DNA of 64,000 nt from an uncultured Stakelama sp. (GCA_964575105.1 CAZNQA010000003.1:2158-66157), one strand, 5' to 3'. Positions 1-64,000 are shown, counted from the first letter of the stretch. Notes: generated from the letters alone by a model not told the origin. Numbers and translations are program-made.

Positions 1-83
1 TTCTCGCGCCGCACGCGGCGCCAGTCGGCAACACCCGCCAGCACGCCGACGCCAAGCGCCACCACCGCCCCCGCCCACCACAT
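1..83 (-). CDS. Small membrane protein, N-terminal part only (MWWAGAVVALGVGVLAGVADWRRVRRE...), runs off the window edge
   Basis: ATG at 83 preceded by AGGAT, just downstream of the phaR stop; hydrophobic helix followed by DWRRxRR; read manually, not in the ORF track. Confidence 0.6.
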   Translation of the reverse strand, partial: MWWAGAVVALGVGVLAGVADWRRVRRE

Positions 84-95
84 ATCCTGCCCCGC

Positions 96-662
96 TTAAC
101 TGCCGAGCTTCTCGACCTTTTCGTTCAATCGCCCGAGTTCGGCCTTGAGCGCGGCGATTTCCTCGTCCTTGGAAACGCCGCCCGCGGCAGCCGCGGGGGT
201 GCCCGGCGTGACCGGCGCACCGGCCTTGAACGCGGTGGTCGCCGCCTCGAACATCGCCATGTTCTGCTTGGCGAGCTCGGCGAACGGCGAGTTGGCGAAC
301 GCGCCCTCGACCGCGGTCTTGAACTGCTGCTGGTTGCGGCGGAAGCTGTCCATCGACGCCTCGAGATAGCCCGGGACCATCGCCTGCATCGAATCGCCGT
401 ACATCGCGATGAGCTGCCGCAGGAACGGCACCGGCAGCATGGTCTGGCCGCGCTGCTCCTCCTCCATGATGATCTGGGTGAGTATATTGTGGGTGATGTC
501 CTCTTCGGACTTGGCGTCGATGACCTTGAAGTCGCGTCCCTCGCGGGTCATCGCGGCGAGATGCTCGAGCGTGATGTAAGACGACGTCTCGGTGTTATAG
601 AGGCGGCGGTTTGCATATTTCTTGATCGTCACCGGGCCGTCGCCCGGAATGGTCTTCTTCAT
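96..662 (-). CDS. phaR: Polyhydroxyalkanoate synthesis repressor PhaR
   Basis: N-terminal IKKYANRRLYNTETSSYITL motif, FLRQLI motif, GGGAG RBS, next to phaA. Confidence 0.95.
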   Translation of the reverse strand: MKKTIPGDGPVTIKKYANRRLYNTETSSYITLEHLAAMTREGRDFKVIDAKSEEDITHNILTQIIMEEEQRGQTMLPVPFLRQLIAMYGDSMQAMVPGYLEASMDSFRRNQQQFKTAVEGAFANSPFAELAKQNMAMFEAATTAFKAGAPVTPGTPAAAAGGVSKDEEIAALKAELGRLNEKVEKLGS

Positions 663-681
663 CGAGAAGCGCTCCCCGCAT

Positions 682-1782
682 ATGGTCTTGACAACCCTAC
701 CACCATTTCTTGCGGCGCTGCAACACGGCGCATCCGACGCGGTCCACGGTCCGCGCCCGCTGCCGTTGTTCCTCGATATGCTGCACGAACAGACCGCAGC
801 ATCGCCCGAGCGCCGCGCCGCCGCACTCGCGGGATTGCGCGCCTATCAGGCGGCACCGCGGGACCGGGCACGCAAGCCGATGCCGGTGCGCTACCGCAGG
901 GGCGGCGCCCGCGTTCGCGACTATGCGCCGCGCGGGTCGAGCGGGCGCGCGGTGCTGTTCGTCCCCTCGCTGATCAACCCGCCGCACATCCTCGACCTGG
1001 AGCCCGAACGGTCATTGCTGCGCTGGCTCGCGGCGGAGGGGCATCGTCCGTTTCTGCTCGACTGGGGGACTCCCGCGCCCGGACACGACGGTCCCGATAT
1101 TGCCGGGCTGGTCGAGCGCGTGTTGCTGCCGCTGATCGCCAAATTTCCCGAGCCCCCCGTCCTCGCGGGGTATTGCCTCGGCGGGACGATGGCGCTCGCC
1201 GCCGCCGCACGGGCGGAGGTGGCGGGGTTGGCGCTGATCGCCGCGCCGTGGCGGTTCGACGGACTGGGGACCGCCGCGCGCGCGGATATCGCGCGGTTGT
1301 GGGCGGCGGCGGGCCCCGCCTGTGCGCAGATCGGGCTCGTCCCGATGGAGGTGTTGCAGAGCGGCTTCTGGCGGCTCGATCCCGCGCGGACGATCGCCAA
1401 ATACGAAGCGTTTGCGGAGATCGCGCCCGACACCCCTGCCTTCCGGCAGTTCGTCGCGATGGAGGATTGGGCGAATGCCGGGGCCCCGTTGCCCTACAAC
1501 GCCGGCCGCGACCTGTTCGAGGAGCTGATCGCGCGCGATACGCCGGGCAGCGGGCAGTGGACGGTCGGTGGTGCGCCGGTCGATCCCGCTACCCTGCCCT
1601 GCCCCGCGATCGACTTCGTTTCGCGCAACGACCGGATCGTGCCCGCAGCCACTGCGGCGAACCTGCCCGACCGGCGCGATCTGGGCGCGGGACATGTCGG
1701 GATGATCGTCGGCAGCGGCGCGCGCGCGCAATTATGGGAACCACTGTCGGACTGGCTAAACGCGCTTCCGGACCTTAGATAA
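682..1782 (+). CDS. PhaC-like alpha/beta hydrolase (short PHA synthase/depolymerase-like); start uncertain
   Basis: [18 protein letters not shown] Cys box, DRIVP Asp and GHVG His; lies between phaR and phaA. Confidence 0.75.
710..725. promoter_or_regulatory. Candidate PhaR operator (TTGCGGCGCTGCAACA)
   Basis: TTGC-N6-GCAA palindrome about 50 bp upstream of phaR; PhaR proteins bind TGC-rich sites and autoregulate. Confidence 0.4.
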
Positions 1783-1840
1783 ACATCCTGTTTCGTCGTT
1801 CGCGCCTTGTCGCGATCCCCGTTTCCCACAGGAGCCCGCC

Positions 1841-3013
1841 ATGCAGGACATCGTCATCACCGCCGCCAAGCGCACCCCGGTCGGGAGCTTCCTCGGCGCC
1901 TTTGCGGCCACCCCGGCGCATGAACTCGGTCGTATCGCGATCGAGGCGGCGCTCGCGCAGGCGGGTGTCGCGGGCGAGGAGGTCTCCGAGGTGATTCTCG
2001 GCCAGGTGCTGACCGCCGCGCAGGGGCAGAACCCGGCGCGCCAGGCATCGATGGCGGCGGGGATCCCGAAGGAAGTGCCGGCCTGGGGGGTCAACCAGGT
2101 GTGCGGCTCAGGGCTGCGCGCGGTGGCGCTGGCGGCGCAGTCGATCGCTCTGGGCGACGCGACGATCATGGTCGCGGGCGGGCAGGAATCCATGTCGATG
2201 AGCGCGCATGCGCAGTCCATTCGGGGTGGCCAGAAGATGGGCGACCTCAGCCTCGTCGACACGATGGTCAAGGATGGGCTGACCGACGTGTTCAACGGCT
2301 ATCACATGGGGATCACCGCCGAGAACCTCGCCGAGCAATATCAGATCACGCGCGGCGCGCAGGACGAATTTTCGGTCCGCTCACAGAACCTGGCCGAGGC
2401 AGCCCGCGCGGCGGGGCGCTTCCGCGACGAGATCGCGCCCGTCACGATCAAGGGCCGCAAGGGCGATACGATCGTCTCCGACGACGAATATATTCGCGCG
2501 GGCGTGACGCTCGACAGCGTCTCGGGGGTGCGCCCGGCGTTCAAGAAGGACGGGACCGTCACCGCCGCCAACGCCTCCGGGCTCAACGACGGCGCCGCCG
2601 CGCTCGTGCTGATGAGCCGTGCCGAAGCCGAGCGCCGTGGGTCGCCGATCCTCGGGCGGATCGCGAGCTGGGCATCGGCTGGGGTCGACCCGTCGATCAT
2701 GGGGATCGGCCCGGTCCCCGCGACGCGCCGCGCGCTCGAAAAGGCGGGCTGGACGATGGCGGACCTCGACCTGATCGAGGCGAACGAGGCGTTCGCGGCG
2801 CAGGCGCTGTCGGTCGGCAAGGAACTCGGCTGGGATGCGGACCGCGTCAACGTCAATGGCGGCGCGATCGCGATCGGCCATCCGATCGGCGCGTCGGGCG
2901 CGCGCGTGCTGACGACGCTGCTGTACGAGATGGCGAAGCGCGATGCGCACAAGGGGCTCGCCACGTTGTGCATCGGCGGCGGCATGGGGATCGCTGTCTG
3001 CATCGAACGCTAA
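1841..3013 (+). CDS. phaA: Acetyl-CoA C-acetyltransferase (beta-ketothiolase)
   Basis: [21 protein letters not shown] and CIGGGMG thiolase motifs; AGGAG RBS. Confidence 0.95.
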
Positions 3014-3085
3014 ACGTTCGGTCGGGACACAACAGGCAAATTTATATAATCTATTTAGCACTTTAGGCGTGCAGTACAATCCGCG

Positions 3086-3114
3086 TTGACGAACAAAGTG
3101 CGCTGCGCTGATCC
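3086..3114 (+). promoter_or_regulatory. Candidate sigma70 promoter TTGACG-N17-TGATCC
   Basis: Near-consensus -35; the predicted start site falls at the base of the stem beginning at 3117. Confidence 0.4.
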
Positions 3115-3116
3115 TC

Positions 3117-3216
3117 AAGGGCGGCGGAGGCCGACACTTAACCTATCGGTTGACTGATCAGCTCGCCGCCTTTGTGGGTTAATATCCCCCGCCAGCGCGG
3201 GGGGCCCCGCGCGCGC
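3117..3216 (+). ncRNA. Predicted structured RNA: nested stem, 8-bp pseudoknot and downstream GC hairpins
   Basis: Outer stem 3117-3129/3162-3173; inner stem 3130-3134/3146-3150; loop TTAACCTA (3138-3145) complementary to TGGGTTAA (3175-3182); alternative hairpins at 3186-3212. Confidence 0.5.
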
Positions 3217-3352
3217 TACTTTGACTGACTCGACTTTTGCCGCTGTTTGCCGCTAGTCTTGTGAGATTGGCAAGCATCCGCTTCAGCGCCGCCTCTCAAG
3301 AGGCCTCCGTCTCCGCTGCGAGTAGGTGTCATCCTCTAGTTTGGAGTCGGCC

Positions 3353-3952
3353 ATGTACAAGCAATACAGCAAGGACGCGCCTACGTTAACGTCCTTCGCG
3401 TTAACGGCAGACATGCATGCGGACATAGGCAGGCTGATCCGCGCGTGCGCGGAAATCGAAGATTTAGTTGCGCTACATCTGTGCCAAGTCGCAGAGATTG
3501 ATGAGTCACAATCGGCGGTGCTTTTGGGCCGAATGCCCAGCTCAACACGGGTGAGTTTAGCCAAAACCTTTGCTGACAGGCTTGGGGGCACCGCTCAGAA
3601 GGCGCACGACAAATGTTTTGATGGCGAGTATTTCGGTATGATATCCGTCCGCAACGTTCTTACTCACGGAACGCTGCTTGGAATAAGCAACGATGGCCGG
3701 GTTACTTTTCGGACAAATGAAATCCTCGGACCTCAGGAAAATAGCGGGGTCCGCCTAAACGTCGTTTCATACCTGCCCGAAGGGTTCAGGAAATGGGCAG
3801 ATCAAGCCGAAGCAACTATTCCGTTGCTTGAGGAAACTCTGAGGCTTCAAGCATGGCGCGAAAAACGTCGCCAGCAGGATCTGCTTCCACACCGAAAATC
3901 TCAGCCAACACGGCCGCCCAGTGCAAAACCAAAACTCCCGCCTCTGTCATAG
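3353..3952 (+). CDS. Orphan protein with HEPN-like Rx4H motif (putative RNase)
   Basis: GGAG RBS before ATG 3353; IGRLIRACAEIEDL helix and RNVLTH motif; AT-richer codon usage than flanking genes. Confidence 0.6.
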   Translation: MYKQYSKDAPTLTSFALTADMHADIGRLIRACAEIEDLVALHLCQVAEIDESQSAVLLGRMPSSTRVSLAKTFADRLGGTAQKAHDKCFDGEYFGMISVRNVLTHGTLLGISNDGRVTFRTNEILGPQENSGVRLNVVSYLPEGFRKWADQAEATIPLLEETLRLQAWREKRRQQDLLPHRKSQPTRPPSAKPKLPPLS

Positions 3953-4034
3953 CGTGAGTGACTTCGATGGCTACCCCAGCCTGCCCTGATATGGATGCCC
4001 CTTTTTGACCTGCTAACTAGGTACATAATTGCCC

Positions 4035-4070
4035 AAAAAAGGGCGCCGGAGTAATCCGGCGCCCTTTCTC
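4035..4070. terminator. Bidirectional intrinsic terminator
   Basis: AAAAAAGGGCGCCGGA-GTAA-TCCGGCGCCCTTT inverted repeat between convergent genes. Confidence 0.85.
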
Positions 4071-4081
4071 TTGGGCTAGGC

Positions 4082-7000
4082 TCAGAAGTTGCCGCGAACG
4101 CCAACCGCGAAGCGACGGCCGAACAGGCCATCGGTGGTGAAGCTCGACGGGATGATCTCGCCGAAATAGTCCTGGCCCTTGCGATCAAGCAGGTTGGTCA
4201 CCGACAGCGTCATCCGGAACTTCTCGTTGACCTTGAAGCTCAGGCTCGGGTTGACCAGCACATAGCCGCGAAGCTTGTCGATCTCGCGGATATCGGGACC
4301 GCGCGACACGCGTGAGAACAGCTGGTCGCCGATGTAGTTGAGCGAAACCGTCGCGCCGATGACGTTGCCGACATAGCGCAGGTTGAGCTGCCCCTGCCAG
4401 GTCGGATCGCCGATCGTCCCGTCGGTCCGCACTGCTGCCACGCCGGTGATGTCCGAAATCCGCGTGCGGACGAAGAACAGCGTCCCGTCGAAGCCGGCAC
4501 GGCCGGACAGGCCGAGACCGGAGAGCGGACGGATATAGTCGATCGCGCCCTGGATCCCGTCGAAGAACACCCGCTTGCCGTTGACGAACCCGCTGCGGAC
4601 GCCGGGGTTGACCGGGTCGCTGACCACCTGACCACCGCGATCGCCGCCGTTTGCCGATGCTCCGCCCTGACCCGACGCGTAACGCTGAATCTGCGAGCAG
4701 AAGGCGTTGCCGTTGGCGGGATCGTTCGCGTTGAAGTTGGAGTTGTCGAAGCATGCCCCGGCGATCTGCGCGACGGTCAGGCTCGCGATCGGATTGGCGA
4801 TCTTGATGTTGACGTAGTCCGCGGTGATCGACAGCCCCGGGATGAACCGCGGCTGCAGCACGACGCCGTAGGAGAAGCTGCGCGCGACTTCGTTCTGCAG
4901 CTGCGTGTTGCCGCCATTGAGGCCGGGAACGGTAGCAGCGGCGGCATCAAGCGGCGTTGCGTTGGGGAATTTGGCGAGGAACGCGTTGCAGTTCGCGGTG
5001 CGCACCGCCGGAACCGCCCCTGCCACCTTGTTGCCCGGCGAGCACAGGTCGGGAACGTTGGTGAACACCCCCGCCAGAGTCGAGAACAGTTCGGTGATCG
5101 CGGGTGCACGGAACGACTTGGTGTAGCTCCCGCGGAACATGACGTCCTTGATCGGCGCATAGGTGCCGCTGACATCCCAGGAGAAGAACCCGCCGTTCAC
5201 GGTGTTGTCGACATATCGTCCCGCCGCCTGCAGTTCCAAGTGGTAGATGAACGGGATGTTGTTGCTCGCGGTGATGACCGGCAGCTTCGCCTCGCCGAAC
5301 ACTTCGTCGACATTATACTTGCCCGCAACCGGCAGGATCGCGACCGACCGACCCAGACCGGCCTGTTCAAACGCGCTCGGGGTGAACGAGCCCTTCTCCT
5401 CGCGATGCTCATAGCCGACGTTGACGCCGGTATCGTTGTTGAACAGCGTGAACAGGCTGCCACCGACGTTGGCGTTGAACACATATTGTTCGAGCCGGCT
5501 GCGCGTCTGGTTGGTCGCGATCACGTAGTTGCGCGCGGCCTGGCTCGCCACGCCTTCGCCGAACACGTTGAGCGGGACGCACGCCGCGTCCGCCACCGGG
5601 GTACCGCCGGGCGCCGCCTGGAACGCGGGATTGGCGTTGCAGACGACCTGCCCTGCGGCATTGCGCGTCACGTTGACCGCGTTGATGAAGTTCTGCGCGT
5701 TGATGTCCTGGCGCGTGTCGACGATGTCGACCCGGCCATAGTTGCCGCTGATTTCATAATTGAACTTGCGGCTGCCGACGTTGAAGTCACCCCGCGCACC
5801 GATCACGCCACGATACAGGTCGTTGGTCGAGAAGCCGGTGAGATCGGCCAGATCGAGCGACGCGCGCGAGACCTGGAAGCGGTTGACGCCGAGCGCGACG
5901 AGCTGCGCACGCGCCTGTGCGGTGAGCAGCGGGTTGTTGACGTCGAACGTCAGCGCGCCGCTCGACCCGCCGAACAGGCTGCTGTTGAAGCTCGGCTGCT
6001 GCACCAGTTCGTCGCCGCGCGAGTGGAAGTAGGTGCCCTCCGCGAACAGCTCGAGCGCGGGCGCGACGCGGAACGACGCGAAGCCGTTGAGCGTGTTGCG
6101 ACGCAGCGTGCTGGTGATCTGCGAGAAGTCGTTGAAGCGGAAGCCGTCGCCGCCGCTGGCTTCCTGCACGCCCGCAAAGCGGGTGCCGCGGTTGAACGCG
6201 ACGAGGTTGCCGCTGGTGTCGAACTGATAGTTCTGCACCGCGCCCGCGCGGCGGGTTGCGGCGTTGAACACCGTACCGCTGGTCGCATCGGTGATGAGGC
6301 CGCCGCGAGTCAGTAACGGCAGCGTGCGGTCGCGGATCAGGATCGTGCCGGCAAAGCCGTCGGTCGTCGAATCGTTGTAGCCGATGCCCGGGTTGAGGCG
6401 CCCGTCGTTAAGGAACGAGACGCCCGCGGCGCGGCCCAGCGTCGTCGACTGCGCGGTGCTCGGGTTGGTCCCGTTGCCGATGTTGGCGCGCAGGAACGCG
6501 CGATCGTTGTAGAGCAACCCTTCCTGCTCGTCGCGCATCGCCGACAGCGTGATGTTGCCGCGATCGCCCGCGAAGTTGAAGCCGCCTGCGATCGCCGCAT
6601 TGTAGCGGAAGCCGTCGCCCTGCTCGGTCACGCCCGTGGTGAGCGACGCGCGAACGCCCTTCAGCCGCGTGTCGAGCTTGTAGTTGATCGTCCCCGCGAT
6701 CGCGTCCGACCCGTAGACCGGCGCGCCCGCGGTCGGAATGATGTCGATATCGCTGACCAGCAGCGTCGGGATGACGTTGACGTCGACCTGCGTCCCGGCC
6801 GACCCCTGGTTGAAGATCGTCGTGACGTTCGACGACACGTAGCGACGCCCGTTGACCAGCGTCAGCGTGCGGTTCGACCCGAGGTTGAAGGTGTTGATGA
6901 AGTTGACGCCCTGCCCGAACGACCCCTGCGCGCCGTTGGCGGTGACGCTGCCGCGGATTCCCGGGATTTCGTTGAGCGCGTCGGCGACGTTGGTCAGCCC

Positions 7001-7267
7001 GCGATCCTGCAGATATTGCTGGTTGACGGTCGTGATCGGCGAGGAGCTGACCGTGTTGGGAAGCCGGATGCGCGATCCGGTAACGACGATTTCCTCGTCA
7101 CCCGATTCGGTGTCCTTGGTCGGATCCGACCGGTCGTTGACGCCGATCTGCGCTGCGCCCGGTACTGCGTCTGCTGGTGTCTGCGTGGTCTGGGAATAGG
7201 CCAGCGAGGGAATGCTGCCGAAAATCGCGACCAACGCGGTCGCCCCCAGGAAAGCCGAGTTTCTCAT
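4082..7267 (-). CDS. TonB-dependent receptor (about 1060 aa)
   Basis: Signal peptide, EEIVVTGSRI TonB box, plug motif AVYGSDAIAG, C-terminal Phe; start moved to ATG 7267. Confidence 0.92.
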   Translation of the reverse strand: MRNSAFLGATALVAIFGSIPSLAYSQTTQTPADAVPGAAQIGVNDRSDPTKDTESGDEEIVVTGSRIRLPNTVSSSPITTVNQQYLQDRGLTNVADALNEIPGIRGSVTANGAQGSFGQGVNFINTFNLGSNRTLTLVNGRRYVSSNVTTIFNQGSAGTQVDVNVIPTLLVSDIDIIPTAGAPVYGSDAIAGTINYKLDTRLKGVRASLTTGVTEQGDGFRYNAAIAGGFNFAGDRGNITLSAMRDEQEGLLYNDRAFLRANIGNGTNPSTAQSTTLGRAAGVSFLNDGRLNPGIGYNDSTTDGFAGTILIRDRTLPLLTRGGLITDATSGTVFNAATRRAGAVQNYQFDTSGNLVAFNRGTRFAGVQEASGGDGFRFNDFSQITSTLRRNTLNGFASFRVAPALELFAEGTYFHSRGDELVQQPSFNSSLFGGSSGALTFDVNNPLLTAQARAQLVALGVNRFQVSRASLDLADLTGFSTNDLYRGVIGARGDFNVGSRKFNYEISGNYGRVDIVDTRQDINAQNFINAVNVTRNAAGQVVCNANPAFQAAPGGTPVADAACVPLNVFGEGVASQAARNYVIATNQTRSRLEQYVFNANVGGSLFTLFNNDTGVNVGYEHREEKGSFTPSAFEQAGLGRSVAILPVAGKYNVDEVFGEAKLPVITASNNIPFIYHLELQAAGRYVDNTVNGGFFSWDVSGTYAPIKDVMFRGSYTKSFRAPAITELFSTLAGVFTNVPDLCSPGNKVAGAVPAVRTANCNAFLAKFPNATPLDAAAATVPGLNGGNTQLQNEVARSFSYGVVLQPRFIPGLSITADYVNIKIANPIASLTVAQIAGACFDNSNFNANDPANGNAFCSQIQRYASGQGGASANGGDRGGQVVSDPVNPGVRSGFVNGKRVFFDGIQGAIDYIRPLSGLGLSGRAGFDGTLFFVRTRISDITGVAAVRTDGTIGDPTWQGQLNLRYVGNVIGATVSLNYIGDQLFSRVSRGPDIREIDKLRGYVLVNPSLSFKVNEKFRMTLSVTNLLDRKGQDYFGEIIPSSFTTDGLFGRRFAVGVRGNF

Positions 7268-7369
7268 TCTGTACGCCCCTGTTACCTCCCGGAACACAAT
7301 CCGGGTTGGGGGGCATTAAAACGGTAACATTCTGACCCAACAACATTCTATTGTGAGTCTCGCCGCTTT

Positions 7370-7397
7370 AGCGACATTATGTGACAGAAATGTCACG
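7370..7397. promoter_or_regulatory. GTNAC half-site array 1 (GCGAC/GTGAC/GTCAC), OmpR/PhoB-like
   Basis: GTGACA-GAAA-TGTCAC at 7381-7396 plus GCGACA at 7371; the minus strand reads ACGTGAC-ATTT-CTGTCAC-ATAA-TGTCGC. Confidence 0.5.
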
Positions 7398-7574
7398 TAC
7401 TCGGGAATGAAGGCAGGCCGTGTTGGTAGCGGTCCCAACGGAGCGTCGCGACCGACGTTTCCTAATCCGGAAGAAAATCTCGGCCGTCGTCACGCAAGAC
7501 GAACGAACTTCGGGCGTCGTCGTGAGAAATGGTTCCGTCCGATACCCCGTCGCGCGGCATTTTAGCTACGGTTC

Positions 7575-7611
7575 GTGACAAGTTTGTCACAACTCGTAAC
7601 AATAATGTTAA
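7575..7611. promoter_or_regulatory. GTNAC half-site array 2, OmpR/PhoB-like
   Basis: GTGAC 7575, GTCAC 7586, GTAAC 7596, GTTAA 7607; spacings 11, 10 and 11 bp. Confidence 0.5.
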
Positions 7612-7714
7612 GCCGAGGTTCAGCCTCGCCTCGAATCCTTGCGGGGATCGGACTTTCGGTCTTTCCTGTCGGTATGACCTGCTTGGGCGCAGGTATACAA
7701 CAAGGGGAGGCCAC

Positions 7715-10700
7715 ATGGGCTTATATCGGTTCAAACTCGCAACAGCGCTGGCGACGACCATCGCGCTCGCACCAGCAGCATGGGCACAGGAAGCGCAGAC
7801 GGAGTCGCCTTCGGCACCGTCGACAGCGTCCACTGATCTTCAGGCAGCCGCAACGGATCCGCAAGAGATCATCGTCACCGGTTCGCGCATCCGTCGCCCC
7901 AATCTCGAATCGCCGGTTCCGGTCACGTCGATCGGTGGCGAGGAACTGTTCCAGCAGGGGCAGAACAACATCGGCGACACGCTGAACGACCTGCCGCAGT
8001 TGCGCAGCACGTTCGGCCAGCAGAATCCCGGCACTGGCGTCGGTATCGCCGGGCTCAACCTGCTCGATCTTCGCGGTCTGGGCACTGCACGCACGCTGGT
8101 CCTGGTCAACGGTCGCCGCCACGTTGCGGCGGACATCCTGAACAACGCCTCGTCGGTCGACGTCAACACGATCTCGAACGATCTGGTCGAGCGGATCGAC
8201 GTCGTGACCGGCGGCAACTCGGCCGTTTACGGGTCCGACGCCATCGCCGGCGTCGTCAACTTCGTGCTCAAGCGCGACTTCTCGGGCCTGCAGGTTCGCG
8301 GGTCGACCGGCATTTCCGAGCAGGGATACGGCGCGAACCAGTTCGCCTCGGGCATGTTCGGCAAGAACTTCGCCGACGGCCGCGGCAACATCACGGTGCA
8401 GGCGGAATACGCCAACCAGAACCGCGTGTATGCGTCCGACATTCCGGCCTTCCAGCAGGCCAACGGCTTCGTCACGATCGACGCCGATTCGACCGGCCTG
8501 CCGCAGGGCAGCGACGGCTTCCCCGACGCGATCTTCGTCCGCGACATCCGCAGTGCGACGATCAACCGGTTCGGCCTAGCGGTCGTCCCGCAGCCGCAGG
8601 CAAACGGACGCTGCGGCGCCGGTACGCTGGCCAATAACGGCCCGGCGAACACCAACGGCACCGTGTTCAACTGCAACTACGTCTTCTCGTCCGAAGGCAA
8701 TCTGAACGCGCAGACCGGGACCCGCTTCGGCACTGGTCCGGCGGGTACGTTCGTCGGCGGCAACGGCCAGACGTCGCGCGAGGGCACGCAGCTTTCGATC
8801 CTGCCATCGACGCAGCGGATCAACACCAACCTGCTCGCGCATTATCAGTTCAGCGACGCGCTCGAACTGTTCTTCGAGGGCAAGTTCGTCCAGATCGACG
8901 CGGTCGGCAACCAGGCTGGCCCGACGTTCATCAACAACACCACGGCGTCGCTCGGCAACGACGCCCGCCTCGACCCGCGGCTCGACAACCCGTATCTGAA
9001 CGCTGCGGACCGGAGCACGCTGGCAACCGCCATCCTGGCGGCAAACTGCGGGTTCACGCTCGGCTCCGCGCTGACGGCGGCGACCTGCGTACCGGGTACC
9101 GCGGCAGTGCAGGCAGCCCGCACCGCTGCGGTCAACAACGGCAGCTACCGCTTCCTGTTCGCCCGCAACCTGACCGATTCGCCGGATCGCGACGAGTATT
9201 TCCGTCGTCGTACCTATCGCTTCGTCGCGGGCGCCCGCGGCACGTTCAATGGCGACTGGAACTACGAAATCTCGGGCAACTACGGGAAGTTTGAGGAACG
9301 GGCGGACCTGAAGGGCTATGTCGATCGCCAGCGCTTCCTGCTGTCGCTCGATGCCGGCCGCAACCCGGCGACCGGCGCGATCCAGTGCCGTTCGCAGTTC
9401 GACGCGGCGTCGGCGGTCGGTGCACCCGGTCTTTCGGGCAGCGCGGCAACGGCAGCCAAGCTGGCGGCGGACATCGCGGCCTGTACGCCGTACAATCCGT
9501 TCGGTGCGGGCAACAACAAGGCGGCGGTCAGCTACTTCGCGGCACCGATCGTCAATACCTCGTCGATCGAGCAGATCGACGTGAACGGCTTCGTCGGCGG
9601 CGACTCCAGCCAGCTGTTCAGCCTGCCCGGCGGTCCGATCAACTTCGTGCTCGGCGGCGAGTATCGGCGCGAGAAGGCAACCAACAACAGTGACAGCGCA
9701 GCCGACACCGGCCTCAGCAACGCGGTGTTCCTCGGCGACGTCAACGCGCGTGCGCTCGAGGTCAAGGAAGCCTTTGGCGAGTTGAACATCCCGCTGCTGA
9801 AAGACGTGCCGTTCTTCAAGAGCCTGACGGTCAACCTCGCCGGTCGTGTGTCCGACTATAACAACGCTGCAGGCACCGTGTACGCCTACAATGGCGGCGT
9901 GGTCTGGGCGCCGATCCGCGACATCAGCTTCCGCGGTGTCTACGGGCGGTCGGTGCGTGCGCCGAACGTTTCGGAGACGAGCTTCCCGGCGGTGCCGAAC
10001 TTCGCGAACGGCTTCATCGATCCGTGCAACGTCAACGCGATTGCCAATGGCACCGCGGCACGCGTCACCAACTGCCAGTCGCAACTTTCCGCGGGGCAGC
10101 TCTCGAACCTGCAGCTTGGCGGTTACTCGCTCGGCGTGATCTCGGGCAGCAACCCGAACCTGCTGGCTGAAACCGCCGATTCGTACACGCTGGGGACGAT
10201 CCTCCAGCCGCGGTTCATCCCGGGGTTCACCTTGTCGATCGATTACTACGACATCACCGTCAACAACGTGATCGTCTCGCTCGCCGCGCAGACGATCGTC
10301 AACGCCTGCTACGACACGCCGAACCTGCAGAGCCCGCTGTGCAACGGCTTCCGCCGCAACCTCGGCACGACGAATGGCGCGAACGGGGAACTGCCCGGGC
10401 AGATCCTCACCAATACCGTCATCCAGGGTCCGCAGAACTTCGCCCGACGTGTCCGCAAGGGCATCGACGTCGAGGCGGCCTACCGCCACACCTTCGGCCA
10501 GGACGTCGCCCTGAGCTCGCGGGTCAACTACACGCACGGTCTGCAGAACAGCAACTACGAGAACCCGACGATCCCGGACACCGAGAACGTCATCCTGAGT
10601 GAACTCGGCGATCCGGTGGACGAGTTCAAGTTCAACGCGGACCTCACCGTCAATCGCATCACCTTCGGGTACGGGATGCACTTCTACGGCCCGATGCTGA

Positions 10701-10999
10701 CCTCGACGTTCGAGAATTTCTATCCGAACAACGCCGGCGTCACTGGTCAGACCGGGCTTCCGCTCAACGCCGATGCGATCGAGATCCGCAAGTATCCGAC
10801 CGTCATCTACCAGAACGTGCGGATGAACTTCCGGATCGGCGACAAGCTGCAGGGTCGCAACGAACTCGATTTCTACGTCGGGATCGACAATCTGACCGAT
10901 CGCCAGCCGCCGTTCGGCACGACCGCGACGGGTTCGGGTTCCGCGATCTACAGCGTGCGCGGGCGCAACTTCTACGCCGGGTTCAAGGCGCGCTTCTAA
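7715..10999 (+). CDS. TonB-dependent receptor (about 1090 aa)
   Basis: GGGGAGG RBS before ATG 7715, signal peptide, QEIIVTGSRI, AVYGSDAIAGVVNF, C-terminal Phe. Confidence 0.93.
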   Translation: MGLYRFKLATALATTIALAPAAWAQEAQTESPSAPSTASTDLQAAATDPQEIIVTGSRIRRPNLESPVPVTSIGGEELFQQGQNNIGDTLNDLPQLRSTFGQQNPGTGVGIAGLNLLDLRGLGTARTLVLVNGRRHVAADILNNASSVDVNTISNDLVERIDVVTGGNSAVYGSDAIAGVVNFVLKRDFSGLQVRGSTGISEQGYGANQFASGMFGKNFADGRGNITVQAEYANQNRVYASDIPAFQQANGFVTIDADSTGLPQGSDGFPDAIFVRDIRSATINRFGLAVVPQPQANGRCGAGTLANNGPANTNGTVFNCNYVFSSEGNLNAQTGTRFGTGPAGTFVGGNGQTSREGTQLSILPSTQRINTNLLAHYQFSDALELFFEGKFVQIDAVGNQAGPTFINNTTASLGNDARLDPRLDNPYLNAADRSTLATAILAANCGFTLGSALTAATCVPGTAAVQAARTAAVNNGSYRFLFARNLTDSPDRDEYFRRRTYRFVAGARGTFNGDWNYEISGNYGKFEERADLKGYVDRQRFLLSLDAGRNPATGAIQCRSQFDAASAVGAPGLSGSAATAAKLAADIAACTPYNPFGAGNNKAAVSYFAAPIVNTSSIEQIDVNGFVGGDSSQLFSLPGGPINFVLGGEYRREKATNNSDSAADTGLSNAVFLGDVNARALEVKEAFGELNIPLLKDVPFFKSLTVNLAGRVSDYNNAAGTVYAYNGGVVWAPIRDISFRGVYGRSVRAPNVSETSFPAVPNFANGFIDPCNVNAIANGTAARVTNCQSQLSAGQLSNLQLGGYSLGVISGSNPNLLAETADSYTLGTILQPRFIPGFTLSIDYYDITVNNVIVSLAAQTIVNACYDTPNLQSPLCNGFRRNLGTTNGANGELPGQILTNTVIQGPQNFARRVRKGIDVEAAYRHTFGQDVALSSRVNYTHGLQNSNYENPTIPDTENVILSELGDPVDEFKFNADLTVNRITFGYGMHFYGPMLTSTFENFYPNNAGVTGQTGLPLNADAIEIRKYPTVIYQNVRMNFRIGDKLQGRNELDFYVGIDNLTDRQPPFGTTATGSGSAIYSVRGRNFYAGFKARF

Positions 11000-11023
11000 G
11001 CGGTCGAGCGACGTTCAATCCCT

Positions 11024-11056
11024 GGGGGCGGAGAGCAATCTTCGCCCCCCTTTTTA
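11024..11056 (+). terminator. Intrinsic terminator
   Basis: GGGGGCGGAGA-GCAA-TCTTCGCCCCC followed by a T tract. Confidence 0.85.
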
Positions 11057-11099
11057 TTCGGGAAACGTCTTGCGCTGTGAGGACGAACGGCGTCCGTTC

Positions 11100-12140
11100 C
11101 TAGAACCAGATCCGGTCGAACCGCGCGCCCAGCCCGGTCAGCAGCTCATATTGCGACATGCCCGACGCCACCGCTGCCGCTGGCAGCGCGTAATCGAGCG
11201 TCACCCAGTCACCCTCCCCCAGTGTTGGCAAGGCATCGACCGCGATCGCGGTCAGGTCCATCGATACGCGTCCAAGCACCGGCAGCACGGCGTCACCGAC
11301 CCGCGCGATCCCGGCATTGGTAAAACCGCGCCAATAACCGTCGGCATAGCCGATGTTGAGGATCGCCACCTCGATCGGTTCGCGGGCGGTGTAGAGCGCG
11401 TTGTACCCGATCGATTCCCCCGCCGCGAGCGTCCGGCGCTGGAGGATCTGCGCCTGCGGGGTCGCGACCTGCCGCACCACGTCCGCCAGCTCGCCGCGGG
11501 GCACGCCGCCGTACAGCGCAAGCCCGGGGCGGGTCAGGTCGAACGCATACGCCTGCCCCAGCGCGATTCCGGCGGAATTGGCGAGGCTCAGGCGCCGCGC
11601 TCCGGTCTTGCCGCGCAATGCCTCGAGCCGGTCGCGCTGGCGCGCGTTGGCGGGTGCATCCTCATCCGCACAGGAAAGGTGGCTCATCAGCGTATCGATC
11701 GCGAGCCCGTCGATCGCGCCGTCCGCAACCTGTTCGGGCGACAGACCGAGCCGGTTCATGCCCGTATCGACCATCACGTCGCACCGCCCGCCCCCCGCGT
11801 CGCGCCAGCGCCGGATCTGTTCGAGCGTGTTGAGCACAGGACGCGAAAAGCCTTGCATCGCGAGCGGCATGTCCTCTGCGCGCACCCCGTGGAGCACCGA
11901 CAGGTCGACTTTCAGCGCGGTCACGAGATCCACCAACGCCGCCGCCTCGCCCCAGCTCGCGACGAAGAAATCGCGGCAGCCCGCTTCGGCAAGCCGCTCG
12001 ACCACGCCGGCCGCGCCGAGCCCGTAGCCATCCGCCTTGATCGCAGCCCCGCACGCGGCGGTGCCGCTGAGCGTATCGAGCGCGCGCCAGTTGGCGACGA
12101 GGGCGGACGTATCGAGCGAAAGGCGAAGCGGCGCGGTCAT
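11100..12140 (-). CDS. alr: Alanine racemase
   Basis: AAIKADGYGLG PLP-lysine motif, DTGMNRLG, IGYADG, GRVSMD. Confidence 0.93.
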   Translation of the reverse strand: MTAPLRLSLDTSALVANWRALDTLSGTAACGAAIKADGYGLGAAGVVERLAEAGCRDFFVASWGEAAALVDLVTALKVDLSVLHGVRAEDMPLAMQGFSRPVLNTLEQIRRWRDAGGGRCDVMVDTGMNRLGLSPEQVADGAIDGLAIDTLMSHLSCADEDAPANARQRDRLEALRGKTGARRLSLANSAGIALGQAYAFDLTRPGLALYGGVPRGELADVVRQVATPQAQILQRRTLAAGESIGYNALYTAREPIEVAILNIGYADGYWRGFTNAGIARVGDAVLPVLGRVSMDLTAIAVDALPTLGEGDWVTLDYALPAAAVASGMSQYELLTGLGARFDRIWF

Positions 12141-12173
12141 CCAAGCGCGGGTAACGCCCCGCACCGCATTCGG

Positions 12174-13817
12174 CTAGCCCGCCTTCGCCCGCACGCCCTT
12201 GGGCACCGCCGGGCGGATGTCCTCGAGCCACACCACCGTCACCACCAGCGCGAGCGCCACGACCGCGAAGGTGTACCACAGACCGGCATAGGGATTGCCG
12301 CTTCGCGCGACGATGAACTGGCTGATGAACGGCAGGAACCCGCCGAAATAGCCGGTCCCGACGTGATAGGGGATCGACATCGAGCTGTAGCGGATTCGCG
12401 GCGGAAACATCTCCGCAAGCAACGCCGCGACCGGGCCGTAGGTGATCCCCGACAACGCGCTCAGCGCGAGGATCGCGACGAGGATCAGCGCGATATTCCC
12501 CGGCGCGGGAACGACCCGGTCGAGGTTATAGCCGGCGTTGGTCAGTGCGGCATCGAGCCCGGCGTCGCTGAGGTCCTCGACCGGGGTACCGCCAATGATC
12601 ACCAGCGTGACCGGGGTCTGCGCCTTGCGATACGGCACGCCCTTGCGCGACAAGGTGTCGAGCAATTGCCCGCAGGCATCCGCCTGCCTCGCGGCAAACG
12701 GATTATACGCGCAGTTCGGCCCCGACACGACCACCGGCGCGTGGCGCGCGGCGTCCGCCAGCGCGGGGTTGGCCGCACTCCCCATCACCCAGAAGATCGG
12801 GAACAGCAGCAACAGCGTCAGCGCATAGCCGATGATGATCGGGTTCTTGCGGCCATAGCGATCCGACAGCCGTCCGAAGAAGACGAAGAAACCAAGCCCG
12901 CCGAGCGCGCCGACCCCGACGATCAACTGCGCAGCGGTCTCGTTGACTCGCATCGGCCCTTCGAGGAACGACAGCACCGTGAACATCGCGGTGTACCAGA
13001 TCACCGTCAGCCCCGCCGCGATCCCGAACAAGGCGACGAACAGCCGCTTGAGGTTGCCGGGATAGGTGAAGCTCTCGACGAACGGGTTGTGCGCGGTCTC
13101 CCCGGCGGCCTTCATCTGCTTGAACACCGGGCTTTCGGACAGCTTGAGCCGCATGAACAGCGACACCGCGAGCAGCAGCAGCGAGAAGATGAACGGTACG
13201 CGCCAGCCCCACGCGGTCCACGCCGCGACCCCGAGCACGCCCTTGGTGATCAACACGACCGCGAGGCTCAGGATGAACCCGCCCGCGACGCTCGCCTGGA
13301 TGAAGCTGGTGTAATAACCGCTTTTGCCCGGTGGGGAGTGTTCCGCGACATAGATCGCCGCGCCGCCATATTCCCCGCCGAGGGCAAGCCCCTGCAGGAT
13401 CCGCAGCCCGATCACGATGAACGGCGCGGCAAGGCCGATCGACGCGGCGGACGGCACCATCCCGACCGCCGCAGTCGCCAGCCCCATCATCGCAATTGTC
13501 ACGAGGAAGGTGTATTTGCGCCCGAGCCGGTCGCCGAGGAACCCGAACAGGATCGCGCCGAGCGGGCGGAACCCGAAGCCGACCGCAAACCCCGCCCAGG
13601 CGTACAGCGTCTGGAGCAATTCGCTTTGCGCGGGGAAGAAGGTGCGCCCGATGATCCCCGACGCGGCGAGCGTTCCGTAGATGAAGAAATCATACCATTC
13701 GAAGATCGTGCCGAGCGACGAGGCGGTGATGATGAGTTGGATGTCGCGGCGGCTCGGCTGGGGCACGGCCCCGGGGGGATTCCCCGGTCCAACATCGCCC
13801 GCCAGGATTGTCGCCAT
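12174..13817 (-). CDS. MFS metabolite:H+ symporter (MHS family)
   Basis: SSLGTIFEWYDF, GDRLGRK, GGEYGGA motifs; multiple TM helices. Confidence 0.92.
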   Translation of the reverse strand: MATILAGDVGPGNPPGAVPQPSRRDIQLIITASSLGTIFEWYDFFIYGTLAASGIIGRTFFPAQSELLQTLYAWAGFAVGFGFRPLGAILFGFLGDRLGRKYTFLVTIAMMGLATAAVGMVPSAASIGLAAPFIVIGLRILQGLALGGEYGGAAIYVAEHSPPGKSGYYTSFIQASVAGGFILSLAVVLITKGVLGVAAWTAWGWRVPFIFSLLLLAVSLFMRLKLSESPVFKQMKAAGETAHNPFVESFTYPGNLKRLFVALFGIAAGLTVIWYTAMFTVLSFLEGPMRVNETAAQLIVGVGALGGLGFFVFFGRLSDRYGRKNPIIIGYALTLLLLFPIFWVMGSAANPALADAARHAPVVVSGPNCAYNPFAARQADACGQLLDTLSRKGVPYRKAQTPVTLVIIGGTPVEDLSDAGLDAALTNAGYNLDRVVPAPGNIALILVAILALSALSGITYGPVAALLAEMFPPRIRYSSMSIPYHVGTGYFGGFLPFISQFIVARSGNPYAGLWYTFAVVALALVVTVVWLEDIRPAVPKGVRAKAG

Positions 13818-14461
13818 CGTTCACCCCTCGTCACGCGCCATTCCAGGCTTTGTGTCGACGATAAATGGTTTCGGCGCGGCGGCAAGCGTCGGCGGTGGCT
13901 ATCGCGAACGTCATCGCGCGGACCCGACCGGCATTCCGATGACCTTCCCCGCAGCGCGTTCAAAAAAAACTTCGCCATCGCGTGCCGCGGCTGCGAACAC
14001 GCAAGCCTGCGTCGAAAGCGCGGTAAAACGCGCACGCCTGCAATGGTTTTCCGCCGACCGCTCGGCATTTTCCAAAGCCGGCCAGGACGGTACCGGTATC
14101 AGTCCGGCTGTATCGAATACACCCGCGCGTCCGCACGCGGTTCCGGCATAACGGCACGAGAAATCGCGGTATTCGCGCAGCAAGCGCCCCTTCTGGAGCG
14201 CAAATCGTGCGTGCGGTGGTCGCCAACGCGATCGCCGACCCGCGACAGCGGTCGGTCGCCTTCCGACGATTCGGCTTCGCGCTCGCGGCGCAGCGAGCCG
14301 TCGCGGGACCGTCGTCCCGGAGCGCCAATTCTCCCGCAGTGCAATATGAACGTGCCGGAAAAGCCCGTCGGAGGTTTCTGAACAAACGCTTGTCAGGCCC
14401 GTTATTCTCATTAACCATTATGGCCCAAGACAACGCAACGGGTCGGAAAGGAGCTTAGAGG

Positions 14462-14605
14462 ATGCGTATCGAATGGCACCAATCCGCCCCCCTCGGGCGC
14501 GCTCCTGCGAAGCGGACCATTTCGCCCGCGATCGGTATTACGATTGCGGGGTTGATTTCCCTGCTGATGTGGGCACTTATTGTGCTGGTCGCGATCGCGA
14601 TCTGA
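14462..14605 (+). CDS. 47-aa single-pass membrane protein (MRIEWHQSAPLGRAPAKRTISPAIGITIAGLISLLMWALIVLVAIAI)
   Basis: AAGGAG RBS, ATG 14462, TGA 14603-14605, C-terminal hydrophobic helix; below the ORF-track cutoff. Confidence 0.65.
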   Translation: MRIEWHQSAPLGRAPAKRTISPAIGITIAGLISLLMWALIVLVAIAI

Positions 14606-14698
14606 AGATCGCGGGATGCGCCCGCCAAAGGGGTTCCCGCTTGCTTCCACGTCAGTTCAGCAACGGTTCAATCCGGTAGGGTAACGCAGTCGTTACCC

Positions 14699-15157
14699 AT
14701 GCCCAATGCCGTCTTGCCCCTTCTCCTGATGCTCGCGCTCGTGCCGTCCGCTTCCGCGGACGTACCGGCGTTCGATCGAGTAGAACTGGCGCAGATGACC
14801 ATCCACCAGCGAATCGTCATCCGTATCCCGCGGGTGCTCGGCGGGCATCCGATGCAGCAACCCCGCAGCGATCGCGCGATCCGGTGGAGCGAGAAGAAGG
14901 GGCCGAAATGCGTCTCGGCGGATCTGCTCGAGGGGGCGATCATCACCGGGGCGGACAGTGTCGATCTCGTGATCGCGGATGGCAGCCGACTGCGCGCCGA
15001 ACTGGACGATCATTGCCCCGCGCTCGACTTCTATTCGGGGCTGTATCTCAAGCAGACCAGCGATGGCATGATCTGCGCCGACCGCGACTCGATCCGCGCA
15101 CGCTCGGGCAGCGTATGCCGGATCGACGGATTCAAACGCCTGGAAGCACGCCGCTGA
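14699..15157 (+). CDS. Exported hypothetical protein with four Cys
   Basis: Signal peptide; WSEKKGPKC, CPALDFYSG, ICADRD and CRI segments; typical codon usage. Confidence 0.75.
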   Translation: MPNAVLPLLLMLALVPSASADVPAFDRVELAQMTIHQRIVIRIPRVLGGHPMQQPRSDRAIRWSEKKGPKCVSADLLEGAIITGADSVDLVIADGSRLRAELDDHCPALDFYSGLYLKQTSDGMICADRDSIRARSGSVCRIDGFKRLEARR

Positions 15158-15257
15158 CCGCTCCAGATGCCGTTTATCTTGACAATTGCGCCCCGATCCG
15201 CAAGCGCTTGACGCCGTTTACGGGTGCTCTCGCCCGAACGATCATTCCGGACACCGC

Positions 15258-16742
15258 ATGACCTTTGCCGATCTCGGCCTTTCCGACGAACTCCAGCGCG
15301 CCGTCAACGAGTCCGGCTATACCGAGCCGACTCCGATCCAGGCGAGCGCGGTACCGTCGATCCTGATGGGCAAGGACCTCGTCGCCGTCGCACAGACCGG
15401 AACCGGCAAGACCGCCGCGTTCGTTCTGCCGATGATCGACATCCTCGGCGAAGGCCGGTCGCGCGCACGGATGCCGCGGTCGCTGATCCTCGAGCCGACG
15501 CGCGAACTCGCCGCGCAGGTTGCGGAGAATTTCGAGAAATACGGCAAATACCACAAGCTCTCGATGGCGTTGCTGATCGGCGGCGTGTCGATGGGCGATC
15601 AGACCGCCGCGCTCGAAAAGGGCGTCGACGTGCTGATCGCGACTCCGGGCCGGTTGATGGACCTGTTCGGGCGCGGCAAGATTTTGCTGACCGGCTGTTC
15701 GATGCTGGTGATCGACGAGGCTGACCGGATGCTCGACATGGGGTTCATCCCCGACATCGAGGAAATCTGCACCAAGCTCCCCAAGACCCGGCAGACGCTG
15801 CTGTTCTCGGCGACGATGCCGCCGCCGATCAAGAAGCTCGCGGACAAGTTCCTCGACAATCCCAAGACGATCGAGGTCGCGCGCCCCGCGACCGCCAACG
15901 TCAACATCAAGCAGTGGCTCGTCCCCGTCACCGCCGCCAAGAAGCGCGACACGCTGATGAAGCTGCTGCGGTCGGAAGACGTGCAGACCGGGATCATCTT
16001 CTCGAACCGCAAGACGACCGTGCGCGAGCTCAACAAGGCGCTGCAGCGCGCCGGCTTCGCATCGAGCGAGATTCACGGCGACATGGAGCAGTCGCAGCGG
16101 ATCGCCGAGCTCGACCGGTTCAAGAAGGGCGAGGTCAAGATCCTCGTCGCATCCGACGTCGCCGCGCGCGGGATCGACATCAAGGGTGTCAGCCACGTGT
16201 TCAATTTCGATGCGCCGTGGCATCCCGACGATTACGTCCATCGCATCGGCCGGACCGGCCGCGCGGGCGCGACGGGGATCGCGTTCACCTTCGCAACGCC
16301 GGACGATGCCGAGAACATCCAGAACATCGAAAAGCTGACCGGGCTCAAGATCGAGCGCTACGCGTCGGGCGATGCTGCCCCGGTCGTGGAAGAAGCGCCT
16401 GTCGAGAAAGCTACGCCGACCGCGCCCAAGAAGCGCCGGACCCGGAGCAAGGCCAAGAGCGACGCACCGGTGGTCGAGACGATCGCGGAGGAGCCTGAGT
16501 CGGCTGCGCCCGCGCCGGCAACGGTTGAGCCCGAGCCGGAGGAGATTCCGGTCGAAGTCGCGCCCGCGACCGCGTCGGCAAGTCGCCGCGAACGCACGCC
16601 CCGGCGCGAGCGTACCCCTGCCCGGACCGAAGCGCCCGCGCCCGCTGCCCGGCAGGAACGCCGCGAGGATGCGGTTTCGGCCGACGACAATGGCTGGAAC
16701 GGCCCCGTCCCCAACTTCCTGCTGGCGCGGTTGACCTACTGA
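15258..16742 (+). CDS. DEAD-box RNA helicase (RhlE-like)
   Basis: Q motif, AQTGTGKT, DEAD, SAT, HRIGRTGR; low-complexity C-terminal tail. Confidence 0.95.
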   Translation: MTFADLGLSDELQRAVNESGYTEPTPIQASAVPSILMGKDLVAVAQTGTGKTAAFVLPMIDILGEGRSRARMPRSLILEPTRELAAQVAENFEKYGKYHKLSMALLIGGVSMGDQTAALEKGVDVLIATPGRLMDLFGRGKILLTGCSMLVIDEADRMLDMGFIPDIEEICTKLPKTRQTLLFSATMPPPIKKLADKFLDNPKTIEVARPATANVNIKQWLVPVTAAKKRDTLMKLLRSEDVQTGIIFSNRKTTVRELNKALQRAGFASSEIHGDMEQSQRIAELDRFKKGEVKILVASDVAARGIDIKGVSHVFNFDAPWHPDDYVHRIGRTGRAGATGIAFTFATPDDAENIQNIEKLTGLKIERYASGDAAPVVEEAPVEKATPTAPKKRRTRSKAKSDAPVVETIAEEPESAAPAPATVEPEPEEIPVEVAPATASASRRERTPRRERTPARTEAPAPAARQERREDAVSADDNGWNGPVPNFLLARLTY

Positions 16743-16750
16743 AGCCAGCG

Positions 16751-16981
16751 ATGGGTGCGCCAGTATCCCGCGCTGCCACCCTGCCGATTCCGAGTCCGTG
16801 CGTTGCGCTATGCCGGATCGATCCGGCGAGCGACCTCTGCGTCGGCTGCGGACGCACGCTCGACGAAATCGCGCGCTGGTCGACCGGTACCGAGATGTGG
16901 CGCGCGGGGGTGATTGCGGGGCTAGGCGAGCGGCTTGCGGCGGTGTCGCGGGAGACCGGAGCCGAAAGCGAGGTAGCGTAG
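16751..16981 (+). CDS. DUF1289-like small Cys-rich protein
   Basis: SPCVALCRID...CVGCGRTLDEIARW pattern. Confidence 0.8.
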   Translation: MGAPVSRAATLPIPSPCVALCRIDPASDLCVGCGRTLDEIARWSTGTEMWRAGVIAGLGERLAAVSRETGAESEVA

Positions 16982-17026
16982 CGTACCGGCTGAATCCGGT
17001 CGGTTACCGGTACGCTATCCCTCTCC

Positions 17027-17097
17027 CCGTTCGTTTCGAGCGAAGTCGAGAGACCCGGCACCACCTCAGGTTTCTTGACTTCGCCCGAAACGAACGG
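17027..17097. repeat. Intergenic palindromic element, family A
   Basis: 25-bp arms CCGTTCGTTTCGAGCGAAGTCGAGA / TCTTGACTTCGCCCGAAACGAACGG with 2 mismatches. Confidence 0.85.
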
Positions 17098-17161
17098 TGG
17101 GGGGTCAAGGCACGAGGACTCCCCCCGGTCCATACCCGGGGGGGCAGCCGCCCAAACTGCG

Positions 17162-17791
17162 TCAGTCCACCGCTTGCGCCACGGAGGCCGCGATCAGGGC
17201 ATCGTCAAGCTCGCCCGCACGGCGATACGCGCCGCGATCCTTCACACGCGCCACATAATCCGTGAACACCGCATTGGCCGGGATCGACCCGAACTGAAGC
17301 CCCCACATCACCTGCGACCCGGCATAGACATCGACCGCGCTGAACCGGTCGCCGCCGAAATAGGGGTTGACCGTAAGCGCCTTGGCGAGCGTCTCGATCG
17401 TCAGGTCGAACGTGCCGTAACCGGCCATCAGCTGTTGTTTCGCGTCCGGTGTCACCCCGAGCGACCGGTTGGTCACGGCATGCTCGAGCGGTCCTGCCGC
17501 GAAGAACAGCCAGCGATAATACTCCGCCCGGTCGGCCGGTGTGGGTGCGAGCCCCGCCGCGGGGAATGCGTCCGCGAGATAGGCACAGATTGCGGCGCAT
17601 TCGGTGACGATGTGCCCGTCGTGGACGATCGCGGGCACCTTCCCCATCGGGTTGATCGCGAGGAACGGCTCGGCCTTCATGCTCGACGCATGATCGAGCA
17701 CGACCGTGTCATACGACGCGCCGACCTCTTCGAGCATCCACCGCGCGATCCGCCCGCGCGACATCGGGTTGGTGTAAAGTGTCAACGTCAT
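17162..17791 (-). CDS. Glutathione S-transferase family protein
   Basis: LYTNPMSRG, INPMGKVP, ECAAICAYLAD. Confidence 0.92.
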   Translation of the reverse strand: MTLTLYTNPMSRGRIARWMLEEVGASYDTVVLDHASSMKAEPFLAINPMGKVPAIVHDGHIVTECAAICAYLADAFPAAGLAPTPADRAEYYRWLFFAAGPLEHAVTNRSLGVTPDAKQQLMAGYGTFDLTIETLAKALTVNPYFGGDRFSAVDVYAGSQVMWGLQFGSIPANAVFTDYVARVKDRGAYRRAGELDDALIAASVAQAVD

Positions 17792-17816
17792 CTTCTCTCT
17801 CCCCGTCTTGAAACCA

Positions 17817-17852
17817 GAACAGGAGTAGAACACGCGCCGCAAACGCGGTCAA
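17817..17852 (-). promoter_or_regulatory. Sigma70 promoter (TTGACC) overlapped by an alphaproteobacterial LexA box GTTC-N7-GTTC
   Basis: Plus strand GAAC-AGGAGTA-GAAC at 17817-17831; TTGACC on the minus strand at 17852-17847. Confidence 0.6.
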
Positions 17853-17874
17853 CGGGATTTCGTTACGGCAGCGT

Positions 17875-18747
17875 TCAGAGCGTCCGCCCGAACAGGGCGA
17901 GCATCCGGCCCCATGCCTTGTCCGCCTGTGCCGCATCGTACACCCGGCTGTCGGGCGGGCACCAGCCGTGCTTGGTCCCGGCATAGACCTCGATTTCCGC
18001 AGGCAGCTTCGCCGCCGCAAAGTCCGCCCGCAGCGTGTCCTTGTCGGTCGGTGCGCGCTGGTCGTCATTCTCCGCGATCGCAATGAGATACGATGCCTTC
18101 ATCTGCGGGATGAGCTTGTCGGGCGAATCCGCCTCGGTCCCGACCAGCCCGCCGCCGTGGAAAGTCGCACCCGCCTTGATCCGCGCCGGAATCGCCGCAG
18201 CGGTCCGCATCACCATCGGCCCGCCCATGCAATAGCCAGTCGACGCCATCCCGCGCTTGCGGTCGACCTGCGGCTGTGAATCGAGGAAGCCGACGAACGC
18301 GGTCGCATCGCGCACCGTCCCCGCCGGGCTCAATGCCTTGGTGAACGGCATGATCTTCGCGCGCACTTCGGGCTGGTCGTACGATTCGCCGGGGGCAAGG
18401 AACGGCGCCCTGGTCGAGCGGTAGAATTGATTGACCACGAGCACCGCATAGCCCGATTGCGCGAGCCGATCCGCCATCTGCCGGAATGCCGGACGCAGCC
18501 CCATGATGTCGGGCCACATCAGCACCGCCGGATGTTTCCCCGTGGCGGGCGCGACGAAATAGGCGTCGGCGGTGCCGTCGGGAGTCTTCACGGTCACGTC
18601 GCGGCCCTTGATCGGCGCGGCATTGGCCGGCGCGGGCAGCAGCAGTGCAAGCCCGGCTGCCCCGCCCAGTGCGGCGAACTGTCGGCGTGAGATCGCGCCA
18701 TCGCCGAGAAACGCGTCGTTATCGGCTGCGGTATGCTCGTCGCACAT
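17875..18747 (-). CDS. Dienelactone hydrolase family protein with Tat signal
   Basis: SRRQF Tat motif, WPDIMGLR, GYCMGG, HGW. Confidence 0.9.
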   Translation of the reverse strand: MCDEHTAADNDAFLGDGAISRRQFAALGGAAGLALLLPAPANAAPIKGRDVTVKTPDGTADAYFVAPATGKHPAVLMWPDIMGLRPAFRQMADRLAQSGYAVLVVNQFYRSTRAPFLAPGESYDQPEVRAKIMPFTKALSPAGTVRDATAFVGFLDSQPQVDRKRGMASTGYCMGGPMVMRTAAAIPARIKAGATFHGGGLVGTEADSPDKLIPQMKASYLIAIAENDDQRAPTDKDTLRADFAAAKLPAEIEVYAGTKHGWCPPDSRVYDAAQADKAWGRMLALFGRTL

Positions 18748-18794
18748 GATGGCCTCTCCTGATTCGCCCGAAGTCGTTGACCAAAGCTAGCGAA

Positions 18795-19886
18795 TCACGC
18801 AGCCCGATACCACCGGACACCGTCGATCGTTTCGTGGACCGCGCGCTGCTCGACCTCTAGCCGCCGCAGATGCGCGAGCGCCTCGCCCGTCGCCATACCG
18901 AGCATGTCCGGCCCGATCGCGCGCCGGAACAGTCGCCCGAAACAATCGACCGCGCGGCGCGGTTCGGCAAGGAAGGCGTGGAGCTCGTCAAGCCGTTCGC
19001 GATGCTCGCGGTCCATTGCGTCGAGCCGCCGATGGAGCCCGGTGAACGGGTCGCCATGCCCGGGCAATACCAGCAGGTCGTCGGGCAACTGGCTCAGCCG
19101 CGCGATCGACTCGAACCATTCGCCGAGCGGGTCCGCGGTCGGTTCGGTCACGCCGAGCGAGACGTTGGGGCTGATCCGCGGAAGCACCTGGTCCCCCGCG
19201 ATCAGGACCTTGCCGACCGGATCGTACAGGCAGGCATGTTCCGGGCTGTGCCCCGATCCGACGACCACCTGCCACGCGACCCCGCCAATCGTCAGCGTGT
19301 CGCCATGCGCGATGCGAATGTAACCCAGCGGCAGCGGTATCACGATGCGCTGGAACCCCGCCCAGCCGCGCGCTTCGGCATGCGTGATCTGTGCGTCGTC
19401 CCACCCTGCCCCGCGCCAGAACGCGAGCATCTCCGGCGGGACTGCATCGCGCGCATCCGCGATCAGCATCCGCGCGGTCAGCCATTCGCCCCGCGTCATC
19501 ACCAGCGGCGCGGCGTGCCGGTCGCAAATCCAGCCCGCGAGCCCGATGTGATCGGGATGGAAATGCGTCCCGATCATCCGCGTCACCCGCACCCCCGCCA
19601 GTTCACCGCGCCACAGCGTCTTCCACGCGTCGCGTGCGTCGCTGGTGTTCATGCCGGTGTCGATCAGCGCGACGCCGTCGCCGCGATCATCATCGTCGTC
19701 CAGCAGCCAGCAATTGACGTGTCGCAACGGCCCAGGGATGTGCAGCCGGACCCAGCAGATCCCAGGCGCGACCGTCATCGCCGTTCCCTGTGCGGGCTCG
19801 CTGCCCCCGAAGGGATAGACCAGCCCTTTGTGGGTGGTCGGTTCGGGGGCCTGCTCGAGCAGGGCGACATCGGGTGCATCGGACAT
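18795..19886 (-). CDS. MBL-fold metallo-hydrolase
   Basis: THFHPDHIG, GHSPEH, LPGHG. Confidence 0.9.
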   Translation of the reverse strand: MSDAPDVALLEQAPEPTTHKGLVYPFGGSEPAQGTAMTVAPGICWVRLHIPGPLRHVNCWLLDDDDDRGDGVALIDTGMNTSDARDAWKTLWRGELAGVRVTRMIGTHFHPDHIGLAGWICDRHAAPLVMTRGEWLTARMLIADARDAVPPEMLAFWRGAGWDDAQITHAEARGWAGFQRIVIPLPLGYIRIAHGDTLTIGGVAWQVVVGSGHSPEHACLYDPVGKVLIAGDQVLPRISPNVSLGVTEPTADPLGEWFESIARLSQLPDDLLVLPGHGDPFTGLHRRLDAMDREHRERLDELHAFLAEPRRAVDCFGRLFRRAIGPDMLGMATGEALAHLRRLEVEQRAVHETIDGVRWYRAA

Positions 19887-19918
19887 AAGTTGCAAGTAAC
19901 AACGCGATCCGCGCCAAG

Positions 19919-20581
19919 TCACGCGCTATGTGCGGCCGCAGTCTCGCCGAGCACCAGCGTCGCGATCTGTGCCGGGGTCTCGAACGCGAGGTCGGGGCGC
20001 ATCGCCAACAGCGCGGTCGGATGCGCATAGCCCCACAGGACCGACCCGCACGCAATCCCGACCTTGCGCGCCGCGACGATATCGCGGGTCTCGTCGCCGA
20101 TCGACAGCACATCGCCACGCGGCATCCCGCTCCGCCGCAATACGCGACGATAGCAGCGCGCCTTGCCGAACAGCGACGCGCCACACTCGAGCCAGTCGAA
20201 CGAATCCACCGTTGGTCCGAGGATCGCGCGGACGTTATGCTCGGCGTTGGAAGTGACCAGCGCCAGCCGAACCCCGCCGTGCCGCAGGTCGCCGAGCATC
20301 GGCACGATTCCGTCGAACACTGCGATCCGGTCGGTCTGCTGCGCGAGCAAGGCGTGGAGATACCGTGCCATCGCGGGGAGTTTCCAGCGCGGGATGCCGA
20401 GCTGGCGGATCACCTCGCGCGTGGTCTTGCCGCGGAGCGCCTCGACCTCCTCGGGGAAAACGCGGCGGAACCTGAACCGCTCGGCGAGATGATCGACGGT
20501 CGAGAGGAACCAGTCGCCGCTATCGGCCAGCGTCCCGTCGAAATCGAAGATCACCAGACGATAGCGCGGATCCCCCATCAC
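19919..20581 (-). CDS. HAD-family phosphatase (Gph-like)
   Basis: FDFDGTLAD motif I, TSN, GDETRD. Confidence 0.88.
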   Translation of the reverse strand: MMGDPRYRLVIFDFDGTLADSGDWFLSTVDHLAERFRFRRVFPEEVEALRGKTTREVIRQLGIPRWKLPAMARYLHALLAQQTDRIAVFDGIVPMLGDLRHGGVRLALVTSNAEHNVRAILGPTVDSFDWLECGASLFGKARCYRRVLRRSGMPRGDVLSIGDETRDIVAARKVGIACGSVLWGYAHPTALLAMRPDLAFETPAQIATLVLGETAAAHSA

Positions 20582-20632
20582 GCCGTGCTCCTGCGGTGGC
20601 TGACGACGTTCGGGAGCACCGCCTCCCGTTCG

Positions 20633-21133
20633 TTACGGTTTACGCTTCCGCTTGCCGGTGTCCACCGGGCGCAATCCGCTGCGGATCGTCAGCAGCTCGG
20701 CGCGGGTCACCATGCCGTCGCGGTCGAGATCGAACCGTGCGAACAGCCGCCCGAATTCTTCCTGCAATTCCAGAACCGTGATTCGATTGTCCTGGTTGGC
20801 ATCGACCCCGAACGGGCTCGGCAGCGCGTTGCGATCCCCGAGCCACAACAACGCCCAGTCGGCATAACCGATATAGCCGATCGTCCCACTGCTCGCGGTG
20901 TCGATCCGCGCGAAGCTCCGCGCGACGCACGGATCGAGTTCGGCGCGGGTGGTGCGGCCGTCGGCATTCTGGTCGCACGCGGCGATGAACAAAGCGGCGG
21001 GCTCGGCGACGATCGTCGCGGTCGGTTGCGCAGGCGCGACCGGCGCGGCGATGGCGGGCGGAGCGGTCTGCGTGCCGGCGCTTCCCCCGGCGAGGACGCC
21101 CAATCCCAATATCGCGGCAACGACCAGACGCAT
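20633..21133 (-). CDS. Exported EF-hand domain protein
   Basis: Signal peptide; EF loops DQNADGRTTRAE, DANQDNRITVLE, DLDRDGMVTRAE; starts just after the queA stop. Confidence 0.8.
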   Translation of the reverse strand: MRLVVAAILGLGVLAGGSAGTQTAPPAIAAPVAPAQPTATIVAEPAALFIAACDQNADGRTTRAELDPCVARSFARIDTASSGTIGYIGYADWALLWLGDRNALPSPFGVDANQDNRITVLELQEEFGRLFARFDLDRDGMVTRAELLTIRSGLRPVDTGKRKRKP

Positions 21134-21135
21134 TC

Positions 21136-22170
21136 TCAGTCCCTCGACGGCAGCAGCAGACTGGCATCGCCATAGCTGTAGAAACGATAGCCGTCTTCGA
21201 TCGCATGCGCATAAGCGGCCTGCATCCGCTCGATCCCCATCAGCGCGCTGACGAGCATGAACAGCGTCGAACGGGGCAGATGGAAATTGGTCATCAGCCC
21301 GTCGATCCCCTTGAAGCGATAGCCCGGCGTGATGAAGATCGCGGTATCCCCCTCGAACGCGCGGATCTGCCCGGTCGCGTCGGCGGCGCTCTCGATCAGG
21401 CGGAGGCTGGTCGTGCCGACCGCGATCACACGGCCACCATTCGCACGCACCGCATTGAGACGATCGGCGGTGGCGGCGTCGATCCGGCCCCATTCGGCGT
21501 GCATCCGGTGCCGCGTGGTGTCGTCCGCCTTCACGGGCAGGAACGTCCCCGCGCCGACGTGCAACGTCAGCGTTGCATGCTCGATCCCCTCCGCCGCGAG
21601 CCGTTCGAGCAGTTCCGGCGTGAAGTGCAGCGCAGCGGTCGGTGCGGCGACTGCGCCCTTTTCCGCCGCGAACATCGTCTGGTAATCGTCCTGGTCCTGC
21701 GCATCGGCCGGCCGGCGTGCGGCGATATAGGGCGGGAGCGGCATCCGCCCCGCGCGCTCAAGCAACAGTTCGACCGGCTCGTCACCCTCAAAGTCGAGCG
21801 CGAAGCTGCCGTCGTCGCCGCGGTCGCGCGCGCGGGCGATCACGCCTTCGCCGAAATCGATCGCATCGTCCTGCTTGAGCCGCCGCGCATTGCGGATGAA
21901 CGCGCGCCAGCGACGTGGCCCCTCGCGCTTGTGGAGCGTCGCGCCGATCTTCGAATCGCCGCGCCGCCCCTCGAGCTGGGCGGGGATCACGCGGGTATCG
22001 TTGAACACGAGCAGATCGCCCGCGCGCAACAGGTCCGGCAAAGCCGAAACCGAGAGGTCCCGCGAATCCGCGCCGTCCAGCAGCAGCAGCCGCGCGGCAT
22101 CGCGCGGCACGGCGGGGCGCAGCGCGATCCGCTCGGGCGGCAGCGCGAAATCGAACAGGTCGACCTTCAT
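21136..22170 (-). CDS. queA: S-adenosylmethionine:tRNA ribosyltransferase-isomerase
   Basis: [45 protein letters not shown]. Confidence 0.97.
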
Positions 22171-22204
22171 GACGCTCCTCTTCCGCGCCGTAACGGCTGG
22201 CGGA

Positions 22205-22960
22205 TTATGCCGCCTTCTTGCGCGGGGCCGAAGCGGGCTTCGCGCGCGGCGGAAGCTTCAGCGTCGGCACGGGCGTTGGCGCTGCAGCGGGTGCCGGGGG
22301 CGCGGGGACATAAGCGGGCGGATTGTCGCTTCCGAGATAAGCGTGGAGGATCCGCGACGGGGCCGTCGGCGGCTCGCCGCGCGCAACCGCGTCGACATAG
22401 TCCATCCCCGAGATCACGCGGCCGAACACGGTGTACTTCTTGTCGAGCTTCATTGTCGGGTTGAAGACGATGAAGAACTGGCTGTTCGCACTGTTCTCGG
22501 CCTTGGTGACCTCCTCGACCGTAGCGCCCTCGGCCGCGCCCTCACGCGCCGCCGACACCGCACCGCGAACATGCGGCAGGTAGTTGAACTCAGCGGGAAC
22601 GTTGGGGAGGGTCGAGCCGCCGGTGCCGTCACCCTTGGGGTCGCCGGTCTGCGCCATGAACCCCTCGATCACGCGGTGGAACAACAGACCATCGTAAAAA
22701 TGCTGGCTCGTCAGCAGCTTGACGCGCTCGACCATCTTGGGCGCAACGTCCGGACGCAGCCAGATCACGACACGACCGCCGGTCGACAGGTCGAGATACC
22801 ACAGGTTCGCGGGGTCGGTGACCGATGGCACCGGCAGGCGGTCAGTGGTCACGACCTTGGCGTCCTTGACCTCGACCTTGTCCTTTTTCTTGTCGGCAAA
22901 GGCGGGGCCGGAAACCAGCGCGAGGATGAAGGCAAGAAGGGTGGCAACGAAACGCATCAT
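22205..22960 (-). CDS. Cyclophilin-type peptidyl-prolyl isomerase, exported
   Basis: [31 protein letters not shown]; signal peptide. Confidence 0.92.
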
Positions 22961-23101
22961 GTCCCCGCGGAAAAGCTCGGTGGAAGGTCGCTTAGACCAA
23001 GTCGTCGCTTGCGCCAACGTGAACGTCGGTGCGGCAGTGTCGTGGCAGATGCCGTGCGAAAGCGACCATATTGAGGCCGCCTCCCATATCAGGGCCCGGT
23101 A

Positions 23102-23626
23102 TCAGGGACGGGCGCGATGCGCCTCGCCCTTGCGGCCGATCCTGTCGACTCGCTCGGCCACTTCAACGGCGACCGCAGGCGTGACGAACCGGTTGATCGG
23201 CCCGCCGTACAGCGCGATTTCCTTGACCAGCCGGCTCGCGATCGGCTGGAGCGAGACGTCCGCCATCAGGAACACCGTCTCGACCCGCGGATTGATCTGC
23301 TGGTTCATGCCGGCCATCTGATATTCGTACTCGAAATCGGCGACCGCGCGCAGCCCGCGGACGATGACCTTCGCCCCCTCGCGTTCGGCGAAGTCCATCA
23401 GCAGCGAATCGAAGCTGACGACGTGAATCTCCCCTTCGACCCCCTCGACCTCGCGCTGGACCATCGCCATCCGCTCGTCGATCGTGAACATCGGCGACTT
23501 GGACGGGTTGGTCGTGACGCCGATCACAAGCCGGTCGACCAGCTTCGCACCGCGCCGGATGATGTCCATGTGCCCGAGCGTCACCGGATCGAAGGTGCCG
23601 GGGTAGACCCCGGTGCGGATCGTCAC
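23102..23626 (-). CDS. coaD: Pantetheine-phosphate adenylyltransferase
   Basis: YPGTFDPVTLGHMDII, RGLRAVADFEYE. Confidence 0.97.
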   Translation of the reverse strand: MTIRTGVYPGTFDPVTLGHMDIIRRGAKLVDRLVIGVTTNPSKSPMFTIDERMAMVQREVEGVEGEIHVVSFDSLLMDFAEREGAKVIVRGLRAVADFEYEYQMAGMNQQINPRVETVFLMADVSLQPIASRLVKEIALYGGPINRFVTPAVAVEVAERVDRIGRKGEAHRARP

Positions 23627-24522
23627 CGATCGCGCTCGAGCGTGAACCGGGCAATTTCGCGCAACAGGTCGGCCTCGGGGCCATAATGCTTGAGATGGTC
23701 GATCGCCTGGTCGACCAGCATCCGCGCCTGTTCGCGCGCCCGCGGCAGGCCGAGCAATGAAAGGAAGGTCTCCTTCCCCGCGCCTGCATCCTTGTGGAGC
23801 TTCTTGCCGACCGCGGCCTCGTCGCCCTCGACGTCGAGGATGTCGTCGGCGATCTGGAACGCCAGCCCGAGGTCGCGTGCATAGCCGCGCAGGCCGGTGC
23901 GCCCTTCGGGTGGCAGCTTGCCGAGGATCGCGCCCGCCTCGACCGAACAGGCGATCAGCGCGCCGGTCTTCATCGCCTGCAACCGCGTGACGGTCGGCAG
24001 GTCGAAGGTCGATTTCTCCGCCTCGAGGTCCATCGCCTGACCGCCTGCCATGCCCGCGGGGCCGGCCGCGCGCGCGAGGTCGAGCACGAGTTCGCTGCGG
24101 ACGAACGGATCGGCATGGGTCGCGGGATCGGAAAGGATCTCAAACGCGAGCGCGTGGAGGCAATCGCCCGCGAGGATCGCAGTGGCTTCGTCGAACGCCT
24201 TGTGGACGGTCGGCTTGCCACGCCGCATGTCGTCATTGTCCATTGCGGGCAAATCGTCGTGGATCAGCGAATAGACGTGGACGCACTCGATCGCCATGCC
24301 CGCGCGCCCGACACAGTCGCGGTCGACCGCGAACAGGCGGCCGGTCGCCATCACCAGCAACGGGCGAAGGCGCTTCCCCCCGCCGATCGCGGCGTGGCGC
24401 ATCGCGCGATACAGCGGTGCCCGCGCATCGTCGGGAACCGCTATCAGCGAATCAAGCCGGGTGTCGATGTCGGTGCCGACGTCGACCAAGGCGTCGGCGA
24501 GCGACAAAGGCGCGCTGCTCAT
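23623..24522 (-). CDS. ispA: Farnesyl diphosphate synthase / polyprenyl synthetase
   Basis: GGKRLRP, IHDDLPAMD, RRGKPT, FQIADDILD; follows xseB. Confidence 0.92.
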   Translation of the reverse strand: MSSAPLSLADALVDVGTDIDTRLDSLIAVPDDARAPLYRAMRHAAIGGGKRLRPLLVMATGRLFAVDRDCVGRAGMAIECVHVYSLIHDDLPAMDNDDMRRGKPTVHKAFDEATAILAGDCLHALAFEILSDPATHADPFVRSELVLDLARAAGPAGMAGGQAMDLEAEKSTFDLPTVTRLQAMKTGALIACSVEAGAILGKLPPEGRTGLRGYARDLGLAFQIADDILDVEGDEAAVGKKLHKDAGAGKETFLSLLGLPRAREQARMLVDQAIDHLKHYGPEADLLREIARFTLERDR

Positions 24523-24526
24523 CGGC

Positions 24527-24766
24527 TCAGACTGCCGCAAAGGGCTGCGTGCCGATGGCCCGCCCCTCGCTGTCGGTCCGGATCGCCTCGATCCGTGCCT
24601 GCGCCGCATTGAGACGGTCGTCGCAACGACGCCGCAGCTTGTCGCCACGTTCGTAGAGCGCGATCGCCTGATCCAGCGGCGCGTCGCCGCTTTCGAGCCT
24701 CGACACGATCCCCTCCAGTTCCTTCAACGCCGCTTCGAACGTCAGCTCTTCGATCGGTATATCCAT
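24527..24766 (-). CDS. xseB: Exodeoxyribonuclease VII small subunit
   Basis: TFEAALKELEGIVSRLESGDAPLDQAIALYERG; end of the long shadow ORF 24527-26188. Confidence 0.93.
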   Translation of the reverse strand: MDIPIEELTFEAALKELEGIVSRLESGDAPLDQAIALYERGDKLRRRCDDRLNAAQARIEAIRTDSEGRAIGTQPFAAV

Positions 24767-24874
24767 GAGCAACCTATGCGGCAGGCAAGCGACGGGGGTC
24801 AAGGATACGTCGCCAAGACTTTGCGTTTGATGACAGCATTCCCATCTCCAGGTTTCCCCGCAGGAGCGATTCCC

Positions 24875-26221
24875 ATGTTTACCAGTATCAACCCCGCCAC
24901 CGGCGCGCCCGGTGAGAGCTACCCCGAGCTGACCGGGGACGAGATCGAGACCAAGGTCGCGCGCGCCGAAGCGACGTTTCGCGAGTGGCGGCTGACCGAT
25001 GTCGCCACGCGCGCCGCGTTGCTCGAGAAGATCGCCGAGCAGTTCGATGCCAATGCGCACCGGCTCGCCGAGATCGCCACACGCGAAATGGGCAAGACGC
25101 TCAAGTCCGCGCTCGCCGAGGTCGAGAAATGCGCCGCCGCGTTCCGCCACTATGCGCAGGAGGGCCCCGCGATGCTCGAACCGCGCGCGTTCCCGAACGC
25201 GACCGCGACGTGGCACCCGATGGGGCCGGTGCTCGCGGTGATGCCGTGGAACTTCCCCTATTGGCAGGTGGTGCGCTTCATGGCGCCGACGATCCTCGCG
25301 GGGAATGTCGGGTTGCTCAAGCACGCTTCGAACGTCCAGGGCTGCGGTGCCGCGCTGGAGGAAATGGTGATCGCGGCGGGCGGCCCGGCGGGACTGTTTC
25401 AGAACCTCGCGATCAAGTCGGACAAGGTCGCGGGCCTGATCGCCGACGACCGGATCGTCGCGGTGACGCTGACCGGGAGCGAAGGCGCTGGCATGAAGGT
25501 CGCGGAAGCCGCGGGGCGCGCGCTCAAGAAGGTCGTGCTCGAGCTCGGCGGGTCCGATCCGTTCATCGTGATGCCCTCGGCGGATCTCGACGAGGCGGTC
25601 AAGCAGGCGGTCACCGCGCGGGTGCAGAACACCGGCCAGTCGTGCATTTGCGCCAAGCGGATGATCGTCCACGCCGATATCTACGACGCGTTCCTTGAGA
25701 AGTTCTCGGCGGGGATGCAGGCGGTGGTCGCGGGCGACCCGCTCGATCCGGACAGCACGATGGGGCCGCTGTCGAGCGAGGAGCAGCGGCAGACCGTGCT
25801 CGGCCAGTTGAAACTGTTCGAGCAGGCGGGGGCGAAGCTGTTGTTCGGCGGCGAGGCGCTTCCTGGCAAGGGGGCGTATATGTCGGCGGGGATCCTGGTC
25901 GACGTGCCGCTCGACGATGCGGTCGCGCATGAGGAACTGTTCGGGCCGATCGCGATGCTGTTCAAGGCGGACGATCTCGATTCGGCGATCGCGCTGGCGA
26001 ATGCGGTGCCGTTCGGGCTGGGCTCGTCGGTATGGACCAACGATGCGGATGAGCGTGCGCGATTCGAGCGCGATCTCGAGGTCGGCATGATCGCGGTCAA
26101 CGCAATGCTCGCGTCGTCGCCGGAAGCGCCGTTCGGCGGGGTCAAGCGGTCGGGCCACGGCCGCGAGCTCGGGCCGTACGGGTTGCATGAGTTCATGAAC
26201 CTGAAGACCGTGATCGGGTAA
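24875..26221 (+). CDS. NAD(P)-dependent succinate-semialdehyde dehydrogenase-like (Sad/GabD family)
   Basis: SINPATG start with AGGAG RBS, MPWNFPYWQ, LELGGSDP, GQSC, EELFGP. Confidence 0.88.
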   Translation: MFTSINPATGAPGESYPELTGDEIETKVARAEATFREWRLTDVATRAALLEKIAEQFDANAHRLAEIATREMGKTLKSALAEVEKCAAAFRHYAQEGPAMLEPRAFPNATATWHPMGPVLAVMPWNFPYWQVVRFMAPTILAGNVGLLKHASNVQGCGAALEEMVIAAGGPAGLFQNLAIKSDKVAGLIADDRIVAVTLTGSEGAGMKVAEAAGRALKKVVLELGGSDPFIVMPSADLDEAVKQAVTARVQNTGQSCICAKRMIVHADIYDAFLEKFSAGMQAVVAGDPLDPDSTMGPLSSEEQRQTVLGQLKLFEQAGAKLLFGGEALPGKGAYMSAGILVDVPLDDAVAHEELFGPIAMLFKADDLDSAIALANAVPFGLGSSVWTNDADERARFERDLEVGMIAVNAMLASSPEAPFGGVKRSGHGRELGPYGLHEFMNLKTVIG

Positions 26222-26232
26222 GCTTCTAGTTT

Positions 26233-26339
26233 AAGCCCCTCCCCTTCAGGGGAGGGGTTGGGGTGGGGAAGTCCAGTAGAGCGAGTTCTCGATGAGACAC
26301 TGCCCCACCCCCAACCCCTCCCCTGAAGGGGAGGGGCTT
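26233..26339. repeat. Intergenic palindromic element, family B (double hairpin)
   Basis: Arms AAGCCCCTCCCCTTCAGGGGAGGGGTTGGGGTGGGG and its near-perfect reverse complement at 26303-26339. Confidence 0.88.
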
Positions 26340-26349
26340 TGCGAGTAAA

Positions 26350-27402
26350 TTACTTCAGCGCCGCCAGCACCGCATCGCCCATCTGCGCGGTCGTCAGCGC
26401 GCCGCCCAGATCCATCGTCCGTGCACCACCGGCGATCGCGGCCTTCACCGCCAGCTCGATCCGCTCGGCCGAGGCGTCGTCCGACAGCGAATGCCGCAGC
26501 AACAGCGCCGCCGACAGGATCGCCGCGCACGGGTTTGCCTTGCCCTGCCCCGCGATATCGGGCGCCGACCCGTGGATCGGCTCGTACAGCCCGCACGACC
26601 CCTGCCAGTCGTTGAGCGACGCCGACGGCAGCATCCCGATCGACCCGACGCACATGCTCGCCTGGTCGGACAGGATGTCGCCGAACAGGTTGCTCGTCAC
26701 GATCACGTCGAACGCGCCCGGGTTGCGCACCAGCTGCATCGCGGCATTGTCGACATACATGTGCGTCAGCTTGACCTCGGCATAATCGCGCGCGATCTCG
26801 TTGACGATCTCGCGCCACAGCTGCGACGTCTCAAGCACGTTCGCCTTGTCGACCGAGGTCAGCTTGCGGCTGCGCCGCGCCGCCATCTCGAACCCGACGC
26901 GGACGATCCGCGCGATCTCGACCTCGTCGTACCGCATCATGTCATGCGCCTCGCGGAGGCCAGTGTGCGTGAAGCCGCGACTCTTGTCGCCGAAATAGAC
27001 GTCGCCGGTCAGCTCGCGGACGATCACCATGTCGATCGCGCGCGCGATCTCGGGGCGGAGCGCGGACGAATCCTCGAGCCCGGGGAGCATCGTCGCTGGC
27101 CGAATGTTCGCGAACAGGCCGAGTTCCTTGCGCAGGCCGAGGATCGCCTGCTCGGGCCGCACCGACCGCTCGAGCCCGTCCATGTCGGGATCGCCGACCG
27201 CGCCGAACAGGATCGCGTCCGCGCGTCGCGCCAGATCGAGCGTCTCGGGCGGGAGCGGATGGCTAGTCTTGCGATAGGCAGCACCCCCGACGAGGCCGTC
27301 CTCGAAACTGAGGTCGAGCCCGAGCGCCTCGAGCACGCGGCGCGCCTCGTGCGTGACTTCGGGGCCGATGCCGTCTCCGGCGAGGATTGCGATCAGTGCC
27401 AT
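26350..27402 (-). CDS. leuB: 3-isopropylmalate dehydrogenase
   Basis: [45 protein letters not shown]. Confidence 0.96.
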
Positions 27403-27454
27403 TTTCCGTCCCGATCCGTGTTTTGAAGGCGCGGCCATGCCGACCCTTGGCGAA

Positions 27455-28081
27455 TCACGCAACCGCCCTTTTGAGCCGATCGACCAGCCGCGCGCGTGCC
27501 TCGAGCGTCACCGCACGACGATCGACCAGGATTTGCGCGGCCAGCGCCTCCCCCAGGACGCGCAGCGCGACGAAGACATCGGGCCAGTCGTTCGCCGCGG
27601 GATCGGTCAGCGCGGACGGCAGCACATCCTCGTCGAGCCCATAGCCGAGTTCGGCGAGCAGCAGTTGCTCGTAGCGCGCGAGCGTCAACGCCCAGCCGCG
27701 CGCGGCAGGGGCGAACGCGATCGCCTCGATCACCGCGTCGAGCGCGAGATAGATCCGTGGATAGGGCAACGCCTCGGGCAACGCCGCCGCGGTCAGCGCG
27801 GTAACCCATTCGAGCGCCAGCGCCGGGAGCGGCTCGGCGTACAGCGGCGCGCGACTGGTAACGAGTTCGACCGTCAGGCTGGCAAGCTGGTCGTCGGTGC
27901 GCGCGCGCCATTCGCCCATTACGCGGTTGGCGGGCTGCAGGATCGGCCGGATCCGGCTCGACCGCCCGCCACGGACATAGCCCGCCTGCAGGCCGTCGTC
28001 GGGGGTCAGCGAACGGACGATCGCGCCATGCTCGCCGTGGTGGCGGACGCCGAGGATCAGGGCTTGGGTGCGCAGGTGCAT
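27455..28081 (-). CDS. recO: DNA repair protein RecO
   Basis: [10 protein letters not shown]...G...GYVRGG N-terminal OB-fold pattern; order recO-leuB. Confidence 0.88.
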
Positions 28082-28164
28082 CGCGGGGGTGTAGCCTGTG
28101 GTCCGCGCTGAGGGAACGGCGGGGGGATCAGTCCGCCTCCCCTCGTTCCGCTCCCCCCTCGCTC

Positions 28165-28271
28165 CGCTTCCCCGGCGAAGGCCGGGGCCTGGTAGGAGAC
28201 AGAAGAATACCGCCGCTGTGCCCGATTACCAAAACCTGCGCAACTGAGCCCCGGCCGTCGCCGGGGAAGCG
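28165..28271. repeat. Intergenic palindromic element, family C (double hairpin)
   Basis: CGCTTCCCCGGCGAAGGCCGGGGC / GCCCCGGCCGTCGCCGGGGAAGCG with 1 mismatch. Confidence 0.85.
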
Positions 28272-28302
28272 CAGTACGGGAGGGGATCGAACAGCCCGCC
28301 CC

Positions 28303-29706
28303 TCAGTCCCCGGTCAGAATCCGGTCGACCAGTTGCTTGACCGTCGGCACGAAGCCGTTGGAATAGAACGGATCGCGCTTGAACTGATATGCGCCGTGCC
28401 CGGCGAACATCAAATTCTGCTCGACGTCGCCGCCATGCGCGATGTCCTGCAGCGTCTTCTGGATGCAGAAGCTGCGCGGATCGGCGAGGCGACCGGTCGA
28501 ATTGGTCTCGGTATCGGACCAGGACGAGAAGGCGCACTGGCTGAGGCAACCCATGCAATCCGCCTGATCCTTGCGGATCACACCCTTGTCCTCGGGCGTC
28601 ACGAAGACGAGCGTGTTGTCCGGCGTCTTGAGCGCGTCGGTGAACCCCGCCCCGAACCACTCGCGCGCGCGGAGCAGATCGTTGCGCGTGACCCAGAAGT
28701 TCTTCCCCTTGACGCCGACGTCGAGCTGGAACGTGTGGTCGCCGGCACTCTGCGTCGAAAACGCGATCTGGCGCTCCGAGCGCGCCTGCAGATGCCGCAG
28801 GAACGGATTGAGCACCGCGCTCGAATAGAATCCGGTCGGCGAAAAGCGATGCAGCAGCACCTCGCCTTCCTGAATGTTGGTGAGGCGCGCCTTCCACTCC
28901 TCCGGGATCGGGCTTTCCTGCGTCAGCAACGGCCGCGTGCCGAACTGGAACGCGATATTGCCGAGCTCGGGATTGTCGATCCAGTCGGACCAGTCGCGCA
29001 GATACCAGACGCCGCCCGCCATCACGATCGGGACTTCATCCGAGATCCCGCCCTCGCGCATCGTGTCGCGCAGCGCCTTGACGCGGGGGTAAGGATCCTG
29101 CGGCTGCAACGGGTCTTCCGCGTTCGACAAGCCGTTATGCCCGCCCGCGAGCCACGGATCCTCATAAACCACCGCCGAAAGCCAGTCCGCCGCCTTGGAA
29201 TACGCACGCTTCCACAGCGCGCGGAACGCGCGGCCAGAGCTGACGATCGGCAAATAGCTGACCTCGTACGACGAGGCAATCTCGCTCAGCTTGTACGGCA
29301 TCCCCGCGCCACAGGTAACACCCGCGACGAGCCCGCGCGTACGCTCGAGCACGCCGTTCAGGATCCGCTGCGCGCCGCCCATTTCCCACAGCACGTTGAT
29401 GTTGATCGCGCCCTGCCCGCCCGACAGGTCATGCGCGCGGCGGACCTGCTGGACCGCGCCCTCGATCGCATATTCGATCAGTTCCTCGTGCCGCTCGCGC
29501 CGGGTTAGCGCCTTGTAGAGCTGCGGTATGATCTTGCCGTCGGGGTCGTAGCTGTCGGCATTGACCGCCGAGACGGTGCCGATCCCGCCGGCCGCCGCCC
29601 AGGCACCCGCGCTCGCATGATTGGTCGCGGCGACGCCCTTGCCGCCCTCGACGAGCGGCCAGACCTCTCGGCCTCCATAAACGATGGGCTTCAAACCTTT
29701 GAACAA
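28303..29706 (-). CDS. Nitronate monooxygenase-family flavin oxidoreductase
   Basis: PLVEGGKG, GAGMP, EDPWLAGGHNG, MAGG, QFGTR. Confidence 0.85.
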   Translation of the reverse strand: MFKGLKPIVYGGREVWPLVEGGKGVAATNHASAGAWAAAGGIGTVSAVNADSYDPDGKIIPQLYKALTRRERHEELIEYAIEGAVQQVRRAHDLSGGQGAININVLWEMGGAQRILNGVLERTRGLVAGVTCGAGMPYKLSEIASSYEVSYLPIVSSGRAFRALWKRAYSKAADWLSAVVYEDPWLAGGHNGLSNAEDPLQPQDPYPRVKALRDTMREGGISDEVPIVMAGGVWYLRDWSDWIDNPELGNIAFQFGTRPLLTQESPIPEEWKARLTNIQEGEVLLHRFSPTGFYSSAVLNPFLRHLQARSERQIAFSTQSAGDHTFQLDVGVKGKNFWVTRNDLLRAREWFGAGFTDALKTPDNTLVFVTPEDKGVIRKDQADCMGCLSQCAFSSWSDTETNSTGRLADPRSFCIQKTLQDIAHGGDVEQNLMFAGHGAYQFKRDPFYSNGFVPTVKQLVDRILTGD

Positions 29707-29773
29707 GTGAACGGCTCCCGGATTAACATACGTTCGATATAAGCTTTGGATGCCACGCCCGGCAAACCGTGAT

Positions 29774-30910
29774 TCAGCCCAGCCGCCCCGGTTCCCCGAG
29801 AACGCTGGAATAGAGCGCAGCGTAGCGCGCGATCATCGTCGCTTCCTCATAGTCTGCGACCGCTTTCGCGCGGTTCTTCTCGCCCAGCCAGCCCCGCTGT
29901 TCGGGCGTCGCGTCACATAGGGTCTGGAGCGAATCCCGCAAAGCGACTTCGTGATCACGGCGTTCAATGAAGCTGTGATTGTCGGTGGTTACCATTTTCA
30001 GGATATCGCCGACCGGCGTCGCGACGATCGGCAACCCCGCCGCCATCGCCTCGATCACCGGGATCGGGAACTGCTCGCTTTTCGACGACAGCGCAAAAAT
30101 GTCGAACAGTCCGATGTAGCGGTGCGGTTCGGGCAGGAAGCCGGGCAGGATGAGCTGGCTCTCCATCCCCATCCGCTCGGCGGTGTCGACGATCGCCTGC
30201 TTTTCCGGCCCATCGCCGACGATCACCAGCCGGACGCGACCCGACAGCCCGCCGACCGCGCGGACGAGCATCGGCAGGTCCTTGACCTCGCGCAAACCCG
30301 CGAGCGTGCCGATCACGACTTCGCCCGGCTTGCGCTTGAACCCCGGGATCGCCTTCGGATCGGGCCTCTTCGCGTACAGCGCGGTGTCGATCCCGTTGGC
30401 GATGCGGTGGACCCGCTCGCGCGGCTGCTTCCACGTCCTGAGCGCGATCTGCTCGAGCGTCTCGGACGGCACCACCAGCGCCTCCGCCTTGGTCAGCGCG
30501 AAACGGCGGTAGAGGTTGCGCTGCGGCTTCAGCCCGTCCGCCTCGTCCGCGTCGAAGCCGTCCTCGTGATGCACCACCGGCGGCATCCCCTTCGACGAAA
30601 CGCGCTTCGCCATCACCCCGTCGATCGCGCCCCAGTTATAGGTCAGCACGAGATCGAACCGACGCATGTACGCCGCGATCGCCTCGTAGCGCTGGACCGA
30701 GGGGCCGCCGGTCAGCGGCGGCGGGTTCTGCGCGATCTCGTAATCGATCCCGGGCGCGATCGCCGCCTGCGCGCCATACGCCTCCTCCATGTTCGATACG
30801 ATCGTATGCCGCGCATTCGCCCCGAACGCGTTCATCAGGCGGACAGCGCGCGCCTCCTTCCCGCCGGGCGAGAAAGACGAATGGAGGTGCAGGATGTTGA
30901 CCGGGCGCAT
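29774..30910 (-). CDS. GT4-family glycosyltransferase
   Basis: GGKEARA, NGID, SSKSEQFPIPVIEAMAAGLPIVAT. Confidence 0.9.
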   Translation of the reverse strand: MRPVNILHLHSSFSPGGKEARAVRLMNAFGANARHTIVSNMEEAYGAQAAIAPGIDYEIAQNPPPLTGGPSVQRYEAIAAYMRRFDLVLTYNWGAIDGVMAKRVSSKGMPPVVHHEDGFDADEADGLKPQRNLYRRFALTKAEALVVPSETLEQIALRTWKQPRERVHRIANGIDTALYAKRPDPKAIPGFKRKPGEVVIGTLAGLREVKDLPMLVRAVGGLSGRVRLVIVGDGPEKQAIVDTAERMGMESQLILPGFLPEPHRYIGLFDIFALSSKSEQFPIPVIEAMAAGLPIVATPVGDILKMVTTDNHSFIERRDHEVALRDSLQTLCDATPEQRGWLGEKNRAKAVADYEEATMIARYAALYSSVLGEPGRLG

Positions 30911-31096
30911 TTGCCGGAGTGCTTACCGACTCCTTGGCGCAAAACCAGCCCTGTCGTGTCCCGGACAGGAGTCCGTCCCACGGAACACGCACATCGCGGG
31001 CGGCGGTGGTTCCGGACCCACCCGTCGCGCTGGTTCTGGTGGGCAACTGACGCTGCGGAAATATCGGTGGGGTCGGGGAATAGCCGCAACCCGCCC

Positions 31097-31185
31097 GTCC
31101 TCCCCGCTTAGGCGGGAATCCCTTGTCACCGTCCGTCCAGTCCTGCGCATTCAGCCGGTATGGATCCCCGCCTACGCGGGAATGG
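31097..31185. repeat. Intergenic palindromic element, family D (CCCGC-N4-GCGGGAATCC type)
   Basis: GTCCTCCCCGCTTAGGCGGGAATCC ... GGATCCCCGCCTACGCGGGAATGG. Confidence 0.8.
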
Positions 31186-31230
31186 GTTGGCCGTGAGCCT
31201 CTGCGAATTTTCCGCTACGCGTCAGGCTGG

Positions 31231-31292
31231 ACGGCAAGAATTGGTGGAAAGCCGACAGGCAGGTTTCAGGAACGAGATGGACGATAGCTGCC
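31231..31292. repeat. Short imperfect palindrome cluster to the left of the lipoprotein gene
   Basis: ACGGCAAGAATTGGTGGAAAGCCGACA followed by GGCAGGTTTCAGGA...GCTGCC. Confidence 0.45.
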
Positions 31293-31334
31293 CTTTGCTC
31301 GGTATCAAACCGGTGCGGTTACGAGGCGATGCCG

Positions 31335-31769
31335 CTAGCGCAGCTTACCCCGACAGGTCGCATCGTCTCGACAAACGGGATCAACTTTCCTTGCCGCAGC
31401 CCTTAAATCCCCGCTCTCGTTTAGAGCACGATAATCCGGGTCTACGTCCTGCTGTTTTGAGCAGTCGAGCACCAGACCCATCATAACCTTTTCATCTTTG
31501 CCATATTTCGACAGGAGAGCCTCACCCTCGCCCCGACCGTTTTCAAGGAGCCCGCGTGCTTTCAGCTTACGTCCTTCGTATAGGGACCGGGCAGTCGACT
31601 GGACCGCAAGGTTCAAATTTGGCGGGCGGCCGCCCAGCGCGATCGTCCTCGCATAGGAAAACGCCGCCATGCAGTGAGCAGGATTCGTGCTGTTGGGTGG
31701 CGATGCGGTTGCGGCTCCGCAGGACCCTAGCAACAAAACGCTGATAATCGCGCTAAACTTGCTGGTCAT
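31335..31769 (-). CDS. Orphan lipoprotein-like protein (144 aa)
   Basis: AAGGAG RBS, hydrophobic signal with LLGSC lipobox, four further Cys, AT-richer codon usage. Confidence 0.7.
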   Translation of the reverse strand: MTSKFSAIISVLLLGSCGAATASPPNSTNPAHCMAAFSYARTIALGGRPPNLNLAVQSTARSLYEGRKLKARGLLENGRGEGEALLSKYGKDEKVMMGLVLDCSKQQDVDPDYRALNESGDLRAAARKVDPVCRDDATCRGKLR

Positions 31770-31902
31770 GTATTGCTCCTTCCCGGCCAGTTTCGGCCCG
31801 AAAGGTTGATTTTGTCTGTAGTGTCATAGCCGGGGCGGCATTGAAACTACCGCGTTTTCCAAGCTTTTTTGCAGGCTTACCGGCGTCAGAACCCTCGCCC
31901 AT

Positions 31903-31966
31903 AATGTCCGCTCTCAGGATCGGCAAAACGCTTCGGTAATGACTTACTTCGGGCGTCAGCGGACAT
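31903..31966. repeat. Palindromic element ATGTCCGCT-N45-AGCGGACAT to the right of the lipoprotein gene
   Basis: Perfect 9-bp inverted repeat at 31904-31912 / 31958-31966; contains GTCCGCTCTCAGGA. Confidence 0.6.
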
Positions 31967-32056
31967 CGGCTTTTAACGAGGGAATCACCCCAAACCGTCC
32001 GCGCGCGTCATGAAATAAGCCTGCACCGTGGCCTGGCGCAACGGAGCGATATGGTT

Positions 32057-33721
32057 TTAGAAAAACGCCAACCGCTGCGCCTCGCGTTCGCCACCACCGA
32101 AATAGCGTCGGGTCCAGCCGTCGGTCGGATCGAGGAACACCGCGCGCGGATCGACGACGGCTTCCGCCTTCGCCGCCTTTACATGGTCCCGGTAGTAATA
32201 GTGATCGAACATCCGCATGAACTCGCCGATATAGACATCCGCGACCGCGGTTTCGGTGAAGATGAAGAGCTGGTTCTCGTCGTTGTTGCGCGACGAATTG
32301 TTGCTGAAGTTGGCGGAGCCGGTAATCACTTGCGGCTGGGCGGACAGCGGATCGACCAGGATCAGCTTGGTGTGGATGAAAACACCGCTGTGGTGGAGCG
32401 ATTCCGCGCGAACCTCGCGCAGCATCTTGTCCTGCCACGCTTCGAGGACCGAGCGTTCATTGAGTGCGCCAGCCTTCGCGAGGCTCGTGTTGGGGGCGGC
32501 GTACAACGCGGGTTCCACGACACCGCGCTTGTTGAGCAGGCCGAACACCTGCGCCGGAGCACCGATCAGCGCCGCCTCGATCGCGTCGTGGAGGGCGAAT
32601 GGCGCCGTGAAGCATACCATCTTCTCCGCGCTGAGGATCAGCGACGCGCACAGGCTGATCGCCCCGACCGTCTCGCGCGGGCTGAACACCACCGATGTCC
32701 CGGTCGCGGCCGCACTCGCCACCGGCAGCGGCGACAGCGCCGTTGTCTGCGTCCGGGTCTTGCTGACGGTCAGATCGGGGTGATTCCAAACGGTCTGATG
32801 CCAGGTGAAATAGGTCGTGGCGGGCTCGACACCGACGATCGCATGGCCGACGTTCGATTGCGCATAGATCGCGGCGTCGCTGAAATTGGTCGATCCGGTC
32901 CACACCGCCCTGGGCACGCCATCGACGTCTGTGCGCACCATGAACTTGTTGTGCGATATGCCGATCCCCGCGCCGTTCCGCCCGCGCGCGACGGCGTCCA
33001 GCCCGAACTCGACCAGCAACGGGTCCGCCTTGACCGAAGGCCCCTTCCCGTTGCGGTCGAGAATCGCGTCGTGAAGGATCTCGAGCCTGACCCCGCGACT
33101 TTGCGCCGCCTTGAGCGCCCGCGCGAAATCGCGCTTGTCGAATTCGTAGAGGAACAGGTGCAGCCCCTCGCCCGGCTGGGCCTGATCGATAAAGGCAACC
33201 AACGCTTCCTCCAGCCCGCGCGACAACCACGTCCGCGCGGCGGGGTCGGTCACTTCACCCGGCGGCAGCGACGCGAAACGGTTGGCGAACGCCTGGCTCG
33301 CGGCGGCGCTGCGGTTGAAATGGACCGCATGGCCGTTCGTCCCGACATGGTCTGGATCCTCGCACCTGACCTCGAGCGTCGCCGAGTCGGCGGACGCGAG
33401 GTCGGCGGCTGTCCCGCGCAATGCGTGGACTTCGTAGGTATAGCGGCGACCTGCCTTGGTCGTGTAATCGCCCCAGTGGAACTTCTGGATCGGATGCCGC
33501 CGGGTCGTGACGCTGTCGCCCTCGTCGGATTGCGGCAGGTCGAACTTTTTCAGTCCGCGGAGCCACATGCGCTCGTCATTGGTATGATCGGTGCGGAGGA
33601 TGCCAAAGCCGAGCAGCCCCTCGCAATAGGCCGCGTCGCAATTCCACGCGAGCAGGACGACATAAGTCCCGGCAATCGCGCGGACGCGCAGGCCCTGCGG
33701 ACTTTGCGTCTCGGTGCGCAT
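32057..33721 (-). CDS. Phospholipase D superfamily protein with two HKD motifs and no signal peptide
   Basis: SHNKFMVRTD and IHTKLILVD, WTGSTN and ITGSANFS, extra N-terminal beta domain. Confidence 0.88.
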   Translation of the reverse strand: MRTETQSPQGLRVRAIAGTYVVLLAWNCDAAYCEGLLGFGILRTDHTNDERMWLRGLKKFDLPQSDEGDSVTTRRHPIQKFHWGDYTTKAGRRYTYEVHALRGTAADLASADSATLEVRCEDPDHVGTNGHAVHFNRSAAASQAFANRFASLPPGEVTDPAARTWLSRGLEEALVAFIDQAQPGEGLHLFLYEFDKRDFARALKAAQSRGVRLEILHDAILDRNGKGPSVKADPLLVEFGLDAVARGRNGAGIGISHNKFMVRTDVDGVPRAVWTGSTNFSDAAIYAQSNVGHAIVGVEPATTYFTWHQTVWNHPDLTVSKTRTQTTALSPLPVASAAATGTSVVFSPRETVGAISLCASLILSAEKMVCFTAPFALHDAIEAALIGAPAQVFGLLNKRGVVEPALYAAPNTSLAKAGALNERSVLEAWQDKMLREVRAESLHHSGVFIHTKLILVDPLSAQPQVITGSANFSNNSSRNNDENQLFIFTETAVADVYIGEFMRMFDHYYYRDHVKAAKAEAVVDPRAVFLDPTDGWTRRYFGGGEREAQRLAFF

Positions 33722-33755
33722 CGTGGTTTCCCCCAATCCCCGTGCCCATCGCGAT

Positions 33756-33784
33756 ACGACATTCGCGTGACAGCCGTGCGACAG
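33756..33784 (-). promoter_or_regulatory. Triple Pho-box-like direct repeat upstream of the PLD gene
   Basis: Minus strand CTGTCGC-ACGG-CTGTCAC-GCGA-ATGTCGT, exact 11-bp period, 35 bp upstream of the ATG. Confidence 0.65.
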
Positions 33785-33904
33785 AACTCTGAAGGTCGCC
33801 ACCGATATGGTGTCAAATCGCCCGCCACCCGTGGTGCCGATTCCCCGACCCGCGGAGGAGGCGGCGCTGCGGATCCCGGTGCAGCGCCGCGATGGATCGA
33901 GCCC

Positions 33905-35032
33905 TTAGTCGAACGCCGTCTTGGGCACATGCGAGATCCGGCACGCGAGATCCGCCTCGCCGCTCGCGACGACATAATGGTCGCCCGCGTCCGCGATCCC
34001 CGTCGTGAACACGACATTGTCGATATACATCTGGTCGCGCAGCGGATCGGTCAGCGCCGGGTTCGCTTCCATCAGCGGATCATGGCTGGTGCGAAGCACA
34101 CGACTCGGATCGTCGCGGTCGAGCAGCGACCAATAGGTGCGATACACCCCCACTACCCCCATCGGCTCGACCCCGTGCCACAGGCTCAGCCAGCCGCCGC
34201 CACCGGACCGGTCGACGAGGATCGGCGGGGTGCCGCCCCCCATGCGCGCGGTCGCCATCGTCGCGGCATGCGGGCGGATGCCGGGGCGTTCGTGTGGCCT
34301 CCAGTGGAGCGCATCGGGCGAGGTCGAGAGGTTGATCGACGGCCCCGCACGCCATTCGCTCCCCGGCGGGTACGCGAAATACAGGTCGCCCAAAGGCCGC
34401 GTCTGCGCCCAGTATTTGCCGCCGACCAGCCCCTCGAAGATCAGCATGTCCTTGTTCTGGTGGTCGAGCACGATCCCTTCCAGCGTCCAGTCGAGCGCAT
34501 TGTTCGAACTGTAGAGCGTGGTCGAATGCCGCTCGGGGCTGACCGAACAGGTCGTCATCAGATAGCGGTCGCCGACCTTGCTGATCCGCGCATCCTCGAC
34601 GCCGTAGCATTGGTAGGACGCGCGCGGCGCGATCGCCTTGGCGTAATGTACCGTCACGACCTGCGTCCCGTCGGCATTGAGCTCGACCGGGAGCAGCCAG
34701 GACAGCGAGGTTAGCGCCATCACCTTCCACCCGCCGCCGCGCATCATGAACTTGCGTGGGTCGGCGGTGTCGACGAAATCGAGCGGCCATGCATCGAGGC
34801 AGTAACCGCCGTCATGCCAGCGGATCGCGTGGATCTGCTGCTCCTTGATCGGCGTCCGCAACGCCTCGGCGATCCGCACCATCAGCAGCAGATTGCCGTT
34901 GGGCAACCGCGTCATCCCGGGGTTGAACGCGCCGAGGACATAGGTCTCGGCATCGATCTGCCCGGCGAGCGGGGACTTGCTCAGGTCGACATCGGCGGGG
35001 GTGAAGATCAGCGCGTCATGGGGGAAGGTCAT
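33905..35032 (-). CDS. GH130-like glycosidase/phosphorylase (five-bladed propeller)
   Basis: GAFNPG, GVEDARI, NKDMLIF, RMGGGTPP, NVVFTTG. Confidence 0.8.
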   Translation of the reverse strand: MTFPHDALIFTPADVDLSKSPLAGQIDAETYVLGAFNPGMTRLPNGNLLLMVRIAEALRTPIKEQQIHAIRWHDGGYCLDAWPLDFVDTADPRKFMMRGGGWKVMALTSLSWLLPVELNADGTQVVTVHYAKAIAPRASYQCYGVEDARISKVGDRYLMTTCSVSPERHSTTLYSSNNALDWTLEGIVLDHQNKDMLIFEGLVGGKYWAQTRPLGDLYFAYPPGSEWRAGPSINLSTSPDALHWRPHERPGIRPHAATMATARMGGGTPPILVDRSGGGGWLSLWHGVEPMGVVGVYRTYWSLLDRDDPSRVLRTSHDPLMEANPALTDPLRDQMYIDNVVFTTGIADAGDHYVVASGEADLACRISHVPKTAFD

Positions 35033-35156
35033 GCAGACTCCTGGTTCCGCGGCGGGACGATGCGGTGCCGGATACCCGTTCGCCGCGGTTGCGTCGCGCT
35101 GTACGCCACCCCGCACGCAATGTCTCCCGCGCGGCGGCAGTCTTTCCGCATCGACC

Positions 35157-36032
35157 TCAGCCCACAGCGGGTTCTCCCGGGATCCGCGCGAGCAACCGGT
35201 CGATCGCGGCGATCACCTCGGGTTCGTCGAGCGTCGGGGCGTGGCCGGTGTCCGCAACCGTGACGAGTTCGCCCTCGTCGAGCGCCGCCGCCATCCGCTC
35301 CGCCACATTCGCGGCGAGCACGTCCGAGGTCGCGCCGCGCACGATCAGTGCGGGCACGGTCTTCAACCCGTCGAGCGTGCGCCACATGTCGGGCCCCGCC
35401 TCGTTCCCCGGCACGCGGAACGGCTCGGCGATCTTCATGTCGTAATCGAGCACGATCCGGCCCGCGCTGGTCAGCCGGTACAGCCGCTTCGCCATCGCGA
35501 GCCAGTCCTCGAGCTGGAAATGCGGATAGACGTCGCCATTCGCCTCCGCCACCGCGCGCGCGGCGTGGAGCCAGGTCGGCCAGCTGTTCGACTTGCCGAC
35601 ATAGCTGCGGATTCGCGACAGCCCCTCGGGCATGATCTCGGGCCCGACATCGTTGAGCAGTACCCCCATCAGCGTCTCGCGCGCGGTCCCCGCGAGCAGC
35701 ATCGCGACGATCCCGCCGAGCGAGGTGCCGAACGCGATGTAGCGCGCCACGCCAAGCTCCCCGAGCAGCCCCTCGATGTCCTGGACGTAGGTCAGCGGGA
35801 CATAGGTCATCGGGTCCTTGGCGTAGCCACTGTCGCCACGGCCGCGCAAATCGACGGTAATCACGCGCCATTCCGGCGACAATCGCCGCGCAAGCGCGTC
35901 ATAATCGCGCGCATTCCGCGTCAATCCGGGCAGACACAGGATCGGCGGGCGTCCGGACGGGCCCGGATAGTCCCGATAATGCAGCCGCAATCCATCGTTG
36001 GACCACCAATATCGGTTTTCATAGGGTGGCAT
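35157..36032 (-). CDS. Alpha/beta hydrolase
   Basis: PGLTRNARDY, DLRGRGDS, GTSLGG, GHAPTL. Confidence 0.9.
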   Translation of the reverse strand: MPPYENRYWWSNDGLRLHYRDYPGPSGRPPILCLPGLTRNARDYDALARRLSPEWRVITVDLRGRGDSGYAKDPMTYVPLTYVQDIEGLLGELGVARYIAFGTSLGGIVAMLLAGTARETLMGVLLNDVGPEIMPEGLSRIRSYVGKSNSWPTWLHAARAVAEANGDVYPHFQLEDWLAMAKRLYRLTSAGRIVLDYDMKIAEPFRVPGNEAGPDMWRTLDGLKTVPALIVRGATSDVLAANVAERMAAALDEGELVTVADTGHAPTLDEPEVIAAIDRLLARIPGEPAVG

Positions 36033-36069
36033 GGTTGCGTCCTGCGGTTGGCGCCCTCCATATCCACGC

Positions 36070-37431
36070 ATGGACACGACCCCGCAACCCTATCGCCCCG
36101 AAACCGCGATCCTCGATCTCGGCGACGCTTTCTATGATGCTGTCTCGGCGGCGCATTTCCCCGAAACGCACCTGCGCTTCCGCAACGATCGCGCCGCCGC
36201 CGAGGTCGGGCTCGAGACGCTTGGCGGGGCCGAATGGATCGAGCATTTCGGGCGGTTCGAGCCCCTGCCCGGCAGCCTCCCCCACCCGCTCGCCCTGCGC
36301 TATCACGGCCACCAGTTCCGCAACTACAATCCCGAGATCGGCGACGGACGCGGCTTCCTGTTCGCGCAGCTCCGCGACGGTGCGGACCGCATGATGGACC
36401 TCGCCACCAAGGGCTCGGGCACGACGCCGTGGAGCCGCTTCGGTGACGGGCGGCTGACGCTGAAGGGCGGGATGCGCGAAGTGCTTGCGACCGAGATGCT
36501 CGAGGCGCTGGGCGTCAAGACCTCGCGCAGTTTCTCGCTGGTCGAGACGGGCGAGCAGCTCGAGCGGGGCGACGAACCCTCGCCCACGCGCGCGGCGGTG
36601 CTGGTCCGGCTCAGCCACAGCCACATCCGCATCGGCACCTTCCAGCGGCTGGCCTATCTGCGCGATGCCGAGAGCATGACCAGGCTGGTCGGCTATGTCC
36701 TGCGCACGCTCTACAACGAAGAACCCGGCGACGATGCCCCCGCACGGCTGCTCGATCTCGTCGTCGGGCGCACCGCGACGCTGGCGGCGAGCTATATGGC
36801 GGCGGGGTTCGTCCACGGCGTGCTCAACACCGACAACATCAACGTGACGGGCGAGAGCTTCGATTACGGCCCGTGGCGCTGGGCACCGACCTGGGACCCC
36901 GCCTTCACCGCCGCCTATTTCGATCATGCCGGGCTTTACGCGTTCGGGCGCCAGCCCGAGGCGATCCACTGGAACGCGATGCAGCTCGCGGTCGCGCTGC
37001 GCACGATCAGCGAGGCGCAGCCACTAATCGACATCCTCGAGACCTTCCCCGAACGCTATCAACGTGCGGTGTCGGACGCGATCCTGTGGCGGCTCGGCGT
37101 GGTCCCGCAGGAACCGGTGCGCGACCGTGCACTGGTGCAGGCGATCGAACAGGGGCTGGTGCAGAGCGGCGTCGGGATCGACCGATTCTTCTTCGATGCG
37201 TTCGGTGGCACCTTGCCCGAGGACGACGCCTTCGCCGACGCTCGCGCCGCGCTGATCGGTTATGCGCCGCGCAAGCCGCGCGACCATCCCTACTGGTCGG
37301 GTGAACCCTGCTCGATGCTGATCGACGAGGTCGAGACCTTGTGGTCCGCGATCGACACGCGCGACGACTGGCATCCGTTCCACGACAAGATCGCAGCGAT
37401 CCGCCAGATGGGCGAAGCGCTCGCCGACTGA
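36070..37431 (+). CDS. selO: SelO/YdiU-family protein adenylyltransferase
   Basis: YHGHQF, GDGRG, KGSGTTPWSRFGDGR, HGVLNTDN, FDYGP. Confidence 0.9.
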   Translation: MDTTPQPYRPETAILDLGDAFYDAVSAAHFPETHLRFRNDRAAAEVGLETLGGAEWIEHFGRFEPLPGSLPHPLALRYHGHQFRNYNPEIGDGRGFLFAQLRDGADRMMDLATKGSGTTPWSRFGDGRLTLKGGMREVLATEMLEALGVKTSRSFSLVETGEQLERGDEPSPTRAAVLVRLSHSHIRIGTFQRLAYLRDAESMTRLVGYVLRTLYNEEPGDDAPARLLDLVVGRTATLAASYMAAGFVHGVLNTDNINVTGESFDYGPWRWAPTWDPAFTAAYFDHAGLYAFGRQPEAIHWNAMQLAVALRTISEAQPLIDILETFPERYQRAVSDAILWRLGVVPQEPVRDRALVQAIEQGLVQSGVGIDRFFFDAFGGTLPEDDAFADARAALIGYAPRKPRDHPYWSGEPCSMLIDEVETLWSAIDTRDDWHPFHDKIAAIRQMGEALAD

Positions 37432-37481
37432 GCGCTGTTCGGCGAGTGGATTCCCACACCAATCTGGGGCAAGACCACGCG

Positions 37482-38894
37482 ATGTCGAGTAACCTGCTTT
37501 CCTACGAACCCGCCACCGGTGCCCTCCTTTGGGAGGGTGCGGTCGGCGATGCCGATGCCGAAGTCGCCGCCGCGCGCGCGGGGTGGCCGGCCTGGGCGGC
37601 GCAACCGCTGACCAACCGGATCGAGACGCTCCGCCGCGTCGCCAACGTCGTCCGCGCGCGCGCAGATGCCTTTGCCGACCTGATCGCGCGCGAGACCGGC
37701 AAGCCGCTGTGGGAAGCGCGGACCGAGGTCGAATCGGTGATCGCCAAGGTCGACATCTCGGTGACGGCCTATGCCGATCGCACGCCGCAGCGCCGGCTCG
37801 ACACGCAGATGACCGGGCGGATGGCGCTCCGCCACAAGCCGCACGGCGTGCTCGCGGTGCTGGGACCGTATAACTTTCCCGCGCATCTGCCCAACGGACA
37901 TATCGTCCCCGCCCTGATTGCGGGGAATGCGGTGGTGTTCAAGCCGTCCGAAAAGACCCCCGCGACGGGCGCATTCCTGGTCGATTGCTTTCGAGCGGGC
38001 GGTGTGCCCGACGGTTGCATCCGCCTGCTCGTCGGCGGTGCGGACGAAGGCAAGGCACTCGCCGCTCATGACGGGATCGACGGGCTGCTGTTCACCGGCT
38101 CCGCGCCGACGGGGATCGCGCTCAATCGACAGTTCGCGACGCGGCCCGAGAAGATCCTCGCGCTCGAAATGGGTGGCAACAATCCGATCATCGTGTGGGA
38201 ATCGCCCGATCTCCACGCGGCGGCAGTCATCATCGTCCAGTCCGCCTTTACCAGCGCAGGGCAACGCTGCACCGCCGCACGCCGGCTGATCGTCGACGAG
38301 AAGCTCTACGATCCGCTGATGGACGAGGTGACCAAGCTGGTCAGCCGGATCATCGTCGACGAGCCGCACGCAACCCCCGCCCCGTTCATGGGCCCGGTGA
38401 TCGACAACGCCGCCGCCGACCTGCTCAGCGAGAGCTTCCTCGAGCTGATGATGCGCGGCGGGCGCGCGATCCGCCATCTCGAGCGCCCGGTCCACGACCG
38501 CCCGTTCCTGCGCCCCGCGCTGATCGACACAACCGAGCTCAACGACCGCCCCGACATCGAGCTGTTCGGGCCGATCCTCCAGGTGATCCGCAAGTCGAGC
38601 TTCGAGGATGCGATCGTCGAAGCGAACAACACGCGTTATGGCCTGTCCGCGTCGCTGCTCAGTCAGAACCCCAAGCTCTACGACCAGTTCTGGGCGAATG
38701 CGCGCGCGGGGATCGTCAACTGGAACAAGCCGACCAACGGTGCCTCGTCGGGCGCACCGTTCGGCGGGATCGGCTGGTCGGGTAACCACCGTCCGAGCGC
38801 CTATTACGCCGCAGATTACTGCGCCTATCCCGTCGTCTCGAACGAAGCCGAACAGGCGCGCGCGAGCATCGGCGTGGGGTTGCGCGACGGTTGA
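37482..38894 (+). CDS. astD: Succinylglutamate-semialdehyde dehydrogenase
   Basis: HKPHGVLAVLGPYNFPAHLPNGH, LEMGGNNP, GQRCT, GNHRPSAYYAADYC. Confidence 0.9.
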   Translation: MSSNLLSYEPATGALLWEGAVGDADAEVAAARAGWPAWAAQPLTNRIETLRRVANVVRARADAFADLIARETGKPLWEARTEVESVIAKVDISVTAYADRTPQRRLDTQMTGRMALRHKPHGVLAVLGPYNFPAHLPNGHIVPALIAGNAVVFKPSEKTPATGAFLVDCFRAGGVPDGCIRLLVGGADEGKALAAHDGIDGLLFTGSAPTGIALNRQFATRPEKILALEMGGNNPIIVWESPDLHAAAVIIVQSAFTSAGQRCTAARRLIVDEKLYDPLMDEVTKLVSRIIVDEPHATPAPFMGPVIDNAAADLLSESFLELMMRGGRAIRHLERPVHDRPFLRPALIDTTELNDRPDIELFGPILQVIRKSSFEDAIVEANNTRYGLSASLLSQNPKLYDQFWANARAGIVNWNKPTNGASSGAPFGGIGWSGNHRPSAYYAADYCAYPVVSNEAEQARASIGVGLRDG

Positions 38895-38996
38895 GTTGAT
38901 CCGGATCAGTGCAATAGGATTGGCGCCGGCGGGACATTAAGCACGCCACCCGGCGTTCCCTTCACCGACACCACACTGGTGCGTCGGAGATGCTAC

Positions 38997-39377
38997 ATGG
39001 CCCTTAAATTCGCCGGAACGATGAACGCGATCAACCGCGGACTGGATGCGACCAAGCCCACCAAGGGCGCGGACATGGTCGAGGATTGGGAAGCCGCACT
39101 GGCGGATAGCGAAGTTTCGGGCTCGAAGGGGATTCTCCGTGATCTCGCGGCACTGCGCAAGCAGCTCGAGCGCGATGAGCCCGATGCTGACCGTGTGCAT
39201 GCGTTGCTCCACCGTCTCGGCGCGGCGACCACCAAGATCGCTGACAAGGCCGACGGCTCGCAGGAAAAGCTCAAGGCGCTCGGTGAGGCGCTGACCGAGG
39301 CCGGCGAGGATACGCCGGACGAGGAAGAGGATACCGCCGCAGCCGCCGCCCCCAAGCGCGCGCGCAAGAAGGCCTGA
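38997..39377 (+). CDS. Helical, charged hypothetical protein
   Basis: GGAGA RBS, host-like codon usage, own terminator. Confidence 0.75.
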   Translation: MALKFAGTMNAINRGLDATKPTKGADMVEDWEAALADSEVSGSKGILRDLAALRKQLERDEPDADRVHALLHRLGAATTKIADKADGSQEKLKALGEALTEAGEDTPDEEEDTAAAAAPKRARKKA

Positions 39378-39419
39378 TCCTGACCCGCACCGGCGCGATC
39401 TCAGCGCCGGTCTGGACTG

Positions 39420-39453
39420 AAGCCCGTCGTTTCTCCGGAGACGGCGGGCTTTT
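39420..39453 (+). terminator. Intrinsic terminator
   Basis: AAGCCCGTCGT...ACGGCGGGCTTTT. Confidence 0.8.
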
Positions 39454-39509
39454 GCTTGAAACCACGGTCGAAGCGGGCATGGTACCCGTCCAGCGATTGA
39501 GGACACTCC

Positions 39510-40487
39510 ATGCCGATCTTCGACCCGACACGACGCTCCCTCCTCGCCGGTGGCGCGGCGCTGGCACTGCTGCCCCCGGCCGATGCGCTGGCGCAGTCCG
39601 GCACTACGGACGAGGTCGTAGCACTTTGGCCAGGCGCGATTCCCGGAGATCGTCACGCCACGCCGAAACCGAGCATCGAAGAACGCAGCCATGATCCGCA
39701 ACACCCCGACCGCTGGATTCGCGGGGTCGCTCGACCGACGCTCACGGTAAAGCGCGCGGTCCGACCCAATGGCGCGGCGGTCCTGTTGATGCCGGGCGGC
39801 GGATACGGGTTCCTGTCGTATGACAACGAGGGGCTGGAACAGGCGGCGTGGCTCAACGCACGCGGCATCACCGCGTTCATCCTTCAATACCGGCTCCCGG
39901 GCGAAGGATGGGACCAGCGTGCAAAGGTACCGCTGCAGGATGCGCAGCGCGCAATGCGGTTGATCCGCGCGAACGCAGCACGGTATGGGGTCGATCGCTT
40001 GCGGATTGCGGTGCTCGGTTTTTCCGCGGGCGGACATCTTGCCGGGTCGCTCGCGACGCGACATGCGGAGAAGACCTATGCGCCGGTCGACGCGGCGGAC
40101 ACGCAATCGGCACGGCCCGATTATGCCGGCCTTGTCTATCCGGTGGTGAGCCTTGAAGCCCCCTTTACCCACGGCGGTTCGCGCGACGCCCTGCTTGGCC
40201 CGGACGCCTCGCTTGGGCTCCGCCACGAAGCTTCTGTGGAGGCACGTGTGACTCCGGATACGCCCCCTGTCTTTATCGCGCACGCTGCGGACGATGACCT
40301 CGTCCCCGTCGCCAACAGCCTTGCGCTCTTCACCGCGCTCAAGGCGCAGGCACGCCCCGCCGAACTTCATGTGTTTGAAGCAGGCGGTCACGGTTTTGGC
40401 GTGCGTCTCTCACCCGCACGCCCCGCTTCTGCCTGGCCCGCGCTGTTCCTGGCGTTTGGCGCGAGCAAGCAGATCTTTCCCGCGTGA
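39510..40487 (+). CDS. Tat-exported esterase, BD-FAE-like (acetyl/feruloyl esterase type)
   Basis: TRRSLL Tat motif, MPGGGY, GFSAGGHL, DDLVP, GGHGFG. Confidence 0.82.
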   Translation: MPIFDPTRRSLLAGGAALALLPPADALAQSGTTDEVVALWPGAIPGDRHATPKPSIEERSHDPQHPDRWIRGVARPTLTVKRAVRPNGAAVLLMPGGGYGFLSYDNEGLEQAAWLNARGITAFILQYRLPGEGWDQRAKVPLQDAQRAMRLIRANAARYGVDRLRIAVLGFSAGGHLAGSLATRHAEKTYAPVDAADTQSARPDYAGLVYPVVSLEAPFTHGGSRDALLGPDASLGLRHEASVEARVTPDTPPVFIAHAADDDLVPVANSLALFTALKAQARPAELHVFEAGGHGFGVRLSPARPASAWPALFLAFGASKQIFPA

Positions 40488-40488
40488 G

Positions 40489-40650
40489 TTAATCAGCGCT
40501 GTCGGGCTTCTTCGTCTCCCCGGCGGCGGGCTCGGGATATTGGTCGGGCGTCACGACGCTCTGGTTCTTGACCGCCTGCCGGTCCTCGACCTTCCGCACG
40601 TCGCCGTCATCGTCGATCGCTCCGCCCGGCTTGTTCGCTTGTTCGGTCAT
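40489..40650 (-). CDS. 53-aa hydrophilic small protein (stress-protein-like)
   Basis: AGGAG RBS before ATG 40650; EcfG-like promoter upstream. Confidence 0.65.
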   Translation of the reverse strand: MTEQANKPGGAIDDDGDVRKVEDRQAVKNQSVVTPDQYPEPAAGETKKPDSAD

Positions 40651-40682
40651 CGTTCTGCTCCTGATCTGGGACACGCAAGACT

Positions 40683-40707
40683 AACGCACCATTGGCGGAT
40701 GCGTTCA
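40683..40707 (-). promoter_or_regulatory. EcfG/SigT-type general stress promoter TGAAC-N16-CGTT
   Basis: One mismatch to GGAAC-N16/17-CGTT, correctly oriented upstream of the 53-aa ORF. Confidence 0.55.
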
Positions 40708-41030
40708 CCCGGTCGTCCCGGTTGCCAGTACGGGTTCGACGCGCACCCGCCCGCCGATCAGAACATGGAGATCGATCACCGAACACGCCCCGTCCGGAGT
40801 CTTGATCGTCTGGGCAATCCGCCCCATCGCGCGGTCGGACCCGGCATCGCGCAGGCGCTGGACCGACGATCGCTCGACCGCGCACAATTCGTCGACCATG
40901 AACCCCGCCTGCTTTCCATCGAGCGATGCCAGCAAGGTAAACGCCCCCCCCCCCTGGGCACTCGTCGGCAGACCGAGCGTCTGGTGGAGATCGACCAGCG
41001 GCACTCCGCGTCCGCGGTAAAGCTGCCCTG
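40705..41030 (-). pseudogene. 5'-truncated CheW-like domain remnant
   Basis: GQLYRGRGVPLVDLHQTLGL ... GFMVDEL matches the C-terminal half of CheW; the upstream frame runs into the TBDR terminator. Confidence 0.6.
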
Positions 41031-41048
41031 CGGGGGTGAATGGAAGGC

Positions 41049-41090
41049 GCGAAAAAGGGGCGACCGTTCAGCACGGCCGCCCCTCTTCGC
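41049..41090 (-). terminator. Intrinsic terminator of the TBDR gene
   Basis: Minus strand GAGGGGCGGCCG-TGCTGAA-CGGTCGCCCCTTTTT. Confidence 0.82.
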
Positions 41091-41116
41091 ACGTTTCCAG
41101 GCCGTTACCCGACAGG

Positions 41117-44100
41117 TCAGAACTTGAAGTTCGCCCCTGCCCGGAAGCTGCGCCCGATCAGGCCGGGCGTGTGCCAGCTGGTCAGATAGTTGGGCGAGCT
41201 GGTGTACCCGGCAGGCGCCACCGGGGCGCGGGCATTGAGGAAGTTGCCGACGTTCAGGAACACCTGGAACTTGTCGTTCACCGCCACCGTCGCGTTGAGG
41301 TCGACATAGATGAAACTGTTGACGTAGCAGAACTTGTCCGAGCCATCCGCCGCCTTGTACAGCGCCGCCGCGCACGACGTGTCGAGCGTGCCTTCATCCG
41401 CTGCGACTTCCTTGATCCGGCTGACGTAATAGGCCGTCGCGGTCAGCGAGAACTTGTCGAACGCGATCGTGTTCTGCCAGTTGCCGCGCAGCCGCGGCGT
41501 GCCGTTGCCCGACGACAGTTCCTGCGGCCCGAGCGTGCCCGCATATTTCTGCACCGTGCCATTGGCCAGATGAAGATCATACTGGAACGTGTCGGTCACT
41601 TCGACGCGTGAGGTGAAGTGGATCGAGGACGTGACCGGCAGCGAAACGCTCGCCGCGAGATCGATCCCCGAAATGATCGAGTAGTTCGCGTTCACGAACG
41701 GCGTGTTGTAGATCAGCAGGCGCGGCAGCGCATTCTGATTGGACGGATCGGCTGCGTCGACAACGTTGCACGAATAACCCGCCCCCGTTGCGGCAAGCGC
41801 CGCGCAGCCCGCTGCCTGCGCCGCTGCCGCCGAAGCAAAGGTCTGCCCTGCAACCGAATAATAGTTGCTGCGCGCCTGCCCGCCGAGCGGACCGCTGACG
41901 ATCAGGTCCGACTTCTTGATGTTGAAATAATCGGCGGTGAACGTCAGCCAGCGCTTGGGCTGGAAGATCGCCCCCGCGGTGAAGCTGCGCGACCGCTCGG
42001 GCTTGAGGTCGGGATTGCCGGTCGCACCACTGCCGAGCGAATACAGCGTCGAATAGGTCGGGTTGGACGCATGCGCCGCGACGAACGATGCTGGCGGCGT
42101 GAAGTTGGAGAACCCCGCATAGGAGCTGCGCGTGTTGCTCTCGGCGAAGGTCGGGGCACGGAACCCCTGCGAATAGGTGCCGCGCAGCGAAAAGCCCTGA
42201 ACCGGGGTGAACTTGACGCCGATCTTGGGCGAGAAGTGGTTGAACCCTTCCGAATAATGGTCGTAGCGGCCCGACACGTTGACATCGAGCTGGTCGAGGA
42301 TCGGCGCGTCGACCTCGAAATAGCCTGCCGTCACCGAATGCTGCCCGAACGCCGCCGAGGTGTTGAGCCCGTTGACGTTGAGATTGGGGTTGCGACTGTT
42401 GTTGGTCAGCGATTCCCGGCGGAACTGCCCGCCGACCGCGACCTTCATATCGCCACCCGGCAGCGCGAACAGCGTGCGGCTGAGCGAGGCGTCCACCGTG
42501 GCGATCCACGAATTGGACGCGGTGTTGATCGCCGGAGCGACTGCGTTGCGGACCGCGTCCGAATTGAGGCTCGGGTTGACGAAATTATACGAGCCGGTGT
42601 TGATCGCCGTGAGCAGCGCGGCGTTGTTGGTATAGCCGTAATCGGTCAGGTTCAGGTTGTCGCGCGCATAGACGCCGTCGACCTTCCACGCCCAGCTGTC
42701 GCCGAAGCTGCCCTTGAGCCCGGCGGTCCCGCGGAACACCTCGTTGATACGCGAGCTGCCCGAGCGGAGATCGCCGAACAGATAGTAGATCCGCGCGGCG
42801 CCGTTCGAGGGATTGTTGGCGTACGCCGCTGCATAGGGGTTGTTCGGGTTGAGGCGACGGTCGCCTGCGACCGCGCAGTTGATTCCTGCGCTGCAGATGT
42901 AGACCGGGAGGACAACACCCGGATTGCTCGTCGCCAGCGTCGGCGAAGCGCCGAACGGCTGGGTCTGCCGGATGCCGACCGGCGGCGCGATGATGTCGAC
43001 GCGGTCATGCGAATAGCTCCCGGTGACATAGCCCTCGATCGAATCGCTCAGGCGAACGCTCAACCGCGCTGTGAAGCCATAGCGCTCCTGCAACGGCAGG
43101 ATCTGGCGATATTCGTCCGGCGTGTTGTGCTTGCATGCGGTGCCGACCTGCGATGCGGTGTTCACCGTAAAGGTGCCACGCGCGCAGTCGGTCAGCGGCA
43201 CGAGCGTCTGGAAAATCGCCGGCGTGGTGGCGTTGGCGACCGAGCCTGCGCGCGGGTCGTTGAGGTTGGTCTGCGTCACGCGCGTGACGATCGCGTCGGT
43301 CGAGGCGGTGGTCAGCGAATCGTCGCCGCGTTCGTTGTCCTTCCCGCCGATCGAGGTCAGGTCGAGCGTGTTGAACGGGAAACCGCGCGAGTTATTGCTG
43401 ATCCGCCCGTTACGCTCATATTCGCCGGTCGCGTAGATGTTAAAGCCCTGCGCAGCATAGTCGCCGTAGCCCGCGACGAGATGCGCGCGATATTTCTCGC
43501 CATCGCCCTTCTGCGTCGCGCCGCCCTCGACCCCGCCTTCGATCCCCTGGACGTGCTTGCGCGTGACGATGTTGACGACACCGCCGATCGCGTCCGCGCC
43601 GTACAGCGACGATGCGCCGTCCTTGAGCACCTGGATGCTCTCGATGCTGCTGATCGGGATGCTGTTGAGATCGACATAGGCGTTATGGCCATCGTCGTTG
43701 AGCGGGAAGTTGGTCGAACGCAGCCCGTCGATCACGACGACGGTCGACGAAACGCCCGCGCCGCGCAGCGACACCGCGGTACCGCCTGCCGAGAAACCGC
43801 CCTGGAACCCGTTGCCGATCGAGCCTGCACCATCCGCCGAGATCGAGCGGACCGCGTCCGAAATGTTGGTGATGCCGGCCTTCTGCAACGTGTCCGCGGT
43901 CAGCACCGTGACGGGCGAATATTCGGTCGTCGCGCCGCGGAACAGCGTTCCGGTCACGACGATGTCCTTGTTGGCGTCGGCATCGGCCGCTTCGGTCGGG
44001 ACTGGATCGGCGGGCAGCGTCGTCGCAGTCTGTGCCAGTGCAGGATTGGCCGAGACGGCAATCAGGAGCGCAAGTGGCGCGGACGCAGAACGAAGACGCG

Positions 44101-44128
44101 CCAAGGCGCGTTGATGCGTAGAAAGCAT
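41117..44128 (-). CDS. TonB-dependent receptor (about 1000 aa)
   Basis: Signal peptide, DIVVTGT, SLYGADAIGGVVNI, C-terminal NFKF. Confidence 0.93.
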   Translation of the reverse strand: MLSTHQRALARLRSASAPLALLIAVSANPALAQTATTLPADPVPTEAADADANKDIVVTGTLFRGATTEYSPVTVLTADTLQKAGITNISDAVRSISADGAGSIGNGFQGGFSAGGTAVSLRGAGVSSTVVVIDGLRSTNFPLNDDGHNAYVDLNSIPISSIESIQVLKDGASSLYGADAIGGVVNIVTRKHVQGIEGGVEGGATQKGDGEKYRAHLVAGYGDYAAQGFNIYATGEYERNGRISNNSRGFPFNTLDLTSIGGKDNERGDDSLTTASTDAIVTRVTQTNLNDPRAGSVANATTPAIFQTLVPLTDCARGTFTVNTASQVGTACKHNTPDEYRQILPLQERYGFTARLSVRLSDSIEGYVTGSYSHDRVDIIAPPVGIRQTQPFGASPTLATSNPGVVLPVYICSAGINCAVAGDRRLNPNNPYAAAYANNPSNGAARIYYLFGDLRSGSSRINEVFRGTAGLKGSFGDSWAWKVDGVYARDNLNLTDYGYTNNAALLTAINTGSYNFVNPSLNSDAVRNAVAPAINTASNSWIATVDASLSRTLFALPGGDMKVAVGGQFRRESLTNNSRNPNLNVNGLNTSAAFGQHSVTAGYFEVDAPILDQLDVNVSGRYDHYSEGFNHFSPKIGVKFTPVQGFSLRGTYSQGFRAPTFAESNTRSSYAGFSNFTPPASFVAAHASNPTYSTLYSLGSGATGNPDLKPERSRSFTAGAIFQPKRWLTFTADYFNIKKSDLIVSGPLGGQARSNYYSVAGQTFASAAAAQAAGCAALAATGAGYSCNVVDAADPSNQNALPRLLIYNTPFVNANYSIISGIDLAASVSLPVTSSIHFTSRVEVTDTFQYDLHLANGTVQKYAGTLGPQELSSGNGTPRLRGNWQNTIAFDKFSLTATAYYVSRIKEVAADEGTLDTSCAAALYKAADGSDKFCYVNSFIYVDLNATVAVNDKFQVFLNVGNFLNARAPVAPAGYTSSPNYLTSWHTPGLIGRSFRAGANFKF

Positions 44129-44471
44129 GTAACGATTTCCCCCCATTGCGCACGAAACCGGCGCAACACCTGTTCGCGACCCTGGACCCCCTGTCCCGCC
44201 GCAATAAAAGGAAACTGTCGTCTGTTTGGTGTATTGTAAAGATGAATAAACTAATCTGTCCGGGAGTGTGCCCGATTTGCAACACTAAGACACCAGTAAG
44301 TATTTAGATCAATCGTGTAGGCTGCCGTCCGGTTGCGAGCCATCTGTTTCAACCCGTCTTCCGGCGAGCAGCAAGACAAGGATCGGCGGCGCGTCGGTTT
44401 TCCAACGCCCGCCGTACGAAGCTATTAAGATGACGCGCTAAAACTCAGCAGGATTCTCGCATGCGGACGGT

Positions 44472-47063
44472 TCACGCCATCACTGCCTTCCGGAGGACCC
44501 GCGAGAGTTGCTCGACCGAATACGGCTTGTGGAGCAGCTGGAACCCGTGCGTGCCGTTCTGGGCGAGCACGTTGCTGTATCCGGACGTCAGCACCACCGG
44601 GAGGCCGGGATAGCGCTTGCGGATCGCTTCCCCCAGCTCGATCCCGTTCATCCCGGGCATCACCACATCCGAGAACACGATTCCGAAACGCGCCGCATCG
44701 TTCTCGAGTTCGGCCAGCGCTTCCTGCGCATTGGTCGCCCACACCGTGATATAGCCGAGTTCCGCAAGCGACTGGGTGGTGAACGTCCCCACCTCCTTAT
44801 TGTCCTCGACCACCAATACGCGGGTGCCGTGGCCGTCCTCGAGCTCCTCGGTCGGTATGTCCTCCTCGGCGGCAAAACCATGCTCGACCGCCGGAAGATA
44901 CAGCGTGAAAGTGGTCCCGCGACCGACGTCGCTTTCCACGGTGATATCCCCCCCGGACTGCTTGGCGAACCCGAACACCTGGCTCAGCCCCAGCCCGGTC
45001 CCTTCACCCACACCCTTGGTGGTGAAGAACGGCTCGAAGATCCGCTCGAGCTTGTCGGGCTCGATCCCGGCGCCCGTATCGGTCATCGCAATCGCGACAT
45101 AGCGACCCTTGACCTCGGGATGTGCGCGCACGGCGGGAATCGCGTTTGCAGGACGCACGACGATGTCGATCCGTCCAGCCCCGCCCATCGCGTCGCGGGC
45201 GTTGACCGCCATGTTGACCAACGCGGTGTCGAGTTGGCTCGGGTCGACATTGGTGAAACAGGCGCTGTCAGGCACGTCGATCCCGATCACGATCCGCGAT
45301 CCGGTCAGCGTGCCCAGCATGTCGGCGATGACGCGCAGGCTATGCCCGACGTCGATCACCTCGGGCTTGAGTGCCTGGCGCCGCGCAAACGCGAGCAACT
45401 GCCCCGTCAGCTTTGCTGCACGATCCGCGGTATCCGAAATCGCGTCGATATAGCGCTCGCGCCGTTCGGCGCTGAGATCGGGGCGCTTTAGCAAGTCGGT
45501 CGCCGAGCGGATGACCGTCAGCAGATTGTTGAAGTCATGCGCGACGCCCCCGGTGAGCTGACCGACCGCTTCCATCTTCTGCGACTGGCGGAGCGCGTCC
45601 TCGGCAGTCTGCAACTGGCTCGTACGCGCGACGATCTGCTGCTCGAGCGAGGCAGCGAGCAACGCCAGTTCCTGCTCCGCACGCCGCCGCACCATCGCGA
45701 TCCGGGTACGCTCGGCGACTTCGCGGACGAACGCGATCTCGTCCGCGGGCCAGCACCGCCGGTTCGTATGGTTGAGATACAGCAATGCGACCAGCCCGCC
45801 ATGTTCGGTCAAAGGCATGTTGATGAACGCGCGCGCGCTGATCGCCTCGAGCACTTCCGCCGTATCGGCGGTCCGCGGATCGAGCCGCGCATCTTCGACG
45901 ATCGCGGTCTCGCCACGCTTGAGATCGTCGATATACGACCCGTGCTCGCGAAAATGCAGCACGCCCGCGATCGTGGTGATCCCCGGCGCATTCCAGTCCC
46001 GCGCGATGCTGATCGTCTCGGCCTTCGTATCGACCTCGCCGAACCCCACCCGGCTGACGTCGAGCGTGCGGCCGATGATCCGCGCCGCCTCGAACGCGAT
46101 GTCGTCGGGCTGTTCGGTATCGCGGAACACGTCGCCCAGCTCGACCAGCGCGGACCGCATCAGCTCGCTGCGGCGCTGCTCGGTAATATCGGTCGAAACC
46201 CCGGCGATGCGTAACGCCTGGCCTCCCGCATCATAAAAGGGCTGGCCGCGCGACCCGATCCAGCGCAATTCGCCGTCACGACGCCGGATGCGATAGACCA
46301 CCTCGTAATCGGTGCCTTCCGCCACGCACCGTTGGACTTCGGCAGTGCTCTTCGCACGGTCCTCGGGGTGGATCGCGGCCAGCCGGTCCTCATACGTAAA
46401 AGGCAGGTCGACGGGGCGACCGAAGATCTCCTTGCAGGTTTCCGACGCGGTCAGCCGCTTCGTAGCGATCTCGAGGCTCCACGTCCCGAAGCGTGCGGCC
46501 TTGAGCGTGAAGGCGAGCTCGCGCTCATGCTCCTCCTGCATCCGCAACCGGTCGGTCAGTTCCGCCATCAGCGAGGCGTTGCTCGCCTCGAGCCCGTGCA
46601 GCTTCTCGCGCTCGAGCGTCACATCGACCTGGCTCGCGAAATAATAGGCCAGCACGCCTTCGGTGTCGTAGACCGGCGCCATCAACAGCCGGTTCCAGAA
46701 GATTTCGCCGTTCTTTCGATAATTCAGAATATCGATCTCGAGCGGCTCGACGCGCTCGCACGCGGCGCGCAGCCGCGCGACCGTCGCACGATCCGTGTCC
46801 GGCCCCTGCAGGAACCGGCAATTGCGCCCCAGAATCTCCTCGCGCGCGTAGCCGCTCAACCGGCAGAACGCGTTGTTGGTGAAGACGATCGGATTGTCGG
46901 GCAGCCGCGGATTGGTGATAATCATCGGCATCCGGGTCGCGCGCACCGCCGCGACGAACGGATCGGTGCCGACGTCCTGACCGAGGACTTCGGCGGCAAT
47001 GCGTTCGGCGTCCGCCGTCATCTCGCTCATGTCCGACGCCGGACGGGGAATCGTATCAGTCAA
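44472..47063 (-). CDS. LOV-PAS-GAF hybrid histidine kinase/response regulator
   Basis: GRNCRFLQGP LOV motif, second PAS, GAF, AHDFNNLL, G boxes, REC DVVMPG; TTG start (ATG 47030 is an alternative). Confidence 0.92.
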   Translation of the reverse strand: MTDTIPRPASDMSEMTADAERIAAEVLGQDVGTDPFVAAVRATRMPMIITNPRLPDNPIVFTNNAFCRLSGYAREEILGRNCRFLQGPDTDRATVARLRAACERVEPLEIDILNYRKNGEIFWNRLLMAPVYDTEGVLAYYFASQVDVTLEREKLHGLEASNASLMAELTDRLRMQEEHERELAFTLKAARFGTWSLEIATKRLTASETCKEIFGRPVDLPFTYEDRLAAIHPEDRAKSTAEVQRCVAEGTDYEVVYRIRRRDGELRWIGSRGQPFYDAGGQALRIAGVSTDITEQRRSELMRSALVELGDVFRDTEQPDDIAFEAARIIGRTLDVSRVGFGEVDTKAETISIARDWNAPGITTIAGVLHFREHGSYIDDLKRGETAIVEDARLDPRTADTAEVLEAISARAFINMPLTEHGGLVALLYLNHTNRRCWPADEIAFVREVAERTRIAMVRRRAEQELALLAASLEQQIVARTSQLQTAEDALRQSQKMEAVGQLTGGVAHDFNNLLTVIRSATDLLKRPDLSAERRERYIDAISDTADRAAKLTGQLLAFARRQALKPEVIDVGHSLRVIADMLGTLTGSRIVIGIDVPDSACFTNVDPSQLDTALVNMAVNARDAMGGAGRIDIVVRPANAIPAVRAHPEVKGRYVAIAMTDTGAGIEPDKLERIFEPFFTTKGVGEGTGLGLSQVFGFAKQSGGDITVESDVGRGTTFTLYLPAVEHGFAAEEDIPTEELEDGHGTRVLVVEDNKEVGTFTTQSLAELGYITVWATNAQEALAELENDAARFGIVFSDVVMPGMNGIELGEAIRKRYPGLPVVLTSGYSNVLAQNGTHGFQLLHKPYSVEQLSRVLRKAVMA

Positions 47064-47086
47064 AACCGCCTACTCGGGAGAACCGC

Positions 47087-47111
47087 AACCATTACGCTAC
47101 TTAGGCATTCC
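47087..47111 (-). promoter_or_regulatory. Possible EcfG-type promoter GGAAT-N16-GGTT upstream of the LOV kinase
   Basis: Two mismatches to GGAAC-N16/17-CGTT, correct spacing and orientation. Confidence 0.35.
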
Positions 47112-47187
47112 TCCGCCCCCCCGCAACGCCAGCGCGAGGCATCTCCATGAGAGCGCTGCGTACCTGCCCCGACCCTGAGCTACGGGG

Positions 47188-48849
47188 TCAGCGATAGCGC
47201 CCCATCGTTACTTTCAGAACTTGCGGACGGCTGATCAGGTTCAGACCGTAATCGGTTTGGTCGCCGTTCCACACCCGGCGCATGACCCAGCGGCCTTTGT
47301 CGAACCGTCCTTCCTCGACGCGTACCATGACGCCGTTCGATCCCGTGCCGGGTGCGCCGGCAAAGTTGACGCGGACATGGTCGCCCATCACGAGGAATTC
47401 GTTCGCCGACAATTGCGCGACCGCAACCCCGCCGACGGGCTCCTTGCCCCACGGGGCCTGGTCGCTCTTGAGCCACGCCCAGTCCTTCATGCCGAACTGC
47501 CATTCGCCCCAGGCGGCGGTGATCGTCCAGTCGCCCATCCGCGTCGACTGGACCGCGCCGTCGTCGGGCTTGGCCGCGCCCCACGTCGGCTTCTCGAACG
47601 CGATCCGAGCCCAGTCGCGCAGCATCGAGCCGACCGCTGCATAAGGGAGCGCGAAGGCGTCGAGCGTGGCGGGCGACAGGTCGAGCGCGCCAAGCGGATA
47701 ATTGGCGTAGCCGGTGTCATCCATCCCGAACGGCGAAAAGCCGATCGCGCCGCGGCCGAGCGTCGGCCAAAAGAAGCGCGCGAAATCGCGGGTGTTGCCC
47801 ATCTCGGGGACCATCAGCGCATTGTCGGGGCGGGCATATCGGTCGAGATACTTGATCACGTTCGCGCTGGTCTTGTCGTAGATGTCGGGCGCCTGGAAAT
47901 CGATTGCTGGCGCGGCCGTCTTCCAGATGTCGAGCACGTCCTGCTGCGGTCCGCCGCTCGCGACGCCATACGGATCGGGGACGTTCGACGGACCCGACAG
48001 CGAAGCGTTGACGTACATCGGCAACGGCTTGATCGCCTTGCCCGCCGCCGCGATCGCGTTGACATAGCTGCCGACATACCAGGTGTTGAACGCCCGGTCG
48101 GCCTGCGCGCCGAACGCTGCGCCCCATGTGCCGGTCTTGTGCAACCGCTGCGCCAGTGCCGACGGGATCGGCTTTGCGAACAACCCATTGCCGGTGGCCG
48201 AGAAGTCGCGCGGGTTCTTGTAGCTGCCGGTCTCATTCTCGACCTGCACCATGATGACGGTGTTCTGCGGATCGTGATCGCGCAGGTAGGTCATCAGCTG
48301 AACGAACGCGCGTTTGTCCGCGGCGAGCGTCGCTGCGCCATGCGCGCTGAGCACGCCGTGATCGGCGCCGTCCTTGGTCTTCATCCGCGGGAAGCGGCGG
48401 TTGTCGAGCTTGACCCAGTCGGGCGTGTACGAAAACGACGTGTTCTTCCACGTGCCGAACCACAACAGGACGACGCGCTTGTCATGACTGCGCGCCTGAT
48501 CGAGCAAGGTCTGGAGGAAGCTGAAATCGAACGTCCCCTCCTTCGGCTCGACCTGTTCCCACGCGATCGGCACCTCGACCGTATTCGCGCCGATCCGATC
48601 GAGCACCGGCCATGCGGTCGCGAGCGGCTCGGCATAGTTGCTCGAATTGTTGACCTGCGCACCGAGCATGAAAAACGGCGCGCCATCGACGATCAGCGCG
48701 TGTCGGCCGTTGCGCGTCTCGATTCGTGGAACCTCGTGCGACGCCTGCGCGGATGCCGCCGAACCGCCGGCAAGGAAAAGGCCGGCCGACAGCAGGGACG
48801 CGATCGCGCGTCGGTACCGCGTGTCGCGGCGGAGGGAGGTGCTGGTCAT
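47188..48849 (-). CDS. GH35-type beta-galactosidase with DUF5597-like C-terminus, copy A
   Basis: [22 protein letters not shown] acid/base, PEMG nucleophile; resembles Cellvibrio japonicus Bgl35A as I recall it. Confidence 0.85.
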
Positions 48850-48889
48850 CTGAATTCTCCACGGATCTTTTGAAGTACGACGCGCCTGC

Positions 48890-50461
48890 TCATCCGTGCG
48901 GGGCGGGATCGAGCGTCATCAGCACGACGTCGTTGGTATCGAGCGGCACCGTCGCTGCGTACCGCCCACTGGCGTCGACCCGCACGACGCGGTCCTGCTC
49001 GGGCCTGTCCTGCGTCAGCGTCTTAAGCCGCGCGACCTGCGCGGGGCTCAGGGCGTTGGGCAGACCCATATCGATATAGGCCGAATAGGCATCGTTGTGC
49101 CGATAGCCGGTGCGATAGGTCCGCAGCCTATACCGCCCGGGTGCGAGCCCGGCGAACCGCACCGCGGCGGAGGCCTGTCGCGTCGTCGGCACCAGCCTGG
49201 TGTAGAACGGGCGGTTGCTGACCGTCTGGTCAGGCTGGTGCCAGTCCCAGACGAGCACGCTGGTCCGCTTGCCCTCGGTCGCGGCCCAGCTGCCGGCGTC
49301 GACGGTCGGGACTGCCTTGCCGCGCAGCGCATGGAGATATTTGTACGCGAACCACGCGGGCTTCCGGATGCCCTGCGGGTTCATCAGCCCAAACCCACCC
49401 TGGAACGGGGCGGTCGGCGGGCCGGGTTCCTCGAACAGGTCGGTGTAGGTCCAATAACTCATGCCCTGGACGACGCCCTGCACCGCCTTAAGCTTGCTCA
49501 AAATATACGGCGCGCTGACATAGCTGTCGTGGACCGGGTCGCGCGGGGTGTAGCTCGTGCTCCATTCAGTGAAATAGAGCGGCAAATTTGGGAATTTCGA
49601 CGCAGCGATCTCGGCGCGCACCTTGCGCGCGTCGGCGATGATCGCATCGGGTGCTGCCGACAGCTTGGTGTCGCTCTTGCCCTGCTCGTCGAGGAAGCCG
49701 CCCTCGACCCCGTAGGTATGCGTGGTAACGAAATCGACCGGCGCGCCGCTCTTGGCGACATGGTCGAGGAATTCGGGCACCCACGCCGCGCCCGCCGTGG
49801 ACGGCCCGCCGACGCGCAGCGCCGGATCGACCTTCTTGAGCGCGCGCGCAGTCACGTCGTACAGTTGGAAATAGGCGGGCTTGTCCGCTTTCTCCCAGAA
49901 GCCGTCGAGGTTGGGCTCGTTCCACACCTCGAAATACCAGCTCTGGACTTCAGCCTTGCCGTACCGCTGCTGCAGGTGGCGCGCGAAGGCGCCGATCAGC
50001 GCGGCCCAGCCGTCGAGCCGCGGATGCGACGTGTTGCCCTTCCAGTAGAAGATCGACAGATCGGAGGTCTTGAGCGCCTGCGGGGTGAAGCCGAGCTCGA
50101 CGAACGGCTTGATGTGCCGCCGCAGCATATCGTCATACAGCCGGTCGATCCCGGTCCAGTCATATACTGTGCGCCCGTTCTCGACGCGGACGGTCTTGAG
50201 CACGTCGTGGAAGATCGCGTGGAACCGCAAATAGCGAAAACCGAGTTCGTCGGTCGCGGTCTTGAGCTGCGCCTGGCTGTCGGCGCGCATCAGCGTGCCC
50301 GGATAGTCCGAGCCGACCGAAAGATCGTAAAAGCGGTCGACCGGCCCTTGGGCATGAGCGACATCGACCGTGACGACCCGCTCGGGTGCCGCCATTGCGG
50401 GAAGCGCCATCATCGACGCTGCAGCAATGGCGCCGCGCGATCCCCAAACGAGCCGTCGCAT
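48890..50461 (-). CDS. GH39 beta-xylosidase
   Basis: [35 protein letters not shown]. Confidence 0.9.
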
Positions 50462-50553
50462 AGTATCCACTCCCGAAAGTCTCTGCGCCTGAACGTCACT
50501 TGCACGAAAGAGAATTCTATTGCACCAGTGAAACCCGCCCGCGGGAGAGAAAG

Positions 50554-52104
50554 ATGACGACCTTCAGCAAGCGTGAGATCCTTAGCGGCCCGCTTGCCGC
50601 GCTCGGCGTCGGTGCGCTGGCCCGCGCCGCGCCCGCCATCGCTGCGCCCCGCACGCCCGCGGCGGGCACCGTCCCACCCGGTCGTTTCGATGCGACGCGG
50701 GAATCACTCTCCACGTACACGACGCCCGAATGGTTCAAGGATGCCAAGTTCGGCATCTGGTCGCATTGGGGCCCGCAGGCCGTCCCCGCGCGTGGCGACT
50801 GGTACGCGCGGTGGATGTACGTCCCGGGCCACCCGCATTACGAGCATCATCTCAAGACCTACGGCCACCCGTCCGAAAAGGGCTATAAGGACATCATCCC
50901 GCTGTGGCGGGCGGAGCGCTGGGACCCCGAGGCGCTGATGGCGCGCTATGCCAGGGCGGGCGCGAAATATTTCGTGTCGATGGGCGTCCACCACGACAAT
51001 TTCGACCTGTGGAACTCGAAGCACAACCGCTGGAACGCAGTCGCGATGGGGCCGAAGCGCGACGTGGTCGGCGCATGGCAGACCGCCGCCAGGCGACACG
51101 GCCTGCGCTTCGGCGTCTCCGAACATCTCGGCGCGAGTCATAACTGGTGGTATCCCAACCACGGCTACGATCAGTTCTGGCCCAAGCTCGGCATTCCCTA
51201 TGACGGGGCCAATCCGGCGTTCGCGGATCTCTATCACGACAACCGTAGCGAACCGTATCTCGACACCAAGGCAAGCTGGTACACCACCAATCCGGCCTAT
51301 CATCAGTTGTGGCTCAAGCGGATCAGCGATCTGGTCGATAGCTATCAGCCCGACCTGCTCTATTCGGACGGCGGGCTGCCATTCGGCGCGGTCGGTCGCA
51401 ATCTGGTCGCGCGCCTGTACAACGCCAGCATCGCGCGCACCGGGCGGCTCGAGGCGGTGTATAATTGCAAGGATTCGGGCACCGGCGAGTTCTTCAAGGA
51501 AGGCATGGTGCAGGACGTCGAGCGCGGCGTGCTCAAGGGGATCAATCCGCTCCCGTGGCAGACCGACACGTCGAACGGCGACTGGTTCTACAGCGAGGAT
51601 GCCACGTACAAGACGTCGAACGAGATCGTGACGATGCTCGCCGATATCGTCAGCAAGAATGGCAACATGCTGCTCAACGTCGTGCAGCGCGGCGATGGGT
51701 CGCTGCCGCCCGAATCCGACAGTCTGCTGACCGACCTCGCCGCCTGGATGGCGGTCAATGGCGAGGCGATCCACGGCACGCGCCCGTGGACGCACTATGG
51801 CGAAGGGCCGACCGAGGCGGTCGAAGGCATGTTCAAGGAAAAGGCAGATTACACGCCGCGCGACATCCGCTTCACGACCCGGGGCAAGACGCTGTACGCG
51901 ATCACGCTCGGCGAACCGCGCGGCGTGACCGAGATCGCCGCCTTGCGAAGCGGCGCGCCACAGGCGCGTGGCCGCGTGGTCGGGGTCGATCTGCTCGGCG
52001 CCGGACCGGTGCGCTTCCGCCAGACTGCCACCGCGCTGTCGATCGACGTTCCCGCACGTCTCCCGACCCGCCATGCCAGCGTGTTCCGCATCCACCAGGC
52101 CTGA
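50554..52104 (+). CDS. GH29 alpha-L-fucosidase family enzyme
   Basis: WFKDAKFGIWSHWG, HHDNF, LYSDG nucleophile region, SKNGNMLLN. Confidence 0.9.
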   Translation: MTTFSKREILSGPLAALGVGALARAAPAIAAPRTPAAGTVPPGRFDATRESLSTYTTPEWFKDAKFGIWSHWGPQAVPARGDWYARWMYVPGHPHYEHHLKTYGHPSEKGYKDIIPLWRAERWDPEALMARYARAGAKYFVSMGVHHDNFDLWNSKHNRWNAVAMGPKRDVVGAWQTAARRHGLRFGVSEHLGASHNWWYPNHGYDQFWPKLGIPYDGANPAFADLYHDNRSEPYLDTKASWYTTNPAYHQLWLKRISDLVDSYQPDLLYSDGGLPFGAVGRNLVARLYNASIARTGRLEAVYNCKDSGTGEFFKEGMVQDVERGVLKGINPLPWQTDTSNGDWFYSEDATYKTSNEIVTMLADIVSKNGNMLLNVVQRGDGSLPPESDSLLTDLAAWMAVNGEAIHGTRPWTHYGEGPTEAVEGMFKEKADYTPRDIRFTTRGKTLYAITLGEPRGVTEIAALRSGAPQARGRVVGVDLLGAGPVRFRQTATALSIDVPARLPTRHASVFRIHQA

Positions 52105-52136
52105 CGCCCCCCGATCCGCGTTCCGAAGGACTTGCC

Positions 52137-54215
52137 ATGTATCGTCGTCCCACCCGCCGCGCCGGCGTTGCGCTCGCGCTTGCGCTCGCTTGCGGCATCG
52201 CCCCGAACGCGCTTGCGCCCGAGGCGCGCGCGCAGAGTGCAGCCGGCCATCCCGGCTGGCCCGGCAAGGGCGAGCTGTTCGTCGGCACCTGTTATCAGCC
52301 GATCGATCGCAGCCCCGCGCAGATCCGCGCGGACATTGCGATCGTGAAGGCCGCGGGCATGACGATGGTGCGGATGGGCGACCTGTCGTGGGATTCGTTC
52401 GAGCCCGAAGAAGGTCGCTTCGACTTCAAATGGTTCGACGACGTGATCGCGCAGATGCACGCGGCGGGCATCCGCGTGATCGTCGACATCCCCGGGCAGC
52501 CCGCGCCGATTTGGCTGCACAAGACCTATCCCGGGGTCGACATCGTCAACCAGGACGGCGTGCGGATCAACGCCGCGAGCCGCTACTGGGACAATATCAG
52601 CGACCCCGATTATCGCCGCCTCGCCGCCCGCCTCGCGCAGAAGATGATGGAGCGGTACGCGCACAATCCGGCGGTGATCGCGCTCGGCTATGACAATGAG
52701 ATCGGCAACGGGCATATGTCCTATTCGCCCGCCGACCGGACTCGCTTCGTCGCATGGCTCAAGCGCCGCTACGGCTCGATCGATGCGCTCAACAAAGCCT
52801 GGGCGACGCAGCGCTGGTCGCGCCGGATCAACACCTGGGATCAGGTCGACCTGCCCTATGAACGCGGCCCGGGCCCGAACGAGCGGTATCTCGACCTGCA
52901 TCGCTACTGGTCGGACGACACCGTCGGCGCGCTTCAGGAGCTGGAGGCAGTGCGCAGGCAATACGCCCCCAACCTGCCGGTCGCATCGAACTTCTGGCCC
53001 AACGCGGGGTCGAAGGGGTTCGACTATCTGCGCAACTGGGACAAGATCTCGACCTATGGCGCACAGGGCTTCTACCCCGGCGATCCGCTGAGCGCCGCGT
53101 TCGACGTGATGTCGAACCGCGCGGGGCATGACACGCCGGTGTGGTTCAACGAATTCACCGCAGGCGGCGGCGGCTATTACGGCACGCCCGGCCGCTCGCG
53201 GATGTGGGCTTATTTCGGGCTGCTTTACTACACCCAGAGCTTCCTCGCCTGGACCTTCAATTCGCACAGCGGCGGCGAGGAACAGGCGCTGTTCGGCCTG
53301 GTCGACCATGACGGCCGCGCCTCGTGGAAGGTCGACGAATTCGCGCAGATCGCGCGCGAGATGAAGACGCTCAAGACCCTCGGCTTTCCGCGCTACGATC
53401 CGCCGCAGGTTGCGGTAAACTTCTCGTACCAGAGCTACTGGCTGACCAGTCCGCCCCCCGGCCCCAACACGATGCAGGAATATTTCAAGGGCGATTACAG
53501 CAAGTTCGGGCAGGCAGCCTATCGCCCGATGTTCGAGGACAACATCGATACCGCGGTGATCGACTTCGGCCATGACGCGCTGGCGAAATACAAGCTGGCG
53601 ATCCTGCCGAGCGCCTATGTGATGGACGCGCCGACTGCGGCGGCAGTCCGCAAATATGTCGCGGATGGCGGGACCGTCATCATGACGGGCTATTCGGCCA
53701 AGGTCGACGAGACCGGCAAATGGTTCGAGACGCCCCTGCCCGGTCGGCTCGGCGACGTGTTCGGCGTGCGCACCAACGCCTTCTATCGTGCCGAGCAGCC
53801 GCTCAAGGTGAGTTTCAACGGCGCGACGCTGACCGGCAGCGACCCGTATTACGAGATCCTCGAGCCAAGCACCGCGACGCCGCTCGCGACCTTCGCCAAC
53901 ACGCCGCAGAAAAGCGCCGCGATCACGATCAACCATTACGGCAAGGGGCAGGCGATCTACGTCGCGACCGCGCCGCAATCGGAACTGCTCGGGCCGCTGG
54001 TACGGTCGCTCTACCCGTCGCTCGGGATCAGGCCCGGGCCGAAGACTCCCGCCGGCGTGGTCGCGCGCGTGGTCGAGGGCCGCACGCTGTACGTCAATAC
54101 GACGCAAGCGCCGGTCAGCGTCTCGTTCACCGGAACGAAGCGCGGTCTGCTGTCGAACAGGCCGTATGCAGGCACGCTCGCGCTCGCGCCTTACGGTGTC
54201 GAGGTCGTTCAATAG
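52137..54215 (+). CDS. GH42 beta-galactosidase with N-terminal signal
   Basis: LSWDSFEPEEGRFDF, YDNEIG, WFNEF, GEEQALFG, trimerisation domain. Confidence 0.88.
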   Translation: MYRRPTRRAGVALALALACGIAPNALAPEARAQSAAGHPGWPGKGELFVGTCYQPIDRSPAQIRADIAIVKAAGMTMVRMGDLSWDSFEPEEGRFDFKWFDDVIAQMHAAGIRVIVDIPGQPAPIWLHKTYPGVDIVNQDGVRINAASRYWDNISDPDYRRLAARLAQKMMERYAHNPAVIALGYDNEIGNGHMSYSPADRTRFVAWLKRRYGSIDALNKAWATQRWSRRINTWDQVDLPYERGPGPNERYLDLHRYWSDDTVGALQELEAVRRQYAPNLPVASNFWPNAGSKGFDYLRNWDKISTYGAQGFYPGDPLSAAFDVMSNRAGHDTPVWFNEFTAGGGGYYGTPGRSRMWAYFGLLYYTQSFLAWTFNSHSGGEEQALFGLVDHDGRASWKVDEFAQIAREMKTLKTLGFPRYDPPQVAVNFSYQSYWLTSPPPGPNTMQEYFKGDYSKFGQAAYRPMFEDNIDTAVIDFGHDALAKYKLAILPSAYVMDAPTAAAVRKYVADGGTVIMTGYSAKVDETGKWFETPLPGRLGDVFGVRTNAFYRAEQPLKVSFNGATLTGSDPYYEILEPSTATPLATFANTPQKSAAITINHYGKGQAIYVATAPQSELLGPLVRSLYPSLGIRPGPKTPAGVVARVVEGRTLYVNTTQAPVSVSFTGTKRGLLSNRPYAGTLALAPYGVEVVQ

Positions 54216-54227
54216 GGTGCGTCGGTC

Positions 54228-55049
54228 CTACAACGCGTAGAAGGCGGTCGCCGCACCGCCGAACAGCTGGTCCGGATCCGCGCCCGCGCGGCCGGCGAGC
54301 TGTCGTGCGTCGTCGTGCCAATGTCGCCAATCATCCCCCGACAGGCGCACCACCGGCCAGTCGCTTCCCCAAATCAGCCGTACCCCGAACGTTTCGACGA
54401 GATGCGCGACATAGGGCATCAATGCCGTCGCGGGCGCACCCGTCGCCTGCTCGGTCCGCAGACCCGAGAGCTTGCAGAACAGGCCAAGCCCGCCAAGCGC
54501 CGCGATCTGATCGCGCCACGGGTCGAGCACCATCCGCGCTGCGTCGGGCTTTGCGGCATGGTCGATCACGATCGCGAGATCGGGCCAGCGTGCGGCGAAA
54601 CGCGCAAGCATCGGGAGGTGGCGCGGCTGCACGAGCGCATCGAGCCGCAGCCCCGCCGCCTGCATCGCCTCGAACGCGGGCGTCAGCGCGTCCTGCAACA
54701 GCCAGTCGGGATCGGCGATCGCCTGCAGCATCGGGCGCAACCCGCGCAGCTTCGGGTGGCGCGCGAGCGAAGCGATCCGCGCGGGTGCGTCCGGCTGCAG
54801 CAGATCGACCCAGCCGACCACCGCGCGCACCAACGGCGTGCGCGATGCCAGCGCGAGGATCCAGTCGGTATCGCGGTCGGTCGGCTGCGAATGCACGAGC
54901 ACCGTCCCGTCAAGCGCCACCCCGGCGCCGGCTGTCCGCAGGTCATCGGGTCCGAAATCGCGATAGATCGCAGCTTCCGACGCGGTCGGCCATGTGTGTC
55001 CCGGCGTGGCAAGCGACCAGAAATGCTGATGCGCGTCGATCAGGGACAT
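54228..55049 (-). CDS. Amidohydrolase-family sugar lactonase (L-fucono/L-galactono-1,5-lactonase type)
   Basis: IDAHQHFW, IDHAAKP, KLSG, WGSDWPV. Confidence 0.85.
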   Translation of the reverse strand: MSLIDAHQHFWSLATPGHTWPTASEAAIYRDFGPDDLRTAGAGVALDGTVLVHSQPTDRDTDWILALASRTPLVRAVVGWVDLLQPDAPARIASLARHPKLRGLRPMLQAIADPDWLLQDALTPAFEAMQAAGLRLDALVQPRHLPMLARFAARWPDLAIVIDHAAKPDAARMVLDPWRDQIAALGGLGLFCKLSGLRTEQATGAPATALMPYVAHLVETFGVRLIWGSDWPVVRLSGDDWRHWHDDARQLAGRAGADPDQLFGGAATAFYAL

Positions 55050-55441
55050 CACGGCTGATCGGCGAGTGTATAGATCTGTTCCGCCTCGACCCATTTCTGC
55101 CCAGCCCGTGCCGACGGCAGTGGTCGCTGGAACCGGTCCATGAACGTCTCCCACGCCCGGATGTCGGGGTCGGCGGCGTCACGTTCGGCCTTTGCGGCGG
55201 GGTCGAAACCGGGCGTGGTCTCCATCAGCATGACCAGCCGGTCACCGACATGCCAGATTTCCAGCGCGGTGATCCCCTCGGCCCGGATCGCCCGCGAGAC
55301 CGCTGCGGGCGGGCCGCCCGGGCGATGCCAGTGGCGATACGCGGCGATCGCCGCGGGCTCGTCCTGCAGGTCGAGCAAAAGGACATGCCGGATCCGGTTT
55401 TCGCCGTCCTCACGCCCGGTTTGTGCCGGAATGCCAGTCAT
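55049..55441 (-). CDS. L-rhamnose/L-fucose-type mutarotase
   Basis: LDLQDEPAAIAAYRHWH, WETFMDRFQ, EQIYTL. Confidence 0.82.
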   Translation of the reverse strand: MTGIPAQTGREDGENRIRHVLLLDLQDEPAAIAAYRHWHRPGGPPAAVSRAIRAEGITALEIWHVGDRLVMLMETTPGFDPAAKAERDAADPDIRAWETFMDRFQRPLPSARAGQKWVEAEQIYTLADQP

Positions 55442-55560
55442 AGCCTCACCTTTTCGTTCGCGTCCCCGCGATAGTGCAGCGGTAGCAGCGATTGCCTCCG
55501 CCGGCTCTTTCCTGCGACAGATCGCCCCGGTATGCCCGGGCGCATACAGAGAGGACCTAT

Positions 55561-56355
55561 GTGACGCGAACCGGACCGAAGGGCGTATATGCTGCGCCAG
55601 CGCTGGAGAAGGCGTTCGAGATCATCGAACTGCTCGCCGACTATCGCGACGGTGCGCTCGTCAGCGAAATGGCCGCCAGCCTCGGTCGATCGGTCGGCGA
55701 GTTGTTCCGCATCGTGATCGTGATGGAGCGGCTGGGCTATCTCCGCAAGTCCGCCAACACCGATCGCTACACCGTATCGTACAAGCTGCTCGAGACCGCC
55801 TATCGCGCGACCCCCGCGCAGAACCTGGTGCGGGCCGCACTGCCGCAGATGCAGGGCCTTGCGCTGGCGGCGGGGCAATCGTGCCATCTGGTAGTGGCGA
55901 GCGAGGATCACGGCCTCGTCATCGCCTGCGAGCAGCAACCCGGGGCGCGCGGTTTCTCGCTGCGCGTCGGGGCGCGGGTCGACATCGTCAGCAGTTGTTC
56001 GGGGCAGGTTCTGCTCGCCTACGCTGCCCCCCGGCGACGCGAACGGATTCTCGATGCCATCGCCGCCCAGCGCGCGGACGAGGTCGATCGCAGCCATCTG
56101 GAGGAACGCTTCGCAACGATCCGCGCGGCGGGGCACGACAGCCGGCAAAGCCCGATCACCTACGGCGTGACCGATATCAGCTTTCCCGTCTTCGGCTTCG
56201 ACGGACGGGCGATGGCGGCGCTGACCATCCCGTTTCTCGAATTGATCGACGGTTCGCAGAAGGTCGGGCTGGAAGCAGCCCGCGAGTTGCTCCGCGCAAC
56301 GACCGTGGCGATTTCCGACACGCTTGGGTATCAAGGTGCGCCGTCGGAGGGGTGA
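55561..56355 (+). CDS. IclR-family transcriptional regulator 1
   Basis: YAAPALEKAFEIIELL HTH, IclR effector domain; GTG start with GAGG RBS. Confidence 0.88.
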   Translation: MTRTGPKGVYAAPALEKAFEIIELLADYRDGALVSEMAASLGRSVGELFRIVIVMERLGYLRKSANTDRYTVSYKLLETAYRATPAQNLVRAALPQMQGLALAAGQSCHLVVASEDHGLVIACEQQPGARGFSLRVGARVDIVSSCSGQVLLAYAAPRRRERILDAIAAQRADEVDRSHLEERFATIRAAGHDSRQSPITYGVTDISFPVFGFDGRAMAALTIPFLELIDGSQKVGLEAARELLRATTVAISDTLGYQGAPSEG

Positions 56356-56398
56356 TCCCGCATCCGGCGTCGGGGCACCGGAACCGCTCGAACGTCCG

Positions 56399-57409
56399 CT
56401 AGAAATAGGCGATCGCCTTCAGGACATGATCCGCCTCCGCGATCAGTTGCGGCAGCCGCGTGGGCATGTCCTCGGCCGGGAAGCTGTGGGTCTGCAACGC
56501 ATCGATCGGAATATGCCCCGTCCGGATCGCCGCGATGACGTTCGCAAAATCGCTCGTCAGCGCATTGCGGCTCGCCAGAACACACGTCTCCCGCTTGTGG
56601 AATTCCGGATCGGAGAAGACCAGATTGCCCGGTGCCACGCCCACCAGCACCAGCGAACCGCCATGCGCGACATAAGCGAGGCTTTGCGTCATCGCTGCAA
56701 GGACGCCGGTCGCATCGAATACCGCATCGAACATCTCGCCGCCGGTCCGGTCGGCCAGGGCCGCTCCCGTATTGTCATTGACCGGCAGGGTGTCGTCGAA
56801 ACCAAGTTTCGCGCGGGCATAGTCGAGCCGGGCAACGCGCGTATCGATCAACGTTACCGTCGCCCCCGCCAACCGCGCGAACAGGCCGACCGCGACGCCG
56901 ATCGGCCCCGCGCCGACGACCAGCACGCGGTTACCGGCTGTTAGCGCCCCGCGCGCGACGGCATGCGCGCCGATCGCGAGGAACTCGATCATCGCCGCAT
57001 GGTCGAGCGAAAGCCCCGCGACATCGATCACTGCGCCCTCGGGAACCGCGATCAATTCGCACATCCCGCCATCCTGGTGGACGCCAAGCACGGAAATGGT
57101 GACGCAAGCATTGGGCTTGCCCACGCGGCACGCAATGCAGGTGCCACACGACAGGTACGGATTGATCGCCACACGTTGGCCGGTGGTGAAGGCCGATCCA
57201 GCGGGCACCGCCTCGACCTCGCCGGCAAGCTCGTGCCCCATCACGCGGGGATAGGACAGGAACGGATGCCGCCCGGCGTAGATATGATAATCGGTGCCGC
57301 ACAGGCCGATCCGCCGGATCCGGATCAGCACCTCGCCCGCACGCGCGGTCGGCGAAGGCCGATCGATCAGATCGAGGCGCTGTGGCGCCTGGCACACGAT
57401 GGCTTTCAC
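56399..57409 (-). CDS. Zn-dependent dehydrogenase, L-galactonate 5-dehydrogenase (LgoD/YjjN)-like
   Basis: CGTD, YPRVMGHE, VLGVHQDGG, FSDPEFHKRE, SRNA motifs shared with E. coli YjjN as I recall it. Confidence 0.8.
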   Translation of the reverse strand: MKAIVCQAPQRLDLIDRPSPTARAGEVLIRIRRIGLCGTDYHIYAGRHPFLSYPRVMGHELAGEVEAVPAGSAFTTGQRVAINPYLSCGTCIACRVGKPNACVTISVLGVHQDGGMCELIAVPEGAVIDVAGLSLDHAAMIEFLAIGAHAVARGALTAGNRVLVVGAGPIGVAVGLFARLAGATVTLIDTRVARLDYARAKLGFDDTLPVNDNTGAALADRTGGEMFDAVFDATGVLAAMTQSLAYVAHGGSLVLVGVAPGNLVFSDPEFHKRETCVLASRNALTSDFANVIAAIRTGHIPIDALQTHSFPAEDMPTRLPQLIAEADHVLKAIAYF

Positions 57410-57451
57410 AAGTTCGGCAGCTCCGGGGAAACTCTCCCGTCATTACGAACC

Positions 57452-57490
57452 TGATGTCATATGTGCAACTGAACTTTGACATATGCAAAC
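57452..57490. promoter_or_regulatory. Paired CATATG-centred sites upstream of the dehydrogenase gene
   Basis: TGTCATATGTGCA and TGACATATGCAAA, centres 22 bp apart, in an AT-rich gap. Confidence 0.45.
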
Positions 57491-57512
57491 TGATGGATTG
57501 CGGGCGGCGACC

Positions 57513-58292
57513 TCAGAGGCGCTCGTCGCTCTGCACCAGTTGCTCGGCAATCCGCCGGGCCGCTGCGAGCACCATCGCCCCGACCTGCTCGGCACTGTGC
57601 ACCGGCTCGCGCCGCTCGAGGTACGGCACGGTGAGCGCGGCCGCCGCCGCCCCACCGCGCATGATCGGCGCGGAAATATCGGTGACGCCCGCAACCAGCG
57701 GGCTCTGAGTCAGCTCGACCTCCCGCGTGCGCACAAGATCGGCGTAGGTCCGGAACGCGTCGAGCCCAGCCGGGTCGAGCGGCGGCGCGAACAGGGCCTC
57801 CCAGCGGCGGCGCACCTCCTCGGGCTGGAAGGCATAGAGCACGGCACCGGAGGCGGTTTTCGTGATCGGCCGGCGATAGCCGACGCGGACCGAAAAGCCG
57901 ACTTGCTCTCCCGATTCGACCCGCGCCACGACGACCATCTCGCCGCGGCTGTGGAACGCGAGATGACAGGATTCGCAGGAGTCCTGCACCAGCCGCCGCA
58001 TGACCGGGATCGCCAGTTCGATCAGGTTGCGCGTGCGCGGCTGCCGCATCCCCAGCGCGAACAGCCGGTCGGTGAGGCGATACCCCTCCGAGCCGGGATC
58101 CTGATCGATATAGCCGCGGAACTGGAGCACCTGCACCATCCGGTGCAGCTCGCCGCGCGACCGGTCGAGCTGATCCGCGATCGCCGCCAGTGGCAAGGGA
58201 TTGGTCGCGTCGGCGAGCAGCTCGAGGATGTCGAGCCCCTTTTCCAGCGCCGGCGCCTTGTAGCGCCGGTCCTCGTCATCGAACTCGTCCAT
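57513..58292 (-). CDS. IclR-family transcriptional regulator 2
   Basis: YKAPALEKGLDILELL HTH, IclR domain. Confidence 0.88.
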   Translation of the reverse strand: MDEFDDEDRRYKAPALEKGLDILELLADATNPLPLAAIADQLDRSRGELHRMVQVLQFRGYIDQDPGSEGYRLTDRLFALGMRQPRTRNLIELAIPVMRRLVQDSCESCHLAFHSRGEMVVVARVESGEQVGFSVRVGYRRPITKTASGAVLYAFQPEEVRRRWEALFAPPLDPAGLDAFRTYADLVRTREVELTQSPLVAGVTDISAPIMRGGAAAAALTVPYLERREPVHSAEQVGAMVLAAARRIAEQLVQSDERL

Positions 58293-58368
58293 CCTTCCCC
58301 CATATGCGACGTCGTTGCGCCGCCCCGACCATAGGGTGAGCCGCGAGATTGGAAAAGGGATCGCCGCG

Positions 58369-60711
58369 CTAGCGCCCGATCACCGTGACCAGTGCGCCAA
58401 CGTCCTGCCCGCTCGGCAACTTGCCCGAGGCGGTGAGCTTTCCGGTCGCCTCGTCCCAGCGCAACGTCGCGGTGCTGCCGCCCTTGCGATAGGCGTTGGT
58501 CACGCCGTCATCGTCGTACAGCGTGAAGCTGGTCGATCGCCCGGGATAGACCCGGATACTCTCGAGCCGCTGGCGGGTCGCGGTGCTAGGGACTTGAACC
58601 CCCATCGGCACGATCGAGCCGGCACGCACGAACAGCGGAATCTTGTCGATCGGCGCTGCGGCGGTGATCGTCTGGCCGCCGGTATGCCGCTCGTTGGTCC
58701 AGTAATCATACCAGTCGGCCCCGGCGGGCAGGTAGACCGGGCGGCTGGTCGCGCCCTGCGCGGTGACGGGCGCGACAAGAAAGGCGGGGCCGAACATATA
58801 TTCGTCGCCCATGTCGGCGACCTTGGGGTCGTTCGGGAAATCCATGAACAGCCCACGCATGAACGGCGCGCCGGTCTCATAGGTCTGGTGACCCATCGCG
58901 TAGAGATAGGGGATCAGCGTGTAGCGCAGCTTTAGATATTGCGCGAGTACGGGCTCCGCCGCCGTGCCATAATCCCAGATCGCGGTCCCCGGGCGCTGCC
59001 CGTGGATGCGCAGCGTCGGGGTGAAGGTATTGTACTGGAACCAGCGCACGAACAGTTCGGGGTAATCGGCATAGCTCGGCGCCATCGCGGTCGCACCCGC
59101 GGGATCGAGCAGGACCGGATGCTCGGCCTTGGGGCCGTTCGGATACTGCCAGCCGCCGGTGTCGCTGCTCCAGTAAGCAAGGCCCGATGCGGTGAAGTTG
59201 AGCCCGGTCGGCACTTGCCGCTTGAGCGCTTCCCATGTCGACTGGACGTCGGACGACCAGAACAGGCAACCGTTGCGCTGCGTGCCGAGATAAGCGGCAC
59301 GGCACAGGATCAGGTTGCGGAAATCGGGCCGGTCGCGGGCCGAACCATCGGCGACGCCGGCGGTGTGCACCAGCGGAAACAGGTTGTGATACCGGTCGCC
59401 CGAGCCGATCGCGAACTGATGGCCGTCGGGGACGAGATCGGGCTCGGTCTCGTCGAGCCAGAACCAGTCGAACCCTTCCGAGGCGATATTGTCGCGGATG
59501 CGATCCCAGAACCAGCCGCGCGCATCGGGGTTGGTGCTGTCGAGCAACGCGCCCGCACGGTCCGAGCGGATCGGCAGGCCATCGACGACGGTGCCGTCGG
59601 CATCGTGCAGCAGCCAGCCCTTGGCGGCGAGGGTGTTATAGTAACGCGATTCCTTCTCGAAACGCGGCCACACGCTGATGATGCTGTGCATGCCGAGCCC
59701 CTTGAGCTTGGCGTTCATGCCCTTGGGGTCGGGGAAGAAGGTCCGGTCGATGTCGAGCTGCCCCATCCGGCTCCAGTAGAACCAGTCGAGCACCATCACG
59801 TCGAGCGGATAGCCACGGCTGCGATAGCCCTCCGCCACGCCGAGCAGTTCGGCCTGCGTCTCGTAGCGCGCCTTGCTCTGGATGAGCCCGAACGCCGCCT
59901 TGGGCGGGAGCGGGGTCTTGCCGGTCAGCCTGGCATAACCCGCATACAGCGCGTCATAGGTATCCCCGGTGATGACGAAGAACGAGACGCGCTCGCCGAC
60001 TTCGGATTGCCAGTGCGTACTGTTGTGCAACCCCGGCGAGACGGTCGCGGTCGAGGGATTGTCCCAGACGATTCCGTACCCCTTGTTGGTGACCATGAAC
60101 GGCACGCACACCGTTTCCCCGGCGGGCGCATCGTAATTGTGTCGGCAGTCGATCGTCCGCCCGCGCAGGTCGAGCCGGCCTTCCTGGTTCTGGCCCAGCC
60201 CGTAATAATGTTCGTCGAGCGGGGCGGCGAAGCTCGCGCCGACCTTGAAGGTCTTCTCGCCCGCGACGGTGTGCGGCGCCATTTCCCATCCGGTCATCTG
60301 CGTGATCAGGTGGCCGTCGGCCCCTTTGACGCTGATCGATACGGGCGGCAGCGACGGGGCGAAATACCGCTCCATCTGCGACGGTGCCTTGGGCCAGGGC
60401 TGCGCGGCGACGGTGAGCGACAGCGCCGGGGAGACGAACACGTCGCCCGATGCATCCGCGCGGTGGCTCCAGCCGGTTGCGTCGGCCTTCGCGTTCGCAC
60501 CGGGCCCGGGCGCGGCATCGGCGAGATCGCGGTCGAGCGCGATCGTGACTCGGACGATGTTGGGCGCATAAGGCTCGATCGAGACGCGACTGCCGTTGCG
60601 GTCGAGCGAGGCCAGCGGCTCCGCCTGCGCGGCAGCGAGCGGCATCAGCCCGATGACCGCAGCGCCGGTCCATCTCGCGATCGCGCGTCTGCGTGCCGAA
60701 ACCGTTGCCAT
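58369..60711 (-). CDS. GH31 alpha-xylosidase, exported
   Basis: DVMVLDWFYW, WLDETEPD nucleophile, WSSD, YWSSDTGG, RWFQY, EYMFG; no PA14 insertion. Confidence 0.88.
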   Translation of the reverse strand: MATVSARRRAIARWTGAAVIGLMPLAAAQAEPLASLDRNGSRVSIEPYAPNIVRVTIALDRDLADAAPGPGANAKADATGWSHRADASGDVFVSPALSLTVAAQPWPKAPSQMERYFAPSLPPVSISVKGADGHLITQMTGWEMAPHTVAGEKTFKVGASFAAPLDEHYYGLGQNQEGRLDLRGRTIDCRHNYDAPAGETVCVPFMVTNKGYGIVWDNPSTATVSPGLHNSTHWQSEVGERVSFFVITGDTYDALYAGYARLTGKTPLPPKAAFGLIQSKARYETQAELLGVAEGYRSRGYPLDVMVLDWFYWSRMGQLDIDRTFFPDPKGMNAKLKGLGMHSIISVWPRFEKESRYYNTLAAKGWLLHDADGTVVDGLPIRSDRAGALLDSTNPDARGWFWDRIRDNIASEGFDWFWLDETEPDLVPDGHQFAIGSGDRYHNLFPLVHTAGVADGSARDRPDFRNLILCRAAYLGTQRNGCLFWSSDVQSTWEALKRQVPTGLNFTASGLAYWSSDTGGWQYPNGPKAEHPVLLDPAGATAMAPSYADYPELFVRWFQYNTFTPTLRIHGQRPGTAIWDYGTAAEPVLAQYLKLRYTLIPYLYAMGHQTYETGAPFMRGLFMDFPNDPKVADMGDEYMFGPAFLVAPVTAQGATSRPVYLPAGADWYDYWTNERHTGGQTITAAAPIDKIPLFVRAGSIVPMGVQVPSTATRQRLESIRVYPGRSTSFTLYDDDGVTNAYRKGGSTATLRWDEATGKLTASGKLPSGQDVGALVTVIGR

Positions 60712-60970
60712 ATCGCTGATCCTCTTCGTCGACGCCGGTGGTTGACGCATCCGCATCGCCCGGCCAGTTACGTTCACCTATGAGCAATCGTTTCACTGGC
60801 GCAAGCGACAATGCGAGTCGACCGCGTTCCCGGGATACGGCCTGCGGGGTGTGCCGCCCGTTGGCAACCGCTCCGATGGTCGCGGCTGCCGCTGTGCCGG
60901 TATTTCCTTACGCTCGGCGCAACGGCGCGGCGGGCATCGCGCCCGGCATTTCCCCGCAAAAGGATCCGAC

Positions 60971-62584
60971 ATGAAGAGACTGCCCGTGTTCCTAGCCGCG
61001 CTGGCGACGGCCACGCCCGCCCTCGCCCAGTCCGGCGCACCGTCCGACGAAGTCCCGCACATCGTTTCGCGGGGCGGCCATCACGCGCTGATCGTCGACG
61101 GCGCGCCGTTCCTGATGCTCGGCGCGCAGGTCAACAATTCGAGCAACGCCGCCGCCGCCCTCCCCGCCGTCTGGCCTATGCTCGACCGGATCCACGCCAA
61201 TACCGTCGAGGTGCCGATCGCCTGGCAACAGGTCGAGCCGGTCGAGGGGACGTTCGACTTCACCTTCCTGCAGACGCTGCTCGAACAGGCGCGCGCGCAC
61301 GACAAGCGGCTCGTCCTGCTGTGGTTCGGTGCCTATAAGAATACCGGGCTGGGCTATGCGCCCGACTGGGTCAAGCAGGACAATCGCCGTTTTCCGCGGA
61401 TGAAGACGCGCGACGGCAAGGACCACGGCGTGTTCAGCCCGAACGCCCACGCCACGCTGGAGGCGGACAAGCGCGCGTTCACACGCTTCATCACCTATCT
61501 GCGCGACCACGACCGCCAGAACACGACGATCCTGGTGCAGGTCGAGAACGAGACCGGGAGCTACGCCAACCCGCGCGATTTCGGCCCCGCGGCGCAGAAG
61601 CTGTTCCTCGGCCCGGTCCCGGCCGCGCTCGGCAAGCGCGGGACATGGTCGCAGGCGTATGGCGCACAGGCCGACCGCGCGTTCAACAGCTGGTACACCG
61701 CCGCCTATTGCAACGCGCTCGCGGTGGCGGGCAAGGCGATCAAGCCGCTGCCGATGTACGCCAATGCCGCGCTCGCCGACCCGTTCAAGGTCCCGAACCC
61801 CAACGCCGTCGCGAGCGGCGGGCCGCAACAGGACGTGCTCGACATCTGGAAGGCCGCCGCCCCCGCGCTCGATTTCGAGGCGCCCGACATCTACGACCGC
61901 AAGAGCGCCAACGTGTTCGCGTTCCTCGACGGGTACAACCGCCCCGACAATGCGCTGGCAGTGCCCGAGATCGGCAACGCCGCCGAATATGCGCGCTTCT
62001 TCTGGGCAGCGATCGGTCGTGGCGCGATCGGCTTCGCACCGTTCGGGATGGATGCGACCGGCTATTACAACTATCCGCTCGGCGCCAGACGGCTCGACGA
62101 CGCCACGCTCGACGCCTTCGCGCTTCCGTACCGCTTCTTCGCCGCCATGCAGCGCGACTGGGCGAAGATCGCGTTCGAGCACCCGACCTGGGGCACCGCC
62201 AAGGGCGACGACGGTGCGCCGCAATCGACCACGCTGGGCAAGTGGACGATCACCGCGAGCTATGGCGAATGGCAGTTCGGCCACCGCACCGACACGTGGA
62301 TCCAGTCCGTCCCGCCACCCTGGGCAAGCGACCCCGTCGGCGGCGCGGTCGTCGCGCAGATCGCGCCCGACCAGTATCTCGTCGCGGGCGACCACGTCCG
62401 GCTCGATTTCAAACCGGGCAGTGGCGCACCGAAGAACGCATTCGTCCTGCGCGTCGAGGAAGGACGGCTCGTCGGCGGCGCGTTCGTCGTCGATCGCCTG
62501 TGGAACGGCGACCAGACCGACCACGGGCTCAATTTCACCGAGCAACCGACGCTTCTGCGCGTGACGGTGGGTCGCTACGAGTAA
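60971..62584 (+). CDS. GH35-type beta-galactosidase with DUF5597-like C-terminus, copy B
   Basis: Paralog of 47188-48849; VQVENE and PEIG retained; AAGGA RBS and signal peptide. Confidence 0.85.
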   Translation: MKRLPVFLAALATATPALAQSGAPSDEVPHIVSRGGHHALIVDGAPFLMLGAQVNNSSNAAAALPAVWPMLDRIHANTVEVPIAWQQVEPVEGTFDFTFLQTLLEQARAHDKRLVLLWFGAYKNTGLGYAPDWVKQDNRRFPRMKTRDGKDHGVFSPNAHATLEADKRAFTRFITYLRDHDRQNTTILVQVENETGSYANPRDFGPAAQKLFLGPVPAALGKRGTWSQAYGAQADRAFNSWYTAAYCNALAVAGKAIKPLPMYANAALADPFKVPNPNAVASGGPQQDVLDIWKAAAPALDFEAPDIYDRKSANVFAFLDGYNRPDNALAVPEIGNAAEYARFFWAAIGRGAIGFAPFGMDATGYYNYPLGARRLDDATLDAFALPYRFFAAMQRDWAKIAFEHPTWGTAKGDDGAPQSTTLGKWTITASYGEWQFGHRTDTWIQSVPPPWASDPVGGAVVAQIAPDQYLVAGDHVRLDFKPGSGAPKNAFVLRVEEGRLVGGAFVVDRLWNGDQTDHGLNFTEQPTLLRVTVGRYE

Positions 62585-62628
62585 GCCGCTGCTTGAGTCG
62601 GGATTTCGACGCTAGCAGCCGTCCGATC

Positions 62629-63012
62629 CTACGGTGCTGCCGGATCAAGCTCGATCGGTGGTGCTTTCCGCCTGTCGAACCGCTCGCGAAGCCATTTGCG
62701 AGCGGGTTTCTCGATCGCCAGAAACAATCAGGGCGGGGAACAGGAGGACGACCAACACGTCGGACCCGTGCACTGCGATCAGGGCACAGAAGGCTGCGAT
62801 CCACACCCCATCAAACCACACTCCGGTTTGGCGAATAAACTGCCCACCAGCCCCCCATAAACGCGCCACGCGAGGACACCGCCGGTGAAGCCCGCAAGAC
62901 AACGAAGCATCGGCCACGATGTTTGCCCGCTGTTAGAGTCGAGCGGCCCTCGAACCCCGGGCGCCATGATCGACACCAACGCAATAGCACTGGCGCACGC
63001 TAGTCCGCAGGC
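62629..63012 (-). pseudogene. Fragmented acyltransferase-3 (OafA-like) remnant
   Basis: Three frames: GPLD...MLRCLAGFTGGVLAWR, DVLVVLLFPALIV and IEKPARKWLR-stop; no start, internal deletion. Confidence 0.6.
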
Positions 63013-63247
63013 GGATTTCCCCGGTAAATTTGTAACCGCTTGCGGTCGCTCACCACTCCCCCTTGGTCTTGCCAAGAGAAAACCCTCACGTTGCCCGCGA
63101 AATGTTTGCCGATTTACCCGAAAAGCGGCGGATACTCGCGAACAGAAGATGAGCCAAGTCGTTCAAAAGATTGATGTTTCAGTGAGGTAGAACGCTAGTA
63201 CGGCTGCTATGAGGCGGGGGGCCGCCGATCAACCGATCGACCGGCAA

Positions 63248-63308
63248 GCAAACGTTACCTCACAGAAACGCTCGGTCCGGCCCTATCGTTTACCTATAAA
63301 CGCTTTGC
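63248..63308. promoter_or_regulatory. Cluster of LacI-type CG-centred sites upstream of the TBDR gene
   Basis: GCAAACGTTACC, CTATCGTTTACC and TAAACGCTTTGC. Confidence 0.4.
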
Positions 63309-63502
63309 GCACTGGTCGACAATTTGATTGACCCACCGGCACGGCGCGCGTAGCCGACCACCACTGGAGACTGCCTCGACACCACAAGTGACGCGAAGGC
63401 AGCTCGATGGGAGAGGCGCGGCACGAGCGATCGCCGAAACCTTCCCGGGTAGATTTAGGACTCTCGCAATCGCGAGGCTTTTGCGCTTTGGAAGGAATAT
63501 GA

Positions 63503-64000
63503 ATGTCTGCTGCCGTTGAGGTCCGTCGTACCGGAAGCAACAAGGCGCTGCTGCTGAGCGCGTCGATCCTCCCCTTCCTGATGCTCGCCGCCCCCGCGGT
63601 CGCCCAGACGACGCAGCAGACCACCGCACCGACCGGCCCCGCGCTCCCCGCAAGCGACCAGTCACCCGCCACCGCCCCCGCCATCGACCCTGCGGTCGAG
63701 GCCCCCGCCGCCGCCGCCGTCGGCCAGGACATCGTCGTCACCGGCGTCCGCGCGAGCCTTCGCTCGGCGCAGAACATCAAGCGCAATTCGGATCAGGTGG
63801 TCGACTCGATCGTCGCCGAGGACATCGGCAAGCTGCCCGATCGCAACATCGCCGAGGCGTTGCAGCGCATCTCGGGCGTCCAGATCCAGCGCAACTTCGG
63901 CGAAGGCAGCGCGGTCGCGATCCGCGGGCTGACGCAGGTCCGCACCGAACTCAACGGCCGCGACATTTTCACCGCGAGCGGATCGGGCAATGCGCTGAGC
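63503..64000 (+). CDS. TonB-dependent receptor, N-terminal part (runs off the window)
   Basis: AAGGAA RBS, signal peptide, DIVVTGVRASL, DSIVAEDIGKLPDRNIAEALQRISGV; read manually. Confidence 0.92.
   Translation, partial: MSAAVEVRRTGSNKALLLSASILPFLMLAAPAVAQTTQQTTAPTGPALPASDQSPATAPAIDPAVEAPAAAAVGQDIVVTGVRASLRSAQNIKRNSDQVVDSIVAEDIGKLPDRNIAEALQRISGVQIQRNFGEGSAVAIRGLTQVRTELNGRDIFTASGSGNALS

Follow-up and report, generated by a model that had tools for sequence, protein, structure and literature searches.

The mutarotase, the amidohydrolase lactonase and the LgoD-like zinc dehydrogenase at 54228-57409 of the window (here the whole stretch of 64,000 nucleotides analysed, from an uncultured Stakelama sp.) appear to be one part of an oxidative (non-phosphorylative) system for L-fucose-type sugars whose genes are scattered over the genome; in it the dehydrogenase would be an accessory enzyme serving an L-galactose branch (probability about 0.6). 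With this probable add-on, the system is a variant of known sugar pathways. All three genes are present where a preliminary description had placed them, but its proposal of a module for L-galactose, and not for L-fucose, finds no support, because a complete non-phosphorylative L-fucose route appears to be encoded, including a permease above the FucP cut-off, a split UxaA-family dehydratase, an SDR, a diketo-hydrolase and LldD; in addition, no tagaturonate reductase was found in the genome.

The window genes are surrounded by a GH29/GH31/GH35/GH42 plant-glycan set of xyloglucan type, with the following features:

50500..52104, plus strand, GH29a alpha-L-fucosidase (PF01120, E 5.4e-88)
52137..54215, plus strand, GH42 beta-galactosidase with an N-terminal signal-like sequence (PF02449 and PF08532)
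54228..55049, minus strand, lactonase gene counted from its likely start (open reading frame 54228-55154), COG3618/Amidohydro_2 (PF04909, E 2.9e-34)
55049..55441, minus strand, mutarotase of the RhaM/FucM family (PF05336, E 2.9e-18), first gene of the mutarotase-lactonase pair
55492..56355, plus strand, IclR-family regulator IclR_A (HTH_IclR and IclR_C)
56399..57409, minus strand, LgoD-like zinc-dependent medium-chain dehydrogenase (MDR; Pfam ADH_N and ADH_zinc_N)
57513..58292, minus strand, IclR-family regulator IclR_B (HTH_IclR and IclR_C)
58369..60777, minus strand, GH31, alpha-xylosidase-like (PF01055, E 1.5e-84)
63503..64000, plus strand, start of a TonB-dependent receptor that continues beyond the window end

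The lactonase reading frame is open back to 55154, and the ATG at 55049 is its likely true start, where the mutarotase stop and the lactonase ATG have one nucleotide in common (TGATG). Its product would be a lactonase acting on sugars, like the L-fucono/L-galactono-1,5-lactonases (BmulJ_04915 type); as a distant relative it is assigned to that type and not as an equivalog, because it scores 147 bits on the NCBIfam L-fucono-1,5-lactonase model NF052480, below the cut-off of 400. PDB 4dlf is its nearest solved structure (E 4e-25). The mutarotase scores 66 bits on PF05336 (cut-off 23), and the only structures that it matches in the PDB are two L-fucose mutarotases, 7BYU and 7BYW, both weakly (E about 1e-5). 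IclR_A, a gene absent from the preliminary description, separates the mutarotase from the MDR gene and is transcribed away from the mutarotase-lactonase pair and towards the MDR gene. IclR_B is located upstream of the MDR gene on the same strand (gap 103 bp from the ORF coordinates) and downstream of GH31 (76 bp), which heads the gene string GH31-IclR_B-MDR and scores 256 bits on the NCBIfam alpha-xylosidase model, below its cut-off.

The window had been described as lacking a fuconate dehydratase, and no match to the enolase superfamily or the UxaA family, the two families searched genome-wide, lies inside it. This absence is nevertheless an edge effect, because a UxaA-family dehydratase is encoded on the contig that carries the window (C3), about 2.4 kb past the last nucleotide of the window, in a tight operon (second GH29-fucP-AKR-uxaS-uxaL) 9-15 kb on from the MDR region:

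C3 68582-69781, minus strand, UxaA large subunit, uxaL (GD_AH_second and GD_AH_C)
C3 69778-70107, minus strand, UxaA small subunit, uxaS (109-aa ORF, SAF-like N-terminal part)
C3 70071-71030, minus strand, AKR (aldo-keto reductase)
C3 71027-72253, minus strand, FucP
C3 72250-74556, minus strand, second GH29

Three of the junctions in this operon are 4-bp overlaps, including that of uxaS with uxaL, and AKR and uxaS overlap by 37 bp. Of the 507 positions of the GarD model the large subunit covers 181-491, and the small subunit is 40-48% identical to loci with full-length UxaA. The two thus correspond to the two parts of a full-length UxaA/GarD and are predicted to form a heteromeric sugar-acid dehydratase of that family. 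The L-galactose 1-dehydrogenase, which had been expected to lie elsewhere, has its candidate in the AKR, encoded 12.6 kb from the MDR gene directly after fucP, every PDB match of which is an L-galactose dehydrogenase. The MDR as sole sugar 1-dehydrogenase was ruled out, since an AKR homologue occurs in 39 of the 40 MDR-positive genomes of the genus sample.

A second cluster, on contig C12, encodes an L-KDF 4-dehydrogenase-type SDR, a diketo-hydrolase (FAH family), LldD, a second lactonase (74% identical to that of the window), a second AKR (49% identical to the first), an enolase-type dehydratase and a GH141. The SDR is 59-81% identical to SDRs encoded within the fucose operons that Caulobacter, S. 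albertensis and Hephaestia carry. With the 2,4-didehydro-3-deoxy-L-rhamnonate hydrolase model the FAH protein reaches 444 bits, slightly short of the cut-off of 500, and LldD (L-lactate dehydrogenase) exceeds its cut-off. No fucose isomerase FucI was found in the genome, and a canonical FucD was ruled out, the enolase superfamily being represented by ManD and a distant 369-aa member only. The genome search advised in the preliminary description returned the AKR, no UxaB-like gene, and UxaA only as the split gene, with no full-length UxaA in the assembly, which is 91% complete.

From homology and gene order, L-fucose-type sugars released by the surrounding glycoside hydrolases would be imported by FucP, equilibrated between anomers by the RhaM/FucM-type mutarotase, oxidised to the 1,5-lactone by an AKR of the L-galactose/L-fucose 1-dehydrogenase type and opened by the Amidohydro_2 lactonase. 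The split UxaA-family dehydratase and/or the C12 enolase-type dehydratase would then form 2-keto-3-deoxy-L-fuconate, which the C12 SDR and FAH-family hydrolase would convert to pyruvate and L-lactate, the latter being oxidised by LldD. Because each step from FucP to LldD has a homologue in the genome, L-fucose catabolism from transport to pyruvate and L-lactate is predicted to be fully encoded. Taken up and converted by this transporter, reductase and lactonase, L-galactose would yield L-galactonate, which the MDR would oxidise at C5 to D-tagaturonate, and L-galactose would thereby be sent towards D-altronate and KDG. For the tagaturonate reductase step no gene was identified in the assembly, which does encode a UxuB-like enzyme (contig C5, 73425-74996). 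This branch is plausible, at roughly even odds, but incomplete as seen, because the assembly contains neither a UxaB-like reductase nor a full-length UxaA.

A complete L-fuconate route co-regulated nearby had been named as evidence against an L-galactose module: the route appears complete in the genome and forms one operon in relatives, whereas a quick search of the intergenic regions of the C3 units for shared operators (9-mers and palindromes) gave nothing convincing in this strain. The scan of the C3 intergenic regions also showed a local direct repeat upstream of the MDR gene.

The MDR is probably an L-galactonate 5-dehydrogenase. It has the zinc-dependent fold, including the ligands of the catalytic and of the structural zinc and the GxGxxG that binds NAD; its CGTD and GHE, its four-Cys stretch CGTCIACRVGKPNAC and its GAGPIG each have an aligned counterpart in LgoD. 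Pairwise alignment with E. coli LgoD gave 40% identity along the entire protein and needed a single gap, and that with E. coli RspB gave 32% with more gaps; the earlier wording, that the enzyme closely resembles LgoD, was thus right in direction but generous for a moderate likeness. With E. coli LgoD as query the MDR was the best match in the genome at 261 bits, the next best scoring 97, and the reverse search covered LgoD, RspB and the NCBIfam models for Tdh, IdnD and GatD only. Among 97 clade-conserved columns, 78 are common to LgoD and 59 to RspB, and 24 conserved clade positions, including the DPEFH stretch, are common to LgoD but not RspB. In a tree of the MDR clade, LgoD, RspB and the genome's own paralogues, which is weak and has long branches, the orthologues form one clade with LgoD outside it as the nearest labelled sequence. 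By sequence, LgoD is therefore the nearest of the characterised enzymes compared, a set without Bvu0222, LguD and LgnH, and in the MDR family 40% identity does not fix the substrate. The best PDB match (4ilk) and best NCBIfam match (PRK10083) of the MDR are both RspB, to our knowledge a starvation-sensing zinc dehydrogenase with no known substrate. NCBIfam contains no LgoD model, and the match to the RspB model is silent on substrate because the MDR (199 bits) and LgoD itself (206 bits) score about alike on it. Among 8000 candidates scored in a protein search, at least 7884 had E <= 1e-30, and where proteins among the best 120 are named, the names are all generic or wrongly transferred, for example "zinc-binding alcohol dehydrogenase family protein".

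Across 80 related loci with MDR orthologues, neighbours within 10 kb place the orthologues in fucose-type clusters. The most conserved neighbour is an IclR homologue (at least 30% identity; 53/80), followed by FucP (35/80), the lactonase (33/80), the AKR (23/80), a UxaA-type dehydratase (19-20/80), a short UxaB-like reductase and the mutarotase (19/80 each), GH29 (18/80) and GH95 (17/80). Locus L080 of Caulobacter has fucP-MDR-lactonase-iclR-AKR-uxaS-uxaL-SDR as a single operon whose junctions are mostly overlapping or 4 bp apart, the widest being 12 bp, and the fucose genes are co-operonic in S. albertensis as well. The UxaB-like reductase in 19 loci fits a sequence from L-galactonate through D-tagaturonate to D-altronate and, together with full-length UxaA in 7 of the 80, follows the known logic from L-galactonate to KDG. 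Co-occurrence was counted within the genus, after a family-wide sample had given the MDR gene in only 3 of 151 genomes. The MDR is present in 40 of the 121 genus genomes, including all seven with a UxaB-like gene and 19 of the 22 with the split dehydratase.

Tentatively, the MDR, with the short UxaB-like reductase where present, may act as a C5-epimerisation shunt on the non-phosphorylative L-fucose operon, so that one permease, AKR, lactonase and promiscuous UxaA-family dehydratase would serve both L-fucose (to pyruvate and L-lactate) and L-galactose (through D-altronate to KDG). If so, plant-associated Alphaproteobacteria would widely possess a dual pathway for L-fucose and L-galactose that has hitherto escaped annotation. 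In a less likely variant, the MDR would begin an undescribed 6-deoxy route from L-fuconate.

That variant belongs to a broader and rather doubtful alternative, in which the MDR acts within the fucose system on a substrate other than L-galactonate, either the CH3-CHOH end of L-fuconate, opening a 6-deoxy route through the UxaB-like reductase and UxaA-type dehydratase, or another aldonate or polyol. Threonine and butanediol dehydrogenases of the MDR superfamily oxidise CH3-CHOH ends, and threonine-dehydrogenase models give about 150 bits on the MDR. The strong linkage of the MDR to the split dehydratase points the same way, as does its co-transcription with fucP and the lactonase in otherwise complete fucose operons without a UxaB-like gene; 33 of the 40 MDR-positive genus genomes have no obvious next-step gene, because the UxaB-like partner is absent and no Mannitol_dh protein in the 121 genomes reaches the tagaturonate-reductase cut-off. 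Against this, the AKR occurs without the MDR in 22 genus genomes, so the MDR is dispensable to the AKR-based route, the SDR/FAH route would already dispose of L-fuconate, and the clade retains the 24 positions common to LgoD but not RspB. We know of no 6-deoxy route of this kind from L-fuconate.

The genome has two each of lactonase, AKR and dehydratase type, and the C3 and C12 sets could be for different sugars. It is improbable, though conceivable, that C3 (GH29, FucP-like permease, AKR, lactonase, mutarotase, MDR and a UxaA-family dehydratase acting on D-altronate) is a dedicated L-galactose route and that C12 separately handles L-fucose. Besides the duplicated upper steps and the PDB matches of the AKR, two related loci agree with such a division: in Hephaestia (L028) a C12-like fucose set adjoins the MDR, with a UxaB-like gene and full-length UxaA within 10 kb, and S. 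gellani (L042) has FucP, AKR, GH95, full-length UxaA, MDR, lactonase and a UxaB-like gene without SDR or FAH. However, the genome has no detected tagaturonate reductase and its C3 permease passes the curated FucP cut-off. Moreover, of 12 related loci with the split dehydratase type, 10 have a KDF-dehydrogenase-type SDR within 10 kb of it, and in the mapped loci the dehydratase immediately precedes this SDR, an arrangement that points to a 2-keto-3-deoxy-L-fuconate-type product and not KDG, and a heteromeric UxaA-type enzyme has been assigned to L-fuconate dehydration on gene context (PMC6336799). Finally, the canonical galacturonate isomerase route looks incomplete because UxaC is encoded while UxaB and full-length UxaA were not found, but it is very improbable that the MDR instead works in reverse (D-galacturonate to D-tagaturonate by UxaC, then to L-galactonate and UxaA-type dehydration, which would be the bacterial equivalent of the reductive galacturonate pathway in fungi), as UxaC or an ExuT-type transporter lies within 10 kb in none of the 80 MDR orthologue loci, where the neighbours are FucP, GH29 and GH95.

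The reading of the MDR as an accessory to an oxidative L-fucose system corrects an artefact of the window edge, placing a predicted full L-fucose route beside a xyloglucan-type glycoside hydrolase locus. It also draws attention to a large zinc dehydrogenase subfamily, so far named only generically, with members inside fucose-type operons of soil and plant-associated Proteobacteria. L-galactose occurs in some plant wall glycans, and if the subfamily consists of L-galactonate 5-dehydrogenases, this would account for the use of plant-wall L-galactose by these bacteria and improve automated pathway prediction for both sugars.

Among known systems, the closest parallel to the proposed L-fucose route is route 3 of the non-phosphorylative L-fucose pathway, described in Xanthomonas, Burkholderia, Herbaspirillum and Paraburkholderia, comprising FucM, L-fucose 1-dehydrogenase, L-fucono-1,5-lactonase, L-fuconate dehydratase, L-KDF 4-dehydrogenase and L-2,4-diketo-3-deoxyfuconate hydrolase (PMC11199699, PMC6336799). 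A homologue for every step is present here, together with FucP and LldD, the dehydratase being of the heteromeric UxaA type. Unlike the single published cluster, the genes here occupy two contigs and at least three transcription units, the upper steps occur twice, the lactonase and FAH protein fall below the curated equivalog cut-offs, and the set includes an LgoD-like MDR for which the published route has no place. The L-galactose branch is comparable to the L-galactose/L-galactonate pathway known from Phocaeicola (Bacteroides) vulgatus (Bvu0219/0220/0222), E. coli (LgoD, UxaB, UxaA, KdgK and Eda) and Luteolibacter LG18 (LguA-H) (PMC12632266; Hobbs et al. 2014 as cited there). It differs in that no tagaturonate reductase or full-length UxaA was found in this assembly, and in that the MDR clade stands apart from LgoD in the tree and the MDR is set within fucose-type gene sets. 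The likeness lies in the AKR-type aldose dehydrogenase, the COG3618-type lactonase, the MDR 40% identical to LgoD and the KDPG aldolase and PfkB kinases encoded in the genome, to which the loci of relatives add a UxaB-like reductase and UxaA.

The mutarotase, lactonase and dehydrogenase at 54228-57409, which the preliminary description read as an L-galactose rather than an L-fucose module coupled to a GH29, were confirmed by Pfam families and coordinates, and that interpretation as a whole is partly supported. The surrounding region is a plant-glycan locus, encoding GH35, GH39, GH29, GH42 and GH31 glycosidases, a further GH35-like gene, two TonB-dependent receptors and a hybrid histidine kinase. 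The window occupies bases 2158-66157 of contig C3 (90,229 bases), in an assembly of 3.54 Mb, 164 contigs and 91% completeness.

37341-38894, +, aldehyde dehydrogenase, upstream of the esterase
39510-40487, +, BD-FAE/alpha-beta-hydrolase esterase, adjoining the first TonB-dependent receptor
54228-55154 (ORF), -, Amidohydro_2 lactonase, probable ATG at 55049
55049-55441, -, RhaM-family mutarotase (PF05336)
55492-56355, +, IclR regulator
56399-57409, -, zinc-dependent medium-chain dehydrogenase

The probable lactonase ATG and the mutarotase stop have one base in common (TGATG), so these genes are likely translationally coupled. The esterase may be a glycan acetylesterase. Genes for a second IclR regulator and a GH31 are located 5' of the dehydrogenase on its strand; between this IclR gene and the dehydrogenase, at 57440-57500, an ATATG-centred motif (GTCATATGTGCAACTGA / GACATATGCAAACTGA) is directly repeated and could be an operator.

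The dehydrogenase is 40% identical to LgoD, the E. coli L-galactonate 5-dehydrogenase, over its full length with one gap, against 32% to RspB with more numerous gaps, and is the top match in this genome to LgoD (261 bits; runner-up 97). RspB is its top match in both NCBIfam and PDB, which is uninformative because the model is RspB's own, LgoD itself scores only 206 bits against it and NCBIfam lacks an LgoD model. Among the 97 columns at least 95% conserved across 57 orthologues, LgoD matches 78 and RspB 59; 24, including a DPEFH stretch, H149 and R153, are common to LgoD but not RspB, and five to RspB but not LgoD. The orthologues, the closest of which come from Sphingomonas sp. PAMC 26621 and 26617 (88-89% identity), form a single clade separate from LgoD in a tree weakened by long branches. 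From these identities, columns and tree we read the enzyme as a member of a sister subfamily of LgoD, with isofunctional orthology only putative; the described resemblance to LgoD holds, at a moderate level. Activity on another substrate, such as L-fuconate, is a less likely possibility.

The only UxaA/GarD-family match in the whole genome lies on C3, about 2.4 kb beyond the window end, where a TonB-dependent receptor is followed by a tight minus-strand operon with 4-bp overlaps at three junctions and a 37-bp overlap at one:

C3 72250-74556, -, second GH29
C3 71027-72253, -, permease FucP (TIGR00885, 367 bits, cut-off 280)
C3 70071-71030, -, aldo-keto reductase (AKR)
C3 69778-70107, -, 109-aa small subunit (uxaS) of a split UxaA-family dehydratase
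C3 68582-69781, -, 399-aa large subunit (uxaL)

A candidate for the fuconate dehydratase described as missing is thus close by, outside the window, and the L-galactose 1-dehydrogenase-type AKR predicted to lie elsewhere was found in the same operon. L-galactose dehydrogenases are the only PDB matches of this AKR at E 1e-15 or better, and members of its family oxidise L-fucose, L-galactose and D-arabinose (PMC6336799, PMC12632266). UxaA-family members accept D-arabinonate, D-altronate, L-fuconate and L-galactonate, all four having the C2-C4 configuration in common, and heteromeric UxaA-family genes of Paraburkholderia mimosarum were assigned as L-fuconate dehydratase from gene context (PMC6336799). 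The Pfam match of the 768-aa second GH29 ORF begins only at residue 256, so translation probably starts at a more internal position. Immediately 5' of the operon, at C3 74927-75001 (L003:10770-10844; L003, L005, L006 and L094 are stretches of the genome's own contigs), is a gene for tRNA-Val (GAC).

A second fucose-type cluster is found at the start of contig C12, within its first 15.6 kb (L006:215-15554):

C12 2245-2973, SDR
C12, FAH-family hydrolase (444 bits to the 2,4-didehydro-3-deoxy-L-rhamnonate hydrolase model, cut-off 500), the model's substrate being identical to the diketone of the fucose route
C12, LldD L-lactate dehydrogenase (score above cut-off)
C12, second lactonase, 74% identical to that of the window
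C12, enolase-superfamily protein, 369 aa
C12 (L006:6127-7161), 344-aa ORF without Pfam or NCBIfam match
C12, GH141 gene
C12, TonB-dependent receptor, GntR regulator, 2-hydroxyacid dehydrogenase and second AKR

SDRs encoded within fucose operons in Caulobacter, S. albertensis and Hephaestia share 59-81% identity with that of C12. The 369-aa protein, whose top curated match reaches only 138 bits (L-talarate/galactarate dehydratase) and which is kept in Hephaestia mangrovi (L028) at 79% identity, is possibly a so far uncharacterised dehydratase of 6-deoxy sugar acids; besides it, the enolase superfamily is represented in the whole genome only by ManD. A search of the genome for a fucose isomerase found none.

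For 80 loci encoding dehydrogenase orthologues (53-88% identity), the gene was fetched together with flanks of at most 10 kb; the loci are from Sphingomonas, Asticcacaulis, Caulobacter, Acetobacterales-type genera (Lichenicoccus, Acidisoma), Oxalobacteraceae and others.

Neighbours of the dehydrogenase, by tblastn within the flanks (loci of 80)
IclR, 53
FucP, 35
Lactonase, 33
AKR, 23
Short UxaB-like reductase, 19
Mutarotase, 19
GH29, 18
GH95, 17
UxaA-type dehydratase, split, 12
KDF-dehydrogenase-type SDR, 12
FAH, 8
UxaA-type dehydratase, full-length, 7

The short UxaB-like reductase, a Mannitol_dh-family protein of about 380-396 aa (e.g. loci L054:8365-9513, L017:7939-9129 and L086:4928-6070), is often encoded next to the dehydrogenase and has the tagaturonate reductase model as top NCBIfam match, at about 180-190 bits, under the cut-off. 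Caulobacter sp. BK020 has a single operon, fucP-dehydrogenase-lactonase-iclR-AKR-uxaS-uxaL-SDR, with junctions mostly overlapping or 4 bp apart (maximum 12 bp), and in S. albertensis these genes cluster with FAH and a UxaB-like gene. Of the 12 loci with the split dehydratase, 10 have the SDR no more than 10 kb away, and in those mapped in detail the dehydratase immediately precedes the SDR on its upstream side; the full-length UxaA tends to co-occur with the UxaB-like gene (3/7 loci). The S. gellani locus, with FucP, AKR, GH95, full-length UxaA, dehydrogenase, lactonase and UxaB-like genes and without SDR or FAH, is the expected gene set for L-galactose to KDG. The exclusion of L-fucose in the preliminary description is not supported, since a full L-fuconate route, with candidate genes for all steps, is encoded in the genome and linked with these genes in relatives.

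Across 121 genomes of the same genus, whose kinship makes the counts an association only and not statistics, the dehydrogenase is present in 40, of which 39 have an AKR homologue, and in 19 of the 22 with an orthologous split dehydratase; the AKR occurs without it in 22. The UxaB-like gene is restricted to dehydrogenase carriers (7/7), and no Mannitol_dh protein in the 121 exceeds the tagaturonate-reductase cut-off (canonical UxaB). We read the dehydrogenase as accessory to a fucose-type pathway built on the AKR; a role as its first enzyme was set aside in light of these counts.

In the scheme judged most likely, where gene identities and linkages are observed and every substrate is predicted, the window's mutarotase and lactonase would provide upper steps common to both sugars. 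For L-fucose, the successive enzymes would be the AKR, the lactonase, a dehydratase (the split one, the enolase-type one of C12, or both), the SDR, the FAH hydrolase and LldD. FucP, which is reported to carry L-galactose less efficiently (PMC13406643), would import this sugar too, and the same AKR and lactonase would convert it to L-galactonate, which the LgoD-like enzyme would oxidise to D-tagaturonate; beyond that point the route known from E. coli and Luteolibacter (PMC12632266) requires tagaturonate reductase and altronate dehydratase. Judged from sequence, this L-galactose branch is plausible with a gap, since the sole Mannitol_dh-family gene of the genome is UxuB-like, adjoining UxaC, and the UxaA family is represented by the split enzyme alone; genes for KDPG aldolase and PfkB kinases are present. 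The step may truly be lacking, a promiscuous enzyme may take it over, or its gene may fall within the 9% absent from the assembly. An arrangement in which C3 carries a dedicated L-galactose set and C12 deals with L-fucose would fit the duplication of the upper steps, as well as the loci of Hephaestia and S. gellani, but is rather unlikely given that the split dehydratase is usually partnered with the SDR and that no reductase was found. Reverse operation of the dehydrogenase in galacturonate catabolism is unlikely, because UxaC or an ExuT-type transporter is near its orthologues in 0/80 loci (flanks up to 10 kb). Genes of the glucuronate isomerase route lie elsewhere:

C5 71939-74996 (L094:11939-14996), UxaC divergent from the UxuB-like reductase
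C57 11540-14910 (L005, same coordinates), ManD with ExuT-like transporter and ExuR-like regulator

Neither UxaB nor full-length UxaA was found in this genome, so galacturonate use via the isomerase route looks incomplete.

The dehydrogenase, as the putative accessory of a fucose-type pathway, belongs to an uncharacterised subfamily, and the rest corresponds to known pathways: all steps of the published oxidative L-fucose route (PMC11199699), from L-fucose to pyruvate and L-lactate, are matched by candidate genes of this genome.
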